DNA of 49,351 nucleotides from Octopus bimaculoides (lineage: Eukaryota): assembly GCF_001194135.2 (NCBI RefSeq), contig NC_068985.1, forward strand, positions 15,255,750 to 15,305,100, written 5' to 3'. Position 1 is the stretch's first letter; the number at the start of each line of letters is the position of its first letter. Under the pieces are notes generated by a model. It had not been told where the DNA came from. It saw nothing but the letters and a program-made list of their open reading frames with translations, and did no database searches. Shown here one piece after another: positions 1-49,351 of the stretch. Both the position numbers and the translations under genes were made by a program.

Positions 1-1
1 C

Positions 2-138
2 CAAAATACAATGTTTATATACCAAAAAGATTTTATAACATTTTCTAACATTTTTCTAACATTTTTCTGACATAATTTAAATATATACTTTAACCATGTA
101 ACACAAGCCTTCTGTAGTTTTTTCACTCTTATTATCTT
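2..138 (+). repeat. Young dispersed repeat; inverted copy at 8382-8508
   Basis: Near-identical reverse-complement match apart from one extra unit of a short internal tandem repeat. Confidence 0.9.
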
Positions 139-279
139 ATATATATATATATATATATAATAACAATAAATGGAGCAAAACGCATATAAATAAAAGTTCC
201 TTTAATTCCTACATGTCTTTCTATTTAGTAATGATAAAAACAATGTATATACGTACGTACGTACGTACATATATACATA

Positions 280-640
280 CATACATACATGCATACCCTG
301 TTGTTGATGGTGAAATTCCAACGAAGGAGCCCTGGGTCTGGGTTAGAAACCGGTTCTTTTTCTATTGCTAAGAAATCTTGAAATAAACTGAATACAGTAG
401 CACTCTCAGTACCAGTGTTTACCCTAAAAGCGCTGGGTGGATGGCTATGTGGGTGTGATATTTCAGAACAAGTTTGAAAACCTCTCGTTTGGAACACCTA
501 CAAGTGGGGTTAGCCATATACGCACAGGCTTACCATTGAGAGATTTACTGTCCACAAAAGAACTCCATGAGCATGTCTTTAGAGTAGCGATAAATGACCA
601 CATAAAATGTTTACGACTAATTTTGAAACACTGACCATTT
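280..640 (-). mobile_element. Possible LINE 3' end with (TGTA)n tail
   Basis: Coding-like composition ending on the minus strand in a (TGTA)n run. No clear motif. Confidence 0.3.
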
Positions 641-1563
641 TGCAGAATAAGTTATATTTAACTAGTTATTTATTTTATAGACAAATACGTTGTCTGAATA
701 AGTTGTTACATTTCGAACCAGTTTCACGGATATGTTCGGGTTGCGCGACTTATGGTGCTATTAAATAACAGCCTCCGGACTTACTGCTTTCCACTGTGTT
801 CTCTATTTCTTTGTCTTTTTTATTTCCTTTGAAGAGAGACCTTCAAGCAGTTTTTTGCTGCCACAAGTATAACGCCTCAGCATTCTTCCCTTCGCCATCA
901 ATTTTACTGATTATATTTCAGGTCTGCCACAAGATACAGCTCTGGATCTGAACTGACCATGTGGTTTCGAAGGACCATAAAGACTAACAAGTTTATACTG
1001 ACCTCTCCCGACCACATGTTGCTCTTCGTTACTGCAGTTCTCACAACAAATGCGATGACGAGTCAAAGGTTGATATCATTAGCATTACTCCTGTTATTTT
1101 CGCGTTGCGTCTCCCCGTGTTCTGCAGTTCAAATTCATGGTGTGAGATGGATCTTACCACATCAGCATGTCTCGTGGCTTTGTCCTTAGTCCCGTAGTAA
1201 CTGCTTTGCTTTCAACACACTCTCTCAAATGAAATCACTTGCCAGACATGTATTAAAACATTAAAGACTGTTCAACTATAACGTCAACATGATAGAGACG
1301 GTAAAGTACAGCAGTTAAGTGATATCTGTATCACGCTGTACAAAATAAGAACACCACAGTCGGAAGCCTATTAATACAATGTATCGCCGCTAAACACCTT
1401 GATCTAAGAAGTCGTCGATGTTTTACTTCTATGTTCAATATTAACAGTATGTAACTCTTCATGAGAATCAATGTATTTGTGTTTGTGTGATCTTACTGAT
1501 TATATTGGTTTTTCTTTCAGTTGATCGTATATTTATTGCAATGTGTGCGTTTATCAAGCAGAA

Positions 1564-1636
1564 GGGGAATTAGCTCAAGTGGTAGAGCGCTCGCTTAGCA
1601 TGTGAGAGGTACCGGGATCGATACCCGGATTCTCCA
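1564..1636 (+). tRNA. tRNA-Ala-AGC: tRNA-Ala(AGC), copy 1
   Basis: 73-nt cloverleaf GGGGAAT..ATTCTCCA with G3:U70 alanine identity pair, anticodon loop TTAGCAT, T-loop ATCGATA (A54) and G30:U40. TTTTT terminator at 1641-1645. Confidence 0.97.
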
Positions 1637-1871
1637 CTTCTTTTTAAAATTTCTATTCTTTTCTATTATATTGTATATATTTTTAGTCGTAATTCGCTGC
1701 AGTATTTGGTTGTGTTACTCTCTTTTCTGAGTTCATTTTCAGCCATGATCAACTTTGTATTTCATTCCGCCATAGTTAATAAAATAATAATTAGTTGATC
1801 AATTTTATATTAGAATTGCTATTCGCTTTCCTTGAAAGAAAAGACTATCTATACATTTGATATTTTCTCTT

Positions 1872-2320
1872 CTTACTACTAGTTTCAAATTTTTGGCACA
1901 AGCAGAATGATTTTAAGGGGAGACGGTTAGTCGACTCCATCGACCCCAGCATTTGATTGGTACGTATTTTATCAACTCCAAAAGAATGAAAGGCAAAGTC
2001 AACCTCTGCGACATTTGAACCCCAGGGCGTAAAAATACAGAAGAAATGGCGCTATTTTGTCCGGTGCAGCAACGGTGCTGCCAGCCCGCCGCCTTAAAAA
2101 CTAATCAAATAAGCCTTTCTACTATAGGCACAAAGCCCGATATTTGGTGGGAGGGGGCCAGTCGATTAGATCAATCCCAGTACGCAACTGGTACTTAATT
2201 TATCGACCCCGAAAGGATGAAAGGCAAAGTCGACCTCGGCGGAATTTGAACTCAGAAGGTAGCGATATACCGTTAAGTATTTTGTCCAGGGTGTTAACAA
2301 TTCTGCCAGCCCACCCCTTT
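1872..2320 (-). mobile_element. Two tandem copies of tRNA-derived SINE family A (1872-2096, 2117-2320)
   Basis: Reverse complement of GGCGGCGAGCTGGCAG..TTCTGAGTTCAAATTCCGCCGAGGTCGACTTTGCCTTTCATCCTTTCGGGGTCGATAAATTAAGTACC, as in copy 11742-11957. Confidence 0.88.
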
Positions 2321-3159
2321 AATAATAATNNNNNNNNNNNNNNNNNNNNNNNNNNNNNNNNNNNNNNNNNNNNNNNNNNNNNNNNNNNNNNNNNNNNNNN
2401 NNNNNNNNNNNNNNNNNNNNNNNNNNNNNNNNNNNNNNNNNNNNNNNNNNNNNNNNNNNNNNNNNNNNNNNNNNNNNNNNNNNNNNNNNNNNNNNNNNNN
2501 NNNNNNNNNNNNNNNNNNNNNNNNNNNNNNNNNNNNNNNNNNNNNNNNNNNNNNNNNNNNNNNNNNNNNNNNNNNNNNNNNNNNNNNNNNNNNNNNNNNN
2601 NNNNNNNNNNNNNNNNNNNNNNNNNNNNNNNNNNNNNNNNNNNNNNNNNNNNNNNNNNNNNNNNNNNNNNNNNNNNNNNNNNNNNNNNNNNNNNNNNNNN
2701 NNNNNNNNNNNNNNNNNNNNNNNNNNNNNNNNNNNNNNNNNNNNNNNNNNNNNNNNNNNNNNNNNNNNNNNNNNNNNNNNNNNNNNNNNNNNNNNNNNNN
2801 NNNNNNNNNNNNNNNNNNNNNNNNNNNNNNNNNNNNNNNNNNNNNNNNNNNNNNNNNNNNNNNNNNNNNNNNNNNNNNNNNNNNNNNNNNNNNNNNNNNN
2901 NNNNNNNNNNNNNNNNNNNNNNNNNNNNNNNNNNNNNNNNNNNNNNNNNNNNNNNNNNNNNNNNNNNNNNNNNNNNNNNNNNNNNNNNNNNNNNNNNNNN
3001 NNNNNNNNNNNNNNNNNNNNNNNNNNNNNNNNNNNNNNNNNNNNNNNNNNNNNNNNNNNNNNNNNNNNNNNNNNNNNNNNNNNNNNNGTTGGGAAGCAAG
3101 CTACTTACCACACAGCCACTCGTATATATATTTTATACTATTTTTTTAAGAATTTGTAT

Positions 3160-3817
3160 GCCGGCGTTCTTGCAGATACGTTAGCACGCCGGCGAAATGC
3201 TTCGTAGTATTTCACCTACCTTTACGTTCTGAGTTCAATTTCTACCTCAGTCAAATTTGCATTTCATCCTTTCAAGGTCCATAAATTAAGTACAAGTTGT
3301 GTACTAGGGTCGATTTAATCGACCGGCCTCCTCCCCCAAAATTTCGGGCTTTGTGCTTAGAGTAGAAAATATTATTTTCATAGTTTATATATTTGTTTTA
3401 TTATAAATGCAAAACAACACCACGGAGGAATCGACGCCAGCTTAAATAATAAACTGGGATAGGTTAACCGCGATATGGCGCGGGATTACTGTAGTAGAAA
3501 GGATTACTAGATTACTTTCAGAGTGGTGGAATGTTAGAGTATCGGACAAGATTCCTCCTGATTCTTTAGGTTCTGAGTTCAAACCCCATCGAGGTTAACT
3601 ATGCCTTTCAGCGTCGATAAAATAAAGTAACAGTCAAATAATCCTCTCTATTATAGGCTCGAGGCCTGAAATTTGGTGAAGGGGGATAGTCGATTACATC
3701 GGCCCTAGTACTCAACTGGTACTTAATTTATCGACCCCGAAAGGATAAAAGGCACAGTTGACATTGGTGGAATTTGAACTCAGAACGTAGCGACGTTCTG
3801 CCAGCTTGCAGCCTTAA
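3160..3817. mobile_element. Three SINE A copies/fragments (3160-3375 +, ~3520-3630 +, 3640-3817 -)
   Basis: B-box TTCTGAGTTCAA and family A body in each. Confidence 0.85.
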
Positions 3818-3855
3818 AGTAACTTTCAAATAATGAAGTCGATATTATTGATTGC

Positions 3856-4187
3856 CGAAGGCGCGTGCCTTAGTGGTTAGGAGGATTCGGCTAACGATCG
3901 TGAGGTCGTGAGTTCGATACACGGCTGTGAAGTGAGTCTTTGAGCAAGACACTTTATTTCATGTGGCTCCAGTCCACTCAGCTGGCAAAAATGAGTTGTA
4001 CCTGTATTTCAAAGAGCCACCCTTGTCATATTCTGTCTCACGTTGAATCTCTGAGAACTACGTTAAGGATATACTTGCCGTGAAATACTCAACCACTTGT
4101 ACGTTAATTTCACGAACTGGCAGTACGGTTGATCGGATCGACTAGGACACTCGTCGTCGTAACCGACGGAGTACCAGTTTTTTTTTT
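3856..4187 (+). mobile_element. SINE D copy 1 (D body plus C-type tail)
   Basis: tRNA head, body TTGAGCAAGACACTTTATTTC..CTCCAGTCCACTCAGCTGGCAAAAATGAGT, then the family C tail. Confidence 0.85.
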
Positions 4188-4799
4188 ATGATTGATTATA
4201 TTGACTCACATTTTCCTCTCAAAAATAACAGCCTTGTACTTGATTTAATCATGATTAAATTGTAAATTGCTTTGGAAAGTGTAGATTTATAAATATAATT
4301 TTCCCTGTGACTGATTCTAATAAATAAAATGGTGAAATTTTTTATGGCCTAATAAGATGAGTGAAATTATCAGTTTTCCGCTGATAATCATTAATTTATT
4401 TATAAAATTCTAAAATAATGAAGAAGTCATACGTTATTGACAATATTTCCGAGACGTTCCAGTTAGCAACATTATTTGTTGTTTATCATTATCAGCTGGA
4501 TATTATAATTCACAACGGTATCTATACCATTATACAACATAGTGCAGGTTACATTTTTAGAGAGCATTTTATATTTCTTAATATTGTACATGTATGCTAC
4601 AAAATTATACATGTTGTAGTGTACACTGCTATTTATATAAAGACATAATCACGTGATCACATGACCGATCAGGCTATCAACTGTTGTTACACATCGCTGG
4701 TCACAATGCGTTTTTGCATTGTTTTAGCCTTCAAATGATGCCACCCCGCTTGCTAGTCGGGGAAAAATACTTGCAGATTTAGAGGTCCAGCATATATAT

Positions 4800-4958
4800 G
4801 TGACGGACATTTTTCAGCAGTTTCCCTGAGCACCAAATCCTCTCACAAGGCTTCGGTAAGCCTGGGGCTATAGTAGAGGACACTTGTCCACGGTAACACG
4901 CAGTGAGACTGGATCTCGAACCATGTGCTTGGAAAGCAACTTCTTACCACACAGCCAC
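4800..4958 (-). mobile_element. SINE B 5' half
   Basis: Head and CORE-like part only, ending at (TA)n. Confidence 0.8.
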
Positions 4959-5392
4959 ACTTTCTGAAACGAAAATGCTTATCTCTTTCAAGCATTTAAA
5001 TTTTAGCACAGAAATAGTATGGTGATATAAAGTTTCTTCACTCCGCAAATTTTGAGGGGAAAAAAATTCAAGATTTCGTCCATAAAATGAAAAACCGCAA
5101 ATGGAGAAAAAATTGAATTGAAGAGGGATGCACAAATTTGCACATTTTGGTGAATACTGGTAAGAGACGGCATTAAAATCCTGAAATTGTTGACAATGGG
5201 AAAATATATTGTTTATTTTGTATTTTATATAATTTTTTTTTATACGTAAGTTTAAGTTATCAAAGTGTTAATGGTATTTATTTATAAAACCTGTCACTGT
5301 CATGAAAACATTTTAAAACACGTTGTGTTCATACGTTCTATAATGCTTGCTTGCATATAACTGGTGGATGGTGCTGCCTGCGCGAAAATATA

Positions 5393-5540
5393 TGGTGGTT
5401 GTGTGGTGAGAGGTTTGCTTCCCAACCACATGGTTACGGGTTCAATCTTACTGCGTAGCACCTTGGGCGAGTGTCTTCTGCTATAGCCTCGGGTCGACCA
5501 AAGCCTTGCGAGTGGATTTAGTAGACAGAACCCGAAAGAA

Positions 5541-5581
<41 letters not shown>

Positions 5582-5807
5582 TGTCTGCCTGTCCGTCTGT
5601 CTGTCTGTATGTCTATCTATCTGTCTGTCTGTGTCTGTCTGTCTGTCCCCCACCACCGACTGGCAACTAGTGCTGGTGTGTTTATGTTTCTGCAACTTAG
5701 CGGTTCGGCAAAATAGAGTACTTGGGTCGATTTATTCGGCTAAAAATTCTTCAAAGCAGTGCTGCAGCATGGCCGCAGTCCATTGACTGAAACAAATAAA
5801 AAATAAA
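5393..5807 (+). mobile_element. Full-length SINE B (CORE-like, internal microsatellite)
   Basis: tRNA-like head, CORE-like CACCTTGGGC(G/A)AGTGTCTTCT..TATAGCCTCGGG, internal (TG)n/(TCTG)n, and tail GGTGC..CAGCATGGCCGCAGTC..GACTGAAAC. Confidence 0.92.
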
Positions 5808-5894
5808 CGATATCCGATAAAGTATAACATATTGATTATGTCTAAAAAGAAGATGCTTTTCTTTCATTCACCTTTCGTAAGTGTAACTTTGAAA

Positions 5895-6293
5895 ACAAAG
5901 ATCTGATGTCATCGGGTCTATCCAACGATCATTTGGTGTTTCGATCCTGAACCGTAACACCTTCCCATCGATGAGTAACCCGTGGTAACCAATTCACACC
6001 TCAGCATTCTCTCCGGGCTCCCAGTTTAACTAATCTCTCTTTCTCCATAACTTTTAAGGGACGCTTTCTGTTATCCATTGTATCCTGCTCACGGCTGCCT
6101 TTCTCTCGCTTCCCGTTATTTCAGTGGCTGAAAGCACCCTTAATACTGACTGAGCAGAGGAATCGTCTACAGTCAACCTCGTCTGGAAATAGCCGTGGCT
6201 GGCGTTCCTTCTCCCCACAATACACCAAAAGGTTCTTGTACTTGGCATGCTTCTAAGCTTGATGACCCTTTTCTTCCCAAGGGTCTTTAAAAC
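5895..6293 (-). mobile_element. RLE-type non-LTR retrotransposon 3' fragment (HERO/NeSL/R4-like)
   Basis: Minus frames give PWEE..K.AKYKNL..C..RLFP.EV.CR and AQSVLRVLS..ITGSERKAAV..LWRKR, the restriction-like endonuclease tail pattern. Confidence 0.65.
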
Positions 6294-6692
6294 ATATTTA
6301 CATTTCTAATTATTATAATTAAACGGTATGAATGCTTTGTTTGGATCAGAAGACCGTTCTTTTTTTTGCTGTTGTTCAGTAATACTGCAGAAGTGAATTC
6401 AACAAAGATAACTACAGCTTAAAATTGCCTGAAGTTCCATTATGCTTTACACACACAGACACACAATNNNNNNNNNNAAGGCTGTTAAATGTAAGTTATT
6501 AAATTTCTCGTTGTCCAATTTATATCCCATCATTAAATTTCTACTAATTCTTAATTTCATTAATATGTATTCATTCCGTTTCCCTCTCACTCACATTCTC
6601 TTTCTATCCCTATCTATCTATCTAGCTATCCATCTATCCATTTATCTATCTATCTATCCCTTTGTCTCTGTCTATGTACGTATGTGTGTGTA

Positions 6693-6729
<37 letters not shown>

Positions 6730-7734
6730 NNNNNNNNNNNNNNNNNNNNNNNNNNNNNNNNNNNNNNNNNNNNNNNNNNNNNNNNNNNNNNNNNNNNNNN
6801 NNNNNNNNNNNNNNNNNNNNNNNNNNNNNNNNNNNNNNNNNNNNNNNNNNNNNNNNNNNNNNNNNNNNNNNNNNNNNNNNNNNNNNNNNNNNNNNNNNNN
6901 NNNNNNNNNNNNNNNNNNNNNNNNNNNNNNNNNNNNNNNNNNNNNNNNNNNNNNNNNNNNNNNNNNNNNNNNNNNNNNNNNNNNNNNNNNNNNNNNNNNN
7001 NNNNNNNNNNNNNNNNNNNNNNNNNNNNNNNNNNNNNNNNNNNNNNNNNNNNNNNNNNNNNNNNNNNNNNNNNNNNNNNNNNNNNNNNNNNNNNNNNNNN
7101 NNNNNNNNNNNNNNNNNNNNNNNNNNNNNNNNNNNNNNNNNNNNNNNNNNNNNNNNNNNNNNNNNNNNNNNNNNNNNNNNNNNNNNNNNNNNNNNNNNNN
7201 NNNNNNNNNNNNNNNNNNNNNNNNNNNNNNNNNNNNNNNNNNNNNNNNNNNNNNNNNNNNNNNNNNNNNNNNNNNNNNNNNNNNNNNNNNNNNNNNNNNN
7301 NNNNNNNNNNNNNNNNNNNNNNNNNNNNNNNNNNNNNNNNNNNNNNNNNNNNNNNNNNNNNNNNNNNNNNNNNNNNNNNNNNNNNNNNNNNNNNNNNNNN
7401 NNNNNNNNNNNNNNNNNNNNNNNNNNNNNNNNNNNNNNNNNNNNNNNNNNNNNNNNNNNNNNNNNNNNNNNNNNNNNNNNNNNNNNNNNNNNNNNNNNNN
7501 NNNNNNNNNNNNNNNNNNNNNNNNNNNNNNNNNNNNNNNNNNNNNNNNNNNNNNNNNNNNNNNNNNNNNNNNNNNNNNNNNNNNNNNNNNNNNNNNNNNN
7601 NNNNNNNNNNNNCAAACAGCCAAATTTCGATCAACATATCCATTGGAGCAGACAAACATTGCAAACATCATCCGAAACCTGGTTATTATATCGTCATGAA
7701 TATATGTATGAACGATTTATCACAACCTTAGTTT

Positions 7735-7872
7735 TCTGATTTAGGTACAAGGTCAAGAGTTTTCGAAGGGAGTGTGTTAGTTGATTGTATTGCCCCTACT
7801 ACATGAATGGTATTTTTCTTATCGACGCTGAAAAGCGAGATTTACATCGGCAGAGTTTGAACTCAGAACTGC
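7735..7872 (-). mobile_element. Degenerate SINE A
   Basis: tttgaactcagaac and ttatcgac..gaaa motifs. Confidence 0.6.
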
Positions 7873-8061
7873 GTGCTACAAAACTATTTTTTCCGACGCT
7901 AAACAATATTAATAAGTACCACTCAAGTACTGAAATCGACTACCCCGCCCCCGCCCTTCGGTGTACCTATGCAGTAATCCCTCGACTATTGCGGGTGTTA
8001 CGTTCTACCCTTCCACCCCACCCCCACTACTGGTGAACATCCGTGAAATAGAAACAGTACT

Positions 8062-8263
8062 ATACTTTTACTTGGTTCAGTCATTGGACTGTGGCTATGC
8101 TGGAGCACACCTTTAGTCGAGCAACTCGACCCTAGGACTTATTCTTTGGAAGCCTAATACTTATTCTATCGGTCTCTTATGCCAAACCGCTAAGTTACGA
8201 GGACGTAAACACACCACCATCGGTTGTCAAGCGATGTTGGTGGGGACAAGTACAGACATACAA

Positions 8264-8340
<77 letters not shown>
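8062..8340 (-). mobile_element. SINE B 3' half plus microsatellite
   Basis: Reverse complement of the family B tail. Confidence 0.85.
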
Positions 8341-8342
<2 letters not shown>

Positions 8343-8888
8343 AGAAAGTTGGTATGTGAAAGCACGTGGTTGGATGTATAAAAGATAATAAGAGTGAAAA
8401 AACTACAGAAGGCTTGTGTTACATGGTTAAAGTATATATTTAAATTATGTCAGAAAAATGTTAGAAAAATGTTAGAAAATCTTTTTGGTATATAAACATT
8501 GTATTTTGAGAAATAATCGGTTTCGTGTTGTCTTTTCAAATTTCTCTACNNNNNNNNNNNNNNNNNNNNNNNNNNNNNNNNNNNNNNNNNNNNNNNNNNN
8601 NNNNNNNNNNNNNNNNNNNNNNNNNNNNNNNNNNNNNNNNNNNNNNNNNNNNNNNNNNNNNNNNNNNNNNNNNNNNNNNNNNNNNNNNNNNNNNNNNNNN
8701 NNNNNNNNNNNNNNNNNNNNNNNNNNNNNNNNNNNNNNNNNNNNNNNNNNNNNNNNNNNNNNNNNNNNNNNNNNNNNNNNNNNNNNNNNNNNNNNNNNNN
8801 NNNNNNNNNNNNNNNNNNNNNNNNNNNNNNNNNNNNNNNNNNNNNNNNNNNNNNNNNNNNNNNNNNNNNNNNNNNNNNNNNNNNNNNN

Positions 8889-8924
<36 letters not shown>

Positions 8925-8925
<1 letters not shown>

Positions 8926-9016
8926 ACGGGCTTCTTTCAGTTTTCGTCTACCAAATCCACTCACAAGGCTTTGGTCGGCCCGCAGTGGGGATGAACCCGG
9001 AACCATGTGGTGCTAC
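8925..9016 (-). mobile_element. SINE B 5' fragment with CORE deleted
   Basis: ctaccaaatccactcacaaggctttggtcggccc is joined directly to gcagtggg..gaacc. Confidence 0.75.
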
Positions 9017-9055
9017 ATTTTTCATGTTTTTTTTATGTTCTTGCGATTGGCTCAA

Positions 9056-9448
9056 GCATGGCTGTGAGGTTAAAAAGTTCGCTTTGCAGCCACATGATTT
9101 CAGGTTCAGTCTCACTGCGCGACTTCCTGGGTAAGTGTTTTCTACTATAACCCCGAAGTGACCAATGCCATGTGAGAGAATTTGGTAGGCGGAAACTGAG
9201 TGGAATCCCGTTGTATGTGTGTGTTTGTGTGCATGTGTTCCTGTTTGTGTCTACTGACTGCCTGACAATCATTGTTGATTTGTTTACGTTCCCGTAACAT
9301 AACGGTTCATCAAAAGAGACTGATAAAATATGTAACAGGCTTAAAAAAATAAAAGTACTGTTAGGCGATTTATTCGACTAAACCCGTCAAGGTGGTGCCC
9401 CAGCATGGCCGCAGTCCAATGACAATAACAAGTATAAGATAAAAGATA
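9056..9448 (+). mobile_element. Full-length diverged SINE B
   Basis: Collinear with 5393-5807. Confidence 0.85.
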
Positions 9449-10519
9449 TATTTTCTGCATGTGTTGTGAATGTTACAAACCTGTTCCATATAATTCTTCA
9501 TTTTCTTTTTCTTTCTTTCTGCAGCGCGTCCATGTATGGTTATTCTGTCACGTGCGGTATTATTTTGTATTAAGCAATAGTGGCTATTTTTAGTATTGAA
9601 GGCAAGATTTAGTAGAGAAGGCGAATTCTCTTTACCAGCGAAACAATATGATGAATAACGCTGCGGTGCTATATAGTAAGCGATAAAGTAGTTATTTATT
9701 ATTCTACATAAGTAAACTGTGATTTTAATACAACATTTCTGCGATACATAAAATCTATGTTATCGACAATTTATCTCGTTGTAAAAGTTTTGAAATAAGA
9801 AAAAAAATGTAAACCACATAATATAAACAATTTTCTACTGTTAAGAACAAACTTACGAATTAAAAATGACTTGCGAGTATTAAGAATAGAGGGGGCGTGG
9901 TTTCTGCCCATTAAATGTGAATAAATATCAGCTTAGCTTTACCAAAAGGTTTTTTACAATTCATGGAGATCTATCACGCTGTATTATATTATTTCTATGT
10001 TGAATATCAACAATCTAGATTTATGCTTTTATTATCCAAGTGTCGAAACCATAATGGCATCCGTTGAGCAGCTGATGATGGGAATATATGTCCTATGTAC
10101 TTAACGTCTGTGAATATTTTCAATTTTGTGTTCTCGTTGTTCTAACTTGTCCTTCATTCTCGTAGGATTGAACTTGTTAAGGGGTTCTTGGTTTCTTGTT
10201 TATGATGGATTTTGTTGTTTATATCCTATCCTATATTGATATTTCTTGATTGTCGTTCATGGGGATTCTAATTATGGCTAGGATTTCTAGTTTGTGGAGA
10301 TTTTGTTGCACATAATTATATTGTTCAACAATGTTCACGAATTTACATTTGAAACAGAATAGAAATTTAAACTCGAATGGAAATAAGAATCTCATGAAAG
10401 TAACTTTACTCCTATATGAAATAAAAATAGAAAACCTCAATGCGAATAAAGTACTACCACTGGAAAGTGGCGTTTATTTGTTTTGCAATGACAGCTAAAG
10501 AAGACGTGAGATTCTTTTA

Positions 10520-10632
10520 CCAACCTTTCAGTTGCCGTCTACCAAATCCACTCACAAAGCTTTGGTCGGTCCGAGGCAATAGTAGAAGACACTTGCCCAA
10601 GCTGCCACACAGTGAGACTGAACCCGGAACCA
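10520..10632 (-). mobile_element. SINE B fragment
   Basis: CORE-like segment on the minus strand. Confidence 0.8.
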
Positions 10633-10677
10633 TACCACACTCACACACACACACACACATATATATGTATATGTATG

Positions 10678-10780
<103 letters not shown>

Positions 10781-10789
10781 AGAGGTCAC

Positions 10790-11075
10790 ACCCCTTTACT
10801 ACACATACGTAATTAGAATGTCCAGAAAAGATTCGCAAGAGGGATTCTTCAAGCCGAGCCAACAGGCAGGAGACCTAGGGGTAGATCAAAAGCAATATGG
10901 CTGGATAATATCCTTACTTTTAGTTAGTCTCGTTTGGGAATCCAAGCGGAAACTGTAATGATTGTTGTTTCTGTCAGGGTCTTATGATCTTATGGAGGAG
11001 CTGCCAATGTGCTCTATCCCCACGACCCTCCCAAGAATAGTGGGCGAATATGGATGGAAGGATAGCAAACAAAAT
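10790..11075 (+). mobile_element. Second fragment of the same Rex3-like RTE family
   Basis: Collinear with 19441-19740 (gattcttcaagccgag, cctcccaagaata, atggatgg tail). Confidence 0.7.
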
Positions 11076-11741
11076 GAATTAATTATCAAATCCTAATATA
11101 CCCTCCTTTAAATCCAGCTATACTGATGAGAAATATATGTTCATTACAGTTTTGAAACGCTTTTTTGAGTGCAACTATATATTCAAACATTAAATTCATT
11201 GAAACGCAAATTTCAGAATAGTTTTTGGAAATCTAGAAATGATTACATTATAAACAGTCATAAAGAAATAACGAATGATTACACAATATTTAATCGATAT
11301 TTCTGCGGGCGATTTAAAGTTTGCTGTTGCTTTTAACGAGAGATTCTATAGTCTTCATTTTGTGAACTTTATTAAAGGATTTTTTGCCGATGCAGAACAT
11401 TGCAATCACAGAACGTTTCTGTCATTTTATATGCGATTATCATTATTTCCTCCTACCAACCTCCACTTTAATTTCAATCATGAAAAATCAATAAAATATA
11501 TTATAATGTATGTATAAGAATCAATGAGACCAAGTTTTCGTTAATGGAGAATGTTTCATAAATTACAGATACTGAAATGTTAAGTAGCATACAGTGTTGG
11601 TGCGTTTTTATTATTATTTCACGTAACCAAAGATAACTATTCTTTGTAACGGGGACATAATATTACAGCGATAAAAAATATGACGTCATATAAAACTGAA
11701 ATCACTTGGAAAGACATTCTATAATATTGCTGACGTCATAA

Positions 11742-11957
11742 GGCGGCGAGCTGGTAGAAAGGTTAGCACGCCTGGCGAAATGCTTAGCGGTATTTCATCT
11801 GTCTTTACGTTCTGAGTTCAAATTCCGCCGAGGTCGACTTTGCTTTTCATCCTTTCGGGATCGATAAATTAAGTACCAGTTGCGTACTGGGGTCGATCTA
11901 ATCGACTGGCTCCCCCTCCCCCAAAATTTCGCGTCTTGTGCTTAGAGTAGAAAAGAA
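11742..11957 (+). mobile_element. Full-length SINE A with long TSD
   Basis: Complete head to tail. Flanked by aatattg(c/a)tgacgtcataag at 11723-11742 and 11956-11975. Confidence 0.92.
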
Positions 11958-13397
11958 TATTGATGACGTCATAAGAATTTATAAACTTTCGAGAGAACGT
12001 GAAACAATTATTTTTAGGAATAGTGGGTCTCGAAGTACGCAAAGCTATAAAAACCGAAGGATTTCCATNNNNNNNNNNNNNNNNNNNNNNNNNNNNNNNN
12101 NNNNNNNNNNNNNNNNNNNNNNNNNNNNNNNNNNNNNNNNNNNNNNNNNNNNNNNNNNNNNNNNNNNNNNNNNNNNNNNNNNNNNNNNNNNNNNNNNNNN
12201 NNNNNNNNNNNNNNNNNNNNNNNNNNNNNNNNNNNNNNNNNNNNNNNNNNNNNNNNNNNNNNNNNNNNNNNNNNNNNNNNNNNNNNNNNNNNNNNNNNNN
12301 NNNNNNNNNNNNNNNNNNNNNNNNNNNNNNNNNNNNNNNNNNNNNNNNNNNNNNNNNNNNNNNNNNNNNNNNNNNNNNNNNNNNNNNNNNNNNNNNNNNN
12401 NNNNNNNNNNNNNNNNNNNNNNNNNNNNNNNNNNNNNNNNNNNNNNNNNNNNNNNNNNNNNNNNNNNNNNNNNNNNNNNNNNNNNNNNNNNNNNNNNNNN
12501 NNNNNNNNNNNNNNNNNNNNNNNNNNNNNNNNNNNNNNNNNNNNNNNNNNNNNNNNNNNNNNNNNNNNNNNNNNNNNNNNNNNNNNNNNNNNNNNNNNNN
12601 NNNNNNNNNNNNNNNNNNNNNNNNNNNNNNNNNNNNNNNNNNNNNNNNNNNNNNNNNNNNNNNNNNNNNNNNNNNNNNNNNNNNNNNNNNNNNNNNNNNN
12701 NNNNNNNNNNNNNNNNNNNNNNNNNNNNNNNNNNNNNNNNNNNNNNNNNNNNNNNNNNNNNNNNNNNNNNNNNNNNNNNNNNNNNNNNNNNNNNNNNNNN
12801 NNNNNNNNNNNNNNNNNNNNNNNNNNNNNNNNNNNNNNNNNNNNNNNNNNNNNNNNNNNNNNNNNATATATATAAAATAATTGTAGAGATCGTACTTATT
12901 ACATACTATGCGTGTAAGTATGGCGAACAAATGGTTTCTTGTATATTTGTTTGTCAGATCAGTGAAAATATGTACAAATTCAGTTGATATATTTGTCGAC
13001 TAAAAATGCTTCTAGAACAGTTCTCTCACACCAGAACTGTTCTAACACTGATTTTGCTGGATAAAACTGGTTACATGTAATACAGTATCGTTGTGAACCT
13101 CTTAGCAAGTCTATTTATACACATAAAGAAATACAGGGCAGAATTTCCCGTCTCTTATGCAAACTGTTACATTGTCCAATGAATTCTTATCTTTAAAAGA
13201 CAGTAGCATGTAATCTGAGGGATATGCGGATGCTTTTTTTAGCAGACCAAGACACTGCCTAGAGGTTCCTATTTCGACTCGTTCTTGCTCACGTTTTGCC
13301 AATTGTGTTACGGAACTCCATGAAATTAAGACTCTGTTGGTAATGGAAACTCTGTTTCGAAGTAGATAGAAATATAATCATGAATATATAGCTTTCT

Positions 13398-13600
13398 TTT
13401 ATCTTTTCTTTTACTTGTTTCAGTCATTAGACTGCGGCCATGCTGGGGCACCCTCTTGATGAATTTTTAGTCGAATAAATCGACCCCAGTACTTTTTTTT
13501 AGCCTGGTGCTTATTCTATCGATCTCTGTGCTGAACAGCTAAGTTACGGAGACGTAAGCACACCAACAGGCACAAGCACACACACACACACACATATTCA
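13398..13600 (-). mobile_element. SINE B 3' half
   Basis: Tail hairpin and body up to the microsatellite. Confidence 0.82.
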
Positions 13601-14529
13601 TATATATATATATGTGTGTGTGTGTGTATGTATATATATATATATATATATATNNNNNNNNNNAAATAGCGGTCAAATCTTGACTCTAAACCACAATAAA
13701 TGTTCATATAGCACAAGGAGCGAAGACGAAGACAAAATAAACTAGTAAAAGTACTGGATAATTCCAGATCCCGGATTTTTGGCTTTGCATAATAAATGCT
13801 TTGCCTTCATCAGTGGAAATACACTCAGAAAAGCACATAAATACAAATATATATATATAAACATACAATATACTTACATATACGAACGTATACATACATA
13901 TATATGCACGTATGCACACGACCAGTTTAAATTGCCCGCCTAAAAACTCCTCGTGCGATATGGTCAGAATATCAACCGCCGTAAATATAATGACAGAATA
14001 AATTTATATAAATAAGTATAAGATCGATATTTAAAATATTATTTAAAATATTGATTTTATCAAGTGGCCAGCTTGGGAATAAAAAACATCAAAGGTAACA
14101 ATTATTTTAAATTATAATATAGGGTATCTAAGAGATACCGCCACGCTGAAAATAGCAGTCAAATCTTGACTCTAAACCACAATAAATGTTCATATAGCAC
14201 AAAGAGCGAAGACGAAAACGAAATAAACTAGTAAAAGTACTATTGTGGTTTAGAGTCAAGATTTGACTGCTATTTTCAGCGTGGCGGTATCTCTTAGATA
14301 CCCTATATTATAANNNNNNNNNNNNNNNNNNNNNNNNNNNNNNNNNNNNNNNNNNNNNNNNNNNNNNNNNNNNNNNNNNNNNNNNNNNNNNNNNNNNNNN
14401 NNNNNNNNNNNNNNNNNNNNNNNNNNNNNNNNNNNNNNNNNNNNNNNNNNNNNNNNNNNNNNNNNNNNNNNNNNNNNNNNNNNNNNNNNNNNNATATATA
14501 TATGCATATGCATACATACATACATATAT

Positions 14530-14680
14530 ATGACAGGTTTTTTTCAGATTCCGCCAACCAAATCCACTCACAAGGCTTAAGTTGGCCCGAGGCAAAAGTA
14601 GAAGACATTTGCCAAAGGTGCCACGCAGTAGGACTTCCCACGTGGTTGAAAGCAAGTTTCTTACCACACAGCCACGCCTG
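14530..14680 (-). mobile_element. SINE B 5' half
   Basis: Head and CORE-like part. Confidence 0.82.
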
Positions 14681-15311
14681 CTTCTCCACAAGATGTCAAA
14701 AACTTTTTCCACCTTCAAGAGCAAACTGTTAGAAAGTAGTTAAGCTAACTACCCTAATGTAGAGTTAGGTCATACAAGTAACTTACCTATGTATTTTTAT
14801 ATAATATTGGTTTCTTAAGTTGATTTACATGTATAATATAGCTAATAACTTTGTCAACGAAGGCAGTTCTTCGTAAAGCAACAGTCCATCGTCACATAAT
14901 TATCTTTGTGGAAACTGTAAGTAAAATCCAGGTCTAATCATTGGACTCAAACTCCTTCCATGTTCGTTCATTAAATAATAACATAAAGTATCTTAAAATT
15001 TCAAATAATATTATTGTTTGAAAGTCGATAGTTGGATTCGAAATATGCATCAGTTATGAAAAAAGAAAATAGCATACAACAAAGCGCGTGATGACGTAGT
15101 TTATTCCAAGGTCGACCTGGAACAGAATGTCTATATTATTAAAAAATATAAAACGCGTAATTATCCAGTGAATTTCTGCAGCAGATAATTGAGTACATCA
15201 CGAAAATTACTTTATATAAAAATGATTCCGATTTAGTTGTGAATATGGTCCATTATGTAGATGTTACGCTGTTTAAAGATAGATAGAACTGATACTCGAA
15301 TGTTAAGAGCA

Positions 15312-15662
15312 GTCTTAAACATATCTTGAGAGCTCATCCCACCACGAAACGGCTGTATGGAGGGCTTCTGCTTGTTTCCACCATAACAAGGAAAAGGCGC
15401 TTGCGTTTTGTGGGGATATTGCTGGCAAGTGAGCTACCGTTATGGATGCCAAAGCATGGTCGTACTCGAGAAGGTCGTCTGAACACAACGTGTGTGGATT
15501 TACTCCCCAGAGACACTGGATTCCTCCTCGAAGACCTTCCTCAAAGCCTAGATGAAGACCTTCCTCGAAGACCTTCCGCAAGACCTAGATGAATGGCGTA
15601 TGCCGGTTAAAAATTTCCGAGCAAGCTTGACCAGATGATGATGGTGATGATGGTGGTGATGT
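15312..15662 (+). mobile_element. RTE-clade LINE 3' fragment
   Basis: LNIS.RAHPT..LYG..RKRRLRFVG..LWMPKHG..GR..DTG..EW followed by a (GAT)n tail. Small internal duplication at about 15527-15595. Confidence 0.75.
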
Positions 15663-15869
15663 AGATGTTTCATAATTTGTATATTGACAAAGGGATTATG
15701 ACATAACAGCAGAAGTTGGGGACCGCCCACCCGGCCCCTTAGTTTGCTTCTTCGTAACTATCTTTAAAATGTATATTTTCAATGTCATATTCCAGAAATA
15801 CATTTTAGATGACAAAAATTATTAATAAGTCGGAAAAGCTTGTAACTGTTTCTGTCGAACACCAAGAAT

Positions 15870-15956
15870 GTCACCAGGGTAGCCGAGTGGTCTTACGCAC
15901 TGAGTTTTAGTTGCAACCAGGTTATCTTGGCGTGGGTTCCAGTGCCACTTCTGACA
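15870..15956 (+). pseudogene. Decayed type-II tRNA (tRNA-Leu-like) pseudogene
   Basis: GTCA..TAGCCGAGTGGTCT..GCGTGGGTTCCAGTGCCACTTCTGACA follows the eukaryotic tRNA-Leu pattern. The long variable arm CAGG-TTAT-CTTG is in the correct register. Anticodon stem and T-loop are damaged and the acceptor has a 3-nt insertion. Confidence 0.75.
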
Positions 15957-16097
15957 AGAAACATTTAAGTTTGCCTCATTTAAAATTCTATTTCTAATGT
16001 CAAATTATCATGTGAATAGCATTTCAAAACCTCTTCAGGTAACAAAGAAATTAATTATAAGTCTAGTTATACGTCGATATTAGTTAATATTCGAAAG

Positions 16098-16446
16098 CAG
16101 TGATTCTCAACTAGGCTCCATATGGCCTCTGAGAATCCATATAAGATTTTGGGGTCCACGCAACAAGATAGTAAATTAGGGATTCACAATAGTATTTTAA
16201 GGGCCATGGAAAAAATTTTGTTTTAGATATATGTATTGGTATGTATTGGTATGTATTGCAAGAAACAGTTAGGTTTCTTTCTCTAACATTTTACATAGTT
16301 CAACCTACACAAGTTAATGTGTGAAAACATTAATAAACAACACTCTATAAAACTAGCGTTAAGACACCGAATGGCCACGAGGATCCACCAGAGTACAATA
16401 GTAATCAAAGGGGTCCATAGATTAAAAAAATGGTTGAGAATCCCTG
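16098..16446. mobile_element. hAT (Charlie-like) MITE, copy 1
   Basis: TIRs CAGTGATTCTCAAC / GTTGAGAATCCCTG. Degraded 8-bp TSD ttcgaaag/gtctaaat. Homologous to 46492-46819. Confidence 0.8.
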
Positions 16447-16512
16447 GTCTAAATCAACATTACGACAGATTTCCACTGTGACACTACTATAAACAGTGTA
16501 TAAATATGCTTT

Positions 16513-16849
16513 GTGGAGGCGCAATGGCCCAGTAGTTAGGNNNNNNNNNNTTATTGAGCGAAAACACCTAAAGCCCCACGAGGCTCCGGCAGGGTATAGT
16601 GGCGAACCCTGCTGTACTCTTTCACCACAACTTTCTCTCACTCTTACTTCCTGTTTTTGTTGTGCCTGTAATTCAAAGGGTCAGCCTTGTCACACTGTGT
16701 CACGCTGAATATCCCCGAGAACTACGTTAAGGGTACACATGTCTGTGGAGTGCTCAGCCACTTGCACGTTAATTTCACGAGCAGGCTGTTCCGTTGATCG
16801 GATCAACTGGAACCCTCGACGTCGTAAGCGACGGAGTGCCGACAACAAC
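16513..16849 (+). mobile_element. SINE C copy 1 (tRNA head, (CAA)n tail)
   Basis: 11-bp TSD AAATATGCTTT at 16502-16512 and 16850-16860. Nearly identical to 46088-46446. A small N-gap hides part of the head. Confidence 0.9.
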
Positions 16850-17088
16850 AAATATGCTTTGCTTTCGTGTTTTTTCTTTTTTACCATTTTAAATGTTTCT
16901 TACTGCAACTTGTGTTTGGATAGATTTCTTTAGCTCAGGGAATTTAGATGTACAATCAATTTTCTCATATCCATGAACAATATTTAGTTGCCAACTTTAG
17001 TATTGTCTGAATAACCAGTTACTAATATGCCATTGATTCAACTTAATATATTATATGGATTTAGTTTTGGCGGCAATTCGGCGTGAGT

Positions 17089-17161
17089 GGGGAATTAGCT
17101 CAAGTGGTAGAGCGCTTGCTTGGCATGCGAGAGGTACCGGGATCGATACCCGGATTCTCCA
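17089..17161 (+). tRNA. tRNA-Ala-GGC: tRNA-Ala with GGC anticodon (G34 variant), copy 2
   Basis: Same 73-nt body as the other copies, G3:U70 intact, anticodon arm CTTGC-TTGGCAT-GCGAG. T-run terminator at about 17168-17177. Confidence 0.9.
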
Positions 17162-17704
17162 TTTCCATTTTTTTTTACTTTTTAAAGTATTATTCATTCT
17201 TACTTTACAGTACTTTCATGTATTTAAATTCTAACTTGTATTTGCATATGTGTATTTCCATATTCAAACTGCACTAATATAAATTAGTTTTGAAGTTCTA
17301 TACTGTCGTATATTTAATTATTTGTTTATAAAAAGTATCTAACATATAGACGTACTCTACATGCCTACAGATGTATAGATCACGTTGTAATACATAAGTG
17401 TTGTTAATGTAGATATTACAGGCAGAAAATATGGCAATAGAATTTCGTTACATAAACGTAATAACATTACCTTCACCGTTACGGATGAATTACCCAGTAA
17501 AATTTGGGGTTTTAGGAAGTTTTTTTTATTCTGTTACATATCTTTACTTTCTTTCCTAATTTCTATTTCACAATTTCCTGTGGTGGGGGGGGGGTATGCG
17601 TGTGTGTGTGTGTGTGGGAGTAAAACAATGTAATTATTAGTTTATTTGTCAGAGTTCTGTCAGAAAGACAAATGGAATATGTAAGACAAGAGGAAACAAG
17701 TGGG

Positions 17705-17757
17705 ACAGAATGTCATTGAAGAGGTCACAGAATGTCATTGAAGAGGTCACAGAATGT
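17705..17757. repeat. 22-bp minisatellite, ~2.5 units
   Basis: acagaatgtcattgaagaggtc repeated. Confidence 0.85.
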
Positions 17758-18130
17758 GTGACGAAAGTAATTATTATAATTTCATGTGATATGTGAGCCG
17801 TATTCGAGTGAAATCTATCGAATACATTGGAAGACATATTTTGGTTTCTTAATATAATAGCAAGTTTGGTGACTCTTGAAAATTTAAATATATGCTATAA
17901 ACAAATTATTAAATGCAGGTGATTATCTTCTTTCAGGAAACTAAATGTAATATAATACACTAATGAGTCAATCAATCATGCATGCATACATTTTAAAATG
18001 AATTTTATATCGTAATATACTTTGAAACATATGCAAGAATGAAAGAAATTCAGGCTAGCAAAGCAATTTCTAGACACTATTAACATGAATTAACATTACT
18101 TTAACCTGAAAAAAAAACGAAAAAAAGCAA

Positions 18131-18203
18131 TGGAGAATCCAGGTATCGATCCTGGTACCTCTCGCATGCTAAGCGAGCGCTCTACCACTTGAGCTAATTC
18201 CCC
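18131..18203 (-). tRNA. tRNA-Ala-AGC: tRNA-Ala(AGC), copy 3
   Basis: Intact cloverleaf on the minus strand. T-stem CCAGG/CCTGG (A51-U63 instead of G51-C63), C40, T-runs downstream. Confidence 0.96.
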
Positions 18204-18290
18204 GCTTCAACAAAGTTGTGCAAAACTATATTAACATAATATGTAAAATTAAATTTGCATCATGTAAGTGGCAATATTGTGTCAATATTA

Positions 18291-19071
18291 AGGCGGCGAG
18301 CAGGCAAAAATGTTAGCACGCCGGGCGATAATGCTTAGTGGTATTTCGTTTGTCTTTACGTTCTGAGTTCAAATTCCACCAAGGTCGATTTTGCCTTTCA
18401 TCCTTTCGGGGTCGATAAATTAAGTACCAGTTACGCACTGGGGTCGATGTAATCGACTTAATCCCTTCGTCTGTCCTTGTTTGTCCCCTCTATGTTTAGC
18501 CCTTTGTGGGCAATAAAGAAATAAGAAACGTTAGCACGCTGGGCGAAATGCTTAGCGGCACTTCGTTTGTCTTTACGTTCTGAGTTCAAATTCCGCCGAG
18601 GTCGACTTTGCCTTTCATCCNNNNNNNNNNNNNNNNNNNNNNNNNNNNNNNNNNNNNNNNNNNNNNNNNNNNNNNNNNNNNNNNNNNNNNNNNNNNNNNN
18701 NNNNNNNNNNNNNNNNNNNNNNNNNNNNNNNNNNNNNNNNNNNNNNNNNNNNNNNNNNNNNTTCGTTTGTCTTTACGTTCTGAGTTCAAATTCCGCCGAG
18801 GTCGATTGTGCCTTTTATCCTTTTGGGGGTCGATAAATAAGTAGCAGTTGCGTACTGGGATTGATCTAATCGATTTAATCCCTTTGTCTGTCCTTGTTTG
18901 TCCCCTCTATGTTTAGCCCCCTTTGGGCAATGAAGAAATAAATATGAAATGTCGCCGAAGTCAACTTTACCTTTCATCTTTTCCGAGTCGATAAAAATAA
19001 GTACCAGTTAAGAACTGGGGTCGATGGAATTGACTTACCTCTTCTGGCCCTGTGCCAAAAATTTTCAAACC
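18291..19071 (+). mobile_element. Head-to-tail array of SINE A variant copies with an alternative tail
   Basis: Units at 18291-18525, 18526-gap, 18762-18941 and 18951-19071. Confidence 0.85.
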
Positions 19072-19440
19072 ATTCTGACAATATCAAATTCTGCAATTGA
19101 ATACCGTCTGTGGAAAAGAAAACAATGTTCATTGTATTAGCAGTTATTGTAAGAAATATGATATTAATAATAATAATAATAAATGCATACACTGCTAACA
19201 ATATCTCATTTATAAACAAGTTGAAACAAAATATCGAAAACTCATTTAGCCCCAATAAAAATCCATCAGAATCTTCAAAAGAAAATAATTTGTCTTATGT
19301 GAAAAATAGTTTCTTTTGATGGTGTAAACATTCATAGAAAACCTACCGTTGCATAAAAAATATACAAACGTAACATCAAAAAATAAATTATGAAAGATTA
19401 ATATTATTATGTACCAGATATACAACAAAATCGAAAACAT

Positions 19441-19905
19441 TCTATCCATCCATCTTTTTCGTTCAATATTCTTGGGAGGGTAGAATCCCCAGGCACTTCC
19501 TCCATAAGGCCCTATCAGAAGCAACCGTCTCTGCACTTTCCAGATGGATTCCAAAGGATGACCAACTGAGACTTTGGATATTAGCCAACCATCTCATTCT
19601 TAGTCTACCCTTGTCTCCGGCCGGTTTACTCGGCTTGAAGGATCCGTCTTGCGATTCCTTCCTGCAACATTCATATCATATGTTCGGAATACCGGAGCTG
19701 TGACCACTCAATGCTCAGAGGTAGACACTCGACCTGGAGAGACTCCTTGATCTCCGAGCTACGCACCCTATCAAGTAATGTAACTCCCGAGAACCTTCAA
19801 AGGAACCTCTTTTCGACCACTTCTGTTCCCGATCGTACTCTTTCGGTTTAATTCCAGCTTCGTGCCTGGCGCGAAGAAGACCACCAGAGCTTGCGATACG
19901 AAAGA
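19441..19905 (-). mobile_element. RTE-clade (Rex3/Expander-like) LINE 3' fragment
   Basis: Minus frame GVTLLDRVRSSEIKESLQVE..SQLRY..RRILQAE..RMRWL..SWSSFGI..DRALWR. Ends in GATGGATG. Confidence 0.78.
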
Positions 19906-20503
19906 GGCTCAAAAGACCAAGATCGAAAACAATTTTACGCTAAATGACTTTCAGAAGTGAGCTGTGTGGCTATAATCACTAATCTAGCTATTATATATTT
20001 AATACAAGAATTTTTGCTGGAGTTAATTGTGTTTTCATATCTCTTTTTAACTTGTTTATTATGCATGAGGTGTTATTACGTGCAGTGTGCTTGATTTTTT
20101 TAATATTCAACATTATATAAAGTATGTTTTTTGCATATATATATGAAACAAGTTTGAAATAATGGTCATTACATATTATTCCTTTACTGGAGCAAATTTG
20201 GCTTACAGCTGTTTCCAGTAGTCATTATAGGTACATTACTAATAGGTTTGTGTAAAAACCAGTTAGTCTGGAGCCCATCCGCGTAATTACGATACAGAAT
20301 TGTGAAGAACCATAATTTTTAACCCTACCAAAAGATTAAATAGACCTCTTCACTAATCTAAGAAATATTGTAACCTAATTTGTCACATACGCAAAAAGAA
20401 AATCAACGTTTTCAAAGCAATTCATAGAAACTACAACACAATAAAACATGAATTAACAATACTTTCTAACGAAAATGATGGGAAGCAAAAAAAGAAAAAG
20501 GAT

Positions 20504-20576
20504 TGGAGAATCCGGGTATCGATCCCGGTACCTCTCACATGCTAAGCGAGCGCTCTACCACTTGAGCTAATTCCCC
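20504..20576 (-). tRNA. tRNA-Ala-AGC: tRNA-Ala(AGC), copy 4
   Basis: Identical in sequence to copy 1. TTTTT terminator downstream. Confidence 0.97.
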
Positions 20577-20718
20577 AGTGCTGCGGTAAATTTCCAAAGC
20601 TATATATATATGATATGTAAAATGAAATTTACGTCATATATGTAAATAGATGGTTGTTATAGCAATAATTAATTTAGCAGTTGAATATTGCTTACAGGAA
20701 GGCGAAAAGTAATTGTTA

Positions 20719-20756
20719 ATGATAAGCAAACGCTCTACCGCTTCATCTAATTCCCT
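20719..20756 (-). pseudogene. 5'-half remnant of a tRNA-Ala gene
   Basis: Plus-strand atgataagcaaacgctctaccgcttcatctaattccct aligns to the 5' half of copy 6. Its flank (20760-21010) is homologous to the flank of copy 6 (21314-21600). The 3' half is absent. Confidence 0.8.
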
Positions 20757-21059
20757 ACCTGCAAGGATGTGATACGTAGGTATGTAATAAGTACAAATGT
20801 TTTGAAATGAAATTTGTTTATTTATTATACCTCAACAGAATTTCACTGAAAGTCTCCACCATTGGTAGAGAGAGCCTGCGAGGCGCTGAAGAAAAATGAG
20901 GAGATAACTGGGGTTGCAAAAAGGGTGTAGCGATGGATGGCAATGGCCCCTCTATTTTTCAATGGTGCACTTGAGTTTTGACAATAATGTTTAAAAATCG
21001 AATTGAAAACACATAATATGAGTAATCACGTCAAAAACCAAAACAATGTCAAGAAGAAA

Positions 21060-21132
21060 TGGAGAATCCGGGTATCGATCCCAGTACCTCTCACATGCTA
21101 AGCGAGCGCTCTACCACTTGAGCTAATTCCCC
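21060..21132 (-). tRNA. tRNA-Ala-AGC: tRNA-Ala(AGC), copy 5
   Basis: Intact cloverleaf with U50:G64 wobble in the T-stem and U40. Confidence 0.94.
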
Positions 21133-21240
21133 AGTCTTACTCAACTATTTCCAGATAATATATAAAATGAAATTTACGTCACATGTAGATAGATGGTTGT
21201 TGAACAATCTCTTCGAAAACCAAAACAATTTTAGACAAAA

Positions 21241-21313
21241 TGGAGAATCCGGGTATCGAACCCGGTACCTCTCGCATGCTAAGCAAGCGCTCTACCACTT
21301 GAGCTAATACCCC
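21241..21313 (-). tRNA. tRNA-Ala-AGC: tRNA-Ala(AGC), copy 6 (U54 variant)
   Basis: Cloverleaf with T-loop TTCGATA, U5.U68 mismatch in the acceptor stem, U29:G41 and G3:U70 intact. TTTT immediately downstream. Confidence 0.88.
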
Positions 21314-22099
21314 ACCTACGATAGTCTGGGACCTATGTACGTAATAATAAGTAGAAATGTTTTGAAATGAAATTGATTATTTGTTATGCTCCAATAGAAT
21401 TTCAGCGAAATTCTACACCCGTGGATCCCAAAGTGAACGGAACCGCACCCCTGTGGTGGTAGAGAGGGCCAGGGAAGCGTTGAAGAAAAATAGGTGATAA
21501 TGGGGTTGCTAAAAGGGTGTGGCGATGGATGGCAATGTCCCTTCTATTTTTCAATGGTACACTTGAGTTTATAAAATGTCTAAAAATCGAGGTGAAAAAT
21601 ATTGCATAAGAAAACTAGCTTCAAACAAGAACAGAGAACAAAAGGAAAACTTTAAAACTTAACGAAGCCGGTTATAAAATTCCCAAAAGAATTCCGTTCA
21701 AAGACGAAAACATATGACACTGATCAAAAAAAAGTCAACAAAGCAGAATGGACAAATACTAACGAAGAAATAAATGTTTGGCATTGTTAACATTCTTCAT
21801 TACTGCCACTATTTGTAAAAAGACTTTCTGGATGTTTCTACTGCAAGTGTTTGTACTGAACACCAGGTAACGCTACGACCATAGCTTCATCTATACGTTT
21901 CATTATTGTTTTTGCACTATTTATCGAACATCTTTTTATCGGTGTTTGTTATATTATTTTTTTTTATATTAACATTTCTTACTATTACCACTTTATTTGA
22001 AAAACAGAAAACATCAAAACATGCCAATACATAACCAAATTATTCAGATACAATAACCTCATTAGTAACTTTTGACCCCATAATCTTTAAAAACTTTAT

Positions 22100-23403
22100 T
22101 CACTTTAAAATCCTAAAAAATCATGATTGCTGTCATCCTCAATCAGTTTCTGGCTGTCATTTTCCTCAAGTTCCTGGAATTCATCAGCTTCTTTACATTC
22201 CTCAAAGCCGTCGTTGTTTTCAGAATCAGATGTATCGTTATCGTTATATAAAAAAAAATCACCCTCAGAGCTATCTAGGGTGTTATTGATTCCAGATTTT
22301 TTGAAATCTTTTAAAATTATTTCAGTTTTTACTGCTTCCCACGAATTTTTCACGAATTGTTCACTTCACTGAATGATAATATTTGCCGCATTATATGTTA
22401 CTGATATTTACTGCAATTCTGATTGAATAGATTGAGAATAGCAATGTGCTACCCTGAGCAGGTCCGTGTTTAAACTGGTGATGTCATTGATTTGGGACTG
22501 GCTGCTCACTGCAACTGCGCATATGTTTTGTCGGTGTCAGACTCGCTCGGTATTACCAAAACAATGTCCGCGAGATGGTTATAACGGAGAGACAATTGTT
22601 CCGTTGTTTGTTTAAGGGTTAGATAGAATTAAAATATTTTATGCTTCATCGAAGATTTGTTTTATTTATACGACGCTGTTACTTGTTGATACAGGAAATA
22701 TAATAATAGTTACTGGTTGGAAATCTATAAACACCTATGATAGCATGTGGTTTGCCCCACCACAGCCATTAGTTAACGAATTATCACAGTCATTTATGGA
22801 ACATTCTATGTTTAACCTATTATGGCATTCTGATAGTTTCAAAAATTATCATACGGAAAAATGTCTGGTTTTCAGTACAGACGTGAGCACTGAAGGAGTG
22901 TTTAAAATCCACGCCAATGGTGCATGTTAGTTTCCAAGCCGCTCGAGTGGCGGCGCCACTTCCATTGTTTTGGCTTGGTAAACAAAGATGGTAAGTTCAT
23001 GTTACAGTAGGCAAACTTTGATTACGGTATTATGAGGCCATTTTACTCATAGTATTTCCACCAGTGTTAATTGTGAATAAAGCCACAATGTTTAGGGAAG
23101 TAGAAAAGTTCAAATGTGTAATGCTGAGATTTATCAGGAAATAAACATAATTCGACAAAGCGCCACGGAGAACCATGAACCGCAGTACTGATAATTATGG
23201 GATGTTGGGATATGGAGGGAGTAAATGTAGTATGTACAAGGTCTGTACACATGGTGTACAGTGTAATATACCATTATATTCATTTAGGGGATGCCAAGGT
23301 CCAAAGCTGGACTTCAAATCTGACCTTCACCATGCAGGACACACAGTGATTTGAGGGTCAAATTTTGAGGAAAAAAGCGCGTCTTATATTCCGCAAAATA
23401 CGG
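22100..23403 (-). mobile_element. pogo/Tc2-like DNA transposon relic
   Basis: ORF 22105-22353 (WEAVKTEIILKDFKKSGINNTLDSSEGD plus acidic tail) resembles the pogo-family transposase C-terminus. Terminus-like TA-CCGTATTTTGCGGAATATAAGACGC on the minus strand ends at 23403. The second TIR was not found. Confidence 0.5.
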
Positions 23404-24167
23404 TATATTATACTGAGAACCCGCTAAGTAGCAGTTACAGGACTAAAACAGCAGCTGTCTTAAGCGAGTTACGTAACCAAATGGTAAAGAATTAATAAAC
23501 CATCGAAGTTTTCTAGATATCTACAACTCCCTTCGAACACTCAGAAAGAGTCTTCTCTCCGTTCATTTCCCAGAGAAATAGGCGACTCTGTTTGGCATGA
23601 GATTTCAGTTCATATCCAGGCTCCACATAATTTAACAGGACATTGGTCAAGCTACAAAAGTATGTCTACACGAATTTATCTTCCTAGATGTTGAATTACA
23701 AACTCACCAAAACCACTTGGTCAATGAATATTCCGCTTATAATTTCGTAATCCTTCAGCGTAGTACGAAATACAGACTTACTTGCTGTTCTTCAATTCTT
23801 TGTTAGAAGCCTTTTACTGGTAGTTATCAATATTGACCTTATATTTTTCTGACATCAACATCATTTCAAAGTTCATCCAGAGACAGTCTTGACTGATATT
23901 TGTTCATGCTGCCGTTTACCAGTTGATTAACATCTTTTTCAGTGTTTGATTAGTGTTTATTTTACCAACCCCAGTGTGTTTGAACACAGAACGGAAATAT
24001 ACGTAACTAAAAACAGCTAACCATTTTCTTTATTGTGTCACTGATTGTGCCATTAGCAGCCGTTATATGTTTAGCATAATATTCATATTAGCAACAACAG
24101 TAAAGTGATAGCGACGATATTACTACTACCACTATTACTACAGCGCGAATGACTGTCACATTCGTTG

Positions 24168-24177
24168 GTGACGTCAC
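24168..24177. promoter_or_regulatory. CRE-like palindrome GTGACGTCAC upstream of the ORF
   Basis: Full TGACGTCA consensus about 70 nt before the ATG. Function not demonstrated. Confidence 0.4.
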
Positions 24178-24248
24178 AGTTAAAGCTAAAACAATAAATC
24201 ATTTAGTGTGATTTCTATCCATTGACAAGTCAATCTGAGGTGAGCAGC

Positions 24249-25691
24249 ATGAATTTCACAGAGAATGATAGTTTTTCGCGTTATGAACACCTCAGCTCCC
24301 AAACTGAAAAAGTAGCAGATCATTCACACCTTCCAGGCGATCTGCACAAAACTATACGACTAAACAAATGCAGCGATTTTACAGAAGATAATATTGGACA
24401 TATTGGTTCTCAAGATAACGATCGTGAAAATACAAGTGAGAATGATGCTGATAGTGAGATGGAAATAATTGAAATAGGTGTCGAGAAAAGTCAAAACAAT
24501 AAACAATTAAACAATGATGGTGAATCAAAAGGCGAGAAAACCAAGATATGCTGTACGTGTGGAGTAGCAGACGATAAGGGCGTGAATGAAAACAACAGAC
24601 CGGAATGCAAGACTTTGAATAGAGAAGAGGGTGTCAATCCTGACAGCTATGCAGTTAAATCAAACAACGGAATCGTAGAACAAGATAAATGTGTACCAAA
24701 GAAAGACGAGGATAATTTTGCAACGAACAAAAAATGCATGACCAAAGGAAAGAAAGTATGTTCGACATCAAGAATAAACCTACATCCCACAGAAATTAAT
24801 CGAAATAGTGTAACTAAGTTACCTTACTCATTGCGTTGTGCTCTCAAATATTCTAAGAAGGAAAATAATGATGAAATTTCGTCAAACAGAAGGCCTTTTG
24901 AAGAGTACCACCATTTCATAACACAAGAAAGACCCTGCCTATGTGTACCTAAACTATACCCTCCGCGTATATCGTCACGACGGCATAAAACTTTGTCGGA
25001 AGGCAGGATATATAAGTCATATGACAGAAAAACAACCTGTACACCGAGAAGAATTTCTGAGAGCAAAGTTTCAGTGCCTCTGAAACGTCGAACCTCTTCG
25101 TATTCACGGAATACTAATAATTCAACAGAGCTGAATTCACCTTTACTGCCATGCCAATATAATTCACAGCGATTTAGCCCGTTAGGAGATTCTCTAGAAC
25201 TTGCTCGATTACGTTGGGCCCAGGAAACATCATTTCGTCTTCATAGCCCTTCGAACCTTGGGCGAAACACAACGTCACGATATAGGTTTCCAAGTCCTGG
25301 TAGCAGCAGCTCATTACCATCAGAAGCATCAATTCGTCTCTGTCGCATTTCGAGTGCTGGGCCACATGCAGTAGTTGATCCTCGAAAATTTCAACATCAA
25401 GTATGTCCTTTCGTAACATGGGACCGTGATACTTCGAGATGGAGTCGTGATTTTCACGATGGTTTCGCAGAATTTTGTGGAGGTGCTTATAGTCCAAAGC
25501 CAACGAGTGACTCACGTGGGTCATGTATTTCAGATTTTGTCGCAGGACGTGATTCTAAGTCAACGGATGAAATATACGCTCAACTCTTAAACAAGAAGTG
25601 GGACAACATATATTATGGTCGCAATAATCTAAAACAGAGAGAACCACGAATCAAATATCAAATGCCTGAAATTAAACGGCGTTTGTTTTAA
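24249..25691 (+). CDS. Uncharacterised 480-aa protein, largely low-complexity (Ser/Asn/Glu/Arg-rich), encoded in one uninterrupted block
   Basis: 1.44-kb open frame with no TE or microsatellite character in an AT-rich background. First ATG at 24249 (the track's start at 24222 is TTG), in-frame stop upstream at 24204, AATAAA at 25709-25714. It could also be a large terminal exon. Confidence 0.75.
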   Translation: MNFTENDSFSRYEHLSSQTEKVADHSHLPGDLHKTIRLNKCSDFTEDNIGHIGSQDNDRENTSENDADSEMEIIEIGVEKSQNNKQLNNDGESKGEKTKICCTCGVADDKGVNENNRPECKTLNREEGVNPDSYAVKSNNGIVEQDKCVPKKDEDNFATNKKCMTKGKKVCSTSRINLHPTEINRNSVTKLPYSLRCALKYSKKENNDEISSNRRPFEEYHHFITQERPCLCVPKLYPPRISSRRHKTLSEGRIYKSYDRKTTCTPRRISESKVSVPLKRRTSSYSRNTNNSTELNSPLLPCQYNSQRFSPLGDSLELARLRWAQETSFRLHSPSNLGRNTTSRYRFPSPGSSSSLPSEASIRLCRISSAGPHAVVDPRKFQHQVCPFVTWDRDTSRWSRDFHDGFAEFCGGAYSPKPTSDSRGSCISDFVAGRDSKSTDEIYAQLLNKKWDNIYYGRNNLKQREPRIKYQMPEIKRRLF

Positions 25692-25708
25692 ATACTAAGA
25701 AGATTTTA

Positions 25709-25714
25709 AATAAA
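25709..25714 (+). terminator. Putative polyadenylation signal AATAAA
   Basis: 17 nt after the ORF stop codon. The hexamer is common in AT-rich DNA. Confidence 0.45.
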
Positions 25715-25759
25715 GTAAAACTGAAAATGGTGTATTGTCTTTTAATTCGAGAAAAAAAC

Positions 25760-25909
25760 ATGTGGCTTGACGGTAGGAAACTTGCTTCCCAACCACATGG
25801 TTCCGGGTTCCGTCCCATTGCGTGGCACCTTAAGAAAGTGTCTTCTACTACAGCCTCAGACCGACCAAAACCTTGTGTGTGGATTTGGCCAACGGAAACA
25901 GGAAACTCG

Positions 25910-25973
<64 letters not shown>

Positions 25974-26210
25974 ATATATCTATGTGTACGTGTGCATCTT
26001 TGTATCTATGTTTTCCCCCACCACCGCTTGACAATCGGTGTTGGTTTCTTTATGTCCTCGTAACTTAGCAATTCGGCAAAAGAGACCGATAGAATAAGTA
26101 CCAGGGTTTAAACATACGTACTGGGGTTGATTCATTCGACTAAAAATTCTTCAAAGCGGTGCTCCAGCATGGCTGCAATCTAATGATTGCAAAAAAAAAA
26201 TGAAAAGAAA
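25760..26210 (+). mobile_element. Full-length SINE B just downstream of the ORF
   Basis: Complete structure with internal (TG)n. Confidence 0.92.
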
Positions 26211-26372
26211 AAGTTCTGAAAATATCTCTCTGTAATAATTGCCGATCTATTGGTTGATGGGCTGAATTCTCCGGTTAAGCATGACATCATTTAGAGAAAG
26301 AGAAAGAAGAGGAAGAAAGAGACGGAGAAAGAGTAAACATAAAAAGTTTAAGATGCGTGCCCTTACTAGGCT

Positions 26373-26438
<66 letters not shown>

Positions 26439-26527
26439 ACAGTGAGTAAAGGAATGTTACACGGACTCAAATACACACACACAAACACACATACACACAC
26501 ACGCACAAACACACACACACACGCACA

Positions 26528-26565
<38 letters not shown>

Positions 26566-26600
26566 AACAAACACACAGTGAAGGAGAAAGAAGAGANNNN
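26373..26600. repeat. (AGT)n followed by compound (CA)n microsatellites
   Basis: Directly visible. Confidence 0.95.
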
Positions 26601-27079
26601 NNNNNNCAAACAAACACACAGTGAAGGAGAAAGAAGAGAAGGAAGAGGCAAGCAGGTTGTAACTGAGAGTGACGTTATGGGAGGAGTTATGCAAATAAGA
26701 AATTTGTTTTATTTAAATTTATTTTAATGTAATAAACAATTTTCTTTTGAAAATTAAAATTCATTTCATCATTTTCTATCAACACCAAGAAATTTCTTAA
26801 AAGTGAAATCATAATTATTGCATGCATCGCATATTTCTTGATATTCCGATTGAGGCAAAAGTATACCTTCCAGGTATGACGGGTAACATTTGTTTGAAAT
26901 ATTAATTAGCTGTACACATTAGCTCTCCAATTGAAATTCTACACACTAATTAACAATAATGAAAACGATATATTTTTCTTTTTTACCACTGCTCTAGATA
27001 TGCAATCAAAAGGAATCAATCTGCTAAATTTCGGCTACATATTCAGTTTGTGCGTCAGAAACCTTAGTAGAATATTTGT

Positions 27080-27158
27080 TTAAAATTTTGGCACAGGTGT
27101 AGGAAGTTCGAGGGATGGGGTAAATCAATTACATTGACCCCATTGTTCAACAGGTACT
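27080..27158 (-). mobile_element. SINE A 3' fragment cut by a gap
   Basis: aattttggcaca..caattacattgacccc..caggtact. Confidence 0.55.
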
Positions 27159-27714
27159 NNNNNNNNNNNNNNNNNNNNNNNNNNNNNNNNNNNNNNNNNN
27201 NNNNNNNNNNNNNNNNNNNNNNNNNNNNNNNNNNNNNNNNNNNNNNNNNNNNNNNNNNNNNNNNNNNNNNNNNNNNNNNNNNNNNNNNNNNNNNNNNNNN
27301 NNNNNNNNNNNNNNNNNNNNNNNNNNNNNNNNNNNNNNNNNNNNNNNNNNNNNNNNNNNNNNNNNNNNNNNNNNNNNNNNNNNNNNNNNNNNNNNNNNNN
27401 NNNNNNNNNNNNNNNNNNNNNNNNNNNNNNNNNNNNNNNNNNNNNNNNNNNNNNNNNNNNNNNNNNNNNNNNNNNNNNNNNNNNNNNNNNNNNNNNNNNN
27501 NNNNNNNNNNNNNNNNNNNNNNNNNNNNNNNNNNNNNNNNNNNNNNNNNNNNNNNNNNNNNNNNNNNNNNNNNNNNNNNNNNNNNNNNNNNNNNNNNNNN
27601 NNNNNNNNNNNNNNNNNNNNNNNNNNNNNNNNNNNNNNNNNNNNNNNNNNNNNNNNNNNNNNNNNNNNNNNNNNNNNNNNNNNNNNNNNNNNNNNNNNNN
27701 NNNNNNNNNNTATA

Positions 27715-28948
27715 TTAGGTCATCAAGTATGAAATTTGTAGTAAGGTATATGGTAAACTTTAACAGCTGTTCATTTTGCACCATTATTATTTTTTGACAA
27801 TCTTTATTTTTTGTTAGAAAGCTGACATCTATTTCTTTATTCTAACTCGTTTTGCGCTTTAAAAAGTATTTATAAATCGTGTTTTGGTATTTTTGTTTAG
27901 AGATGAATAAGTCGAAAATTCGTACAGTCTTTTTGAAATATGAGTTCTTTCTTGGAAATACAGCATCACAGACAGCTCAGAATATTAATGGAGTATTTCA
28001 TTCTGATGTTATTACACAGCAGACAGTATCAAATTGGTTTTCAAAAGTTCATTCTGGTAATTTTGACCTCACAAATGAGCAACGCGGTCGACCAGAAACA
28101 AAGGTGGATAATGACGAACTGAAAGCCACTGTCAAGTCAGATCCATCTCAAAGTGACCGTGAACTATCGTTACTGTTTGGTGTTGGCAAGCAAACAATAT
28201 TGACTCACCTAGTTCAAATCGATAAAGTGAAAAAGTTGAATAAATGGGTTCCACACGGACTCAATGAAAATCAGAAACAACAACGTTTGGAAGCCTGCAT
28301 TATGCTACTGTGTCGTCACAAAAATGAATCCTTTTTGAATCAAATTGTAACACGTGATGAGAAATGGAACCAATACAACAACCGTAAGCGTTCAGCAAAA
28401 TGGTCCGACAAAGACGGGCCACCAAAACACAGTCCAAAAAGCAAAATTCATCAAAAGACGCTGATGGTGTGTGTTTGGTGGTCTGGCGCAGGTGTGATCC
28501 ATTATGATTTCATTAAACTTGGCTCATCAATCACAGCCGAAGTATACTGCAGCCAACTGGAACAAATGATGCAGAAACAGCCTAGATTAGTCAACAGATC
28601 CACTCTTATTTTATTGCAAGACAATGCCAGACCACACGTCGAAAAATGACATTGGCGACACTACAGGAGTTGGAAGTTCTCCATCATCCACCATACTCAC
28701 TTGATCTTGCTCCCATTGACTACCACTTCTTCCAGAATTTGGATAACTTTTTGATAGGAAAAATATTTAATTCCGGTGATACTGTAAAACAGGCCTTCCA
28801 AGATTTTATTGACTCTAGATTGCCAGGCTTTTACAGTTCCAGGATGGACAAGCTACTGCTGAAATGGCAAAAGTGTATTGACAATATGGGTGCATACTTT
28901 GATGAATAAAAATATTCCTTGTATTTCTAAAACATCTTTTTTTCTTTT
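27715..28948 (+). mobile_element. Mariner DNA transposon (Hsmar1/SETMAR-like) with a defective transposase, ATG 27903 to stop 28909
   Basis: Motifs WVPHGL, TRDEKW, QDNARPH and YSLDLAP..DYHFF. TA-TTAGGT left end. One-base frameshift at about 28646. Right end lost in an N-gap. Confidence 0.92.
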
Positions 28949-29551
28949 NNNNNNNNNNNNNNNNNNNNNNNNNNNNNNNNNNNNNNNNNNNNNNNNNNNN
29001 NNNNNNNNNNNNNNNNNNNNNNNNNNNNNNNNNNNNNNNNNNNNNNNNNNNNNNNNNNNNNNNNNNNNNNNNNNNNNNNNNNNNNNNNNNNNNNNNNNNN
29101 NNNNNNNNNNNNNNNNNNNNNNNNNNNNNNNNNNNNNNNNNNNNNNNNNNNNNNNNNNNNNNNNNNNNNNNNNNNNNNNNNNNNNNNNNNNNNNNNNNNN
29201 NNNNNNNNNNNNNNNNNNNNNNNNNNNNNNNNNNNNNNNNNNNNNNNNNNNNNNNNNNNNNNNNNNNNNNNNNNNNNNNNNNNNNNNNNNNNNNNNNNNN
29301 NNNNNNNNNNNNNNNNNNNNNNNNNNNNNNNNNNNNNNNNNNNNNNNNNNNNNNNNNNNNNNNNNNNNNNNNNNNNNNNNNNNNNNNNNNNNNNNNNNNN
29401 NNNNNNNNNNNNNNNNNNNNNNNNNNNNNNNNNNNNNNNNNNNNNNNNNNNNNNNNNNNNNNNNNNNNNNNNNNNNNNNNNNNNNNNNNNNNNNNNNNNN
29501 NNNNNNNNNNNNNNNNNNNNNNNNNNNNNNNNNNNNNNNNNNNNNNNNNNN

Positions 29552-29917
29552 TTACCAACCACATAGTTCCGGGTTCAATGCCACTGTGTGGCACCTTGGG
29601 CAAGTGCCTTCTACTATAGCCTCGGGGCCGACCAAAGCCTTGTGAATGGATTTGGTAGGCGGAAACTGAAAGAAGTCCGTCGTATATATGTATATATGTG
29701 TGTGTGTATGTGTGTGTATGTGTTTGTGTTTGTTCCCCCAACATCGCTTGACAACCGATGCTGATGTGTTTACGTCCCCATAACTTAGCGGTTCGGCAAA
29801 AGAGATCGATAGAATAAGTACTAGGCTTAGAAATAATAAGTCCTGGGGTCGATTTGCTCGACTAAAGGCAGTGCTCCAGCATGGCCACAGTCAAATGACT
29901 GAAACAAGTAAAAGAGT
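29552..29917 (+). mobile_element. Near full-length SINE B
   Basis: Head begins at the gap edge, complete tail. Confidence 0.92.
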
Positions 29918-29995
29918 ATATATATATTACTGCATATCTCTCCCACATCCGTTCTAGGGAGTAGAGTCTTAACTTCTTCATCTTCTTTGTGTAGC

Positions 29996-30598
29996 ATCAC
30001 CGGATTGCTTCAAGTTTCCGTCGTTAATTTTACACTGTGCGATGACCATTGTTGAGAGCAGTAATCTAAATGGTTGAGGACAAATATTCTCCAGAGGTTT
30101 TCCTGTTCAAGGTTTCTTCTCTCGTTCTGAAAGTTTTAAGGAGTCATCCGGCCAACCGTCTGCATTTTATTGCCAACTTAGTAATATGCACCTGGAAAGA
30201 TGCTCATTGTTCATGTTGAGCACAGATTTTAATTCAGGGATTGCAATTCCTCATGGGCCAGTGTATCCTGTCGCTTTTCATTCAGCTTCGTGCATGGTAG
30301 CACAGGGCTTGGAATTTTCCAGTATCAAACTGCCCGTTATTTTTCTCAGCCCACCTGTATATTGCGTCCAACTCCTGTTGCAGATGCGCAACATCTCAAG
30401 GGCTATGTATCCTCTGAGAGACTCTTGCATAGCTAGCAAGGTGATAATCTGAGCAGCTAGGAGGCATGTTGAGAGGGTCGCTATGAATAGCAATGACCCC
30501 TAAGACAGGGCTCTGCGGGAAACAACTCGTTATTTGCGTTTCCTTGGAGGTGGCCCCGTTAGCCACCACTACCTGAACTCTGTCTTTTAAAAAGTCCT
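29996..30598 (-). mobile_element. CR1/L2-group LINE reverse transcriptase fragment (degenerate)
   Basis: Minus-strand frames stitch to DFLKDRVQVVVANG..PQSPVLG..LQQELDAIYRWAEKN..GKFQAL..HLDYCSQQWS, with stops and frameshifts. Confidence 0.8.
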
Positions 30599-31378
30599 GT
30601 AGCCATTCTTTATGGACATATTATGGGAAATTTATAGATATCAATATTAGCTTAATTAATATGTTAATAATAAGAAGTATTTTAATAATAAAATTGTTAA
30701 TAATAAAAATGTAATTAGTTTATACAAAAACCCTGAAGTAGTATCAATTTTGAATTCAAAGGCTATAGATAAGGTGTAAAGTTTAAGAATATTATATATA
30801 TTGGTCTCAGAAAACTATTTTGAATTATTTTTTAAAATTATTTTTAAAAAATTAAGCTAATATATATAATATTACTATTTTAAAGACACATAAAAGGTAA
30901 GCTTTATTTTTATAATGTAAAGAATTAGTATAGGATTTATATAGTTTNNNNNNNNNNNNNNNNNNNNNNNNNNNNNNNNNNNNNNNNNNNNNNNNNNNNN
31001 NNNNNNNNNNNNNNNNNNNNNNNNNNNNNNNNNNNNNNNNNNNNNNNNNNNNNNNNNNNNNNNNNNNNNNNNNNNNNNNNNNNNNNNNNNNNNNNNNNNN
31101 NNNNNNNNNNNNNNNNNNNNNNNNNNNNNNNNNNNNNNNNNNNNNNNNNNNNNNNNNNNNNNNNNNNNNNNNNNNNNNNNNNNNNNNNNNNNNNNNNNNN
31201 NNNNNNNNNNNNNNNNNNNNNNNNNNNNNNNNNNNNNNNNNNNNNNNNNNNNNNNNNNNNNNNNNNNNNNNNNNNNNNNNNNNNNNNNNNNNNNNNNNNN
31301 NNNNNNNNNNNNNNNNNNNNNNNNNNNNNNNNNNNNNNNNNNNNNNNNNNNNNNNNNNNNNNNNNNNNNTATATATAT

Positions 31379-31416
<38 letters not shown>

Positions 31417-32269
31417 CACTGCACATCTTTCACATCTTCGCTCTAGATGAAATCTGCCATCCTCTTCGCTAGTCTAGAATATTTTCTGGTTATTTGATAT
31501 AATCGCGAGACTGGATGAAGACTGGACCACAGTTTTTGTTTAAATTTAATAATTTATCAGAATTCGCTCATTTCTTCATCAAATTTCACATTACTACATT
31601 TCGGAAGTCCACAAATTAAAATCTAACTAATGCTTGTAGCTAATACAGCTCATTTACATAATCGTATATGATTAACAGACCGATAATAATTGTTAATTGC
31701 TTTTGTCTACAGAATTGTGCTTTCGGGTTGCTGATATACTTAAGAAAAGTATAGACGTCAATCTCCTTTCTTTTGCTTCTCGCAGTATCTTTGATCTTGC
31801 TTTCTATGAAGTAAATCGTTATTTTCACATTTGCTCCCAAACAATATTTCTTTACAGAAAAATATGAATAACAGAAATAAACATTGAATAATTATTCCAT
31901 TCATTGTTTCATGCTCGACTGAATTACCATTACACAATTTCTTAAAGAATAATAAATTGTTTGTATCTAAGTGTTTCAGAAGATTCGAAAAATCTCCATT
32001 TTAAGGTTACATAACGTACGGCAATGTACATAGAACTTATCACAACTACAACTGAATGTAACCAACGAATGTATTCAAAACATAACGTTACTGACTTAAA
32101 CTAACATTTTTAAAGAGAGTAGAGAAAAAACATTTGTGCGTATATATATATATATGTATATATATATATNNNNNNNNNNNNNNNNNNNNNNNNNNNNNNN
32201 NNNNNNNNNNNNNNNNNNNNNNNNNNNNNNNNNNNNNNNNNNNNNNNNNNNNNNNNNNNNNNNNNNNNN

Positions 32270-32309
<40 letters not shown>

Positions 32310-32384
32310 TATATGTATAAATGTATGTGTGCTTGTGTGTGTAGATTATATATATGTATATATCTGTATATAGATAGATAGATT

Positions 32385-32454
<70 letters not shown>

Positions 32455-32589
32455 CACTACGTACATGCATATATATAGAGAGACAGACAGATAGACATAT
32501 ATGTGCGCGCGCGCATATGTGTGTGTGTGTAAATATGAGTGTGCATATGTTTGAGTGTGAGGCCATACCAGTTCTCTTGTCTCCAGACA

Positions 32590-33160
32590 ATCAGACTTTT
32601 CTTTAAAGGCATGTCAATTTTGGAGAATACTTGATTCCTAATATCATTTTCCTGTTCTCAATTGGACCATATCCTAATTGTCACCAAGCGATTCTTCAAC
32701 CTTCTCTGGAAGTGTAAATAATTTCAATAAATCAAGAACTTATCATGCTGTGCTATTCAATGTACCTTTATTTGTCTGTGTTGCTGTAAGACATGCTCGT
32801 GGCCACTCTAAATTCTGTTACTTCATTGTCGCTGTACATATATGTATATATGTGTATATATATATATATATATNNNNNNNNNNNNNNNNNNNNNNNNNNN
32901 NNNNNNNNNNNNNNNNNNNNNNTATATAATTTAAAGAAGAACCACCAAGATGCAATCCAAACAATGGAGGAGATCAGACAACATCAAGAAAAACGTATTC
33001 TACAAAATACTAATTTAAAAATCTACAAAATCTAAAAGAAAAGTTTATAATCCGTAAAATCTATAAAATATTAGATTAAAAATTTAATTCAATTTAGTAA
33101 GTTTATAAGAAAGAAAGTGAATTATAGACTACGCGCGTTTCGTGGCCACATAATAGTAGA
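32590..33160. mobile_element. Possible Penelope-like remnants
   Basis: Decayed EH..H..VLD..RRLK(ES) pattern on the minus strand, and a CGAAACGCGCGTAG motif on the minus strand at about 33129-33142. Confidence 0.3.
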
Positions 33161-33708
33161 AAAAATCTGTGCAATTTACAATAAATTGATCAAGATAAAT
33201 TCCACTTAGAATGAAGTCTCTCTTCAGGTCTTATAAATTCAAAAATATGAATAAAATAAAATAGGAATAAAATAGAAATATCTGTACGTGTAGGAAAGCT
33301 ATTATTAGTACAATACATAAAATGTCAAGGTTTAATAATAATAATCTTTCAAGTTATAGGCCTAATTCGTCTAATGAAGAAATGCTTTCTGTAGATTAAG
33401 AATAGGAAAACATAAAAAAAAGATAGTGTTATTAACTAATAAATGAATTCGAACGTTTAACAGTATTAATAAAATGAATGGCATCACTTATCTTATCGAA
33501 GATTCCTTGTTGACTGATATGTATATCTATATATATATATATTCCCTGTATAGAGCACACTTCGTAGTATTCAAGAGATTTAAACTTGAGCAGGAAGAGG
33601 AGTAAATGTAAGGATAAGCAAGTTAGGCAAATCGATATTAAATGTATTTACTATTTTCTATATATCGACTTACCTAACTTGTTTATCCTTACACTCTCTC
33701 TATATATA

Positions 33709-33923
33709 CAGTGTTGACCAAAAGTCATCTGACAGTAAATCAAAATTCCATAAATACCATTTGTAATTCTGTTTTGACACGAACGGAAAAATGTGTCGCT
33801 CAAGAAGGATTTCAGTTTGAACAATTTTCATGATGTTTTTATTAAATTCGTTGTATTGTTAAACATAAATAAATCTTGGAATTAAATGGTTTTGATTTAC
33901 CGTCGGATGACATTTGGCCAACC

Positions 33924-33926
<3 letters not shown>
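33709..33926. mobile_element. Tc1/mariner-derived MITE (218 bp)
   Basis: 37-bp TIRs with 5 mismatches (cagtgttgaccaaaagtcatctgacagtaaatcaaaa), flanked by TA. Internal KCVAQEGFQFEQ resembles a transposase C-terminus. Confidence 0.8.
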
Positions 33927-33978
<52 letters not shown>

Positions 33979-34090
33979 AACACACAAACACACAAACACG
34001 TATGATTCGATGAGCTCAGCGCTCAACAATTATTCCAGTCAGGTTTTATCTCTTATTGTAACTGCGTTGAACTACCCCGTTGCATATTCA

Positions 34091-34187
34091 CATGGGGTAC
34101 TACGCAGTCTGGTATGGACTAAAACATAATATAAGACCGCATCAATGATGTATTTTCCCTATGTACCCAGACTTTGTAGACACCCTG
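34091..34187. mobile_element. Possible tiny degenerate Tc1/mariner MITE
   Basis: Right end tgtacccagactttgtagacaccctg-TA with a loosely matching inverted left end. Confidence 0.35.

Positions 34188-49351: not shown

What the first reader, a model, noticed from the sequence alone, without database searches (positions are those of the whole stretch)
17089..17161. Structurally intact tRNA-Ala with a GGC anticodon (G34) inside an AGC cluster
Seen: this copy matches its neighbours (G3:U70, A/B boxes, all stems paired, T-run terminator, TATA-like 5' flank), but its anticodon is GGC, with U32 and U38. Established: eukaryotes decode GCU/GCC with A34 edited to inosine by ADAT2/3 and normally lack tRNA-Ala(GGC), which is the bacterial/archaeal solution. 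Inference: a genomic A-to-G at the site normally edited A-to-I would give an editing-independent alanine decoder biased to GCC, which is notable in a lineage known for A-to-I editing. It could equally be a neutral variant or an assembly error.
Basis: partly seen in the sequence, partly recalled or inferred. Interest (0 to 1): 0.7.

Follow-up and report, generated by a model that had tools for sequence, protein, structure and literature searches.

The report
Octopus alanine tRNA gene with G34
One of six alanine tRNA genes in this octopus DNA carries a single A-to-G change at the first anticodon base; the change is real in the assembly and rare among eukaryotes, but it is most likely an ordinary point mutation in a highly redundant gene family, not a special adaptation.

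Summary
Window 17089-17161 (+) is a structurally intact tRNA-Ala gene with anticodon GGC (ARAGORN; Rfam tRNA 55.8 bits, second best of six). The other five copies are all AGC. Its other 72 bases are identical to the A34 tRNA at a syntenic Octopus vulgaris locus, so it is that body plus one A34G transition. Its 5' flank is anciently homologous to the flanks of three A34 neighbours. It is therefore an old DNA-level duplicate, not a retrocopy, a SINE or bacterial contamination. It keeps G3:U70, A73, the A and B boxes, a shared upstream TATA-like block and a T9 terminator. G34 is rare in this family: the same anticodon arm with A34 gave at least 120 metagenome stretches, and with G34 gave none. 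Literature already describes such events as isoacceptor anticodon shifts, and as exceptions to G34-sparing in large tRNA gene sets. An A34G human tRNA-Ala lacking a Watson-Crick 32-38 pair was toxic in HeLa cells, and this copy has U32/U38 with no compensating change. The best reading is a neutral or slightly deleterious point mutation. If the gene is expressed, its tRNA would read GCC and GCU without ADAT. The link to cephalopod A-to-I editing confuses ADAR with ADAT. I could not test conservation in other species, raw reads or expression. Interest is low.

The parts
17089..17161 (+). tRNA-Ala(GGC) gene, copy c2, 73 nt, no encoded CCA
   Evidence: ARAGORN. Rfam RF00005 55.8 bits, full length. 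Cloverleaf at minimum free energy.
17122..17122 (+). G34, the wobble base. It is the only difference from the A34 body of the O. vulgaris tRNA at L001 926-998.
   Evidence: Base-by-base comparison of the bodies.
17120..17126 (+). Anticodon loop UUGGCAU, with U32 and U38, which cannot form a Watson-Crick pair
   Evidence: Sequence. All 127 family members in the metagenome loci also have U32/U38. A bacterial tRNA-Ala(GGC) in L003 has A32/U38.
17096..17107 (+). A-box region (tRNA positions 8-19, TAGCTCAAGTGG), identical in all six copies
   Evidence: Alignment A1. The match to the Pol III A-box consensus is from established knowledge.
17140..17150 (+). B-box region (positions 52-62, GGATCGATACC) with the family-typical A54
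   Evidence: Alignment A1. The A54/A58 and A15/A48 type is described by Westhof et al. 2020 (PMC7566577).
17048..17068 (+). Upstream block ATATTATATGGATTTAGTTTT (-41 to -21), TATA-like. Copies c3 and c4 have it at the same distance; c5 has it about 11 nt closer.
   Evidence: Alignment A2. The 5' flank alignments score above shuffled controls.
17168..17176 (+). T9 run 7 nt past the 3' end, a Pol III terminator-like signal
   Evidence: Sequence.
16952..17088 (+). 5' flank with ancient homology to the 5' flanks of c3, c4 and c5
   Evidence: BLAST: 16952-17176 matches 20716-20490 at 73.6%, and 17036-17199 matches 18254-18087 at 77.6%. Global alignments score 20-24 against a shuffled maximum of 15-16.
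1564..1636 (+). c1, tRNA-Ala(AGC), C29/U40 type (G30oU40)
18131..18203 (-). c3, tRNA-Ala(AGC), with a fully Watson-Crick anticodon stem and a compensated A51:U63 pair
20504..20576 (-). c4, tRNA-Ala(AGC), body identical to c1
21060..21132 (-). c5, tRNA-Ala(AGC), C29/U40 type with U50oG64
21241..21313 (-). c6, tRNA-Ala(AGC), U29/C40 type like c2, but with A5U (breaks the 5:68 pair) and A54U
   Evidence: It does not fold to the cloverleaf at minimum free energy.

Best explanation
Copy c2 is a nuclear, Pol III-type tRNA-Ala gene. It belongs to an old, locally duplicated cluster of metazoan-type tRNA-Ala(AGC) genes in an Octopus genome. It acquired a single A-to-G transition at the wobble position, which is an isoacceptor anticodon shift. 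The change persists because it is nearly neutral: AlaRS ignores the anticodon, GGC still reads only alanine codons as its cognates, and this is one copy among many. If it is transcribed (inferred from intact A and B boxes, the shared upstream TATA-like block and the T9 run), the tRNA would be charged with alanine through G3:U70. It would not be an ADAT2/3 substrate, and it would read GCC by G:C and GCU by G:U. It would lose the GCA reading that I34 gives. It keeps the U32/U38 loop of I34-type tRNAs rather than a pairable 32-38 combination. Published experiments on the human equivalent therefore predict a slightly error-prone, mildly deleterious decoder rather than an improved one. Shown here: the sequence, the fold, the single-base difference, the flank homology and the rarity of G34. 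Inferred: expression, charging, decoding, and a recent, lineage-specific origin.
For: The gene is intact and scores as well as its neighbours. Its body is identical at 72 of 73 positions to the A34 tRNA at the syntenic O. vulgaris locus L001 926-998, and differs only at position 34. The 5' flanks of c2, c3, c4 and c5 are detectably homologous, while the bodies stay 69-70 of 73 identical to c2. This points to a DNA duplication with long-term constraint or gene conversion on the body. Other copies carry a similar number of private changes: c6 two, one of them structure-breaking; c3 two; c5 one. One private change in c2 is therefore unremarkable. G34 is selected against in general. The G34 arm pattern gave 0 metagenome hits against at least 120 stretches for A34. 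In the 120 loci returned by the A34-arm scan (so their Ala-AGC count is by ascertainment), the 466 predicted tRNAs include no G34 in any of the eight ADAT families. The literature describes this kind of event. Isoacceptor shifts occur mostly at the first anticodon base and scale with gene redundancy (PMC3923123). Large tRNA gene sets break G34-sparing (PMC5372738). No miscoding within the alanine box is expected (PMC5372738). An A34G human tRNA-Ala was toxic unless 32-38 could pair (PMC7293025).
Against: The orthologous c2 locus in O. vulgaris lies about 3-4 kb beyond the fetched locus and could not be reached, so lineage-specificity is inferred and not shown. No reads, population data or expression data were available. 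The gene has every signal of an active copy, and its flanks are old, so long-term retention of a G34 gene is not excluded. If G34 is deleterious, its survival in an apparently expressible gene needs either recency or low expression, and neither was shown.
Confidence: 0.7

Rival explanations
1. Adaptive, retained ADAT-independent tRNA-Ala(GGC). On this reading the copy is kept by selection to read GCC (and GCU) without inosine, for example in particular tissues or conditions.
For: It has an intact cloverleaf, identity elements, promoter-like and terminator-like signals. Its flanks are old while its body is intact. G34 is otherwise absent from this family, so an intact G34 gene stands out.
Against: It differs by a single base from an A34 body present in the genus. 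There is no compensating 32-38 change, unlike the bacterial tRNA-Ala(GGC) in L003, which has A32/U38, and contrary to what PMC7293025 found necessary. Its -65 to -45 upstream segment is the most diverged among c2-c5. One copy among many cannot shift the tRNA pool much. The ADAR/ADAT link offered in support is not valid.
Confidence: 0.1
2. Assembly or sequencing artefact, or a heterozygous allele chosen by the assembler. On this reading the organism's fixed sequence has A34.
For: The window is a gap-rich draft scaffold with 19 N runs totalling 7021 N. tRNA bodies are multi-copy repeats, which are prone to mis-assembly.
Against: By inference, a collapsed repeat would give the majority base A, not G. 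Position 34 is only 34 nt from unique 5' flank, so ordinary reads anchor it. The surrounding 2 kb block (16551-18620) is gap-free. This was not tested with reads.
Confidence: 0.1
3. Transcriptionally silent relic. On this reading the gene looks intact but is not used, so the anticodon is free to drift.
For: The upstream segment shared by c3-c5 (TGACGTAAATTTCATTTTAC-like) is poorly conserved in c2. A neighbouring copy, c6, is decaying. A truncated copy lies at about 20722-20765.
Against: The body has no other change, the stems are all paired, and the TATA-like block and T9 are kept. A long-silent copy would be expected to show flank-like divergence.
Confidence: 0.07
4. DNA footprint of inosine. 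On this reading an I34-containing (pre-)tRNA was reverse-transcribed, with I read as G, and the cDNA converted the genomic copy.
For: The change sits at exactly the edited base and is in the A-to-G direction. I34 is already present on precursor tRNAs (PMC4446420, title and abstract).
Against: The 5' flank is homologous to the paralogues' flanks, and no CCA or poly-A follows the gene, so it is not a retrocopy. A37 is unchanged, although by my own knowledge it becomes m1I37 in eukaryotic tRNA-Ala. An ordinary transition explains the change more simply.
Confidence: 0.03

Closest known systems
Metazoan cytosolic tRNA-Ala(AGC) of the A15/A48 + A54/A58 type (Westhof et al. 2020, PMC7566577), including the five neighbouring copies and the O. 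vulgaris tRNA at L001 926-998
   Same: The body is identical at 72 of 73 positions to the O. vulgaris gene. It has G3:U70, A73, A15/A48, A54/A58, a U32/U38 loop, the same A and B boxes, and a 5' flank shared with c3-c5.
   Different: It has G34 instead of A34, so it cannot be deaminated to I34 and would not read GCA.
Synthetic 'impossible tRNA' itRNA-Ala (human tRNA-Ala with A34G) of Pernod et al. 2020, PMC7293025
   Same: It has the same design by nature: a eukaryotic tRNA-Ala body, a single A34G, and a 32/38 pair that cannot form a Watson-Crick pair.
   Different: It is a natural genomic copy in an octopus, and its dose and expression are unknown. The published toxicity was measured by transfecting transcripts into HeLa cells, not from one gene among many.
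Isoacceptor anticodon shifts and exceptions to G34-sparing in large tRNA gene sets (Rogers & Griffiths-Jones 2014, PMC3923123; Maraia & Arimbasseri 2017, PMC5372738; Strigamia tRNA-Ala-GGC expansion, PMC4244043; Schistosoma japonicum, PMC2770079)
   Same: It is a first-anticodon-base substitution within a redundant family, giving a G34 gene alongside A34 genes for the same box.
   Different: It is a single high-scoring copy inside a duplicated cluster, not a SINE-like expansion. The orthologue-based proof of a shift was not obtained here.
Bacterial tRNA-Ala(GGC), for example E. coli (Ledoux et al. 2009, as cited in PMC7293025 and PMC8007984) and the metagenomic example L003 161-234
   Same: It has the GGC anticodon, G3:U70, and the same expected decoding of GCC and GCU.
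   Different: The bacterial form has A32-U38, which tunes decoding, and a different acceptor, D and T arm. c2 has U32/U38 and a metazoan body, so it is not a member by descent.

Membership tests
tRNA (Rfam RF00005) / eukaryotic cytosolic tRNA-Ala | Cloverleaf that scores above the family threshold over its full length | tested here: met
   55.8 bits against a gathering score of 29, model positions 1-71. ARAGORN calls it tRNA-Ala. The minimum-free-energy fold is a cloverleaf.
tRNA (Rfam RF00005) / eukaryotic cytosolic tRNA-Ala | Alanine identity: G3:U70 wobble pair and A73 | tested here: met
   Read from the sequence: G at 17091, T at 17158, A at 17161.
tRNA (Rfam RF00005) / eukaryotic cytosolic tRNA-Ala | Is actually aminoacylated with alanine and used in translation | not testable with these tools
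   This needs charging assays or tRNA-seq.
Metazoan A15/A48 + A54/A58 tRNA-Ala subtype (PMC7566577) | R15/A48 and A54/A58 purine-purine pairs occurring together | tested here: met
   A15, A48, A54 and A58 are present in c2. 123 of 127 related genes in the metagenome loci have R15, and all 127 have A48/A54/A58.
ADAT2/3 substrate tRNAs (I34 tRNAs) | Genomically encoded A34 | tested here: not met
   Position 34 (17122) is G.
Bacterial/archaeal-type tRNA-Ala(GGC) | GGC anticodon | tested here: met
Bacterial/archaeal-type tRNA-Ala(GGC) | [quoted passage not shown] | tested here: not met
   c2 has U32/U38. The bacterial example L003 has A32/U38.
Bacterial/archaeal-type tRNA-Ala(GGC) | Body related by descent to prokaryotic tRNA-Ala | tested here: not met
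   The body is 72 of 73 identical to an Octopus A34 gene, and its flanks are homologous to those of neighbouring eukaryotic copies.
Isoacceptor anticodon shift (PMC3923123) | A single anticodon-base difference from otherwise near-identical family members, within the same amino-acid box | tested here: met
   Only position 34 differs from the O. vulgaris L001 926-998 body, and 3-4 positions differ from the window paralogues.
Isoacceptor anticodon shift (PMC3923123) | A syntenic orthologue in a related species carries the other anticodon | not tested
   The c2 orthologue lies beyond the 10 kb flank of L001, and no anchor protein was available.
'Impossible tRNA' sensu Pernod et al. 2020 | Eukaryotic four-codon-box tRNA with G34 and a non-pairable 32/38 | tested here: met
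   G34 with U32/U38. The definition is from PMC7293025.
'Impossible tRNA' sensu Pernod et al. 2020 | Miscoding or toxicity when present in cells | not testable with these tools
   This needs expression and fitness assays or mass spectrometry.
tRNA pseudogene / tRNA-derived SINE | Degenerate stems, or a multi-copy element extending beyond the tRNA | tested here: not met
   All stems are paired. Outside the tRNA body, the sequence from 16841 to 18006 matches only the flanks of c3 and c4 within the window (plus one weak AT-rich match in L001), not dispersed repeats.

The most novel reading that the evidence does not exclude
The G34 copy is fixed, conserved across Octopus species and expressed. 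It would then be a natural 'impossible tRNA' that a metazoan tolerates or uses as an ADAT-independent GCC/GCU reader. It would offer an in vivo test of why eukaryotes exclude G34 from four-codon boxes.
Probability: 0.07. Interest if true: 0.55.

Novelty: new member of a known kind. Interest (0 to 1): 0.2.

Why it matters
Eukaryotes almost never keep G34 tRNA genes in the boxes served by inosine. Whether this is economy, regulation or avoidance of miscoding is still debated (PMC5372738, PMC7293025). A natural, intact tRNA-Ala(GGC) with the unmodified U32/U38 loop is a ready-made case for asking whether such a tRNA is made and tolerated in an animal. As it stands, it is one point variant in a redundant family, of a kind already catalogued in other large tRNA gene sets. 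Its value is as a data point and not as a discovery.

Tried and rejected
1. I looked up the two + strand ORFs that overlap c2, to find independent contigs of the same locus. Neither is on record.

2. I ran a protein search with the three tRNA-spanning ORF translations concatenated, to find called ORFs over G34 variants anywhere. No same-locus hit came back. The only G34 hits, P0098 and P0099, share one tRNA-derived peptide, and the one fetched (P0098, locus L003) is a bacterial-type tRNA-Ala(GGC).

3. I tried to reach the O. vulgaris orthologue of c2 through the 489-aa ORF homologue P0001. Locus L001 stops at about window position 20700, roughly 3-4 kb short of where c2 should lie. I screened the window upstream of c2 for an anchor ORF and found nothing that looks coding. 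I therefore did not spend the third large protein search.

4. I considered Logan contigs as a substitute for raw reads and rejected the idea. With k=31 a unique flank cannot be linked to position 34 across the shared tRNA body.

5. I considered bacterial contamination or horizontal transfer and rejected it, because the body and flanks are those of the neighbouring octopus copies.

6. I considered a retrocopy or SINE origin and rejected it on flank homology, the lack of CCA or poly-A, and flanks that are single-copy in the window.

7. An Rfam scan of 15000-22000 at permissive thresholds found no further RNA genes.

Full report
**Observation**

ARAGORN predicts six tRNA-Ala genes in the 49,351-base window. 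Five have anticodon AGC. The one at 17088-17162 (+) has GGC. It scores 55.8 bits against a gathering score of 29, over the full model, with no non-canonical pair flagged. That is the second best score of the six, which range from 51.6 to 57.5 bits.

- G3:U70 and A73 are present.
- The anticodon loop is UUGGCAU, with U32 at 17120, G34 at 17122 and U38 at 17126.
- The anticodon stem has one U29oG41 wobble and a G30-C40 pair.
- No CCA is encoded.
- A T9 run lies at 17168-17176.
- A TATA-like ATATTAT lies at -41 to -35.

The RNA folds into the cloverleaf at minimum free energy (-26.9 kcal/mol), like copies c1 and c3.

**Where the window comes from**

The window is a gap-rich draft scaffold, with 19 N runs totalling 7021 N. 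It is AT-rich and full of microsatellites and SINE-like repeats. A 489-aa ORF at 24222-25691 has a 78%-identical homologue annotated in Octopus vulgaris. The O. vulgaris locus around that gene (L001, chromosome OX597818.1) is collinear with window ~20700-27000 at 88-94% nucleotide identity. So the window comes from an Octopus species close to, but not the same as, O. vulgaris. I did not determine which species.

**What the gene is**

All six bodies belong to the metazoan tRNA-Ala type that Westhof et al. describe, with A15/A48 and A54/A58 purine-purine pairs (PMC7566577). They fall into three subtypes according to the anticodon stem:

| Subtype | Copies | Note |
|---|---|---|
| C29/U40 | c1, c4, c5 | G30oU40 wobble |
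| C29/C40 | c3 | all Watson-Crick |
| U29/C40 | c2, c6 | U29oG41 wobble |

The single intact tRNA in the O. vulgaris locus (L001 926-998, minus strand, AGC) is co-orthologous to the c5/c6 pair. Its body is identical to c2 at every position except 34. So c2 is an Octopus tRNA-Ala(AGC) body plus one A-to-G transition.

The flanks show how the copy arose. The 100-140 nt upstream of c2 aligns with the upstream flanks of c3, c4 and c5:
- BLAST gives 73.6% identity over 231 nt to the c4 region and 77.6% over 170 nt to the c3 region.
- Global alignments score 20-24 against a shuffled maximum of 15-16.
- The four copies share a block ATATYAT.T..A.ATAG.TT, which in c2 lies at -41 to -21.

The flanks are therefore old and diverged, while the bodies stay 94-96% identical (69-70 of 73) to c2. 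The copies arose by DNA-level duplication, and the bodies have been held together by selection or gene conversion. This excludes a retrocopy, a SINE and contamination. Outside the tRNA body, the sequence from 16841 to 18006 matches only the flanks of c3 and c4 (plus one weak AT-rich match in L001), not dispersed repeats.

**How unusual G34 is**

Two exact-pattern scans of the metagenome contig collection gave a background for this conserved anticodon arm. With G34 (GGTAGAGCGCTNGCTTGGCATGNGAGAGGTA) there were 0 hits.

In the 120 fetched loci (639 kb), ARAGORN finds 466 tRNAs. The alanine genes are 127 AGC, 7 TGC, 6 CGC and 0 GGC, though the AGC count follows from selecting these loci by the A34 arm pattern. 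None of the eight ADAT-substrate families has a G34 gene. All 127 members of the family have U32/U38. G34-sparing is thus strictly kept in this sample, and c2 is a genuine exception.

The exception is not statistically surprising as a mutation, however. The six copies carry six private substitutions in 438 sites. An A34G in a cluster like this is expected about 5% of the time under neutrality, and more or less certainly somewhere in a genome with many copies. Other copies carry similar numbers of private changes. Copy c6 has two changes relative to O. vulgaris. One of them (A5U) breaks the acceptor stem, and c6 no longer folds to a cloverleaf at minimum free energy.

**How it would work**

By established rules, AlaRS recognises G3:U70 and not the anticodon. 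This is restated in PMC7293025. ADAT2/3 needs A34. G34 pairs with C and wobbles with U. If c2 is transcribed, it would therefore yield an alanine-charged reader of GCC and GCU that does not depend on editing and lacks the GCA reading of I34. The intact A and B boxes, the shared upstream block at the same distance as in c3 and c4, and the T9 run make transcription plausible but do not show it.

Two published results bear on whether this would help the animal:
- Maraia and Arimbasseri note that no miscoding within the box is expected from such G34 tRNAs. They also note that G34-sparing is nonetheless pervasive, and that large tRNA gene sets (cow, cat, zebrafish) break it (PMC5372738).
- Pernod et al. 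built exactly this molecule, a human tRNA-Ala with only A34G. It lowered HeLa cell metabolic activity, but not once positions 32 and 38 were made able to pair. This parallels the A32-U38 tuning of E. coli tRNA-Ala(GGC) (PMC7293025).

c2 has U32/U38 with no compensating change. A bacterial tRNA-Ala(GGC) that surfaced in my searches (L003 161-234) has A32/U38. So c2 looks like an untuned G34 tRNA. It is tolerable at low dose and is not an optimised decoder.

**Comparison with what is known**

The event fits the category of isoacceptor anticodon shift. Rogers and Griffiths-Jones found 44 such shifts, 39 of them at the first anticodon base, with numbers that scale with tRNA gene redundancy (PMC3923123). 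Predicted tRNA-Ala-GGC genes have been reported in other animals. Strigamia has 322, which the authors judged mostly pseudogenes or transposon-derived (PMC4244043). Schistosoma japonicum also has them (PMC2770079). I found no paper describing one in a cephalopod nuclear genome.

c2 is a member of the metazoan tRNA-Ala family. It is not an ADAT substrate. It is not a bacterial-type tRNA-Ala(GGC), because it fails the 32-38 feature and the test of descent. It meets the structural definition of Pernod's 'impossible tRNA'.

The suggestion that the change is notable because cephalopods are known for A-to-I editing mixes two systems. By my own knowledge, cephalopod recoding is ADAR editing of mRNA, whereas I34 is made by ADAT2/3.

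The proposed tRNA-seq assignment also has a flaw. I34 is read as G in cDNA, and an A34 gene with the identical body exists in the genus. Reads with G at position 34 on the U29/C40 body would therefore not identify c2. Leader or trailer reads, or an inosine-specific assay, are needed.

**Rival explanations**

- Adaptive retention (about 0.1) is not excluded, because the orthologue could not be examined.
- An artefact or heterozygous allele (about 0.1) is unlikely by inference: a collapsed repeat would show A, and position 34 is within reach of unique flank. It was not tested with reads.
- A silent relic (about 0.07) is hinted at by the diverged -65 to -45 upstream segment.
- A footprint of reverse-transcribed I34 (about 0.03) is an appealing idea. 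It is disfavoured by the flank homology, the absence of CCA or poly-A, and the unchanged A37.

**What could not be done**

The c2 orthologue in O. vulgaris lies about 3-4 kb beyond the 10 kb flank of L001. No annotated or plausible coding ORF upstream could serve as an anchor. The ORFs overlapping c2 are not in the gene collection. Raw reads, population data and expression data are outside these tools.

**Verdict**

This is a real, intact tRNA-Ala(GGC) gene in the assembly. It is a single-base isoacceptor shift within an old duplicated tRNA-Ala(AGC) cluster, and it is most likely neutral or slightly deleterious. It is a new example of a known kind. Interest is low (0.2), with a small chance (about 7%) that it is a conserved, expressed ADAT-independent decoder.

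Noticed in passing
window 21241-21313 (-), compared with L001 926-998: Copy c6 carries two changes relative to the O. vulgaris tRNA: A5U, which breaks the 5:68 acceptor pair (flagged by Rfam), and A54U, which breaks the A54/A58 with A15/A48 co-occurrence rule of PMC7566577. It no longer folds to the cloverleaf at minimum free energy, so it is probably a decaying copy.
   Followed up: partly
window 21060-21313, compared with L001 840-1100: The window has a tandem pair, c5 and c6 (181-nt period), where O. vulgaris has one tRNA. That tRNA's upstream flank matches c6 and its downstream flank matches c5. This points to a lineage-specific tandem duplication or an unequal-crossover loss. The c5 and c6 bodies are of different subtypes, which suggests gene conversion.
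   Followed up: partly
window ~20722-20765 (-) with 20766-21010; L001 443-517 (-): A truncated 5' half of a tRNA-Ala lies next to a ~250-nt duplicate of the region upstream of c6 (21320-21560). O. vulgaris has a full-length but degenerate tRNA-Ala pseudogene at the matching place. ARAGORN does not call either.
   Followed up: partly
window 18225-18250, 20610-20640, 21165-21190 (upstream of c3, c4, c5): The three copies share an upstream motif at about -65 to -45: TGACGTAAATTTCATTTTAC in c4 and c5, and TGATGCAAATTTAATTTTAC in c3. The c3 version contains an ATGCAAAT octamer-like word and the c4/c5 version a CRE-like TGACGTAA. The motif is poorly conserved in c2. It may be an upstream promoter element or just duplication history.
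   Followed up: no
window 15873-15956 (+): A degenerate tRNA-like sequence with a long variable arm. ARAGORN calls it only at a relaxed threshold, as 'tRNA-Stop (tta)' with mispaired stems. Rfam does not report it at E<=1. It is probably a decayed type II tRNA or a SINE head.
   Followed up: partly
window 24222-25691 (+); L001 10001-11386 and 16678-19461; L002 10001-11407: A 489-aa single-exon ORF with no Pfam domain. It has homologues only in octopods: 78% and 46% identity to two O. vulgaris 'hypothetical predicted proteins', and 66% to a protein from a Logan contig. It appears to belong to a small lineage-specific family that has a repeated-segment paralogue next door in O. vulgaris.
   Followed up: partly
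window 27879-28649 (+): A Mos1/mariner-type transposase fragment (Pfam HTH_48, and Transposase_1 with a partial DDE domain), truncated by an assembly gap upstream.
   Followed up: partly
window 18285-18620, 18762-19037, 11735-11960, 39850-40068, 2160-2324, 3162-3376 and others: Many copies of a ~330-nt SINE-like repeat, also abundant in the O. vulgaris loci at 80-92% identity. Another ~290-nt repeat lies at 16551-16839, 46088-46425 and 3995-4175, just upstream of c2.
   Followed up: no
L083 (33 tRNAs in 5.8 kb), L063 (23 in 3.7 kb), L020, L077, L075/L060; L044 263-333: Some metagenome contigs recovered with the A34 pattern carry very dense mixed tRNA arrays. One has a predicted tRNA with anticodon tta ('Stop') inside a compact array. 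The source organisms are unknown.
   Followed up: no
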